Source: Piromyces finnis finn (taxonomy: Eukaryota > Fungi > Neocallimastigomycota). Taken from it: 64,000 bases of DNA. The notes below the pieces were generated by a model. That model was given only the letters and a program-made list of their open reading frames with translations. It ran no database searches and was not told the DNA's origin. Position numbers and translations under genes: made by a program. The DNA lies in assembly GCA_002104945.1 (NCBI GenBank), contig MCFH01000009.1, positions 558,001 through 622,000 on the forward strand. The letters run 5' to 3'. This document shows, one piece after another, positions 1-64,000 of the stretch. Numbering within the stretch: position 1 is the first letter of the stretch; each line of letters starts with the position of its first letter.

Positions 1-282
1 ATATTTAAAAACATAGATATAAACCTCTTTTTTAATAATAGCATTCATTGGAATTGGTTTATTCATAGGATCCTCCAACAATAAATCTATATTAGTATAT
101 TAATTTCATTTATTTTGTTAATATATTCCACTTTAAAAACATTAAATAAATAACATTAAAGTTAAATTCTGCCAACCTTTTCCATTTTTATCTGTTGGAA
201 GATGTCTTGCGACAAGAATAGTTTTAGGTTTGATATCATTATTATCTTCATTGTTATTTACAATTTCATTATTTGCTAACAT
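1..282 (-). CDS. 5' part of an unidentified multi-exon gene running off the window
   Basis: ATG at 282 after an A-run. Exon 282-177, GT-AG intron, exon 86-25, then a GT donor. Gives MLANNEIVNNNEDNNDIKPKTILVARHLPTDKNGKDLLLEDPMNKPIPMNAIIKKE in one frame. Family not recognised. Confidence 0.55.
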
Positions 283-1919
283 TTTTTTTTATTAAATTAA
301 TAATAAAAATAAAATATTATTTATAATTCAGAAGAAAACCTTAAGATTCTGAAATACGTAAAATTCTTTCTTATTTTTTTATTTTTTTTTTTTTTTTTGT
401 AAAAATTTAATGTGATTATTTAAAAGATAATAAGGTATTAATTAAATCGTCTATCTTTTATCCAAAACTGTCAAGATTAAAAACGAAAACAAGCAAACAA
501 ACTTGTAATATAAATATCAATTTAATTTTTGAAGTATCTTTATAACTTTATAAATTATTATTAATGATAAATATGTTTGTATCTTCACTAATATGGTTTA
601 TCAAATTTGTTTTTAATATGTTTAATCCTTTTAGATATACATTACTACTATTAAAGAAAATTATAGTAGAGTATATGATAAGTGCTATTCTTTTATTAAT
701 ATAAACATAAACAGCTTCTTTATTTGTATAATTTAATAAATAAATTTTAATTTTAATAATTGAATTTTAAATTTATGTTTTTTTTTTTTGTTTTTTTGTT
801 TTTATAACCAAAACTAAAAATTCTAATAAATTCTAATTATTATTTTTTTGAAAAAAATTCTCTTCATCATATTGGTTTTACAAGATTTAAAATACATAAA
901 ATGAATAAAATTTATTGCAAAAAAAAAAAATAAAAATAAGTATATACAATATTTTAATTTTATAGTAGATATATGAAAAATGAATAAAATATAAAGAAAT
1001 TAAACATTTAATTGTAAAATTAATAATACGAAATTATTTTATAGATTGTTCTAAACGATTATCTCATATATAAATAATATCTAGTGATATAATAATTTAA
1101 TTTTTTTTACTACTATTTAAGAATAGTCATTGTTAACTTACTAATAAAAAACTCTTTTAAGCAAACATAAAAAAAAAAAAAAAGACAATTTACTAAAAGA
1201 ATTTTTAGTTTGACATAGAATTAAAATACATACTAATGTTACTAGTATTTATATTATAATATTTATCAAATTGAATAAACTATCCATTCAAAAAAATAAT
1301 CAATTTAAAAAGGAAAAGGACATCCTTATTTAAAACCCCAATTGATGACAATTGATGGGTAACAAAATAATATTTTTTTTTTCTCAGTTGCAAAAGATAA
1401 TACGCAACACTTTTTTTCTTTCATATTTATTTTATTATTTATTATTTATTATTATTATTTTTTTTTTTTTTTTATTATTATTATTTTTATTTTCTTTATT
1501 ATTTAAAATATAATAATTATTTTTATTTATTCTAATTTATTTTTATTTTGCTTTTATATTATTTGCTGTATTTTAATGTTATTTTTTTAATTTACTTAAT
1601 ATAAATATATTTTATTCTCTATTTTTAATTTATTAATTCAATAATTTATTTATTTAATTTTTTTTTTTTTTTTTTTTTATTTTGAAAAAAAAAATATAAT
1701 AAAAGAAATAATATTACTATACTATTCTTAACTTTAATTATGATTATTTTTTTTCTATGATTTAATAAATTAAAGAATATTAATAAATGCTTTTAAAAAT
1801 AAATAATAAAATAGTAATAAATAAAAAATATATATAATGATTAAAAAAAATTATTTATATGAATTATAAATTGGTTAAAATGAAATTATTCGAAAAAAAA
1901 AATAAGAAAATCAGTATAT

Positions 1920-4900
1920 TTATTCATCATCAGAAGATTCGTAATCAGTACTATCTTCATCATCATTTTCTTCACTCTTTTGATTCTTATTAGCTAACTT
2001 CTTAGCCTTTTCATTAGCCATTTCTTGTTTCATAGCAGCTAATTGACCAGCTAATGAATCTTCTTCTGGTTCACTGATTTCATCTTCGAAAACGTGGTAT
2101 TTTGGAGCTGGAACAACAACGAGCTTTTTTTTTAGTAAAGTTAAAATTTTAATATACTTATTTTTTATATAATTTATTTTTTATTAAAGATTATATATTC
2201 GTTTATATTTACCTTAACTTCTTGAACAATATCAAAGCCTAAACTACAATCTGACTTAACATATAAAGTAATTGGGTAAGTACCAGTCTTTGGTGGAGTT
2301 TGGAAGGTAAAACGAAGAACCTTTTCATCATATAAATCATTAATCTTAGTTGGTGGAGTTAATGACTTATTAACTTGTGGGTTACCCATCATTAACCACC
2401 ATCCTGGTCTCTTTTCCTATATATTATTATCAATAAACAAATTAATATTTAATTTATGAAAAAAATGAAATTAGCAAAATACAAATAAAAACAAACCATC
2501 ATAAGATATGGAGCATAAACTGGATCATTTGGATTACTAGCATTGTCGAATAAAGTTCTCATCTTCTTCTTCTTTTCTTCTACTTCATCGATTTCAGTAT
2601 CAATAATTTCTTCACCTTCGACAGTTTCTGGATCATCATTTCTAATTTGACGTAACTTGATAAAACAAGTAACAAATACACCTGGGGCAATAGCAGCTTC
2701 ATCTTCTCTTTCACCTAAAACTGTTAATTTATTAATTTTATTAATAAGTATTTATATTTGTTATTCATATTTAATACATATTTTATTTAATAATAATATT
2801 TTAAAGAAATTTTGTCATTTACCCTTAAATTCAACATTTGTAACCTTAATTCTTGGGAAAGATTTAGCAACCTTAACAACTTCATTGTATTGTTCATCAT
2901 CTAAAGTACGTAATAAAGATCTTTAAAAATAATTATATTAATTATATTATTTTTACTAAAATAATCTAATTTTAATAATTATATTTACTTTCTGTCTTCT
3001 TCAGATAATTCTAATAAATCCTTGATAGTAGTTATACTACGCTAAAATTTATTAATATTAAAAATAATTATTCATTCAGTTCTTTTAATTTCACTTATAT
3101 TTATAAAATATCTTACCTTCTTGGTTTCACAGTGCTTTATAATTTCTGGAGTAATGTATGGAAGTTGGAATAAACCATTTTGATGTGGTGGAATTGCTTG
3201 AACAATTAACTATCATTTTGATAATGATAATAATAATAAATAAGTATTTAATTGATTTTAACACGAGCTATTTAAAAAATATAAAATGCTTTTTTATTAT
3301 TTTTACTTACTTGTCCTAATTCGATACAATTATTAGTAACATCAAGCCATGAATGAGCAACAGAAATTTGAAGAATACCCCCTAATAAACGTAAGGCAAA
3401 TTCGATAACAGATTCTTGTTCTATATTTTTTATTTAAATAAAATTATTAATTATTATAGGTTAAAATTTTTTGATTTTTTAAAGGAACTAAAAAAAATTA
3501 TTGAATATTACCTTCTTGAAGTTTTGCATTGTCAATTTGGACACGGTATAAATGAGCATTAAGTAAAAGAGCATTTCTGAAAGCACGTGGATTATCTTGA
3601 CGGTACTTCTTAGTTTTATCCCAACGGTCAGAAGAAAAGTTTGACATAGATAATTTAACCTTATCATTTAACTAATGTATTACATTTTGAAATAACTTTT
3701 TAGTATTTCATCATTATAAAATTTATGAATTAATATTTCAAAAATTTTGTTTAAATTTATTACTTCAGTTAAAGCTTGTTCAATTGAGGTGACACCCATG
3801 TTAGCGTTTTGAATTTTATTACATTCATATTCTGGAGAGTTTGCGATAATATCCAATAAACCTTTTTTTATATAGTATGAATAAATAAATTTATAAAATT
3901 AAAAATTAATAACGATGCTTTTCATTAAATGTTTTTACTATTAATAATACATGTATTTATAGCGTACCATTGATTGAGGTCTTTTCCTTAACTTCATGAT
4001 AGAACTTAGCCATAGTGGTTTGAAGAAGTTTATCTCTGGTGTAAGATTTGGAATTTTTCCACCATTTGTGCTAATTTTATTTTAGAAAATATTTTAATTA
4101 TTATATTATTTTTATATATAATAATAATAATACATATTTAATGAATTAAATACTCACAACTAATATTGGTAAAGCGATAGCAAAAACTGAAGAGTATAAA
4201 ACTAAAACAATGAAAGAATTCTTGGATTCAGCAAGCCAAGCTGGAAGAGCAATACCTAAACTAAATGCTAATTTTCACAATATTCAAAATAATTTTTTTT
4301 AGTATTTGTTCTGCTATATTTATTTGATTTTAAAAACTTATTACATTGTTTTCCATCTGGATGACCATATTCTTCAAAGTTTCTTCTAGCTTCATCATCT
4401 GTAAGACTATATTTGTCATTAAAATTAATAAATTAGTGTTTTTGGATAATAAAAAATATTAGTAAAGTTTTTTCATATATATTACACTTTGTAAGCTTTA
4501 GTAATTTCAATCCAACGGTCTTCAGCAGCAGCTCTGTCCTTTTCTTCGACCTTATCTGGGTGACTTTATATTATTAAATAATATAGTTTTAATTTTTTAT
4601 TTTAAATTTTATTGATAATTTTTATAAATATATAATTTATTAAAATATAATATTACTATTTAAGACCAAGCATCTTATATTGTTTCTTAATTTGGGCTGG
4701 AGTGGAAGACTAATTATGTATATAATAATACAATTTAATATATTATTAATAGTTATTTAATTTTTTCTATAAATTTAATTTTAATTATACATATTTATAT
4801 TACTCTTTTAATATCCATGATTTGATATGGATCCCATTCAACATAATCAGCTGGTGTGTGAATAACCTTGACAACAAGTAAACCAACTAAAACCCAACCT

Positions 4901-5277
4901 AAAATTAAGAAAACAAATCTTATATTATTTTATAAATATTTAGATATTTAGAAATCCTCATATAATAAAATTAAATATTCTATTAAATTAAAAATATACT
5001 TTAAATTAGAAGAATTTCCCTTCTTCTTAGCATTTAATCTAGCCTTTTTTTTATCATTTAATAAAAGCTCTGATTTAACTGATTTTTCCTTTTTGCCTTT
5101 AGAAATTAACAATTAAAAAATTTTAGTTTTTTAATAATTATATTAAATACAATATTTTTATTTTATTTTACCGAGTGACTTTATAGTGTGAATAGTGAAT
5201 GGAACAAGAACAAGAATTAAAAGTGATAATATAAAGTAGCTAAAATTAGCTCCTGTTTCATCGTATTCGTATTTCAT
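1920..5277 (-). CDS. SEC63: ER translocon J-domain subunit Sec63 (multi-exon)
   Basis: N-terminus MKYEYDETGANFSYFILSLLILVLVPF. J-domain with HPDK, then EEYGHPDGKQSFSLGIALPAWL. Sec63/Brl region and acidic tail ...STDYESSDDE*. All intron phases consistent. Confidence 0.95.
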
Positions 5278-7834
5278 TTTTATATTTTATTTATCTTTTA
5301 CTGTAAATATTATAATCTATTATGTTATTATTTGATAATTTATATTTTATTTTTAATAAACAAATAATTAATTAATCATCTTTAATATTTATTTAATAAT
5401 CAATTTTATTTACTTTCAATATTAATAAATAGAAAATTTTAATATTTATTTTTTATTTTCATTATTTTTTTTTATTTATTGTTATTTTATTTATTTTTAA
5501 TGTTTATTGTTATTATTTTGACTTTTTTTTGTGTTTATTTTTTATATGTTTTCTCTTAATTTACAAACAATTTATTATTATTATTATTATTATTATTAGA
5601 AAATAAATCTATTAAAATATATCATATTTTCATCTTTACATAATTTACTTCGATATATGTATTTTGTATTTTTTTTTTTTTTTATTTTAATGACCATTTT
5701 ATTTTATCTATATTTATTTATCCATCTATTTAGCTATTTTTTTTTCAATGTAATATTATTATTTTTTGTTTTTATTACATATATATATATATTTCAATAT
5801 TTACTTTTCTCTTTATTTATCGTGTTATTAAAATAAATATTTCTTATAGCTTATTTTGTTTTTATTTTTATTATTTTTTACTTTTATATTTATTTTTGTT
5901 AATTTATACTTATTAAGTATTTTTTATTTCTTTTTTTTTTTTACTTTTTTTTTTTTTTTTTTGCTTTCGTTTTATCTTTTTTTATATCTTTTTAGACTAA
6001 AATAAGTAAAAAGAAAGTATTTTAATTATTCTTCTAATTTAAAAAGAATAAGTAATTTATTAAAATTTTTTTAGTTATTTAAAAAAAACAAAAAAAAAAA
6101 AATAAAAGAATGAAAGAATAAAATTATTTATATTGATATTTATATTAATACTGATATATTAATATTAATAATTTTTTAATAATTTTTTAATAAATATAAA
6201 TAGATATTAATTTATATTGTAATATATTGTTACATAGTTAATTATTACTATAATTATTAGTAAATTATTTCTACCACTAAATCATTACCAGCTATATGCA
6301 ATAACTGTACTTTAATATTCTATCTATACCACATTTTATATAGCTTTATTATTTATATTTATTTATTTTTTCAATATTTTATATTTATTATAACTCTTTT
6401 ATTCTTTTTATTAATAATGATTATTCCTTTTTTATAAAATAATGAATAAATTAATTTTTGATATATGGAATTATTTATTGTAAGTTGTTTATATTCATTA
6501 AATTTAATATATAACATAAAAAATCTCAATTTTAAAAAAAAAATAGCAAAAAACGGAATATTATTATATCTGTTTATTTTATTCTATATAAAAAAACATA
6601 TAAAATACTTTTTTCTAACAGAGTAGGACGACAAGTAGTCCTTTAATGTCAATATTCTTATATAATATATATAATAATTTCCTTAATCGCAACATAAAGC
6701 CTAACCTTGTATTTTAATATACTAAAAACTTAATATTGATCAACCAATAAAATAAATGTATATATAATTAAACTATTTGATTAATTTTTTTATATTCATA
6801 TTTGAAATAATATAATCTTTATTAGCCAATAGTATAAACTTAATATATTATAAGTACTTTCTACATAATATTTCTTAAAACTGGTGCTGTAGTTTAGGGT
6901 ATATGTATAATATATAATAATATACAATTATTAATATTGTATATTTATTATCTATTTATTTACACTAATTAAAAATTAACAAGCAATATAAATAAAAAAC
7001 TATGTTAATACAACATGCTATTTTATTAATATTGTATTTATAGTATTATTAATAAACTATTTAATAGTGAATGAATAGTTAATATTCCACATTCAATTAT
7101 GAATTATTACATTTTATTTTATACATTTAACTAATAAATTTTTGTTAATGAATAACCAACTTTATTAGTTTTATAAAAATAATTTATACCATATTTTCAG
7201 TCATTTATAAATAATATTTTAAATATTTTTATACACAAAATACAAATATGAATATTTCTCCTAATATTATTTTATTAAATGTTAAATATTAAATAAAAAA
7301 TAATTAAATTTTCATATTCATTCTATAAAGATATCTTAAAATAAAAATAGTTTACAATGTATAATAATTATCATTAGAAGTTTAGTAAATAATATAATAA
7401 ATAATATATATGATGTATTATACATTATAAATCGGTAATTATTATATATTATAATTATTACACATTAATATTAATGATGCAAATTTGTACTTTGTAATTA
7501 TAAAATTTATGTGATTATTGTTATTTGGATATAATTATTATACATAAATGCTTAATTGCTTTATTATTTTTTCATCTTTAAAATAATAAAATGATAGAAA
7601 AAAAATAAATCAAATAATTCTATTATTGATTTTAATTAAAAATTTAGATTACTTGATTATTCATTAATTTGATAATTTAGTGTTGTCTAACTAAGAAATC
7701 ATTTTATCAAATGTTTGATTTAATCTGATTTCTTATTAATATACAGAAAACAAACACTTTTAATTAATTTTTTTTTTAAAAAAAAATAAATAAACATATG
7801 GTTTAGTATTAATTAATTTTTTTTTTAGTCATAT

Positions 7835-8017
7835 TTAATTATTTTTTATTCCAATTCTACTTTTGACTGACAATTTTTTTCTTTCCAATTTTTCTTGCTT
7901 TTCTTGTTTTTTCAACAATTCAGCTTGCTCTTTTAATTTATTTATTTCTTTTAATTGTTCATATTCTGTAATATCCTCAGCTTTTAATAAAATAGCTGTA
8001 GGCTTTTGCTTCATCAT
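7835..8017 (-). CDS. CDC26: APC/C subunit Cdc26-like small protein
   Basis: MMKQKPTAILLKAEDITEYEQLKE resembles the Cdc26 N-terminal motif ([20 protein letters not shown]). Charged coil and C-terminal RIG; 60 aa. Confidence 0.65.
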   Translation of the reverse strand: MMKQKPTAILLKAEDITEYEQLKEINKLKEQAELLKKQEKQEKLERKKLSVKSRIGIKNN

Positions 8018-9799
8018 TTTTAGAAATAATAATTTATTATTAGTAACAGATTATGATTTTACAAAAGAAAAAGAAAATTTTATTTTAAAAAGGAATATTA
8101 ATGAATAAAATGAAATAAATGTATTCATTTGTAGTGGCGTATGGTAATATTAAAATAATAAAAAATATTATAATTTGTACTACAGAATACTATTTCTTTA
8201 TATGTGGCGTATTACTATTTATAATAATATTATCCATATTTATATATATTATTTTTATTTAATTAATTTTTATCATTATTAAAGATTAGTACTACTTTGA
8301 TTTTTTTTTTTTTTATGAAATTTAAACCTTTTAAATTAAAATAAAGTATTAATAGTCAGTATTTCATTATAGCATTTTAAAGTAATTTCTTGATTTCTTT
8401 CTTTATTATTATTATATATTAAAATTAGAATAATTCATTTTGAATTTAAAAACAATAAATTATGTATTAAACATATACTATTTTTCAATATACTAATTTT
8501 TTAATCTAATAACATAATTAGTTATTCAATTCTTTTCTGGTTTTCTAGATGATACAAAACTTATAATTTTTTATATTTGTTTATTTAATTTAATACATTT
8601 TATTTTAAATATAATTAATAATAAGTTTTTTTTAAAAAAAGGTTTAAATAGGAATAGTTTAACAATTAGTCCTATTAACATTTGTTGTTATTTTTGATAC
8701 ATCAAAAAAATAAAAAAGTAAATTTTATTTATTATAAAAAAATAATTATATTTAATGAAAATTTTTTTTAATAAATTCAAAAATTAAAAAATATATATAA
8801 ATTAAATACATAAAATTCATTTTTATTTATATCAAATAAAATAAAAATTTTATGATTTTTCTTTTTGTTCATTTTTTTTTTTTTTTTTAATATTTTATTT
8901 TTTAAGAAGTATTTAACCTATTTTATTTCTAATAACGCAAAAAATAATTATAGCTTATTAAATATATTTTAAATTTTAAAAAATATATAGTATATATATA
9001 TATATTAATATATACATACATAATGCTTTTAGATATTAATTATTGTAAGTTGTAATAACAGGAATATTTATTAAATTTAACAATAAAATTGTTTTATTTT
9101 TGATAAAAGAAATAAATGTTAAAAAATAATAAGAAAATTGAATATAATATTTTAAAAATTATATTTTTATTTATATTGTTTATAATGATAATAATATTTG
9201 TAAAGATTAAATTTAAAGGTACTCATCAATAAATAAATTATTATTATTATTACTATTATTATAATAATAATAGTAATAATAATGTATAGTAAATAAATAT
9301 TAATATCAATAATATTAATAATAGTAATAATGAAATATTTTGACTAAGAAAAACAAAAATAATGTATTAAATTATTCAAATAAGAAAAAATTAATTATTA
9401 TTTTTTTTTTTAGAATTAAATTATTGGTAATATTAATAATTTGAACAAAGAAAGTTATATTTAAATGAATAATACATTTTAGTAGCTATTTCTATAATAG
9501 AAATTTTGTTTGAAATTAAATAAAGATTTTAAGAATAAATTAAAACATTCAATTTATAGTGTTAAAAGAATATAAATAGAATATATTTATTATTTATTAT
9601 TATATATTTATTAATTTGAGTTATATTAATTATATTAACATTCTATTTTTAAAAATTATTTTATGCTGTTTTTATATTTCTAATACAAATTTAAAAGCTG
9701 AAACTTATTTTTAACCATTTAAATATAATTCAATAATTTAAAAATATTTAAGTTAAAAAATATATTAGCTCTATATACGTTTAAGATATTTCATAAAAA

Positions 9800-12700
9800 A
9801 TGTACAATAATACACCAAAGTTACCACCAATAAACCAACCAGACCATATTTCACAAAATAAATTACCACCAGCAAAAGAATTACTTCGTAATGATAATTT
9901 AAATATGTCAACACCTCCATCCCATAATTTATTTTCATATAATCAAACAGATTCCATGGATAAACCAAATCAAAGAAATGATCTGCCTTCTCATCCAATA
10001 AATAAAATGCCAATGCATAATATGCCAGGAAAACAAATTTCACATTCAATGCCAATTCATGTACAGAAAACACAAAATAAACCAGTATCAAATATTCAGT
10101 CTCAAATGCCTAATCAAAATCCAATTCTTTCACCAAATCAAATGGGAAATATTCAATCACCAATGCAACAACAAATGTCCCTAATTCCTAGTCAATCAAA
10201 TTCTAATATTAATTCTACAGCTCAAAATTCATCGTCATCATCATCATCAATGCAACAACAACCACCTTCTTCACAACCACCGTCTTCTCAACCATCAATG
10301 CAAAACAATCAATATAATTATAATCAACCACCTCCATCAAATATGGCAAACAATCAACTTAATCAAAACGCTATTAATCAAAAAGGTTTAAAGCATAGAC
10401 AAAAGCCAAAACCAAAACCAAAAATCAAAGGTAATCCTCCAAACATTCAACCGATGCAACCACTTCAACCAGCTCCCTCACAGAATCATTCAATTAATCC
10501 TAATATATTGTCAAACATTCAGCAAGGACAAAATATGACTAATATACCGTTACCACCACAAAATAATTCAATGGGAACTATTATTAATGGAAGAAACCCT
10601 ATGCCACCAATGAATAATGCCTCAAATAGTTCTATAGCAACTTCTACAAATCAATCTATACCATTGTCTCGAGGAAATAATAATTCAAATAATAATGGTC
10701 CTATGAATCAAAATTATCCAAATTCAGCACCTCCTATGAATGGTTTACTACCTTCTCATAATAGACCACAACAAATGCCAAATAATGATATTAATATAAA
10801 CAATTCTCAAAATAATGATTATCGTCCATTAAATGTAAAAGATGCATTAGTTTATCTTGATCAGGTGAAAGAACAATTTAATAATTCACCACAAGTTTAT
10901 AATCAATTTTTAGATATTATGAAAGAATTTAAATCTGAAAAGTAAGTATTTTTTATTTTAAATCAATTTTTTTTTGTTATATTAATTCTTAAGAATACTT
11001 ATATCTAAATTATTAATTTATTTTTTCAAAAATTAAAAAGTCTTTCAACTCCTGGTGTAATAGAACGTGTATCAACATTATTTAAAGACCATCCAAATCT
11101 TATTATAGGATTTAATACTTTTTTACCTCCAGGGTATCGTATTGAGCCACCTGCAAACGGACAAGAAACAGTAAAAGTTATTACACCAAATAATCAAATG
11201 AATATGCAACCAAATCATATGATGATGAATATGAATCCACAACAATCTATGCAAAATAATAATCAACAACCACAAAATCAAATTCAATTTTATAACAATA
11301 ATAACAATGATAATAATCAACAGAACTTCAATTCAAGTATGTATCTAAAAAAAAAATAGAATACTAATAATTGTAATAATATAAATGATTTGTATAAATT
11401 ATTTTGATTGCATACTAATATTTAATAATCCTTTAAAAATTATTAAAAATTATAAAAAAAGATGATCAAAACATGAAAATGATGCCATCCACAGGAAATT
11501 CTTTCAATAACAGTAATAATATGAATTTGAATAAACAAAAATCACCATTAAATTCTCAAAGACGTAGTCTTCCTAATATTATGCCAATGAATAATAATAT
11601 GCAACAACCAATGCCATATAATAATAATATGATGAATAACAGTAATATTAATAACAATAATAACAACAATAATAGAGATATGCCTTACAGTAACCGTAAA
11701 AGAGCACCGGTTGAATTTAATCACGCAATTAATTTTGTTAATAAGATCAAAGTAATTATATATTAGTATTTTATTAAATAATATTATGAACTGTTTGAAT
11801 ATTAAGAAAAATATTTTTTAATAAATATAATGTATACAATTTAATAGACTCGCTTTATTAACGAACCAGGAAAGTATAAGCAATTTTTAGAAATTCTTCA
11901 AATTTATCAAAAAGAACAGAAACCAATTCAAGAAGTAAATAATATTATATATATTTTATATATTAATATTGATTTAGAAAATTTTTATTAATTAGAAATT
12001 TTAAATTTTAAGGTCTATTCACAAGTTCAGGTGCTATTCCAAAATGAATTAGATTTATTAGAAGAATTTAAGAATTTCTTACCCGATAGTACACAAGCAT
12101 CTATTATTACTAATAACAATAACATTATAAATAAACAAATGAGACCGATTCAAGCCAAAATGCAATCAAATCCAAGTAATAGTAACTATCTTTTTTTTTT
12201 ATTTTAGTTTATTAAAATTTATAAATTATTTGTAAATAAATTTTAATAATATATACTATATATATTTATCTATATTTTTCCATATAAAGGAAATATAATT
12301 CAAAATAATGAAAATATTAATAATAATATGCAAATAAATAATAATTATCAACAATCACATCAACAAATATATCAAAATTCAATAAATATGCACCCTTCTC
12401 AAAAGCCAATGTACCAAATGGATAATAATATACCAAATAATCAAAATATGCAACAAAACATGAATATGCCAATACAAAATCAAATTCAACCACAACCAAA
12501 TGATATTCAAAATCATAATAAAAGACAAGGCCCTTATCAAATAAATCAAATAAAGCCTCATAAAAGAGCTTTACAACCAAGTAATAATAACAATATCAAT
12601 AATAATAACAATATGCAATTTAGTAATAAAAACCAAAATATGCAATATTCTTCTCATCCTCCAAATAAGGTTATTATAAATGATTAATATCATTTAAATT

Positions 12701-15700
12701 AAACATTTAGTATATTATTATTTAATAGTTTAATAATGATCAGTTGAAATACTATAGAAAATATTAATCAATTTTTATTTATCATATATATTAATTTAAA
12801 TATAATATATTAGAAATATAAAATATCAAAAGATGAAAAACAAAATTCTTCTGAGGATATGGTCTTTTTTAATAAAGCAAGACAAGTAATTGGAAATAAA
12901 GCAGATTACGATAAATTTTTACAGGTATTAAATCAATTTAGTCAGGAAATAATAAATTCAAAAACATTAGTTGAAAAGGTTGGACCATATTTAGGTCGCT
13001 CGCCTGAACTGTTTAAATGGTTTAAAAGCTTTATTAAATATAATGATGAGGAAACAATATGTAAGTTACAATCGTTTTTATTTATATAATATAGGTTGAA
13101 TTAGATTTTAATATTAACCTATAAAAAAATATTAAATTTAATAAAGCAAATATTCCTGCAGTTAAATCAATCAACGATGAAAATAATACATATGAATTTG
13201 TTGGCAAAAGTTATTATAAAGCACCAGAAAAAGTATTATCCTATCTTATAAAAATTATCAAATAATTATAAAATCTCTTATGCCATTTCCAAAAAATTAA
13301 ATTAAAATTTATTATATATAAAATATTCTAGTTATCAAGTTTAAAATGTTCTGGTAGAGATGAATTATGTAATTCTGTTTTAAATGATAAATATACCTCA
13401 AGATCAATTTCTATTAATGGTAAAACACCAAACTTTATACCAATTAACATTTTTGATGAAGTCTTATATAATTGTGAAGAAGAAAGATATAAATTTGATT
13501 ATAATCTTTCAATTTGCCGTCATGCCATTGAAATATTTGAATTAATGGGAATTAAACTCTCTAATTTGCCAAATGAAGAAAAAGAAAGATTTAAATTTTT
13601 CAATTCCATAAATGGTTAGTATTATAAGGACTAAAATAAAAATTATTTCATTATAATTATATAATTACATAAAATATGAAATTAATATTTGTTTTTATTA
13701 TTATTATTTAAAAGAAACATCTAGAATCATTTGTAGAAAAGCTATTAAAAAACTGTATACAAAGGAATATGAAAATGATATTGTTAATGCTGTTAATGAA
13801 AATCCAAATGTTGCAATTCCATTATTATTAAAAAGATTGAGACAAAAAGAAGACGAATGGTCTCATTTTCAAGTAAGACCTATTTAATATCAAATTAATA
13901 ATAATTATGTATAATAATTTTGATATTTAAAAGTAGTATTAAATTATATCTAATTTTTTTTTTTTTTTTATTTTATTTATAGCGTGAGTGGAACAAATTA
14001 TGGTGTCAAATTAATAAAAATAATATTAATAGGGCCCTTGATCATTTAGCATCATCATATAAAATAAATGAAAAACTTAATCTTAATAATCAAATATTTA
14101 TAAACCAAATTGAAAAATTGTATAAAGAAGGACTTGTTCATCACCATACAGAAGATTTTACAATGGATGAAGAATCGTATGATGATAATAAAAAGTATCA
14201 TTACAGTTTAAAATTTTTGGATAGTAATGTATTGCAAGATTTGCATATTTTAATAAGACAATATCTTAAGGCTGAGAATATTAATAATGAAGATTATAAC
14301 AAAGTAGAAAATTTCTTTGAGAAATTCTTATCTGAATTTTTCTCTGAAACATTCGATATATCTGCAGAAGAAGATATTGAAATTGATAGAATGCTAAGAA
14401 AAGAACTTAATCCATCAGAAGTTGCAGCCATGGGAATTAATGAAAGTAATGGAAAAAGCGTAATTAAAGCTTTCCATAAAATTGGTGAGAATGATAAAAA
14501 TGAAGCAAACACAACATTTACACAAAATGTTGAACCAACAAATAATTCAGTTTCTGTATCTATTACTACTAGAGAAACAGAGAATGGCGGTATCACTACC
14601 ACATATTATCATACAAATAAGAATCTAGCATTAAATATTGAAGTGGAAAGTAGTCAAAGTGAAATGGATATTGATAATTCATCCTTCATTGGCTCAAAGA
14701 ATGAAGATATAGTGAATGCTAAGAAGAAGAGAAATGAACGTAATATGGATGTAGAAGATTGGAGAAGACGTGCTCGTATTGGACATATTCAGCATCAAAA
14801 TGAAAGCTATATATTTTATGCTGATAGTCACTTTTATTGTTTCTTTAGATTATTACATGTAGGCTTTCACATAATAATTTATTCACAATTTTATAATTAT
14901 TAATATTTATATTTGTATAAAAATTTTTTATAATAGGTTCTATACAGAAGATTAATGCATGTGAAAGAAATTTCCTTATTAAAAATAAAAAATCCATCAA
15001 GTATTAAAAAATATCCAGGTATATAGCCTATCTTAACCTTATATATATTCAAATATTTAATCTAATTATTGATAATTATTATTTACCTTTTTACTTTAAT
15101 ATATTTTATAACATATACTTGATATATATTCACAAAAAAAAAAAAAAAAAAAAAAATAAAAATAAAAAAATAAAAAAATAAAAATTATATTTTAATTTTA
15201 ATTAGATATTTATAAAGACAAACTTCAATTAATTATGAAATTAATTGACAAAAAATGTACCCAACTAAAATTTGAAGAAGAATCTAAAAAACTTCTTGGA
15301 AATGAAGCATACAAATTATTTACAATAAATAAAATTATAGCTAAGACTGTAGAGGAAATTGATTTTATACTTAAAAGTGATAAAACTGAGGAATTACTTA
15401 ATATTTCAAGAAAATATCATCAACTTGCAAAAGATGGTGATCCTAAAACAATTAATGAAGAATACTTTAAATATTTATTAGAGGTTAATAATCTATTAAA
15501 TGCCTCACAGATTTATAAAATGGAATACGTAAGAACAAAAATATTTATAAATATTATTAAATAAATTAAAATAATAATTAAAAATAAAATTATATAAAAA
15601 TCTAGAATACATCAAAGAAAATGTTAAAAATCAAATTAATAAAAGCAAATGATATTGTTAATATGAAAAACATATCTATTCAATTACATAAATGGAAAGA

Positions 15701-16153
15701 TTTTATAAAATCATTCTGTTTATTACAAGTTGATAATAATGAAATTCTTAAATCAAAGAAAATAAGGACTCCATATATGAAAAGGTAAACTTATTAAAGT
15801 ATAAAATAGAATAAAAATAAATAAATAGAATAATATATATATAGCAGTAATTAATTATTTGATACTAATATTAAATATTCCTGAATATTAATAATCAAAG
15901 AAATTTAAAATCCAACCTGGAATATGTAAATAAACAACAATTCCCTGAATATTCAATATATAAGTCCGGGTTAAAGTTTTTAATTTGTCCGAAGAATTAT
16001 CAAATTAAATATGTTATGAATTCTGAAGATTATTATATAAAATATGGATCTAAAGTCGAAAATCTTCAGAAAAAAGAAGAAATTATAAAAAAAATGAAGA
16101 AAAAGAAGTTTTTGGATTGGTTGGATACCAAGGCTATTCAAAATCCAAAATAA
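9800..16153 (+). CDS. SIN3: Sin3-family paired amphipathic helix corepressor (multi-exon), divergent HDAC-interaction domain
   Basis: PAH1 [29 protein letters not shown]2 [17 protein letters not shown]3 [15 protein letters not shown]-like [14 protein letters not shown] and [10 protein letters not shown]. Sin3_C-like [14 protein letters not shown]. Stop at 16151-16153. Confidence 0.9.
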
Positions 16154-16907
16154 AGTAAAAATCTATATAAATTAATAATAATAATTTAAATACTAAAAAT
16201 TAACAAAAACTTTTTTTTATACAGTAGTAATGTAGATAGCTGAAACCGCTCATAAAAATAAATACATATACATTTTCATATTTTATCAATTTAATTATTT
16301 TTATTAAATTACTATTAGTAATTTCATAATTTCTTATTAACCTACGTTTATTTCTTTTATTATTATTATTAGCAATATTAAATATATATAATAAATTTAT
16401 TGATAATTCTATTTAAAATTTTAAGTAATAAAAAGTATTTTTTTTTTATATTACTATTTTGCTTTACTTTTTTTTTATTATTATTAATTTAATTGAGACA
16501 ATAACTCTAAAGAAAAAGAATTTTTTAAAGTGTAAAAAAAAAAAAAAAAATAAAAAGAAATATTAAAAAAATATTTATATATGTTTTATTATTATTTTTT
16601 TTTTTAATTTAAAAATTATATTATTAACAAAAATTAAAATTTCTTTTAAACATTTTCTATTAAATAATATATATTTAACCGATGATGATTGGTCAAAAAT
16701 CAAATTTTTAATTTTTTTTTTTTTCTTTTTTTTTTAAAAAAATAATGTATTATATTTTTTATATAATAAATATATTTTTTTAAATTTTAAAAATAAAATT
16801 CAAAATTAAGATTGAAGAATTTTAATTTTGAGATCTTTTTTGTATTTATTAATATTATTACTATTTGAATATACCAATAATAATAAAATTATAAATTATA
16901 AAAAAAT

Positions 16908-17734
16908 ATGCGTTTAGAAAAGTGTTACTTCTGTTCTTCAACTATATATCCAGGACATGGTATTACATTTGTCCGTAATGATAGTAAGGTATATAAAGCA
17001 AATCATTTATCAATTCTTTAATCTATTTTAAGGATGCTTTAAGATATAAATAAATAAAAATTATTTTATTTTCAAAGGATTAAACAAATTGACTATTAGA
17101 GATTTATACTACAACATAAGAATAAGAAAATAATTTAAAAAGTCAATTTAAAATTTAAAAAAATAATTTTACACAATGAAAGTTTAAAATATATATATTA
17201 AGATAGTAAATATAAATCAAAATACATTATTAAATTTCGTTTATCACAAATAATTAGGTATTCAGATTTTGTCGTTCTAAATGTCACAAATCATTCAAAA
17301 TGAAGCGTAATCCAAGAAAGGTTCGTTGGACTAAGGCTTTCAGAAAGGCTGCTGGAAAGGAAATGGTTATTGTAAGTAAAATAATATATACTTAAATAAA
17401 CAAATTTAAAATTAAGCTAATCATAAAAATTTTATAAATTAAATAGGATTCTACCTTTGAATTTGAAAAACGTCGTAACATTCCAGTTCGTTATGATCGT
17501 GATATGATGGCTACTACCTTAAAGGCTATGAAGAGAGTACAAGAAATTCGTAAACGTCGTGAAAGAGTATTCTACAAGAACAGAATGAAGGGAAAGAAGG
17601 AACACGAAAGACAACAAAATATCAAGACAATCAAGAAGAATGTCGAACTTATATCTGGTCCATCACTCAAGACAAAAGAATTATTACAAAAAATACAACA
17701 AAAGGAAACAAAAACAGAAATGGATTTATCATAA
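16908..17734 (+). CDS. RLP24: Ribosome biogenesis protein Rlp24 (L24e family), 3 exons
   Basis: [63 protein letters not shown]...[14 protein letters not shown]. Confidence 0.96.
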
Positions 17735-18403
17735 ACAATTTACCCATAATTCAAAAAAAGTTATTTCAAATTTATATTTATAACATTACCATTTTATCAG
17801 TATATAATATAATATAAAATTAATAAATTATTTAATTAGTAATAAAGAAAATAATATCTTTTCATTTTAGTTTTTTTTTTTAAAAAAAATATTAATCATT
17901 CATTTGTTTATTTATTAATATTTTATCTTATTTAATATTTCATAGAATTATGTATTTTTAATTTCACAATAAACTAAATAAATAATGAATTTAAAATAAT
18001 AAATAACAATTAATGTGTAAATGAAAGTATAATATATTATTACTACAGATTAACAAATGAATTATAATTTAAAAGAAAAGGAAGAAAATAACTTTGTATT
18101 TTGAAAATAATTATAATTATTGATAGATTTTTTTATTTAGTAAATTCTCCTGTTTATTTTACATTTAAATTTTAATAATTAATATATAAGAAAAAAAAAA
18201 AAAAAAAGGTATTTTATTCTAGTAATTAATAAATAAAGATATTTAAAATGTATAATAGAAGAGAATTTTTTATGAAAAAAATAAAATTTGTATATATGAA
18301 TAATATCATATATATTCAAATTCAAATGAAATTTGTATATGTAAATAATTATAGTTTTGTATGAATAATTTAGGATAAATAAAAAAAAATAGCGATTTAT
18401 TAT

Positions 18404-19095
18404 TTATTCGGCTAATTCAGTATAGTATAATTAAAATATACAAAATTTTATGAGATTAGATGTTTATTTTAATAAGCATATATTGTTTATATTAAGATAG
18501 GTAATATTAACTTACATAGTTCTTCATAATTACTTGATACTTCATCCTCTTCTTCATCCTATAGGTGAAAATGTAAAATATTAATATTTCTTTTAGTAAA
18601 TTATTTTTAAAATTACTTTTATATATAATAAATATTATATATTACCATTGATGTTGGTGTGTTCATTTGTTCTACCTTTACCTTTTTCCTATTATATATA
18701 ATTATATTATTTATATTTTTATTTTTATTCAATTGACGTTAATAAAATTTTATATTTCTTTTCTTATTTCTTTACTTATATTTCTTATATACAAACCTTT
18801 GCCCACTTTCATCATCTATATCACTCTCCATTTCATCCATAGAATCAATTCTTCTTTTATTTAAACCTTCTATATCTTTTTTGAAATCTACCTCTACAAA
18901 GTCTTCTTTTTCTGTTGATGAATCATCATCACTATCTTGATATTCACTAATTGGTGTTAAAATTAGTCTTATATTATCATTTGATGACATTTTTAGTTGA
19001 TCATAGAAATCATCTAAATCTTTTGTTATGAAAATCATTGTCATTATATTAGTTGTAGTTGTAATAGTAGTGTTTTTAATTTATTACATTTATGA

Positions 19096-19129
<34 letters not shown>

Positions 19130-20656
19130 TTTAGAATTAGAATTAGAACTAGAACTAGAATTACTATTATTTTATAATTTATATATAAATAAAAAATCTT
19201 TTAATATTATACATGAATCATCTAGATCTTCATCAATTAATAATATATCTTTTTTCTTTTCAATTTCTTCTTCTTCATCAGGCTCATTTTCTTCTGGTCC
19301 AGGGGCTACTCTTTCACCCGTTACTGTACTAAATTGATACCATGCTGGTAATTCATTTTGTTTTCTATATAACAAAAATGATATTTTTTATAAAAATATA
19401 TGTGTTTAATTACAGTTAATTCACTATTATATTTTTAATAATAAAAAATACCTCTTTAATTTATTTTCTTCTTCCTGCTTTTTTCTTAATAATGTATCAT
19501 CAGAATCTTGAAATTCTATTACAATTTCACCTGTAATATCTTCAGTATCTTCTGCAATTCTAAGATCACGTTGATCTTTTTGTCAAGTAAAATTAATATT
19601 ATATATTAATTAATTTTAGTATTAAAATAGTATTAATATATTTATTATTTAACTAACTTGATAAATTAATTTTTTCTGTTACGGTAGTATTTCCTGATGC
19701 AGTTGGTGTATAATCTGGAATAACCAATTCATCAGTCTTTTTCAATAAATCAACAATTGGTGCACACTGAAGCATAAGTCTAAATATGCACATTCATTAT
19801 TTAATAATGAATTAATTTTATAAAATTTAACCTTTTTATCAAAAAAATTTTTTATTTTAAATTATTTTACAAACTTTGAATATAATTCTTGTCCAGCATT
19901 TTCTGATTCTTTATTATTTTCCTGTATTAATTCTGTACGACAATATTCACACATAAATAGATTCGTCATAGGATCAACTAATCTAAGAACATCTAATGGA
20001 GTAAATTTATTATCACATGAGGGACAACGATATCCTTTATTTTGTAATTCCTATTAATTTAAAAAATCCCAGTTCATAAGATTTAATTTATGAGTAATTA
20101 TTATTTTTAAATATAAATGACAAAATAATAAGTATTAATCACTTTTTAATAATTACATTTTCTCTTTTTTCATTAATTTTCTCTGTCATTTGATGTATTT
20201 TCCATTTTACAGTATCAACAAATAATTTATAATCAATATAATGATATTGTTTGGTTCCCATTCTTCCATCGCTTCTTTGTTCCTGCCTTGGTTCTCTAAA
20301 TTTTTAAAAGATAAATTAAATTTAAATCTACATATTTTTATTATTTTGATAATTTGAATAATACTTGATTTTGATATTTACGATTTTATTAGTTGATCTT
20401 CTTTCAACTTTCCACATATTTTTTGAATTTCTTTTGTTCTTAGTTTCACTCTTGAAGCTATATCTTCTTCTTTTAGACTTTATAAATGATTATATAATAC
20501 TACTTTAATATAATAATAATAATATAGAAATGAAATTTAAATTATTAAAGCTTACGAATTCACTCCATCAGTTGATAATAAGTCAAGTACGACAATATAC
20601 TCAGGTGTATAATAAGCCCTTGCGACTTTTTTAACCATTTCATGAAATACTTCCAT
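18404..20656 (-). CDS. TFA1: Transcription factor TFIIE large (alpha) subunit (multi-exon)
   Basis: Winged-helix N-terminus (VARAYY..LKEEDIA..IQKICGKLKEDQL), YIDYKLFVDTVKWKI, zinc ribbon CPSC..CEYC, PIVDLLKKTD, LPAWYQFSTV, acidic tail. The last coding exon is predicted to be only 8 nt (CCGAATAA). Confidence 0.9.
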
Positions 20657-21446
20657 TTTTTATATTATTATTTATTTATCTTTCTCAAATTCTTTACAAC
20701 TTTATTTTTATTTTATTTTTTTAATATTTTTACTATTCTATTTAAATATAAATTGTTATATTTTAAAATTATTAAAATAATTGTTTTGTATTATTATTAA
20801 AAAATAACTTAAATTATAAATGAAATTCAAAAATATATTTTGCTTTATAAAATATAGATATTATTTATAACTCTATATATATAATAAAAATAAAAAAAAA
20901 AAATATATTTGATTTAAAATTAATAGACTAATTTTTAATATATGGGTATTATTATATTTTTTAAAATATTGCTTTAAAAAAAATATATTTGGTATTATTA
21001 ATCTTCTATTAATTCAAATTGTATAAATTGTATATAAAAAACTTATATGATAAAAATTATAATAATGATATATTGAAAAATATAAAAATAATATAGTAAT
21101 TAATTTTTATATTTTTATAATGAATTTATCGATATGAGAATAAATAATTGTTATTTATAAAATTATAATTTTTTTTAAAAAAAAAAATAATATAAATAAT
21201 TTTAATATGATTCCGGAATGAATTTTTCTTATAAAAAGAAGAAGGGTTTATAGAAAATAATTATTAATATTAAATCATTAATAATCCATTTCTTTTCATT
21301 TATTTAATACATTATTTAAATGTATAATTTAAAGATTTTGCTTTATTTATTACTAAAATTTTTGATTTTTTTTGTTTATTTATATATTTTTGCAATTGTT
21401 TAAATAAAATGGCCTATTTACACAATCACTTATATATATGTGTGTG

Positions 21447-21480
<34 letters not shown>

Positions 21481-21892
21481 TGTGCTTATGAATTTATTAT
21501 TTATTATTCTATAATTATTTTATACATTTAATTTTTTATCTATTAATTATGTAATTGTAATTAAATATCTTTTATACAATAAATTCTTCTAATAAATGAT
21601 TATAAAAACAATTATAATTATTATATAAAGAAATAAAATTATTGAGTTATTTTATTAAAATTATATTTTCTAAAATAAATTAACATTATTTTTATAAAAA
21701 ATAAAATAAAAAAATAAAAAAAAAATTTTTTTATACATATTTAATATATTCTAATTGGTAATTAATGCTTATATAAATTCTATTGATTTAATAAATAAAA
21801 TTACATTTTTCAATATATTTAATTTTTTTTTCTGTATATTATAAAAAAAAAAAAAAAAAGATAAATAGAAAATATTTTCTAAATAATTTTTT

Positions 21893-24806
21893 CTATTCAT
21901 CAATAACTTCACCACTTTCTTTAATACTTTTTATAGATGTATCCATCTTTGTAACTTCTCTTAAAGCCATTGTTGCATAACTTGAGGTTGGCAAGGAAAA
22001 TGAAATTTGTAATGCTTTAAATTTTCCATCTATATTATTAATTAATTTGTTAAAACATATCACTTAATTTATAAAAATTTTTATATTATAAAAATTTAAT
22101 TCTAAATATTTGAATTTATTATATATACCTGGAATGTTAATTGGGGCTTCCTTTCCATTTATTTTATCTAAATCTGTTAATGCTAAATCAGCATCTTCAT
22201 CATTATATCCAATGATATTCCTATTCAATATTTTAATTTATTTCATTAATTATATATATCAATAAGAGTTTTATTTTTATTTTTAATATACCATTCAACA
22301 TTTCCTGGTTTAACAATTAATTTACGATAACTTCCAGGGAGGAAATATTCTCTATTAGAAATTTAATAAAAAATTAATATTTTAACTCTTTTATTTAACA
22401 AAAACTATAATATTACTTATAATAATTCAATTATTTAATTACTTATTAATTATCTTCATATCTTTTGGATCAATATCATCTTTTTTTAATAAATCTTCAT
22501 AGTAGTTCTTTATTTCATTTTCTGGATATATAATATCATGACCTGGCATTGGTAACACAACATCATATATAGTGTATTTATCAATATTTTCAGAAGTGAT
22601 TATATCTGGTTTTTCTTTATTATGTTTTCCTCTTTTTTTACTATCCATTGCCTTTTGTTTTTCTTCAGTAATTACTAGATCACCGATTGCAGGCTTATAT
22701 CCATATTTTTCAATATGATAAGTTGCAGCTAAATTCCAAATATAGCTTTGATAAGCATGTACATACATCATTCTTAAATTTCTTGGAATCTATAGTGAAA
22801 TAATTTTAATATAAAGGATTTAACATTTTTATATAAAACTAATTATATATATAATAACAGTAATAGTAATGATATTATCATTATTATTTTTACATTAAGT
22901 AAGGCATTACTATAAGCATTTATTTGATCCATTTTTTCAAATGCTTTTAATATTGAAATTTCTGCAGTACAATTTTTTGGCATTTCTTCTAAAGCTTTTT
23001 TAGGATCATGAGAGTCTTTCCATATTTTTCTTGCTTTTCTTACTCTTTCACTTTCTACAATTATAAATTGCAATAATTATAAATAAATATATATTTTTTT
23101 AATTATATATTTATATATTTATTTATATTAAATGTACCTCCTATTTTTTCCATTAATATTAAGTCAACAGCTTTTCTCCAATTTTTCTTCAAAATAGCTT
23201 TTCCAACCTCATAAGTTGGTAATGAAGTAGTACCAAATCTTTGCATACCAAAATAATTAATAAATCCAATATTTTTTAAAGATTTAATCGCATTTTCAAT
23301 GATATTATTATCATCAATAGATAATTTACTAAATATATATATATTATATTAATTAAAATGAAAATAGTATATGATTTATTAATAAAAAGTAAGTAATAAA
23401 AGCTTGACTCACCGTAATGTTATATTAAATAAATTTCCCTTAAGATCTCCGAGTTTTAGACCTTTTTTTACAAACTTAAAGTTACCGAGTTGAATACCTT
23501 GTGCTAATAAATGTTTATTAGCTTTTTCTATTTTTTCTGGGGTCATATGATAACCTGTAACATTCTGAACAGTAATACCACGTTTATCTTTTGTTCCAGC
23601 AATGCCCAAACTTCTTGATGTTGTACTACATAAATTTAAGGTTAAAATAGCAATTATAATTTAAATATCTAAAATATTAAAATACTTACTATAATGTGTA
23701 TGCAATTATATTAATAGCATTCATTGTTTCCTTATTGGTTTTAAACATTGTAAACTGACAAAATTCTCCGCCTAATTGTTTCCAATAGCTATCTCCTTTT
23801 TGAGAAGAACGCATGTCAGTATTTCTACCATTAGCCCAATGAATATTAATTTGAACTGTGTTTATTTTTGTTTCAGTTTCTATTCTATTTGAAAAATGCT
23901 TTCTAAAAAATTGATGAAGTTTTGTTCTATCTTCTTTATTTGGAATATCCTTTTTTAAGCAATTAAGATTTTATGTGTTATTTTAAATATTTTAGTTATT
24001 CTATTTATTATTTAGCTTTTTTTTTTCTTTTTTTTTAACATATATATATTGATTTAGTATACCTCAGTTGTAACAACAGTATTATCTTTTCCATTATCTT
24101 TTACTATTTTTTTTATTTTTTCAATTTTTTCTTCATCTTTTATATAATCTTTTAATAATTCAAAAGCTTTATTATCTTTTTCTTCTTGAGATAATGAATC
24201 ATCAACTTCACTTTCAACCTATAATTATATATAATTACTATTCGTGTTTTTAAATTACAGCATCAAAAAATTTATAAAATTTGTTACCTTTTTTTTTTCA
24301 TATTTAAGGTTGGTTAAATGAACCACATTTCCTTTTTCATCGATTTCATTAACAAGAAAATCATTATACCTAGTAATTTTTTTTACCTTACTTAGATTAT
24401 TTATTGTTTTAAAATATATTTATTATATGTTATGTACCTTTGTTTCAAAGAAACAGTAAAGCCTGGATTGTTTTCATTAATAAATTTTGTAATTCCAACA
24501 TCTTTTTCATAAGGAAAATCATTTTTAAAATTATTTGATTTTTTTAACGAATTTAAAGTTTCATTATTAATTACTATTAATTCTTCATTTTTCAATTTTT
24601 TATTTTCTGGATTTAAATTTGTGGAATTATCTTCTCTATATTATTATATAGTATTGTATTTTCATATTAGTATAATGACACAATTATGTATATTATGAAT
24701 TTTATAAAATATAATAATGGATAAATATTATATAAATATAAATATTAAAATAAAAATTTACATTAAATTATAATTACCTTTTTCTTTTATTGTCTGTATC
24801 TTCCAT
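21893..24806 (-). CDS. PUS7: TruD-family pseudouridine synthase Pus7 (multi-exon)
   Basis: [13 protein letters not shown], catalytic [62 protein letters not shown]. Confidence 0.95.
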
Positions 24807-24888
24807 TTTTATTTTATTTTAATACTTTTTTATTATAATATAAAATCGAATTTTTATTTAAAAAAATTCAAAATCAATCAATTTACAT

Positions 24889-24898
24889 ATCACGTGAT
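24889..24898. promoter_or_regulatory. Palindromic E-box ATCACGTGAT in the ~300-bp divergent PUS7/CAP-G promoter
   Basis: Perfect 10-bp palindrome containing CACGTG (Cbf1/USF-type RTCACGTG) between head-to-head start codons at 24806 and 25103. CpG-containing motifs are rare in this background. Confidence 0.45.
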
Positions 24899-25102
24899 CG
24901 GATTAATTTATGTTCAGCATTTTATAAAAAAAGTTTTCTAGCACGACTCGTACTTCAAAGATTTATAAGTTTATTTTAATATTCTAGTAGAATGAATAAA
25001 AAGTTAGACATATTAAAGAAAAAGGATTTTTAATTTTAAAAAAAAAATAAAATTATATAGCATTAATTCCTTTATATTATATAAAAAAAATAATTATAAA
25101 TA

Positions 25103-30169
<5,067 letters not shown>

Positions 30170-30706
30170 AATCAAACCAACCGATGGAAATTGTAATAAT
30201 AGTAGCAGTGTTATGACTGACCAAAATATTAATAAGGATAAAGAATAATTCAATGAATTTAATTATTATTGTTGTTATTATATATTTATTTATTCATTTA
30301 TTCATTTATTTAAATTTTTTTTTCTTTTTCATATATATAGAAATAATATACATTCTTTTATTATTTATTTTAAAATTTGAAATTTATTTATTTATCAGTT
30401 TTAATTGTCTCATTTTACACTTTTTATGTAATATACTTTCAAAAATCGAGATTTTAATATTATTGTCATACAAAATAATAAATTATTTAATAATTTATTT
30501 TTATTTATTAAATTTAATCTATAATAAAAAAAAATATATACTTAAAAATGAAAAAAATATAAATTCAAAAAAAAAAAAAAATAAAATAAAGTTGTTTAAT
30601 CACTATCTTTTATATATCGTATAAAAAAATAATAACTAAATAGAATATATAATAAAATTAACCAAAATAATTTAAAAAAAAAAAAATTTATAAAAGAAAT
30701 TTAAAA

Positions 30707-31186
30707 ATGGCCTATTGTATGCAATGGTTTATAGTGTTGTTATTAATTCCATTCCCTAATTCACCATCTCTATTTTTAATGTTATATATATTAGCATTAA
30801 TGTTACGTCATAAACCAGTAATTACATATTAATTATTATTATTATTATTATTATTATCATCATTTAATTTTAATTTATATTTATACATCTTTTTCTACTA
30901 TAATAATTTATTTTTTATTATGAATACTAATATGTATATATAAATTATTTCTATTTTATTATTATTATAATCAAATCAAAATATCTATGCTATAACATAT
31001 AAAAAAAAAAAGTGTTTATATTGTACACTGATAATAGTAGCATTGTTTTATTCGTCAGGGTTGCTATACTCAAGTGATTTATTCAGTATCCAAAAAATAT
31101 ATGGAAGACAATGGATCGATAAAGGAATATATTGGATAACCAATTCAAAATTTAAAAATATGGAATATGGAAATATACCATTGTAA
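30707..31186 (+). CDS. BLCAP: BLCAP/BC10-family small membrane protein, 2 exons (absent from ORF track)
   Basis: MAYCMQWFIVLLLIPFPNSPSLFLMLYILALMLRHKP | CLYCTLIIVALFY... matches the family pattern MYCLQW..LLIP..ERKPCTIC. Phase-0 intron ends at 31012. Confidence 0.85.
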
Positions 31187-32023
31187 ATTTATTACATATC
31201 TATATATCAAAATGATAAAGCAATAGAGTACACAAAAAAAAAAAAGTTTTCTTAGACAATATATCAAAATAAAATAATAACTAAAAAGGAGGAAAAAAAA
31301 AAAAAAAGGAAAAGGAAAAGCATAAATAAATAATATCATTCAAATGGAATTCAAATGTCACATAATTTACAATAAAAAAAATATTGGTATCTTTATAAAT
31401 TTTAACTATCAATTATATTTATATGAAATTCTAAAAAAAATTAAAATTTCTAATTTCTAATTTTTATGTATTATAATTGATATCACTATAAAGTGATTAA
31501 TATATACTTTCTAAAGATAAAAATTAAATGGAATTATATTATTTATAAATTATTAATTATTTTTACTATTTTCCCAATTTATTTTTTATTATACTTTGTT
31601 GATATTTTACATGCTCTACAAATTTAATAAAGAAATTAAATTATATTATTTAATTCATATAATTTATTAATATATCCCTTTTTAAAGAGTAAAAAGATGA
31701 TATTAAAAAGCATATTATCCTATCATCTTATATACAGAAATGATATTATCTTTATTTTATATATATAATAATGGTAACTTTTTATTAAATGTTATTTTAT
31801 ATAATATATAAAAACAATATTATTCATAATCGTTTAACTTTCTTAAAAAAATGTTACATAACGAAGAAAAGATGTTCAAAACTAATGTATTTTATTTCAT
31901 ATTTTATATTATATTAATTATGTTTAGTATTTAAATTACGATAACTAAAGGAAATCAATATTTTTTTTATTTATTTTTTGTTATATTTAATAGTTGATTT
32001 GTTTTATTAAATTGTCAATATTC

Positions 32024-32733
32024 TTAATAAATCCGTAGTAATTTTTCAAATTGTTTATATAAATCATGATGTGTTTCACCAAAAATTATTTCAATATTTT
32101 CTAAAGTTTTTCCTTTACCCTATTTTTTAAATAAAACAAAAATTAAATTGAATATATGTTTTATATTAATATCAATATCAATATATAAAAATATATTTCA
32201 TTATTATAATTGGCATACTTGGTCTCTATTATTATATGCTTTAACATTTGAGAGTAGCGAAGTAAACTATTGACGAAATAATATAGTAAATGTATATATA
32301 TTTATTATATTAATTATAATTATCTTAAAGTTATTAATATTATTTACATACTTGATCATATGATAATTTGGATCTAGCTAATTTAAAGAAATCTCTTCCA
32401 TCAATAGTTTCTGGTGGATGTTCTTTTGGAATTGGACTATCATATGTTTTTTTTAATGCTTCTTTTATATATTAATATGTTAATTTTTATAATTATCGCT
32501 AAAATTAAAATTTAATTTTTGTGTTTGGAGTTTTTTCATTAATACCTTTTTTGGTATAGCATTTTCCATTAAAATCATTGAAATCATCTAAGTCATATTT
32601 ATTAAATAACAACGTTGATGTTGATGATACATTTGAATTTGATTTTAAAGGTGATAAAGAATCTTTATTACTATTTAATTCAGATTGTTTGATAAAATCA
32701 TCCTCAATACTATTATTGTTGTTATATTAAGTG

Positions 32734-32765
<32 letters not shown>

Positions 32766-33671
32766 ATTATTATATTTATATAAATTTGTTTTATTAATAA
32801 GTGTATTACGACTTAATTCTTACTTATTATCTTCTTTTATACCACGTTTATTTTCTATTTAGCATTTTATAAAATAAAGTTAAACATTATTAATAATAAT
32901 ATTTATAAAATTTCACAGTATTATTATAAAAAATTATAAAAATTACCCTAAAAATATATAGAATATGAAAATAATATGGGTATATTTAATTTTTTATACA
33001 TAGATTAAATACTTAAAAAAATAAATATAATTATTTAATATATACTTTGTTTTTAGAAATATATTTAGTTTTATATTCTTCAATGTCTTCTTCGCCAAAC
33101 GACTGAAGAACGTTCTTTTTAAAATTCGATAATTTTGCTATAACTTTTGCCATTTCATTCATTTTTTTATCACATTTATAAATATAACTTTCTAATTGTG
33201 TGATTTTTTGAGCATACTCTACAATTATATAATATTATTTAAATAATTTAAACAATAAATAACATCATTTAATAATTCTAATAGATATTATATTTTTAAA
33301 TATTAAAATATTAATATAAAAAAAAAAAAATACAAATTATAGTATTTAAATATATTTATATTAAAAAAACTTCATTCTAAAAACCTTTAATTTCATTTTG
33401 TTTTTGAATAAGCTCATTTCTCAATAAAATTACTTCAGAATCTTTTTCGGTTATCTTAAATATATATATATATATATTCAAAACAAAAATTTAAAAAAAA
33501 TTATTAGAATAATTCGGGAAAAAGTAAAGACTATAATAGTACAATAAAAATCTACTATTTTATTATATTATTTAATATTAATATTAAATATACCTTGTTA
33601 TTAAAAGCATTCCTAACTGCATTAACTGCATTCTCAAATTCTGATTCTAAATTTGCCGATGTTGTATTCAT
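32024..33671 (-). CDS. Uncharacterised coiled-coil protein resembling the Arabidopsis At4g15545 family; predicted 1-nt exon at 32947
   Basis: Coil ending KLSNFKKNVLQSFGEED. C-terminal domain IDGRDFFKLARSKLSYDQFTSLLSNVKAYNNRDQGKGKTLENIEIIFGETHHDLYKQFEKLL resembles the VDGKEFFRQVRSRLSYEQF...EIFG...LY..FE.LL motif I recall for that family. Confidence 0.75.
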
Positions 33672-34989
33672 TTCTACTTTTCCTCTTTTGTATTTTATAT
33701 TTTATCTTTTTTTTTTTTTAACTGATTATCTTAATATTTTTCATAAAAAAAAATATTTAATTTATTCAAATAAAAATATTAAAAAAATAAAATAAATATA
33801 TTGAATCTTCTCAATATATAATAAACTTTATTAACTTTCAAGATGAAAATGCATTACTTTTAAACTTTTTTTTTTTTTTTCATAAAAATTTTGTATTCTA
33901 TTCTTTTATTTAAATCTTTATTAATCATAAAGGGTTTAATATTGAAAAATAAACAATAATATATACTTCATAAACTTCAAAATATTTTTTCAAACGATAT
34001 CTAATATATAATTTGCTCTATTATTGTTTATCAAAAAACTTTAATTACTATTAATTTATTATTAAATGAATATTTGAAATTTTAAATATAATAAAGTTTT
34101 ATATACAACCTTGATCATTTTCACTTTCATACCAATGTTTAATTTTTACAAATAAATATATTATAAATGTAATGAATATTCTAAAAAATATAAATTATAT
34201 ACCATTATAATAATTATGTATATAGTCATTTTTAAAACTAGTAATAATATCAAATAATGAATTTTTCATTCCTAGTTCATTTTAAAGATTAATGTTCCCA
34301 TTACATTTATAAAACTTTTATGATTCGATATATATGTATATATATTGAAATAAAAAAAGAAATTATCTGGTTTCTTTCCTTGACTTATAATATGTATTTA
34401 TTAATGAGTTTAACACTTCTAAAAAAAAAAAAAAAAATATCTGATTGGAATTCTATAATCAATTTTGATAAAAATATGTAATTTTTTTGATATTTTATTT
34501 ATTATAATGCTTAAAATTATTATTACATGAAAATACTTATTAAAAAAAAATAGAAATAATTAAATAAATAATAATAAATAAATAAATAAACACTAATAGC
34601 AATTAAAATTAATAGATTCTATCATTTTATAATTATAAATATTCAAAACATTCATTAAATATATTTCAAATTTAAAAAAAAAAAAAAAAGATAAAAGAAA
34701 AAAAGAAAAAAAAAAAGGAGAGAATTAATAAAATAATAAAAAAAATAAGCCGAAAAAAAAAAAAAAAAAAAGGTATAAAGTAAAGCAATTTTTTTCTCTC
34801 TTTTTTTTTTTTTTTTACCAGAATAGCATTAGGTTTTTATCTCAGATATAATCTATTGTTCTAATTTAGAACACTGAATAAACTTTATAAATTTTAATAC
34901 TGTATATTGATATTTTTTATGTACTATGTACATATTATTATTAATGATAAATCTTTGATTAATTAATAGATTCTTTTTTTTAATTCTTC

Positions 34990-37900
34990 TCAAAATAAAT
35001 CATATTTTCTCCTTTCTATTCCATAGTAATTATTTTTTTTCTTGTTAGATGAATAACTGATTTTATATTTCCCACCACTCTTTTTTGGAGTAACATAACT
35101 ATTTTCAAATACTAATTTATTAAAAGTATTTGTTGTTTTATTATTCCAATTAGATGGTGTAGAAGCTTGATTTCCATTATCTTTAATATTATTACTCAAT
35201 TTGTCGTTAGATGAAACTTTATCCTTACTTAAAAATATATTATTTTCATTATTTTCCTCTATTTCTTCTTCTTCCTCCTCCTCACTACTACTACTACTGC
35301 TACTGCTACTATTATTATTTATATCAAATTCATCACTTTCATCATCTTTGCTTTTATTAGATATGAAACTTACTTTTTCTTCTGATACTCTCTGTATAAT
35401 ATCAATATCATTACCAAAACGCCAACTTGAACTTTTTCTTATCGGCTTTAATGATTTTAATAATGATTTACTAGATTGTGAATTTTTTGGTGTTTCTAAG
35501 TTATTACTACTATTGTTTTTATCATTATTGTCGTTATTAGTAATACTAGAAAATTTAGAACTCAACGGTGTCGCTATTTTCATAGAACTTTCGATAACAG
35601 TAGGTGGTATTTGTATAATAGTAGGCGAAACACTAGATTGTGATTTATCAATATTACTATCAATTATTAGTTCTGGTGTTGATTTAATTATTTTTTCATT
35701 TTTCATTTGACCTGCAATCTCTTCATTATTCGATAATGTACTATTATTTTCATTAAAATTATTACTTGATAATTCATTTAATTCATTTTGTGAATTATAT
35801 ACAATAGTATCTTGTGAAAATGAAAATTTTATTGGTGAATTTGAATCTACATTCGTTACAGGTATAAATGTTTCATTTTTTTCTTTATTTTTATTTTTAT
35901 TCAAACCTATTTTCTGAATGTCAAAGTTATATTCGTTCTTATTTTCACTATTTTCATTTTCACTGTAATTTTCAAATAAGAATTTTCTACTGATATCATC
36001 AAATGCTAAATATTCCTCACTTGTATCAGAATCAATATATTTATCATCCATTTCATCTAAATTATTAATGAGTGTAGTATTATTTCTACTTTCAATATCA
36101 TAGTTTTTGCCCATAATGTTCTCATTATTATTAACTTGGGCACTTGTACTTTTATTCTTTTTAAGTGAAATAATATTGTTATCATTTTCTTGTTCACCTT
36201 CGGAATCTACTATAAGTGTTGCATTTTCATTTTTTTCCTGTTGGCTGGATTCTTGTGATTGTATCTGTGTTTTTTTCTTTATACGTCTAATTCTTTTAGG
36301 TTTCAATATTATTTTTTGACTTGACTGGACTTGGGAATCATTACTATCATCATCACCTCCATCAGTATTACTATTATTGTTGTTGTTATCATCGTCAATA
36401 TTATTTTTGTTGTTATTATCATTACTATTTATTACAATTATATTATTTCCTTTATCTACATCATTTTGTGATATATCTTGATTATTTTTTAGTTCGTTTT
36501 CTAAAAGTTCCATTGTTATTTTTCGTTTTTTACCTCTTCTTTCTTTTGAAATTTTGCATTGATCCATATAATATCTTTTAACATCTTTAATTTCTAATAG
36601 AATATATGGTAATTTGTCTTCATAACTTAAGTTTTTCCATTCTTTTTCTAATTCATCAAAAAGGTCCGAAAGACCAATTGAAGGTGTTGATTTAAATAGT
36701 ATTTCATAACGATCTTTAACAAAATATTCAAATGCTTGAACTTTAGGTTTAATTATTGTATTAAGTTTATCTGATTTTACGCTATTATGCTCATTATCAA
36801 TTTCATTATTTTTAGCATTTTGAATCTTTTTAGATTTATTTATAGAACGTTCTGGAAATCTTAATACTGGAGATGCCAATGGATATCCTTTAGGAAATCT
36901 CCTTACAATATAATTAAAAGCTTTTACTATATCATTGTCATTATGTAATTCTTTGAAATCAATATCTTTTTCTATCTGATCCTGATCTATCTCATTTTCT
37001 TTATTATTGTTGAATTTTATATACAGTATTATAGATATTAATAATTTTATTATTCGATTATATATAAAAATATAAATAAATAAAAAAAGCATATATGTTT
37101 AATTTAAATATTACTTAAAAATAGTATTAAGGCTTTAATATGTATATTAAATAATAAACAATAAAAAAATTATAATACCTGATTTATTTCTTAATTGATT
37201 TTCTAGACAAAGTTTAGCAATACTCGGATTATGAATTAATGCCCTTTGTAAATAAGCATATTTTATTAAATCTTCATAATCATCTTTATATTCTTTTGCC
37301 TTTTCCTCATATTTCTTTTTTTATCCTTATTTTCATTTTTCCAATTTTTTGCAACAATTTTTAATGCTTCATTCCTAGTCTTTGAAGGATTTTGCTTTAT
37401 TACAGTATTAATTGTATCTTTTGTATATATTGAAAATGGATTTGGTGGATGTTTAATTACTGAAAAATAGGGTATAGATAATTGTTTGGAATGATTGTAC
37501 ATTTCATTTAGCAAATTTAATTCTGTATATTCTTTCAATTCTGTCATAATTAGTTCTGAATCTGGTATAATTGGTATATTTTTTGTTAATTGCTGATTAG
37601 ATGAAATTTCATTTTCATTCTCATTTTCATTTTCAATAATCGTTTGAAAAGAATTATCTGTTCCACTATTTTTATTAGTCTTTTTATTTTTTAAGTTTTT
37701 CTTTGCTATTTTTGTCTGTTTTCTAACTACATCTTCAATATGTTTATTTTTTATTCTTTTTTCTAATGTTATCCATTCCTGATCTATTAATCTTTCCAAC
37801 TCTTCTTCATCTAAATTATGTATATTTTGATGTTCTGAATTAGTTTTATTTTGATGAATTAATTCTTTTCTTTTTTTAGCATAGAAATTAATATATCCTA

Positions 37901-38504
37901 ATGCATTTAATTGAAATTGATTCACAATATCAATTTCTTTTTTATTTATTTTATTTGGAGCACTATCATTCTCTTTATTTAAAATTAAATCTATATTGTG
38001 TTGAATAATTTTATGCTCCTTTAAAGTTAATATTTTTCTTCTTGTAATATATTTATCACGTTTAATTTCATTGTTTGAAATTCGTTCTTCTTTAGGTAAA
38101 TTTGATACTATAGTTTCATTGGAAAGTTTTGAATTATTACTATTATCATTATTATTAGAAGTAATAGTATTTTCTATATCTTCTAATAAACTATTATTTA
38201 TATCTTCCAAAGTAATTATATCATTCTCTGTATTCTTATGAATTGCTTTTAATTCATTGAAAATATCGTCAATATTTTTTGGATTATTTTCTTTATTTTC
38301 GGATACGCCAACCTTCTTTGAAATCTTGTTTTTTGTTTCTTGTTCTTTTTTATTTGTATTTAATATATCTATAAAGAAATTAAATCTATCAGATATTTTT
38401 TGTTGACTTTTTGTTGATGGACTTGTTTTTCTTTTTTTCTTTGATAACTCAAAAGCTCTTTTTTGATAAAATAGCCTCTTTTTCTTATTGGAAGCAAAAT
38501 TCAT
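34990..38504 (-). CDS. Low-complexity protein with two HMG-box-like domains; apparent frameshift at A7 run (37316-37322)
   Basis: Box 1: HPPNPFSIYTKD...ALKIVAKNWKN, continuing as KYEEKAKEYKDDY in the shifted frame. Box 2: PKVQAFEYFVKD...LEKEWKNLSYEDKLPY. One intron at about 37178-37000. Confidence 0.7.
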
Positions 38505-39344
38505 TTTATATCGATACTTATTAAAAATTATTCAAATTATTATTATTTATTAAATACTTTTTATCGCTTATACAGTTACTATTGAATGAAAAGATTGAAC
38601 ATATATCTTCTAATTTTACTTTTATTAATTGAAATTTATTTTAAATAAATTCCTTCAAAATCAATTGTATATAATTAAATGAACATATAGTTATCCTGAT
38701 ATTCTATTATTTTTAATTATTTTTAATTTAATATTATTACTATTATTATTATTATTTTATATATTTCAACCCTTTCTTAATAATTTTATTACATTTTTTA
38801 ATCATAAGAGTTAATTATATTTTTATATGTTAAATAATATCTTTTAAAAAAACTTCATTGAAAAAAAAAAATAATAATAATAAATTATTATTATTTTTAT
38901 TATAACAATAAAAAATTAAAGATTATAAAAAAAAAAATAAATTCCTTATATATTAAACTTTGATTTAATTGGATAAATTATTGTATCTTTTTTTTTTAAA
39001 TCTAAATTAAATATAAATAAAATGTTAAGAAATAAACTTTAAATAAAAAATAAATAAATGCTTTTAATAAACTATATAATTAAATGAATGAATACAAATA
39101 GATAAATATCATTATAAAAAATAATACTATTTAAAAATACTTAATAATACTAAATTATTACTTTAACAGTTATAATAAAGTATTTATGTGAAATCGAAGA
39201 TAAATAAAAGCATATTAAAACATTTACTTATGGATTGGAAATATTATTATAATCAAAATTCGCAAACCAAATTAGAGGGAGAAATTTTATATACCTTCTT
39301 TAAATATTTAATAATATTATTACTTTATAACTCTTAAAATTAAA

Positions 39345-39350
<6 letters not shown>

Positions 39351-39426
<76 letters not shown>

Positions 39427-39435
39427 TTTATTTAT
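39351..39435. repeat. (ATT)n followed by (ATTT)n microsatellite
   Basis: Directly visible. Confidence 0.9.
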
Positions 39436-39694
39436 ATCAATTGTTAAATTATTTAATAAAAGTTTTAAATTGATATATTATTAAGAATTAAGATATTCTA
39501 ATTAGCATTTTTGTTTTGTTTTGTTTTTTTAATATTTTAATAAACGACATATTTATTATACACAATAAAATAATAAACTATATAAAAGTTTTCTTTTATC
39601 TTTAAATAATAGATATTAATAATTCTTATATTTATGAGTAATTAACTTAATTAGTTTATGTTTAATTTACAAAAATGAAGATTATTATTTTAAT

Positions 39695-40948
39695 TTAGAG
39701 ACCTTCATCTTCATGGTTACTTGTAAGGAATAACTTTGTATAGATTAAGAAAGAACAAAATATCATTAATCCACCAATTAGAGAAAGAATAGTAGATAAT
39801 AAATTAATCTAATTGAAAATAAATTTTAAAAAAATTCATTTACCCGTATTAGTTAGTAAGTACTATATTAATATACTACACCAATATTAAAAACTAATAA
39901 TTCAAAAATTATTCAAAAATTCATACCATATCTGAATGAAGTAAAACTAATGGAATAGCTATAATGAATTGAAATAAAAAATATATATTAATATTATATT
40001 AATATTAATATTAATAATTAAAATATATTTAATTCTATATAAAACCTAATTACTAACCGATACCGGTGACAAACAAAATACCAGTAATGAAATAACCATA
40101 TTCTCTAGTAGAACTGTTTTAAAAGAGTAAATATTCATGATAAATTAATATTATTTTAAAATTATATTATATTAATTATGGAGTAATTTAAATATTTTAC
40201 CTGACTTCATCATCTTCTTCAAATTCTCCTTTACTTCCACCAGATAACTTCTTTGCGATGAAATTTGGAATTGGTGCAATGAAATATGTCAAAATAACTA
40301 ACAAAGGCAAAAATTTACTATCAAAATTCAATAAAAAAAAACACAATAATATATTAAAATTTAAGCAAAAAAAAAAATTATATATATATATATTTTGTTG
40401 TTGTTGTTCTTACTTTTCACTTATAGATAATCATATATTATATATTGAAATTAAAAAAAAAAAAAGTTAATAAATAAATTATATTATTATTATTATTATA
40501 ATTATTATTATTATATACATACTTTAAATTGGTACATGATAAAATAACTAAAAGGACACCAACTGATAGCAAGGCAGCTAAACCAATAAGACTAAATAAT
40601 AATAAAAGTCATTTTTTAAATATATTTTTATATATAGCATTGATAAAACTTTATTAGAATATATGAATTATATATGTCTTTATAATATCTTAAAATATTT
40701 TCAAATTTCTTTTTTTATGTCATTTCTTATATATACACTATATTTTCTTAAAATCATTGCTGTTATTATTATTTGTATTAATAAAATATTATTCTGATAT
40801 ATAATTAATACTTACGCTATGAAAATAACATTTTCAATATATATAAATATTATATTATTATTGAACAATATTTGTTAATAAAAATGTTTAAAATTATTCT
40901 AAATTTAATTAAATTTGTCTTACCTGTAACACCTGAAATTCTTGCCAT
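39695..40948 (-). CDS. VPS55: Vps55/LEPROT-family endosomal membrane protein; predicted 1-nt exon at 40816
   Basis: MARISGVTALIGLAALLSVGVLLVILSCTNLNKFLPLLVILTYFIAPIPNFIAKK...YGYFITGILFVTGIAIPLVLLHSDMINLLSTILSLIGGLMIF. Confidence 0.9.
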
Positions 40949-43218
40949 TTTCTATATCTATTTATTCGTTTATTTATCTATATATCTATTAAATATTAAA
41001 TGATTAATATTTAAAATACTATTAATAATTAATCTTTTCTTAATTTGACCATTAATTTTTATATTATAACTATATTTAAAATTCTTTTTGAAATTATTCT
41101 TTACCTATATTTTTCTAAATAATTTTTTTTTTCAATTAATATTTGTAAATAGCCTTTATTTTCTAACTTAGTAAATTGGCTTTTTATTTTTTGTTTTATT
41201 AATATTTCTTCCTTTATATATATATGTTTGTTATTATTAAAAAAAAAAGTTTTCTTTTCCTTTATACTTTTCTTTATCTAATTAAAGTTAAAAAATTTTA
41301 AAAAAAAAAAAAAATTGAAATAATGGTTTTTTATTTTTTATATAGTATTTATTAATTATATTAATATTTAATTAAAACTAAATATAATTATAAAAAAAAA
41401 ATAAATTAATATATATAAAAATAAATTAATAAAAATAATAATAAATAGATATAAAAAGTAGCTACTAAAACATGGTAAATTATCAATATTTGACACTAAT
41501 ATATATTTATTAAAAACATGATTATTTATAAATTTAAATTAAATTTAATCAATAACCAAATTTGATATTTGTTACATAAGATTTTCCAACCATATTTTTT
41601 TTTTATAAAACTCTTTATTTAAAATTGAAGCATGACATTCATTAATTATCGATTATATTTTTTCAAAATTATTATAAATAGTATTATTTTATAATATTAT
41701 TCATTATATAATTATATTTATATTTAAAAAAAAAAAAACTTTTTTATAAACAATTAAAAATAAAGTTTAAATATTAACATTCTAATTATAACTCCTTAAT
41801 TAAATATTAATTTATAAGTACTATTATTAATTATTTGCCGATCCGAACAATTGGATACGGTAATTAAATTTATAATATTCTTAGTTTTTTTTTTAAAAAA
41901 AAAAATAATATTATGCAAAAAGATAGGCTAATAATTAATGAATTAATAATAAAACATATTGGTTTTTTATATATTAACTATTTATAAATAGTATTTTATA
42001 ATTAATTATAAGATAAATAAAAATTATTTATTAATAACCTAGTTAATAACACTATAATTGAAAAATATTTTAAATATTTTTCAATAAATAGATCAATTTC
42101 TTTCATAATTAAGTTTTATAACTACCATATTATATATTTATATAAATATGATAGAAAGTTTATGTTACACGAATAAAAAACTACTGATTAGAGCTCTAAA
42201 TTTCAATGCAATATTAATAATATCAGAAAAATATATTTAGTAATATAATTATAATTTATTATTATACGTTAATAATATACTTTCAAGGGAAAAAAAAATA
42301 TAAAATAGTTGGAAATTAAATTGTATTGTATGTAAAAATATGATATAATAAAAGCAGACTATTTTTTTAAAAAAAAAAAAAAAAAAGCCATAATAAAAAT
42401 ACAATTTTTTGAAATGTATTTTTTTATTATTCATTCATTTGAAAATAATCATTATATTCCCTAACCCTATAAATTGAAAAAAATTTACGGCATATTATTT
42501 TGTTAATTTAAAATGTATGTATATGAAAATCATTTTTTACAATTATATAATTTATATTATATACTATATTAAATAATATATAATAATATATTAGTTTTTT
42601 TTTTTTTTTTGTGCTACTAATTGTTTACTTTTACTATTATAATTAAAATATGAATGATACTTTAATAAATATTAAAAATGAAAAGGTTATGTTATATTAC
42701 AGAAAAATTAACTATTATAAACTTTACTAGAATACTATAATATTTTATTGAATTGGCTACCTTTAGTTTTCCTTATTTATTTTTTAGTAAAAAATAAAGT
42801 ATGCCTACTATTCTCTTTTAATATAAATATATCTTATTTCTAATAGTAATAAGTAAAAGCCAATTTTAGTAAAAATTCAACACCTTAATGTCCAATTTAC
42901 TGAAACTTTTATAAAAAAAATAGAAAAATAAATATAAAAATTACTAAAATACAACTATTGTATTTAATATAATTATAATATTTAACTAAGTCAAGATTAA
43001 TAAATAAAACTATGATAAAATCAATAATAATAGAACTATTTTTTAATAAAACTTTTTTATTTTTTTTAAGGGACAGGAATAAAATACAAAATCAAAGTAA
43101 TAAACTAACATATGTTACTTTATTATTTTTTTTTATATTAATTTTTAATACTTTTAAAAAAAAACTAGAAAAAAAAGAAAAAAAAGGAAAGAATAGAAAA
43201 AAATATAACTCATGATGT

Positions 43219-43221
<3 letters not shown>

Positions 43222-43254
<33 letters not shown>

Positions 43255-43787
43255 TTCCGAGTGCATTTCTCCCATCGATCAGAGTTAGCTCCAATGGTGG
43301 TTCTTAGAGAAACGTTGGCTCATTCCTATTGCTAGGTGGTTGTGACCCTCCTGGTCTGTCATACTGTTTCTTCAGCTTCGACGCTCACTTAATCCATGTA
43401 CATTAGATGCATGTCGTTGTACGATATTTCACAACTACAATGCTAAGCCTCTTATAGTCAATTTGATCACGTGTCAACCGCCCCCTAATGTTTACACTTA
43501 AATTGATTAAGGAATATTATGTGTTTTTGGCATAGCCTAAGTCACCACTTATTAAGTTCTAATTTGGAATGTACCATGTACACTAGACCCTCTCAGGCCG
43601 GCTAGACGAGTGTTATTATCATAGTAGTAAATTAGAAAGTTCATTTATACTTACCTGAATATCATAACCCAACCCATGGCAAACCCAGTGGGAAAATCCA
43701 CAGGCACTGACATCTGCGGGGTCGAACCAGAAGCCTTATATATGCTAAGGAAACGCCTTAACAACCAGGATAAAAACTGGAACGACT
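43222..43787 (-). mobile_element. tRNA-derived SINE, copy 1 (full length, 30-nt poly(A) tail)
   Basis: Reverse complement of 58764-59318. 13-bp TSD CTCATGATGTAAA at 43209-43221 and 43788-43800. B-box GGTTCGACCCC; no real ORF. Confidence 0.88.
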
Positions 43788-45422
43788 CTCATGATGTAAA
43801 ATCCATAAACTTAAAAAGTATATTTTATTCAAGATTTTTTCTTAATCAAATATATTGTGTAATAAAATAGATTTTATATGAAATACTGTTGTGGAACACT
43901 TTGGAAGAAGAAAGGGCAATGCTCTTTTTATTGAACTATAATAGTTGGTATTTTCAATACAAAATTGAAATAATAGATTATTTTCTAATATCAAAAATAT
44001 AATGAATAGGAAACCTTTTTGAATCTTCAAAAAATTCGTTCAATTTCTATATAACTTTTTTTTTTTTTTAGATTTTGATACTAGATAATATTTTTATTTA
44101 TTAATTTTATAATTTAATTCAAGTATATCTTGTTTAAAAAAAGAAGAAAGTAATATATATTATTATTATTATTATTAATTATTTGATTTTGTATTTTTTT
44201 TTTTTTTTTTTTTTTTATCTTTTCGATGACAATGTTTTCAGAAACCATTGGTTTAACGTTCTTCCAAGGATACTTATAAAAGGTACACATTACCATTAGT
44301 ATAGTATAGCATTCGTAAGGAATTCTGCAAGGCCCACAACATAAGAATATGGAAAGGAAGATTATTGAGAAGATGCTTAAAAAAAAAAAATGAAATTATC
44401 AATTCATTATCTTCTTTCCTCATGTTTTAACACTTAAAATAGTAACTATTCAATTCCCGAAGAGAAAAATACACAAAACTCTTGAATAATAAAAATGTAA
44501 TTTTTTTTTTTTAAAAAAAACTAAGAAAAAAAAAAAAAAAATTAAACTATTTTAAAAAATATTTCACTTGATGAAATATTACTAAAAACAAGAGTTACTC
44601 AAACTAACCCTGAATCCCTTTTATGTATTAAAAATATCATTAATATTTCTGGATAAACTGTACATTCTTATTCCTTTTTTTTTTCTTTTTTTAATTAACA
44701 AAATCAAAATTATTCCATTAAAAAAAAAAAAAAAAAAGAAAATAAAAGATAGAATAATTTTTATTTATTATCTGTTGTTTTCTATCCTTTATTTTTTTTT
44801 TATTTTCCTACTTTTTGGACCTTTTTTTAATAATAAAATATTGAAAATAAATCATGACTAAATTTCATTTTATTTTTATTGTTTTATTATATTTATTTCG
44901 TTATTATTTTGGTGTATTACTTGTATTATTTATTATTATTAATATTTTTATTTTTATTTCTTTTTATTTTATCATTAAAAACTTTATATATATATATTTT
45001 TTATTTATTTTATTTTATTAATGATATTTTTTAATTTTTCTGTTATTTTTAAAAAAAAAAGTTGGGAAGGATTTATTAAATATTATTAATTTTAATTTAT
45101 TTATTATAATTTATATTAATCATTTTTTTTTTAAATTGCAATATTTATAATATTAAAAAAAAAAAATTAAAAAAAGTTCTTCCTTTAAAAAAATAAAAAG
45201 ATTAGATTTTTAATTTAATGAATGAATTATTAGTATTATTATCTTTTTTTGATATATTGAATTTTTTCCTGCTGATTCAATTTTTTTACTTCATTTAAAA
45301 AATAAAAGAATTTTTCTTATTTCTTTCATTTTCTAAAAAAAGTTTATAATTATGATACTTATAATTTTTTCTTTTCTTTTAAAAATTAAATAAAGAAAAA
45401 GAATAAATAATATTTAATGAAT

Positions 45423-46907
45423 TTAATGTTGGCCATTAGATTTTGGGTGAGCAGCTTGGTATTGCTTTATTCTTTGTTCACAGTATGGTCTGAAACTCTT
45501 AATTAAACCACGAACTGGAAGAGCGGAAGCTTCACCTAAAGCACAAATAGTACGACCTTCAATGTTGTAGGTAATTCTATCTAATTGATCGAGTTCTTCT
45601 AAAGTCATGTTACCGACTTCAAGACGTTCCATCATTTCAGCCATCCAACCAGTACCCTAAATATAAATTATGTATAAAAATTAATATTATTTTTTTATTT
45701 TTATTGCTTATATATGTAGCCTTTTTCTTTATTTAATTTTATTTATACTTACTTCACGACATGGAGTACATTGACCACAACTTTCGTGTCTGTAGAATTT
45801 ACTGAAACGGCTAATAGCCTTAATTGGATCAACAGATTTATCTAAAACTAACATGGCAGCAGTACCTAAGGAAGAACCACAGTCACTCATGGAATCGTAA
45901 TCCATAACAGCGGTATCAGCAAGTGGTCTTGGAATCATTGGGCAAGAAGCACCACCTGGAATAACAGCAAGAAGGTTGTCCCAACCACCCTTAACACCAC
46001 CAGCATGGCGTTCAATAAGTTCACGCATGGAAATACCCATAGATTCTTCAACAACACATGGGTTGTTAACACAACCAGAGATACAGAAAATCTTAGTACC
46101 GTGATTACGTTCACGACCGAAGCTAGAGAACCACTTACCACCTCTTCTCATGATAGTTGGAGTAGCTGAAATAGTTTCGACATTGTTGACAGTAGTTGGG
46201 CAACCGAAAACACCATAGTCAGCTGGGAATGGTGGCTTAACTCTTGGCTTACCTTGTTTACCTTCAATAGATTCAATTAAAGCAGTTTCTTCACCACAAA
46301 CGTAGGCACCAGCACCACGTTGAATGTAAACATCCATATCCCAACCAGAGTTACAGGCATTCTTACCAATAAGACCAGCCTTGTAAGCTTCATTAATAGC
46401 CTTTTGAAGAATTTCAGCTTCATTAACAAATTCACCACGAATGTAAATGTAAGCTTTGTGAGCTTGAATAGCTCTACCAGCGATAAGAATACCTTCAATA
46501 AGCTTGTGTGGATCGTTACGAATAATTTCTCTGTCCTTACAAGTGTTTGGTTCACCTTCATCACAGTTAATAACAAGGTATCTTGGTCTACCATCTAATG
46601 GCTTGTTTAAGAAAGACCACTTAAGACCAGTAGAGAAACCGGCACCACCACGACCTCTCATACCACTAACTTTCATTTCATTAATAATCCAATCTTGACC
46701 CTTTTGGAGAATTTCCTTGGTCTTGTACCAGTCACCACGCTTTAAAGCACCCTTAAGGCTCCAATCATGACGACCATATAAGTTAGTGAAAATACGATCT
46801 TCATCAGTAAGAGGTTTAGAACCAGCGAAGGTTGAGAAAGCACTTTTGGCAACAGTAGTAGCCATTGGCTTTAATAAAGATTGCTTAGTTAAGGTATTGG
46901 CTAACAT
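45423..46907 (-). CDS. nuoF: NADH dehydrogenase 51-kDa flavoprotein subunit (NuoF/NDUFV1), probably hydrogenosomal; 2 exons, about 462 aa
   Basis: [37 protein letters not shown], Fe-S ligands [12 protein letters not shown]...TICALG. Presequence-like [13 protein letters not shown]. Intron 45752-45657. Confidence 0.95.
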
Positions 46908-48682
46908 CTTGATTATATTATATTTTTTATATTTACTATAATTAAATATAAATATTCAAATAAAAAACATTATTTTGTTAATATAATTTTATTTTAATTA
47001 TTTTATTAATATATTTTTTCGTTTATTATTATTTTTTTTAACAATCCATTTATGAAATAAAATATGTAAATTATTGATTGCTTTTCTTATTATTGAATAT
47101 ATTTATTATATTTTTATCTTTAATATCCAATATTTAAATTTATTTTTTTAATATTTTGTTTATTTAATTGTAGGACATATCTATCATTCAAACATTGATT
47201 ACTAATTAAATTATTTTTATACATGTACTTTCATCTTTATTACAAGTAAAATCTATTTATTAGATCCATCTATATTTTATTTTATTTATTTGAAAATATT
47301 ATTTTCTTATATAAAAAATAATTTTAAGTAATAATATATTTTATTATTTAATTGAATATTGTTTTGATTAAACTTCTTTTAAATACTTGTAAATAAATTG
47401 ATTATTCCCCACTTTTTTTTTTTGATTTATTTCATTATTTTGTTACTTCTTAATTATTTTTAAATTCAATTATTAAATAATATTAGCGATATTTACTTCT
47501 TTTATTATTGTCTAACAATTAGTACTATTTTTCCTTTTTTCAAGTAATAAATAATTTAAATTAACGACAAGATAATTTAAAAAAAGAAAAAATAATATTT
47601 TAAAAAAAAGAAAAAAACAAAAAGGTGAATAAGGAAAAAAAATTATAATAAAATTATTTATTATGAATTCAATATTTTTACGAAAATAATTGTATTTATT
47701 TTATCATATATTAAAGTATATTGTATATATATTAACAACGAATAATAAATTTTATTTTTTCCATAGATAATACATACTCTTATAATTTTTATTTAGATAT
47801 ATATTAATTAAAAGATATTTTCATTTCTCAAAAAAAAAAAAAAAAAAAGAATCAAATTTAAACTTTAAATATATTATAATATATAATAATATATAATTTT
47901 ATTCATTTGTAAATTTTCTTAAAATAATATCAATTTTTAGAAAGAAATTGTATAATAATGCATTATGAAAAGAAAAAGTTTTAAATAAATTTAACAACAA
48001 AAAAAAAAAAATAGTTTGGATAACAGTGTTTTTATTATTATTTAATTATTACAATAAAAATAAACTTAAATATGATGTTAAGTTATTTTGTACATAATTT
48101 CTTATATATAAATACTAATAGTAATTTAATAAATATGAGTATTAATAGTTATTAAGGCGAAAATCATTTATATATATTTTAATAAAAAAAGAAAAAAAAA
48201 ACAATAATATTTACTTTTATTACATATGAATTGATAATAATAGAACAAATTTAGTTATATATGCTCTTTTGAAGAAGAAACCATTATTCAAATAAAAAGA
48301 AATATATAATGCCGATTTATGAAAGGAAAATGGAAATATTCATTAAAAATGAAAAAAAAAATAATATGATAAGAATTAGCGTATAACAAAAAATGTGGAG
48401 AAATCAATTTCAATCGCAAATTATAAGATATAATAATTTTCTTGCCTGAGAATTAGCTAAAAAATAAATAAACAAACAAACAAAAAAACAAGTATTGATA
48501 AGGAGCAAAATAATACACTCCACACAATAAATTCTCTTTTTAGGCTAAATTATGGTTATAAAATTTGATTATAGGTTATAGTTTTAAATATTTTTTATTT
48601 ATGCTTTATTTTTACAAATTTTTTTTAATGAGTTTAATTTTATACTTAATATATTAATATATACAACAATATATTAGAATAT

Positions 48683-48798
48683 AATCCCCACACACAACTC
48701 TATTTGTTACTATAAAATCTATATATTATATAGTGAATTATGATAATATAATAAATAACAGAATATTAGAATGATTGATTTAATTTTGTGTGGGGATT
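48683..48798. repeat. Short inverted-repeat element (12-bp arms AATCCCCACACA/TGTGTGGGGATT), possible MITE relic
   Basis: Arms at 48683-48694 and 48787-48798 stand out as GC-rich in AT DNA. No TSD identified and no second copy in the window. Confidence 0.35.
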
Positions 48799-50125
48799 CG
48801 GAATAAAAATTATTGGTCAATGTCATGTTGTACATTAAACTAATAAATCTACCACTATTATTGGTTAATTTATAAATGTATTTTTTGTATTTACTAATTT
48901 ATACAAGTCTTTCTATCAATATTTATTTTCTATTATAAATTCTACTTCTGTGGATATAAATGAATTACTTTTTTTTTATATTCCAGATATTATTTAATAC
49001 ATACATATAATATACTTTATACGTAACAACTTTACATTAAATATTAATATTTTGGATGTGGATTATCCACAAAAATATTGTGTAACAAATATTAAAATTC
49101 TAGCATTTTAATTATAATATATAACCTACTTTAAATGATAATACCATAATTTATGTATTTAAGCTCAGTAAAAAATAAAAAAAAATCATTAATTTAAAGC
49201 TTTAAATATTCTTATTAAAAATAGTTTCTTTTACCAAAATTTTTAATTTTTCTAATCAATTTTATAAGAATCTTAAAGAATTAGTAGATAATTAAATGGA
49301 ATAGCTATTATAAGATTATAAGATATGAAATAGAATCACATTTTTTTTTATTAATAATATTATTTTTATTACTATAAAATTAAATAATTGTATAAGTAAC
49401 AATTCATTTATATAATAATTTTCTTTACTAATATTATATATATATCGATTTTTTTTTTTTTTTTTTTTTTGCTAAAGTAGTTTTAATATGAAAATAATTT
49501 TTAGTTTAAACAATATATGCATTAAAAATTTTCGAATTTAAGAAAATATGTTTATATATTTAGGTATATAATAAGCATTTATTTATATTTATATTTTATT
49601 CGTAATTAAACTATTTATTTTTAGATCGCAATTGTCCCAAACAATTATAACTAATAAAATAAATAATATTAATATTTTTATATAGAGATTGTTTTAAATT
49701 ATTTAAGAAATTTCCTTTTAGAAGATAACTTTTAACATAACTTTTTTATTTCTAATGTAATATATGTCAATATACATATAAATTTATTTCAATATAAAAT
49801 TAAATTTTGCGGAAGTAATTAATTTATTCCGCTTCTTTTAAGTAGTATATTACTATTAATTTTACATCATATAAATACTACTGTTTATAATAAAAATACT
49901 ATTTATAAAAAATAATATGAATTTTTAGTTTGTTTAGTAATTTTCTTATATTTATGTAAATAATCTGATTGATAACTTTTATTTAATATGATTATAGATT
50001 ATATATTCTTATTTGATTATTAACTTTGCTATTAAATAGATATTTATAATTCATTTTTATAAAAAAAAAAATAGTAATTTATAAGTTTATACAAAAAAAA
50101 AAAAAAATCTTCCAAACTGTAATCT

Positions 50126-52260
50126 TTATTTTTCAATTAAAAATCCATTTTTTTTTGAAAAATTATTATATATAGTTTCTAATTGCTTTTTTAATTTAAT
50201 ATCATTGTCCATTACATAACTTATAGCCCTTTTTGATACTTCAAAGAGTTGTTTTTTGTTAAGTTTATTAATTAAACCAAATATTAAATATTCATCTGAA
50301 AGATCACAATTAAATATTCCTTTATCATCAGTCTATTTATAAATATTTATTTATTATTAGAAACGAAAAAAAAGTTATATATTTAAAATAAAATAATAAA
50401 CTTTAATATTTTTGATAATTAATATTTATATTTACACAAATAGTAAATGGCTGGTCATTTTTCATATATTCAATACATGGATGGACATCATAAGATTTAA
50501 CTGTACGACAAATAATATTTGAAGTAATACAGGTTTCGACTAAAAATGAATCGAAATAAATTTTATTTATTTAAAATCTTTTTTATGTTTGAAGGATATA
50601 TATAGGATCTATTATTAAAATATTAAGAAATTTATTTATCATTTCCTACTTGCAACATTATTATCCTTTGCCCATTTTAAAAGGTCATCTTCTAAGAAAG
50701 TACAATGTCCCATTCTATTAGGTGATACCTCGATCATATTTAAATTATCTTCTCTACAATTTGGGATTTCTGCTACATGAAGTGTAACTGTTTTAAGATA
50801 TATTTTAAAATATATTTAAGATTTATCATATTTTTTTTTTAATAATTTATATAAGCGCATATATGAATGTAATATATATCTACCACTAAGATTATTTTTC
50901 TTAGCATAATGAAATGCTGGTTTTATTCTTAAAAATTCACCACCATTTGTATTTCCACACATATCTACTCCAACAACTATTCCAGTGGATTTTAATTCAA
51001 TAGCTAAATTGACTGTTTCCATTGCTTCCTCTAAGGATGCTTTTCTATCAATACTCAATATTAAGCGAACAATAATATCATTTTTTTTATTTATTTCATT
51101 TATGACTGAAATAAGAGTTTCTGCATAATTTTTTTTTTTCATACCTTTTATGAATTCGAAAATGTATTTAAATTATATAATTTTAATAAGTATAATTTAT
51201 TTATATTTTCTATTTTTAAAAAATTTGGTTACCTTTTTCTAAGTTTTGCCTAGGTGTTGATCTTAATTCAATATAACAAACACCGTCAGCAGCAAATTCT
51301 TTCATTATTAACAAACAGAAATAATTATTAAGATGATTACAAATATAGAAATTTTCTTATTAAATAAAACAATTTTTAAAACAATAAAATTTTAAATTTT
51401 TATTATTTTATTTTGTATCAACCTTTTAATACATTTCTTGTAATATATTCTATTGACTATTAATATTTTTAAAAATTAATAAATGTAATATTATTTCTAT
51501 TTATTTTATTGTAATTATCAAAACTTACTTCAGTGTTATCTGTCAATCTATATACTGTATTGAACAATGGAAAAAAACTGTTTTGTAAATAAAGCGTTTA
51601 TATATATTTCATAAATAATTGGTTCATTCTTTTTTTATTATTATTTTTTTTTTCTTAAAAAAAAAAAAAATTACTCTTCTAATTGAAAATTTGGTTGAAT
51701 AAGTTTTTTAACTGCAAATCCAGCCAAGTCTGGTTCCTTTCCTTTTCTTTGTTCAATTAATTCATTCATAGTTTTTGGAGTAATAGAACCATTTACTTTT
51801 TTATGACAATGATAAAAAAAGATATATAAGGAATATAATATAATATTATATCTTAATTATAAATTCTTTTTTTCTTTTTTTTTTTTTTTAGAAAATTTTA
51901 AAAAAATTAAAATTCAAATGCTTACAATGTGCATGAAATTCCTAAGTTAACATAATTTTTTATTTAAAAGAATAATAATTATAATTGTATTAATATTAAC
52001 ATTAATAATATTATCATTATCATTATCATTATTATTGTTATAATTTTAGTAATGTCAAATGTAATAGAAATTTATACATTTTCATTATTATTATTATATT
52101 TTTTTTTCATTACTATTTTAGGTTTTAGTCAAAATATTATTAATAAATAAATATTTTATACAATTTTAGGTAGTTCCACACAATATTGCTTAAACTCTTC
52201 CCAAGAACCATAATTTTCTTTAACAAAATCTTCGTATATGCTTTTGTCAAATTTATCCAT
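50126..52260 (-). CDS. ADAL: Adenosine deaminase-like protein (ADAL/MAPDA type, N6-methyl-AMP deaminase family), multi-exon
   Basis: LPKIEFHAHLNGSI, YIELRSTPR, VRLILSIDR, VGVDMCG, TLHVAE, RMGHCTFL, ICTDDKGIF. Metal and catalytic residues are intact. Confidence 0.8.
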
Positions 52261-53048
52261 TTCCTTCTAAACTTAAATAACAAGTAAATTTTTATTCTAT
52301 ACAAAATTAAAATTTTTAAAATAAAAAAAATTATTATATTTATTATTTCATTAAGTGATTATAGCTTTAAAATTGCTCAGGTATAAATTTCATGTATTTC
52401 CTTAAATATATAATTTTTTGTCAACAACAAAATTTAAAGTTTATCCAATTAATATTTTTATTCTTATATTAAAATTTATAAAAAAAATTCTAAAATGTAA
52501 AATGTAAAAAAAAAAAAAATAAATATATATACATTTTCTTTTATCATCCTTATAATATAAAGCCGACTTTTCTGTACGTTTAACAAAGAATAATGAACTT
52601 TAAATATTTCATTAAATTTTAAACTATATTAAATATAGATTCATTTTAGTTATTTTTATTCATTACTTTCTTTTGCTTTTTCATTTTTTATTATTGGAAT
52701 AGTTTTACTTCAACCTTTTTAAAAATGAAAAGTTTTTATTTTTCATAAATTAAACTAAAAAGATCCTTAATACTCTTTATTTTATTAAATGGTTACAATG
52801 ATCATACTACCAATATTTTAATAGAGAATAACAATTTATATTTTATAATTTTTCCAATTTGTTTTAAAAGCTATTTTTATTTTTTCATTATTTTTATGTG
52901 TTTTAACATAAATGGTGGGTCTTAAATATTTTTTATATATTTAATGGTTTTTATTATTATATACTGGTTAGCAATGATTATTACTTTTTTTATTTATTTT
53001 TTTCTGAAATAATATAGTAAACATACATTTTTATATATTTAATTGTCG

Positions 53049-53081
<33 letters not shown>

Positions 53082-53678
53082 AAATTGTAGCTTTGAATAA
53101 TATATACATATTTTTTTTCTTTATATCTGACCAAATTAGTAAAAAGTGACATAAATAAAAAAATATTTAATTATAACCATCAAAAATTATTATAGAATAC
53201 TATATAATATAATAAGTAAGGAAGCAATAATTTCTAATTTTATATTTATATATTATTAATAATAAAAATAAAACTTGTTTGTTTAAAATTTTATCATATT
53301 TGTATTTTTATATCAATTTATATAATTAATATTCTTATATTTTATATGAATTACTGATCATTTATCAAAATTAACTTTTTCACAAAATATAAAATATTTT
53401 AATATTAAAATAAATGTAAAACTATATTTATTTTTACATTTCATTTATATTATTATCATTAATATTTTTCTTTTTTTTTTAAATTTTAGTATAAATTATT
53501 TGTTTTTGAAGTATAATAACTAATTTAAGTTTATTGGTTTTTTTTTATTACAAAATAAGATATATCAAACAAACCAAAAGTTTAAATAATTTTATTAAAG
53601 TTATATTTTTTTGTGGAAACGTAACAAAATTAAATCATAATTAAAATCTAATTATACACTTGATAATTAATAATTAAA

Positions 53679-54734
53679 ATGGTATGAATTAATATCAACA
53701 ATTATATATATAAATAGTATTCTATATATTAAGTGTAAATGTATTCTTTAATATAATATCAAAGTCTGTTGATAATTTATCACCAACTGTTGTTAAAAGA
53801 ATTATTAAAGAAGTTACTGCCTTAACCCAGAAACCACCAGGTAATATTATTTAAATTTATATAAAATTTGCATATGTTAAATGAACAATTGATGGTGAAC
53901 TTTATACTTAAATAATATATACATTATTAATATATTCTATATAAAAAATTAAAATTATAATAATGTAATAAAATAGAGGGTATTTGTATAATTGAAAAAG
54001 AGGAAAATATTTGTGATATCCAAGCAATTATTAAAGGACCAGAAGGAACTCCATATGAAGGTGGTGCTTTTCAAATTAAATTAGTATTAGGGAGTGATTT
54101 TCCAGTATCACCTCCAAAAGGTTAGTTCAATTAATGTGAATAATAAAATGCAATAAAATATTTTGATATAATATATTTATATTCTTTTTAATATTTAATT
54201 TCTTTTCAGGCTATTTTTTAACCAAAATATTCCACCCAAATGTTTCAAATGCTGGTGAAATTTGTGTCAATACCTTAAAGAAGGATTGGAAAAAAGAATT
54301 GGGTATTGAACATATATTATTGGTAAATATAAAGCTAATTACAATATAGAAGTTTATAATTCAAAACTTATTAATAAGTTTGTATAAATTGATTTATGAG
54401 ATGTTAGACTATAAAATGTCTTCTTATTGTACCAAATCCAGAATCGGCGTTAAATGAAGAAGCTGGAAAGCTTCTTCTTGAGGATTATGACGAATACGCA
54501 AGACATGCTAAGATGTTTACTAAGGTCCATGCTGTAAGCACTTTACAAAAATATAAATTATTAACAAAGGATAAAAATGATACCACAAAAAATAAGGATA
54601 CAAAGAACGATATACCAAACACTAAACAAATAAAATCAAAACCCAGCAATACTTTAAATGTTAATAAAAAACGTGTTGCTGATAAAAAAATACAAAAATC
54701 GAATGACAAAAAGAAAAGTCTAAGAAGATTATAA
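53679..54734 (+). CDS. UBE2S: Ubiquitin-conjugating enzyme E2 S (K11-chain, APC/C partner); the first exon's coding part is ATG only
   Basis: [17 protein letters not shown]..., [42 protein letters not shown], and the diagnostic tail DKKKSLRRL. Confidence 0.92.
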
Positions 54735-55250
54735 TTTAAATGTATATTTATTATTTATTCAATAATATATATTTTAGTTTTTTTTTTAAAAAAAATAATA
54801 CTCATATCACAATAATATATATATATTTTAAAATTATGTATCGAATTTAAATATATTTACTATGATTAACAAGGTACATACAATTTGAAAATAACACATT
54901 TTACATTTCAATTTATTTATCTTGGTGGTTTTTAATATTAAAAATTTAATATTTATAATTTATAATTATGAAATCATTAATTTATTTAAAAATTATAAAA
55001 TTACACATACACATAAAATATATACAGAAACTTTAAATTATTGTAAATTTAATTAAAATTTGTGAACTTCAATAAATTATAAAGCTTAATTATATATCAA
55101 GAAAAATAATTGGGTTATAAGAAGAGTAATATTTACAATGTAACTTTTTCTCTTTCTTAACCTTATTAATAAAATTATATAAATTATAAATATTATATTT
55201 AAATATAATAAGTATTTCTTTTGAAACATTAAAATTTAATAAATAAGAAA

Positions 55251-55757
55251 ATGAATTTTAAATTATTAAGTGCTTTATTTATTATTAATTTATTATTATT
55301 ATTAGTAAATTGTAATAATCCCACTGTTAGGGTTATTTCTAATCCGGGAGATGCATTATTTAGTTGGATGGAATTTGCCAAATATATAGGATCAGAAACT
55401 AATGCTGCTATTTTAGATTTAGAACTCGTTACTAAATATCCAAATGCTACAATTAGTGATTCCTATGTTATAAAACAATTCATTAATAATTTTAATGAAG
55501 TTATAAACAATGATTTTGAAAATAATAAAGAAAAAAGACAATGTTTTCAATGTGGATATGCTTGAGCATGTGTAAATACTTGTTCAAATGGAAAGCCATC
55601 TAAATGTGAAGAGAATTGTGTTAGTGAAGCACTTGATAAAGCAACTGATGGTATAGGTCATTTTTTATTTGATATTATTGGTTTACCATTAGCTGAAATT
55701 GATTTTTCTTTTAATGTTATGAAATGAAATGCATGTATAGATGTTAATTTTATTTAA
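55251..55757 (+). pseudogene. Secreted Cys-rich protein, interrupted by two in-frame TGA codons (55563, 55725)
   Basis: Signal peptide MNFKLLSALFIINLLLLLVNC and a Kex2-like KR site. Frame continues CFQCGYA*ACVNTCSNGKPSKCEENC...VMK*NACIDVNFI to TAA. Confidence 0.5.
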
Positions 55758-55957
55758 TTATAATATTAATTAAATAATTTAAAATATATATCTTAATTTA
55801 TATAAATACTAATTATATATATATATATATAAAATAATATTGAGTTATTTTATATATCTATTAAAATATCAAATAAAAAAAAAATAAAAATAAAAAATAA
55901 AAAAAAATATTATTAATTAATAAAAATAAAAGTAATTTAAAAATCAATTAAAAAAAA

Positions 55958-56878
55958 TTGAATAATACTTATTCTATTTACTCTAGTAACAATCTAAATT
56001 ACGAATCGTGTGCCTGTCTAGAAAGTGACGATATCAACACCGTATATTATGAAAGAATATTCAGAGAAAAAAAAAAGAAAAATATTTCTTTGATATATGA
56101 CTATGTAGAAAAGACAGAAAATAAGCCATCTTTATGTATTCCAATGTTTATATACAATGATAATATTGAACACATCCCAACAACTGAGGTAAGTGAATGC
56201 TTGTCGGATTCATACAACATTGGTTGGATACAAGCTAACGGCAAAAGCTTGACAGCAACAAACAATATAAAGTCCGAATTTATTCTAGATATTTGTAATC
56301 CTGATGATGAATCCCAACAATGGTACATACCAGACTATAACAACCATAAAGACGGATACTTAGTGAATGTCTACGACAGTTCCTTGAGCTTAACTATAAA
56401 TGCGAATCAAACAGCAGCACCGACTATTGAATTGTGTAAGGATAGTAATAAATTTAATAATATAAACTCAAATTTATTAAAATATAATAATAAATGTTTA
56501 GGTTCCTTATCTTACAATGGTATAATGGTGAATCTAAACGATTACAATGAAAAGAATCTAGACCAATTTTTGTACGTTCATTATCCTACCACTACCACCA
56601 CTACCTCTAATAAAAAAAAAACTACTACTACTAAAAAAACTACAACAGTCAATACGATTGTTATGAGTGAAATGTGTACACCAAATTCAATCATTAAGGA
56701 TATTATTAAAACAAGTAATAAATATAGCATTATTTCTTCTTTAAGTAGTAATAAATGTCTTGGAATCCTACCATCCGATAATGAAAACGAAACTCGTCTT
56801 AATCTTAATTTATGTAGTAAATATAGCAATGATCAATATTGGGAAATACGTACCACAAATCCAAATACTTCAAATTAA
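55958..56878 (+). CDS. Ricin-B/beta-trefoil lectin-like repeats with Thr-rich linker; lacks an ATG start, probably the 3' part of a broken or spliced secreted-protein gene
   Basis: QxW-type motifs (CNPDDESQQWY, CSKYSNDQYWE), NKCLG repeats, TTTTTTSNKKKTTTTKKTTT linker. Confidence 0.55.
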   Translation: MNNTYSIYSSNNLNYESCACLESDDINTVYYERIFREKKKKNISLIYDYVEKTENKPSLCIPMFIYNDNIEHIPTTEVSECLSDSYNIGWIQANGKSLTATNNIKSEFILDICNPDDESQQWYIPDYNNHKDGYLVNVYDSSLSLTINANQTAAPTIELCKDSNKFNNINSNLLKYNNKCLGSLSYNGIMVNLNDYNEKNLDQFLYVHYPTTTTTTSNKKKTTTTKKTTTVNTIVMSEMCTPNSIIKDIIKTSNKYSIISSLSSNKCLGILPSDNENETRLNLNLCSKYSNDQYWEIRTTNPNTSN

Positions 56879-56924
56879 TTTTAAATTTAAAATATGAAGT
56901 AATTTAAATTAGTTTGTTTTAATT

Positions 56925-57268
56925 TAAAATAAAATAAAATAAAATAAAATAAAATAAAATAAAATAAAATAAAATAAAATAAAATAAATAAAATAAAATA
57001 AAATAAAATAAAATAAAATAAAATAAAATAAAATAAAATAAAATAAAATAAAATAAAATAAAATAAAATAAAATAAAATAAAATAAAATAAAATAAAATA
57101 AAATAAAATAAAATAAAATAAATAAAATAAAATAAAATAAAATAAAATAAAATAAAATAAAATAAAATAAAATAAAATAAAATAAAATAAAATAAAATAA
57201 AATAAAATAAAATAAAATAAAATAAAATAAAATAAAATAAAATGAAATGAAATGAAATAAAAATAAAA
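56925..57268. repeat. (AAAAT)n pentanucleotide array
   Basis: About 340 bp of near-perfect array ending in AAATG variants. Confidence 0.97.
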
Positions 57269-57724
57269 GTATCAAATAGTTAATAATAATAAGTTAAAAT
57301 AGAGTAGGATTGAATAAGATATCCTAGCTTTTTTTTTTTTTTATCTTATAAGGCAAAAAAAAATAATTAATGAATAATGTTAAATACTAAATTATAATCT
57401 AATGTATTCATTATTATAAACTATTATATCTAGATAGTAATAAGAAAAAAGTATATAAATAAAAGTAAAATAAAAAATTTTAAAATTTTAAATATAGACC
57501 ATTAAAATAGCATAATAAATTATTTCGTTTTATTTTGCTTTATTTAATTTATATATTAATTTAATAATTTAATATGACTACAAATACAAAGGATTTTAAT
57601 AATTTTTATAATATATATATAATTACCCATGTTAAATTGTTAATTGTATAATTATTTTAAAAGATAAAGTCTGACTATGATAATAATTTTTGTATTTAAA
57701 TATTTTGAAATATGACATGCTATT

Positions 57725-57818
57725 TAAATAAAATAAAATAAAATAAAATAAAATAAAATAAAATAAAATAAAATAAAATAAAATAAAATAAAATAAAATA
57801 AAATAAAATAAAATAAAA
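57725..57818. repeat. Second (AAAAT)n array
   Basis: Directly visible. Confidence 0.95.
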
Positions 57819-58532
57819 CTTGATGGAAATATATATATATTATTTAAAGCATTAAAAACACAAAGTTACAATTATATTTAAAATATATAAAGGTTAAATT
57901 AAAATTTCAAATATATATATATTTAATAATCATATTTAGGGTTTTATTTTTGCTTTTATATATACATTCATTATTTCTCAATATACCTTTTATTACCGAT
58001 ATTAAACTTAATATAAATTTTTATTAGGAATCTGGGTTTAGTTGAATTGTATCCTTTCAATAAAGCTTATTTTAATTTTTCATCTAATCTATCACACAGC
58101 ATTAGGTTATATTAATAATATTAAATAACTAATATATTTTATCTTTTGAAACTGTCAAGTTTAATAATATGTAAACAGAAACCTTTTTTTTTTTTATTTT
58201 ATTTTATTATCAATTGATATAAATTTCTTTTTGTATATAACATTTTCCAGCTAATAACAATAATAGTAAACATAACAGTTAAGTATTCCATTCAATAATA
58301 ATATTAATGGTAAAAATCAATTTAAGGAATGAACCTACATTTGCATATATCTATATATTTAAAATAAGATTATAACTAAAAGAGATACAAATAATAAAAC
58401 CATATTGAATTTTAAATTGCTACCATCACTGCATTCCGTTGATTTTAAATATTCAGTAGTATTTTTTATATGTAAGAGATTACTTTTTAAAACATCGTTT
58501 GAATTTATATATTCTTCACTTAACTATTTATC

Positions 58533-58748
58533 TTCATTAAATAATTCAAAGGCCTTAATTATATTTTCTCTGCATTATTTTGAATATTCATTAAATAATT
58601 CAAAGGCCTTAATTGTATTTTCTCTGCATTATTTTGAATATTCATTAAATAATTCAAAGGCCTTAATTGTATTTTCTCTGCATTATTTTGAATATTCATT
58701 AAATAATTCAAAGGCCTTAATTGTATTTTCTCTGCATTATTTTGAATG
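58533..58748. repeat. 54-bp tandem repeat, 4 copies
   Basis: Unit TTCATTAAATAATTCAAAGGCCTTAATTGTATTTTCTCTGCATTATTTTGAATA starting at 58533, 58587, 58641 and 58695. Confidence 0.95.
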
Positions 58749-58763
58749 ACATGGTTTTATATC

Positions 58764-59318
58764 GTCGTTCCAGTTTTTATCCTGGTTGTTAAGGCGTTTC
58801 CTTAGCATACATAAGGCTTCTGGTTCGACCCCGCAGATGTCAGTGCCTGTGGATTTTCCCACTGGGTTTGCCATGGGTTGGGTTATGATATTCAGGTAAG
58901 TATAAATGAACTTTCTAATTTACTACTATGATAATAACACTCGTCTAGCCGGCCTGAGAGGGTCTAGTGTACATGGTACATTCCAAATTAGAACTTAATA
59001 AGTGGTGACTTAGGCTATGCCAAAAACACATAATATTCCTTAATCAATTTAAGTGTAAACATTAGGGGGCGGTTGACACGTGATCAAATTGACTATAAGA
59101 GGCTTAGCATTGTAGTTGTGAAATATCGTACAACGATATGCATCTAATGTACATGGATTAAGTGAGCGTCGAAGCTGAAGAAACAGTATGACAGACCAGG
59201 AGGGTCACAACCACCTAGCAATAGGAATGAGCCAACGTTTCTCTAAGAACCACCATTGGAGCTAACTCTGATCGATGGGAGAAATGCACTCGGAAGTTAA
59301 AAAAAAAAAAAAAAAAAA
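58764..59318 (+). mobile_element. tRNA-derived SINE, copy 2 (full length, ~20-nt poly(A) tail)
   Basis: 13-bp TSD ATGGTTTTATATC at 58751-58763 and 59319-59331. tRNA-like D, anticodon and T arms with a B-box. Only two substitutions versus copy 1 in my by-eye alignment. Confidence 0.88.
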
Positions 59319-59748
59319 ATGGTTTTATATCATATTCATAAATATCTTCCTTTTCTTTTGGATTCAAAAAGTGAACATCATTATATAAATAAGTATATGG
59401 ACATCGCTCATAAGTTCCATAGAAGAAACAATAATCAAAATATTTTACTTTAAGTATTGAATAATCATTAAAACTATCGTAAAATATAAAATATGAATTA
59501 TACTTTATTTTTTGAATAACTTATTTTATTTTTTTTAACGGCATCAAATATTTTTATACTTTATTATTAATTTAATTAAAATTATAATACATGTTACTAA
59601 AAATAAAATTAAAATAAAAGTAAAAAAATAAAAATTAAAAAATAGGGTTAAATAAACACAAATGAATAAAAATTGGGTATAATGTATTCTAGTAATTTTA
59701 ATTGAAGTAAGAAAGCCACTATTATACTAAAGTATAATAATTGTATTT

Positions 59749-60700
59749 GACTTCCAATGGGACACCGAGTCAACGATCAAAATTTTGGCATTTGTCATTT
59801 ATCATGGGACAAAATTATGATCTCCATTGGTTGCGCTGGCCCTCCTGGCCTGTCTTACTGTTTCTTCAGCATTGACGCTTTTGGATGTCGCTTAAAACCA
59901 AACCCTTTGAACATTGACCATTGCTGGCTAATAACAAAAGGTATGATTTCGGTTAGAAGTTCCGCTGTTACCATCAAGAAGGGTGTTCCTTCGTAAGTGC
60001 CTGATTGAATCTGACGCTTGCAAAGTTCTTTCCATTCCCTTGAATTGTAGTTGATGTTGTTAAAACTTCTTCCCCCAAGAAGGAATTTAAATATTTTATT
60101 GCACACACTAGAATAATCATATACATTAATATTCACAGGATTGTTAGAACTATTACTATTATTAACTAAATTACTATCTAAATTAGAATTATTGTCTTCG
60201 CTATTGCTATTACCCCTATTATTAAAATTATTATCATTAATATTACTAATGTTTCTAATACAATTATTATTATCATTATTATTATAATTATTATTATTAT
60301 TGCTATTTCTTCTAATATTAACATTTTCATTACTGTTGATAGAACTGTTGGAATTACGTTGACTGAAAAATTTTAATAGTTGGACTATGTAATTGTAATA
60401 TTTAATACAAATATCTCTAAAAGTTGGTCAATCTAATAACCAATGTTTAATATTTTGATCTCCACTCTTGCACTCTTGCAACATGGACAGTAATTGGGAC
60501 AAACTGGATCAACAAATTTAGCGGCTTTTGCAACTCTAGCATCCAACTTGTATCCGCTTCTTGCTTTTAATACCCGGTAGAAACCATAGGCATACTCTGG
60601 ATACTCATAGCACAATTTAATAAAGTCTTTAGTTTCAATAAATTTATTATCGTCATAGTATTGACCTTTGATTGAATGAATAACTTATTATATTTACAGA
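59749..60700 (-). mobile_element. 5'-truncated, degenerate non-LTR retrotransposon (LINE): ORF2 C-terminus plus 3'UTR
   Basis: LKARSGYKL..CPNYCPCCK..(frameshift)..KHWLLD*PTFRD is a decayed CCHC zinc finger. Followed by an Asn-rich linker and IFKFLLGG...SMLKKQ*. The tail is homologous to the SINE 3' end. Confidence 0.7.
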
Positions 60701-61029
60701 ATATTATAATTTTAAATAGACGCTCTTAAATATAATGTACTTATAATAGTATAATAGTATATACAGTATAAGTAAAAAAAAAAAAAATTAAAGCTACTAA
60801 ATTGGCATGCTTTTTTAAAATATGCTTTTTTTTATTTATGATTTTTTTTTTTTTAAAAAAAAAAAATAGTTTATTGTATTAAAATATTAATATTAAAAAT
60901 ATATTATAAATATTAATATTTTTAATTTCTAAATCTTTATTATTTAAATTATTTACAGCATTAGCAATATAATTGAAAGAATATTTTAAACTTCATTATC
61001 GACATATATATATATATATATTTTTTTTT

Positions 61030-61390
61030 GTATCTGTAATAAACTTATATGTATTTTTATCTATATTTTTGTTATTTGACAATTTTATACTATTTCAGAA
61101 CCCTTTAATACTAATGTTTTACTTTCAGGCGAAATCTTCTCGTTTTTAATTATACCATTAGCATTACTGTTGTCTAAGTTTTCAAGATCAAGATATTTTA
61201 TTTTGTGCATCTGAAAATCATTAGAATCATATTCTTCTTTACCCAACTTAGATGCAATACTATCATGTAATTTGTGAATAACTTCACTATTATTTCTTAA
61301 ATTACCGGTATTATATTTTTTAGTATTTTTATTAAGTAATTCATGTAAAGTGTTATAAGTAGCTAATTATGTATCTCTGTGAACATCATA
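61030..61390 (-). pseudogene. Degenerate coding-like fragment of unknown origin
   Basis: About 90 stop-free codons (LATYNTLHELLNKNTKKYNTGNLRNNSEVIHKLHDSIASKLGKEEY...SIKGF) bounded by in-frame stops, with no ATG start. Confidence 0.3.
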
Positions 61391-63235
61391 TTTTTTTAAA
61401 TTTTTTTTTTTTTTTTTTTTAAAAAAAACTTATTATTTAATATAATTGTTTATTATTTTTAATAATGTAATAAATATTTATATTAATTTATAATATTTAA
61501 ATATATATAATAATTTCAAATATGTAAAAACATCTTTCTACTATTAGTGCTACTCTTGATAAAATTAAATAATATTAATAATTTTATTAACATTTTAAAA
61601 TGTTACATAATACTTATTTTAAGTTAAATGTAAAATATATTATAAAAGCAATATTATATTAATAATTTATATAAATTATTTTCAATTTTGTTGTTTATTA
61701 TATTTAATTGTATATATAGATATTCCATAAAATAATAATAAAATTAATATTGCTAAATAATCTGAATAATCAAACAGTGTATTACCAAATATTAATCCAA
61801 CATTAATTATAATAGCAATATAAAAGAATATTTTATGTAAATTATTTTCAAATTTCATGGTATTGTTTATTATATTATAAAAATTATACTATAAAAATTA
61901 TAAAAAAAATTATTTTATAGTTATGTTATTTAATTATTATAATTGAAAAGTAAATTTAGGTTTGATAAAGTTTATTTATTATGTTTATTAAATTTAATTT
62001 AATAAAGGTAATTACAAAGATTTTAATAATACATTTACAATTTCTTTTTATACTAAAATATGTGGCTAATGTCAATTAGAAATACTATATGCTACGATTA
62101 TTCTAAGAAACACTACATTAGTAATTACATTATAATTTTATTATTAATTAAAGTTTAATATTAGTAATATAAATTTTTATTAGTAATATAAGTTCTAACT
62201 GAATTATATTCTTTTAATAATTAATAAGAAATATTAATTAATAATTATGTAATTTATTTAATATATTTTTAATATTATTAAATAACTAATATGTTTTATC
62301 TTTTGAAACCGTCAAGTTTAATAATATTTATTTTAAGTGTTTTATATTATATATATTAATATAATAATCTAAATAACATATATTATATATAATATTAATT
62401 AAATAATTTAAAATATATATCTTAATTTATATAAATACTAATTATATATAAAATAATATTAATAAATAAAGTTTATATTAAAAACAATATTATAAATTTT
62501 CTCAATTATACATAATATCTATTTTATTATTGTGAACATTTATGGACCTCTATTTTTATTTATTTATATCATATATTTATGAACACGTGAGTATTTTATA
62601 AAAATATAAACATGTATTAAAGGGGTTGTAAACGTAATGTCTACGTGTTGTAGAGATAGTTATTTTTTATTTATTTTATTTTATTTTATATTGTCACATG
62701 ACCTTACATCTCAGTATATAACTGTAATGTTACGCGATTGGTTAGAATGTTTTTATTTTTGTATAAAAATGACAAATTTTAAACTTTTTTAAAATTCTAT
62801 TTTCATTTTGAATTAAAAAAAAATTGTAAAAATTAATAATGAATATTTTGTATAATAAATATACGAAATAAACATTATTAAGTAAAAAATTAAGATATAA
62901 AGGATGAAAATACGGGGAACGAGTTTCAACAATGAAGAAACAAAATAAAGTATACCAATTGTTCCTACTGAAAATATCTTAATTTAAGATTAATTAAAAG
63001 AAAATAAAATTTATTTAAAGATAATTAATCTTAATTTTAGTTAAAATAAATAAAAATATAATAATTAAATTTTTTTAAATGATAAATTAGATGATGGTTA
63101 TGCATATTAGCTCTATCCGAAAAAGATTGAGGAAAATTATAAATAACTGATATATTTTATCATTTAAATATAATAGATATAAAAGGTTTAATTTCAAAAT
63201 TATATTTATAGTTGTAAAAAGAGTGATTATTTTAA

Positions 63236-64000
63236 TTACAATGAGTTATTCTCTTCTGTTTGAAGTTTTTGTTTATTATTAATGAATTGAAGTATTTTTT
63301 TAGTTAATGTTGGTTTGTTAAGTTCAATAGATAAAGATAATGCAGTATTATTATATATATCCTTAATATTTATATCGATGTCCTGCCTTACTAGTAATTC
63401 ATCAGCTAAGTCGTTACAATATTTACTTTCTACTGCTAATAGAAGAGCAGTTTTGTTATCATAACCAATGAAGTTAATGTTAGTTGATTTATTTTCTACA
63501 ATTTTCTTAACCATTTTAATATTATCTGTTAATACAGCAAGATGGAGGGCGTTTTGTTTATAATTATTAATCAAATTTAAATCAATATTATTTTCTTTAA
63601 TTAGAGCATTAAAACTTTTATAATAGTTGCATTCAATAGCATACATTATAGCTGTGTAATTGGTGTTATCTTGAATATTAATATCTGCTTCTTTTTCTAA
63701 TAGCATATTAACAATTTTTCCATTGTCATTTAAAGATGCACCCATTAGACTTGTTTTACCGTTTGTATCTTTACTATTTATAAGAATATCTTTATGCTTT
63801 ATTAATGCTTCTATTATATGTAATAAATTGTGATCTACTGCATAATTGAGAGGAATGCGTTTAAAACGATCATTTTTATTAACAATGAGATTTTCATTTT
63901 CCAGTAATAAATTTACAGCATCAACATTCTCATTTTCAATTGCAGTCATAAGTGGTGTTCGTCCTCTATCATCTATTTTATTGATATCTAATTCTGGAAG
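63236..64000 (-). CDS. Ankyrin-repeat protein (5' end outside window; no intron in the visible part)
   Basis: Repeated G.T.L..A motifs: GRTPLMTA, GKTSLMGA, NYTAIMYA, QNALHLAV, NKTALLLA, NNTALSLS. Confidence 0.9.
   Translation of the reverse strand, partial: LPELDINKIDDRGRTPLMTAIENENVDAVNLLLENENLIVNKNDRFKRIPLNYAVDHNLLHIIEALIKHKDILINSKDTNGKTSLMGASLNDNGKIVNMLLEKEADINIQDNTNYTAIMYAIECNYYKSFNALIKENNIDLNLINNYKQNALHLAVLTDNIKMVKKIVENKSTNINFIGYDNKTALLLAVESKYCNDLADELLVRQDIDINIKDIYNNTALSLSIELNKPTLTKKILQFINNKQKLQTEENNSL

Follow-up and report, generated by a model that had tools for sequence, protein, structure and literature searches.

In the At4g15545-like gene of Piromyces finnis, two consecutive exons do not agree in phase: exon 3 ends on a complete codon, and the 31-nt micro-exon downstream of it can be read only when it is entered in phase 1. 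We asked whether the base needed to join them is supplied by an exon of a single nucleotide, a G at position 32947 of the window (the whole stretch of 64,000 nucleotides of contig MCFH01000009.1 that was analysed here).

Exon structure of the P. finnis gene

The positions of the exons and introns in our gene model are given in Table 1. The original prediction had described an exon 3 that ends AAC AAA/gtatat in phase 0 and a micro-exon that is open in phase 1 only, and this description was base-for-base correct on the minus strand. Reading the sequence also confirmed the motif tttttag/G/gtaatt at 32947, which divides the gap of 191 nt so that an intron of 98 nt precedes the G and one of 92 nt follows it; the gene's own introns range from 84 to 166 nt. 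The AGGGT at this point can be parsed in one way only, as a canonical AG, a G and a canonical GT. Entered in phase 0, the micro-exon gives KINVV and a stop, and in phase 2 K and a stop; phase 1 yields ENKRGIKEDN. When exon 3 was joined straight to it, the frame broke five codons into the micro-exon. The single G had further been claimed to keep the frame through to the conserved C-terminal domain. This was borne out by the joined-frame check, in which the coding sequence including the G was 771 nt long (256 aa) and stop-free up to the TAA, and by all eight lineages and the cDNA of three species described below.

Table 1. Features of the At4g15545-like gene and its surroundings, in window positions (slashes mark splice junctions, here and in the text)
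Feature	Position	Strand	Length	Description
At4g15545-like gene, whole CDS	32024..33671	-		nine exons including the 1-nt exon; ATG 33671, TAA 32026-32024
Exon 1	33671-33594	-
Exon 2	33454-33385	-
Exon 3	33218-33046	-	173 nt	end ...TCT AAA AAC AAA, phase 0; donor gtatat
Intron A	32948..33045	-	98 nt	gtatat...tttttag; 10% GC
One-nucleotide exon G (putative)	32947	-	1 nt	context tatatttttag/G/gtaatttt; first base of Glu codon GAA
Intron B	32855..32946	-	92 nt	gtaatt...aaatag
Micro-exon	32824..32854	-	31 nt	encodes (E)NKRGIKEDN(N); entered in phase 1, left in phase 2; donor gtaaga
Intron after the micro-exon	32710..32823	-	114 nt	end aataatag
T run in that intron	32764-32734		31 nt	about 25 nt ahead of the acceptor aataatag at 32710
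GAG acceptor of the public model	AG 32704-32703	-		in frame; joins exon 3 to 32702
Next exon	32546..32709	-	164 nt	entered in phase 2
Exon 7	32461-32352	-
Exon 8	32266-32219	-
Exon 9	32119-32024	-
Two HMG-box ORFs	34990-38504	-	700 and 412 aa	upstream of the At4g15545-like gene
NuoF/51-kDa-type flavoprotein ORF	45729-46907	-	392 aa	Complex1_51K, SLBB and NADH_4Fe-4S domains

A motif count in the window gave a background of about 0.064 AG-N-GTA[AT] motifs per 191 nt, and of about 0.009 for YAG-N-GTAA. A lone AG-N-GTA motif in one gap would thus be mildly unlikely by chance and is only suggestive; the AG/G/GTA site gains its significance because every orthologue carries one.

Precomputed matches to PF25972 (At4g15545_C) are on record for the public P. 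finnis protein (P0013) and for all full-length relatives. Our Pfam scan of P0013-P0015 returned no match, with a model set that seemingly lacked PF25972, and scans with exon-sized queries returned none either. The gene is probably expressed in P. finnis, as four RNA-like runs of this species contained a share of 0.26-0.32 of the words sampled from the gene region, where about 0.35 is expected, by our own count, for runs that contain mature mRNA alone. The intron that follows the micro-exon carries a long T run (Table 1).

Conservation of the probable one-base exon in related fungi

Relatives were gathered with an exhaustive search for exon 3, then with word searches using the matches and finally with contig look-ups. 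The resulting genomic set comprised 10 loci from 8 lineages: the P. finnis window, Piromyces sp. E2 (L014), Anaeromyces robustus (L010), three uncultured or Logan relatives, metagenome contigs among them (L002-L006, L022, L023), Neocallimastix copy 1 in three assemblies (L001, L016, L017) and Neocallimastix lanati copy 2 (L015).

An AG/G/GTA site lay between exon 3 and the micro-exon in 10 out of the 10 genomic loci, and hence in 8 out of 8 lineages, so that the G is common to at least three genera and to both Neocallimastix copies. In every genomic locus exon 3 ended in phase 0 as KN[KR]/GTA, and the exon after the micro-exon required entry in phase 2. The counterparts of intron A measured 133-375 nt in the relatives (98-375 nt across all loci) and those of intron B 75-166 nt; the G was never close to an end of the gap, and all sub-introns of the 10 genomic loci were at least 75 nt long. 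The micro-exon was 31 nt long in seven lineages and 10 nt (seven codons fewer) in Neocallimastix copy 1. Its peptide, ENKQN.K[ED]DN, was conserved only in the frame entered through the G, and entry in phase 0 met a stop in 6 out of the 7 versions of 31 nt.

Apart from the AG/G/GTA site, the introns around it could not be aligned with MAFFT. AGGGTA occurred at a rate of 9.7e-5 per nt (207 kb, both strands counted, the sites themselves included in the count). The joint chance of finding it in each of the eight gaps was about 10^-12.6 when the lineages were treated as independent, a treatment for which the absence of other alignable intron sequence gives no more than a rough justification. None of the other AG-N-GT motifs in the gaps was conserved.

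Branch-site-like CTRAY motifs were present upstream of the internal AG in 4 out of the 8 lineages; no such motif was found upstream of the internal AG in P. finnis. Neocallimastix copy 1 has a perfect TACTAAC 75 nt ahead of the real internal AG. Its intron A also contains a short tandem repeat (ataatataatgtaatatagtgtaatat...; L001:3930-3990, also in L016 and L017) with two or three ag/T/gt decoys, the use of which would create a TAA codon.

Transcripts of related species

The cDNA contigs belonged to three species: the A. robustus contig L011 (Logan SRR12917191), contigs L007-L009, and the JGI contigs L012-L013. At the junction they read AAA or AAG, then G, then AAAA, and they encode KNK-E-NKQN.KEDNN-IEND; both the micro-exon and the additional G are thus present. 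With the G included, the P. finnis model has the same length, 256 aa, as the cDNA-derived protein P0014, and the two were identical at 218 out of 257 positions (85%, with 2 gap columns); in the pairwise alignment, ENKRGIKEDNNIE of P. finnis stands opposite ENKQNVKEDNNIE. A metagenome scan with the protein alignment recovered the cDNA contig L007 again and nothing else.

In the JGI contigs L012 (129-966) and L013 we observed one T fewer in ...AAGTATAGTT(T)AGACGAT... than in the related genomic contig L023. Their ORF halts at residue 160 and the remainder of the protein runs on in another frame, which may reflect either a misassembled T run or an allele that truly carries a frameshift.

Intron A begins, and intron B ends, with the same letter as the putative exon. 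Because all three bases are G, mature cDNA alone fits equally well with a one-nucleotide exon and with a single 190-nt intron whose boundary is shifted by one base, either AAAG/ta...ag (TA-AG) or gt...ta/GAAAA (GT-TA); with such a boundary, the 191-nt gap would contribute either its opening or its closing base as the extra G of the mRNA, and splicing would make no use of the internal AGGGTA. The comparison of L011 with the genomic contig L010, both from A. robustus, bears directly on this point. As a single intron, the junction between exon 3 and the micro-exon could only be AG..TT, GT..TA or TA..AG, so that both forms of the shifted boundary, GT..TA and TA..AG, are formally possible splits. 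They would be non-canonical introns, however, in a gene whose other seven junctions were all GT..AG, whereas a pair of GT..AG introns, one on each side of G3734 in L010 (ttaaag/G/gtagga), accounts for the junction. A shifted boundary would also leave unexplained why AG/G/GTA has been retained in eight lineages, always with 75 nt or more on each side, within introns that do not otherwise align. Consistent with a single intron, word searches with P0001, P0018 and exon 3, which covered database proteins of 31-397 aa, returned genomic read-through ORFs only and no partly spliced product that had lost just one of the two introns. Since the internal site is conserved and the alternative requires a non-canonical intron, we favour the one-nucleotide exon and consider a shifted boundary very unlikely.

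Public gene models at the junction

The original prediction had also named an escape route, in which transcripts skip both small exons through an in-frame GAG acceptor. This is exactly the public P. finnis model P0013 (BCR36DRAFT_281960, 243 aa), which the skip model reproduced letter for letter, and which lacks 13 residues of the variable linker compared with the 256-aa model. The acceptor was absent from the six other genomic lineages in which the next exon was read (with GAA or no such codon in its place) and from the three cDNA species. In P. finnis the GAG codes for Glu, and its final AG is there by coincidence.

The skipped form could still be the main mRNA of P. finnis, with the G exon as an ancestral feature that is little used or confined to a minor isoform. 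Its frame is open, it is identical to P0013, and it loses only those 13 linker residues. The first AG past the long T run, however, is that at 32711-32710, and the GAG acceptor follows seven bases later; in P. finnis, moreover, the splice sites on both sides of the G are intact and the conserved frame of the micro-exon is open, and none of its relatives with the next exon read has the GAG. In addition, P0013 is recorded from genome annotation sources only, with no transcript-assembly source, in which respect the A. robustus protein differs. We therefore regard the skipped form as a very improbable main product. The in-frame acceptor would nevertheless permit a shorter isoform in P. finnis, one that is probably functional.

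Five public models treat the junction between exon 3 and the micro-exon with five different patches, as expected where a predictor cannot place an exon of 1 nt. Besides P. finnis, 4 out of 5 other models were wrongly patched, each differently: that of Piromyces sp. E2 uses an upstream donor (QSF/ENKQ), that of N. lanati copy 1 a phase-1 donor inside exon 3, and those of N. lanati copy 2 and of Neocallimastix 'constans' still other routes. The A. robustus model alone corresponded to the transcript-supported protein.

Genetic code and genomic neighbourhood

A frame problem of one base could also come from an artefact or another mechanism, that is, a base missing from the assembly, a pseudogene, translational frameshifting or a non-standard code. 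A homopolymer sequencing error, for instance, would yield just such a problem. The same architecture was nevertheless present in ten independent assemblies or contigs, and ribosomal frameshifting is unnecessary when the G is already in the cDNA. With regard to the code, the ciliate genetic code was considered for the low GC content of the window (18%) and discarded: the HMG-box ORFs of 700 and 412 aa are read with the standard code without any TAA, which in DNA of this composition indicates that TAA is a stop and that the standard code applies. The conservation across ten loci and the cDNA of the relatives thus refute these readings for practical purposes.

The HMG-box neighbour upstream of the At4g15545-like gene was kept in Neocallimastix (L001:1-1429) and in Piromyces sp. 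E2 (L014:1-172), and a Cnd3 (condensin) gene was found downstream in Neocallimastix and A. robustus. Because these neighbours are kept, the locus is syntenic across genera. Elsewhere in the window, we observed an ORF with the domains of a NuoF/51-kDa-type flavoprotein (Table 1), which in an anaerobic fungus is presumably hydrogenosomal.

Discussion

We consider it very probable that the G at 32947 is a true, deeply conserved one-nucleotide exon of the P. finnis At4g15545-like gene. Its use in P. finnis itself we infer from the anatomy of the gene, the conservation of the site and the cDNA of relatives.

The arrangement would consist of two short introns of the ordinary GT-AG type, 98 and 92 nt long, with a single base between them. 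The 3' splice site of intron A would physically overlap the 5' splice site of intron B, so that the complexes recognising them could not coexist and the two introns would presumably be removed in turn, by intron definition. The first removal would attach the G to a full-size exon, and the intron that remains would then be an ordinary one with ordinary sites. Formally, such stepwise removal would be a recursive splice that leaves one base. The G would open a codon for Glu (for Asp in one paralogue) and would set the frame for the 31-nt micro-exon and the C-terminal At4g15545_C domain.

Two known arrangements resemble this scheme. Recursive splice sites, or ratchet points, consist of AG/GT with an exon of zero length and occur in long introns of Drosophila and vertebrates. 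There, too, a 3' splice site abuts a 5' splice site and forces the stepwise removal of both halves, but at recursive sites no base remains and the introns concerned are very long, whereas P. finnis would keep one base between introns of about 100 nt. A zero-length site was rejected for this locus, where the site is AG-G-GT and the G is retained in the cDNA of relatives. In the fungal stwintron (spliceosomal twin intron), the outer intron has one of its splice signals split by an inner intron, and no base lying between the two enters the mRNA. Here as there, a short intron region of a fungal gene would undergo two splicing reactions in succession, but no such nesting fits the P. finnis sequence: TA follows exon 3 plus G, TA also precedes the G in front of the micro-exon, and no nested GT..AG restores an outer signal. 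One base, moreover, would reach the mRNA.

The original prediction had suggested that single-base exons may be a recurrent, unrecognised feature of this genome. The word 'unrecognised' holds in part only: such exons are published for Arabidopsis, Fusarium and Coprinopsis, and for the gut fungi our literature search found no paper on micro-exons in Neocallimastigomycota or Piromyces. The closest case is the one-nucleotide exon of Fusarium CYP621A, which has an AG/G/GT site conserved among orthologues, is supported by transcript reads, reconciles mismatched intron phases and was missed by annotation (Nelson & Syed 2026, PMC12940212). Both are fungal genes with an identical AGGGT site that is conserved among orthologues, solves a phase mismatch and escaped annotation. 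Fusarium belongs to the Ascomycota, however, and its G occupies the middle position of the Gly codon of an invariant PKG motif (PMC12940212), whereas in the At4g15545-like genes of Neocallimastigomycota the G would begin a codon for Glu or Asp within a variable linker and is directly followed by a second micro-exon (31 or 10 nt). The single-nucleotide exon of Arabidopsis APC11 is constitutive and was formerly mis-annotated (Guo & Liu 2015, PMC4674806); it differs in being an A (A333) of a plant gene and in having been proven with protoplast reporter constructs, while the P. finnis case relies on comparison and on the cDNA of relatives. Long-read annotation of Coprinopsis cinerea identified 13 one-nucleotide exons in 13 genes (PMC12230235). 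It demonstrates that such exons can occur repeatedly in a single fungal genome and that gene models break when they are missed (PMC12230235), as in our case; Coprinopsis belongs to the Basidiomycota and has a genome-wide long-read catalogue, of which we found no equivalent for gut fungi in the literature searched.

A bolder proposal is that Neocallimastigomycota tolerate and retain exons of 1-4 nt throughout the lineage, through strict intron definition combined with stepwise, recursive-like splicing, and that the G exon acts as a conserved on/off point. We think this unlikely. If it were true, missing the G would cause an out-of-frame join with a stop in the micro-exon in 6 out of the 7 lineages with a 31-nt version, and the product without the G would be a truncated, coiled-coil-only protein or a target for decay.

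With one-nucleotide exons already known in plants and other fungi, the P. finnis case does not reveal a new mechanism. It adds a deeply conserved case, sited directly beside a second micro-exon, to the few that have been documented. Its main value lies in annotation, with the public P. finnis protein short by 13 residues and four further models mispatched, and it suggests that pipelines used to annotate gut-fungal genomes should include an explicit search for exons of 1-4 nt wherever the phases of adjacent introns do not match. For these fungi, the G exon would be a further data point for the recurrence of such exons.

Follow-up and report, generated by a model that had tools for sequence, protein, structure and literature searches.

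The VPS55 locus of Piromyces finnis

The window, i.e. the whole stretch of 64,000 nucleotides of P. finnis DNA that was analysed, carries the VPS55 gene on its minus strand. A piece of 4254 bases with the gene in it showed 100% identity to scaffold MCFH01000009.1 of the P. finnis assembly GCA_002104945.1. In the corrected gene model eight coding exons of 25, 1, 69, 6, 117, 56, 32 and 114 nt encode a protein of 139 residues (Table 1), and most of the first hydrophobic segment is contributed by exon 3. The boundaries of the intron in the 5' UTR were set by the GT..AG rule; the stretch used for the mapping of RNA contigs stopped at 41060. Loose contig ends at 40989 in the runs X2, X3 and X4 equalled the mRNA-sense sequence that ends at 41105. 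At the other end of the gene contig pieces showed that the 3' UTR continues to at least 39560. A long microsatellite, (TAA)n / (AAATAAAT)n, is located 3' of VPS55 at 39340-39420 and was kept out of read mapping.

Table 1. Features of VPS55 in P. finnis and the additional small exon of related genera. Slashes, here and in the text, mark exon borders.
Feature	Position	Strand	Length (nt)	Remarks
5' UTR intron	40986..41104	-	119	gtaaag..aatag; non-coding upstream exon ends at 41105
Coding exon 1	40924..40948	-	25	ATG GCA AGA ATT TCA GGT GTT ACA G; ends in phase 1, followed by gtaaga
Intron 1	40817..40923	-	107	gtaaga..catag; joint 40816 to 40924 with GT..AG ends (X3 record 8)
Single-nucleotide exon C	40816	-	1	second base of codon 9, G-C-T (Ala); ttttcatag/C/gtaagt
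Intron 2	40592..40815	-	224	gtaagt..atttag; perfect-consensus donor; missing from mature contigs
Coding exon 3	40523..40591	-	69	TCTTATTGG..TTAAA; contig pieces with 0 differences
Intron 3	40420..40522	-	103	gtatgt..ataag; inferred from six unplaced contig letters
6-nt exon	40414..40419	-	6	TGAAAA; contributes Glu-Asn (..NL N E N KFLP..)
Intron 4	40318..40413	-	96	gtaaga..gatag
Coding exon 5	40201..40317	-	117	sequence and contigs
Coding exon 6	40058..40113	-	56	joint 40113 to 40201 (X2, X3, X4)
Coding exon 7	39927..39958	-	32	joint 39958 to 40058
Last coding exon	39695..39808	-	114	TAA stop; joint 39808 to 39927
13-nt exon (Anaeromyces, Neocallimastix)	L001:3305-3317; homologous places in L005 and L003		13	TCTTATYGGTTTA; follows the 1-nt exon

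The product of the gene is Vps55, a small endosomal membrane protein of family PF04133 (Vps55 / LEPROT), for which family membership predicts a role in endosome-to-vacuole sorting. The public P. finnis model (P0001) matched the Pfam Vps55 profile with 112 bits at a cut-off of 24.6 and covered positions 1-116 of 120. Nine close relatives were found, PF04133 being recorded on all of them. The profile matches, including those of cDNA-derived relatives, scored 112-117 bits over positions 1-116/117 of 120 and started with the L of LIGL. An alignment with the Vps55 proteins of chytrids, Mucoromycota, yeast and Dikarya was collinear with 24 invariant columns, and I11 and L13 of the LIGL motif were invariant across the aligned fungal proteins. 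The sole internal difference near the N-terminus was an insertion of two residues, Glu-Asn. An alignment to yeast Vps55 without gaps around codon 9 had been part of the original prediction. It holds against fungal Vps55 proteins, among them that of Torulaspora globosa, which reads ..LTKIISLSGFLALGFLLVILSC... This is the same string as the original prediction gave for yeast; the protein in which it was found here is that of T. globosa.

A single-nucleotide exon between coding exons 1 and 3

Direct joining of exons 1 and 3 yields MARISGVTVLLV, and the frame is closed by a stop after 12 codons. If the C at 40816 is included, codon 9 is divided among three exons, the middle one being the C by itself, and the protein reads ..GVTALIGLAALLSVGVLLVILSC... 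The sequence bears out the features from which the one-base exon had been deduced, i.e. the phase-1 end of exon 1, the acceptor tttag/TCTTATT at 40591 and the stop upon direct joining, as well as the coordinates of the introns of 107 and 224 nt around the C. Within the 332-nt interval between exons 1 and 3 the motif AG-C-GT occurs at 40816 only. Shuffling of this interval and of its counterparts at the other loci produced AGCGT in roughly 2% of the shuffles, but AGCGTAAGT in no more than roughly 0.01%. Over the whole window YAGNGTAAGT was found once against an expectation of 0.36, which is not significant, so that the case for the exon is built on position, RNA and conservation. The other donors of VPS55, gtaaga, gtatgt, gtaaaa, gttagt and gtatga, are weaker than GTAAGT. 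Elsewhere in the window the motif ag/G/gtaatt at 32947 of the minus strand is a candidate for a second one-base exon.

Assembled RNA contigs were mapped on 39560-41060. Of the words sampled from the 6-kb neighbourhood about one fifth occurred in the four runs, a share that fits RNA made up of exons only; the runs had been classed as RNA provisionally, and their spliced contigs demonstrate that they are. X2, X3 and X4, which derive from two studies, were informative. Run X1 had only chance matches of 18-21 bases at the locus and is uninformative either way. The contigs of X2, X3 and X4 matched every exon with 0 differences, including the pieces of exon 1 at 40924-40989, and skipped each intron with GT..AG ends. 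In all three runs 40591 was joined to 40924 with exactly one letter in between, at depths of 61, 553 and 47, respectively. Contigs aligned to the minus strand (X2) and contigs aligned to the plus strand (X4) both gave this letter as G. Thus it is a plus-strand G, which corresponds to C in the mRNA. A G in mRNA sense is ruled out: with a genomic g on either flank, such a letter would have been absorbed by the aligner.

The position of the C was given by a partly spliced contig of X3 (record 8; 284 nt, depth 16.9). It joins 40924 to 40816, skips the 107 nt of intron 1 and continues unspliced down to 40562. Because the joint ends at 40816, the C is assigned to this base. We concluded that VPS55 of P. 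finnis contains a genuine single-nucleotide exon, as originally predicted. The claim is carried by the spliced contigs of three runs, by an Anaeromyces transcript and by the conservation of AG/C/GTAAGT in four gene lineages (see below). In the runs examined the C is constitutive in VPS55 mRNA, as judged from assembled contigs, in which minor isoforms that skip the C or use a downstream acceptor could be missed.

Order of intron removal

Taken together, our account of the locus is that the one-base exon C lies between two complete GT-AG introns, which are removed one after another, the upstream intron first in those molecules that are visible. We assign it a probability of about 0.93. Sequential splicing had been proposed from the DNA and has now gained some support by the X3 contig that lacks intron 1 and retains intron 2, together with a depth of 0 in the interior of intron 1.

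In the proposed mechanism each flanking intron would be recognised separately, i.e. by intron definition. As the AG of intron 1 and the GTAAGT of intron 2 are one base apart, U1 paired with this donor would mask the AG and two spliceosomes could not fit there together, which is why removal should be stepwise. Intron 1 would leave first to give exon 1-C/GTAAGT.., and intron 2 would be cut thereafter. The donor context AGC/GTAAGT is identical before and after removal of intron 1, so that no regeneration of the site would be needed. The perfect U1-complementarity of GTAAGT would probably compensate for the missing exon contacts. Its presence in four lineages, with weaker donors elsewhere in VPS55, fits such a compensation. 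Observed are the mRNA sequence, the place of the C, one partly spliced form and the conservation; that the two sites exclude each other sterically, that the strong donor matters and that the partly spliced form lies on the pathway is inferred.

The form that retains intron 2 reads GCG TAA, i.e. it runs into a stop codon. Seen in one contig of one run, it may be an intermediate or else a by-product that yields no protein. This opens a second reading in which the one-base exon is real and the two introns leave in no preferred order, the contig being a non-productive transcript. Such a reading draws on the complete signals of both introns and on their common donor context AGC/GTAAGT, by which neither removal depends on the other; furthermore, the evidence for an order amounts to one contig with 3% of the mature depth, and for the 9-nt exon of potato invertase, as far as it is treated in PMC4674806, the downstream intron was removed first. 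Against it stands X3 as the deepest run, where intron 2 was covered at a depth of 16.9 throughout versus a depth of 0 inside intron 1. We regard random order as less likely than removal of the upstream intron first.

Conservation in anaerobic gut fungi

The search for a conserved AG-N-GT in other Neocallimastigomycota, which had been recommended as a check of the prediction, turned up AG/C/GTAAGT at the locus of Anaeromyces robustus and at both of the Neocallimastix paralogues. At all of these loci exon 1 ends in phase 1 and is followed by intron 1, AG/C/GTAAGT, intron 2 and then TCTTATYGGTTTA. Intron 1 of the relatives measures 92-120 nt and intron 2 measures 301-655 nt. In Neocallimastix paralogue b exon 1 ends in A, which turns the codon into A-C-T (Thr). 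The ten bases TAGCGTAAGT form an invariant island in four lineages within an otherwise unalignable AT-rich intron, and the donor following the C is a perfect GTAAGT in four of four lineages.

At the RNA level, a transcript contig from Anaeromyces (L006; Logan, SRR9694920) equals the A. robustus locus L001 exactly in each of its exons, with only the C and TGAAAA left unplaced. It is RNA proof of the one-base exon in a second genus. The cDNA-derived relatives P0002-P0005 read ..GV(T/V/A)A-LIGLAALL.., and two metatranscriptome cDNAs carry the junction as G-C-T or G-C-C followed by CTTATTGG. The one-base exon is older than the divergence of Piromyces, Anaeromyces and Neocallimastix.

Some features of these loci lie apart from the exon in question. 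A. robustus is without the intron between the 56-nt and the 32-nt exon and has a single exon of 88 nt (L001:3896-3983). The Anaeromyces contig also has an intronless cation-efflux ORF (L006:1-1120) upstream of VPS55 and on the same strand; probably these are overlapping transcripts of neighbouring genes that were merged by the assembler.

The RNA and the relatives also bear on two explanations that do without a one-base exon. The first is a single intron of 346 nt that extends from 40923 to the acceptor ggtttag/CTGCC, with an exon starting at 40577 and a merely coincidental AG-C-GT. The acceptor is preceded by a good pyrimidine tract, and splicing would stay in frame for a product of 134 residues when the 6-nt exon is included, i.e. 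without the five residues LIGLA. Use of this acceptor (TTTAG/CTGCC) had been named as an outcome that would refute the prediction, and the contigs of X2, X3 and X4 were searched for it. The joint 40924 to 40577 was present in none of these three expressing runs, in contrast to 40924 to 40591 with one letter in between, which was present in all three. The product would also leave profile positions 1 to 5 of Pfam unmatched and would lack I11 and L13, i.e. residues that are conserved across fungi. In Anaeromyces and Neocallimastix the homologous spot is a donor, TTTA/gtaagt, and not an acceptor. We consider the single intron highly improbable as the main form.

An artefact behind the extra C, be it RNA editing, non-canonical splicing or a base that the assembly lacks where an exon ends, is just as hard to defend: a model free of micro-exons can be forced, and the public P. 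finnis model does stay in frame with Gly for Ala, but the partly spliced contig joins exon 1 to 40816 and matches the genome from there to 40562 across the edge 40592/40591, three more independent assemblies (A. robustus, N. californiae and N. lanati) have the identical AG/C/GTAAGT, and the extra letter cannot be a flanking genomic base, g on both sides, which the aligner would absorb. The missing genomic base was the other outcome that had been specified in advance as speaking against the exon. Across the exon edge the pre-mRNA contig and the genome assembly have the same sequence, which together with the three other assemblies makes a genome error at this place very unlikely.

Further micro-exons and the public gene models

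The contigs of X2 and X4 contained six letters between the pieces that border on 40523 and 40317; the observation is their number, and their identity is derived from the genome. The only AG-N6-GT in this interval is ctataag/TGAAAA/gtaaga (40419-40414). With the 6-nt exon the protein reads ..NLNENKFLP.., and the cDNAs of relatives read xENKFLP. All loci have kept the exon as TGAAAA, AGAAAA or GGAAAA. The Glu-Asn it adds is missing from all aligned Vps55 proteins outside Neocallimastigomycota. A model without the 6-nt exon was discarded; it is two residues short compared to the relatives. The gene model drawn from the DNA was thus right in its one-base exon, yet it had omitted this 6-nt exon between the second and the third large exon. 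A non-canonical exon extension, as implied by the public P. finnis model, was rejected as well, the missed 6-nt exon accounting for the two residues.

In Anaeromyces and Neocallimastix the one-base exon is followed by an exon of 13 nt and this in turn by an intron of 81-93 nt. Thus three introns fall within 14 coding bases. Piromyces has lost the intron after the 13-nt stretch.

The micro-exons have led public annotation astray. All four genome-annotation models of VPS55 (P0001, P0007, P0008 and P0009) are faulty at the micro-exons, so that the public Vps55 proteins of P. finnis, A. robustus, N. californiae and N. lanati are wrong. The P. finnis model has Gly for Ala at codon 9 and Asp-Ser for Glu-Asn, and that of A. 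robustus reads intron as coding sequence at the micro-exon site. In one N. lanati model a start was invented inside the intron, which results in a false N-terminus. The other N. lanati / N. californiae model has the next exon in the wrong frame, and its first membrane segment is frameshifted. The annotation of gut-fungal genomes, which are important in biotechnology, therefore needs methods that are aware of micro-exons.

Possible origin of the micro-exons

In three chytrids the first exon is uninterrupted through the region of the one-base exon. Their first intron, of phase 2, interrupts a codon for Asn or Gly at the very point at which AA/TGAAAA/T stands in P. finnis. With its location inside an intron position shared with chytrids, the 6-nt exon looks like a piece that was captured within an old intron and added Glu-Asn. 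The Umbelopsis model (L014) is partial at the N-terminus and was left out of the placement of introns.

For the one-base exon an outgroup intron was found in the basidiomycete Apiotrichum porosum. A phase-1 intron of 251 nt (L013:620-870) interrupts its VPS55 in the codon that aligns with G/C/T; this length seems long for a basidiomycete. The one-base exon lies one base away from this shared intron position. With a single outgroup, intron 1 could occupy an old position next to which intron 2 was added later, or else the recruitment of the C could have made up for the loss of one base, by analogy with the proposal of Nelson and Syed for a one-nucleotide exon of Fusarium (PMC12940212). The two positions hint at an origin of such exons either from AG..GT pieces captured within introns or from new introns gained right next to old ones. 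A more general view, that gut fungi have an unusually high density of exons of 1-3 nt which predate the split of the genera and that upstream-first removal at abutting splice sites is routine in them, is put forward tentatively and at somewhat less than even odds; VPS55 would in that case be a single verified example out of many.

Comparison with known systems

In stwintrons, as described by Flipphi, Fekete, Karaffa and co-workers, a donor, acceptor or branch signal of an external intron is interrupted by an internal intron, so that the external site comes into being with the first excision, and all of it is removed. Stwintrons share with VPS55 two consecutive splicing reactions at adjacent or overlapping sites of a fungal gene. 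Yet neither VPS55 intron interrupts a signal of the other and an exon base stays in the mRNA. With complete GT..AG ends of both introns in the DNA and one base left in the mRNA, the locus is not a stwintron, and the term stwintron-like in the original prediction is a loose analogy.

Zero-nucleotide recursive splicing has been reported for Drosophila and vertebrates (Hatton 1998, Burnette 2005, Duff 2015 and Sibley 2015, as cited in PMC4674806). A ratchet point resembles the VPS55 site by an AG beside a strong GTAAGT within a long non-coding interval, by the early exit of the upstream part and by splicing that resumes from the adjacent donor. At a ratchet point AG abuts GT, no base is kept and the exon junction regenerates the donor, whereas in VPS55 one base is retained and the donor is pre-existing. 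The VPS55 introns are short with 107 and 224 nt, hence subdividing a giant intron is not the purpose. In its working the site at 40816 resembles a ratchet point at which one base is kept, but it is not one.

The single-nucleotide exon of Arabidopsis APC11 was proven by mutagenesis (Guo and Liu 2015, PMC4674806). It is like that of VPS55 in being a constitutive coding exon of 1 nt with AG and GT flanks, within a stretch that had been annotated as one intron, and there, too, the public model was wrong. The proof for APC11 came from mutation of the base, that for VPS55 from RNA contigs and conservation. Intron definition and removal of the introns one after another were proposed by the APC11 authors, the order not having been observed (PMC4674806); VPS55 contributes one partly spliced form of the upstream-first type. 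Unlike the APC11 case, the exon of VPS55 is kept across genera and in paralogues.

Among fungi, a one-nucleotide exon of the type AG-G-GT is known from CYP621A of Fusarium, where it is conserved among orthologues and supported by SRA reads (Nelson and Syed 2026, PMC12940212), and a long-read annotation of Coprinopsis cinerea contains 13 one-nt exons (PMC12230235). Like VPS55 these are nuclear genes of fungi with 1-nt exons that annotation pipelines had missed. Fusarium and Coprinopsis belong to the Dikarya, in contrast to the host of VPS55, which is a member of the early-diverging and extremely AT-rich Neocallimastigomycota. The base in VPS55 is a C instead of the consensus-friendly G of Fusarium, and VPS55 also has a 6-nt exon and, in the relatives, a 13-nt exon, unlike the Fusarium and Coprinopsis cases. 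In the literature collection that was searched, no paper joined micro-exons with Neocallimastigomycota.

One-base exons have thus already been published for Arabidopsis, Fusarium and Coprinopsis, and VPS55 adds a well-supported case of a rare kind. What it adds is deep conservation, a cluster of exons of 1, 6 and 13 nt, four faulty public models and a natural partly spliced form, which bears on the order in which introns flanking a one-base exon are removed. If such exons were common in the gut fungi, splice-site recognition in the absence of exon contacts could be studied well in this phylum as a natural system.
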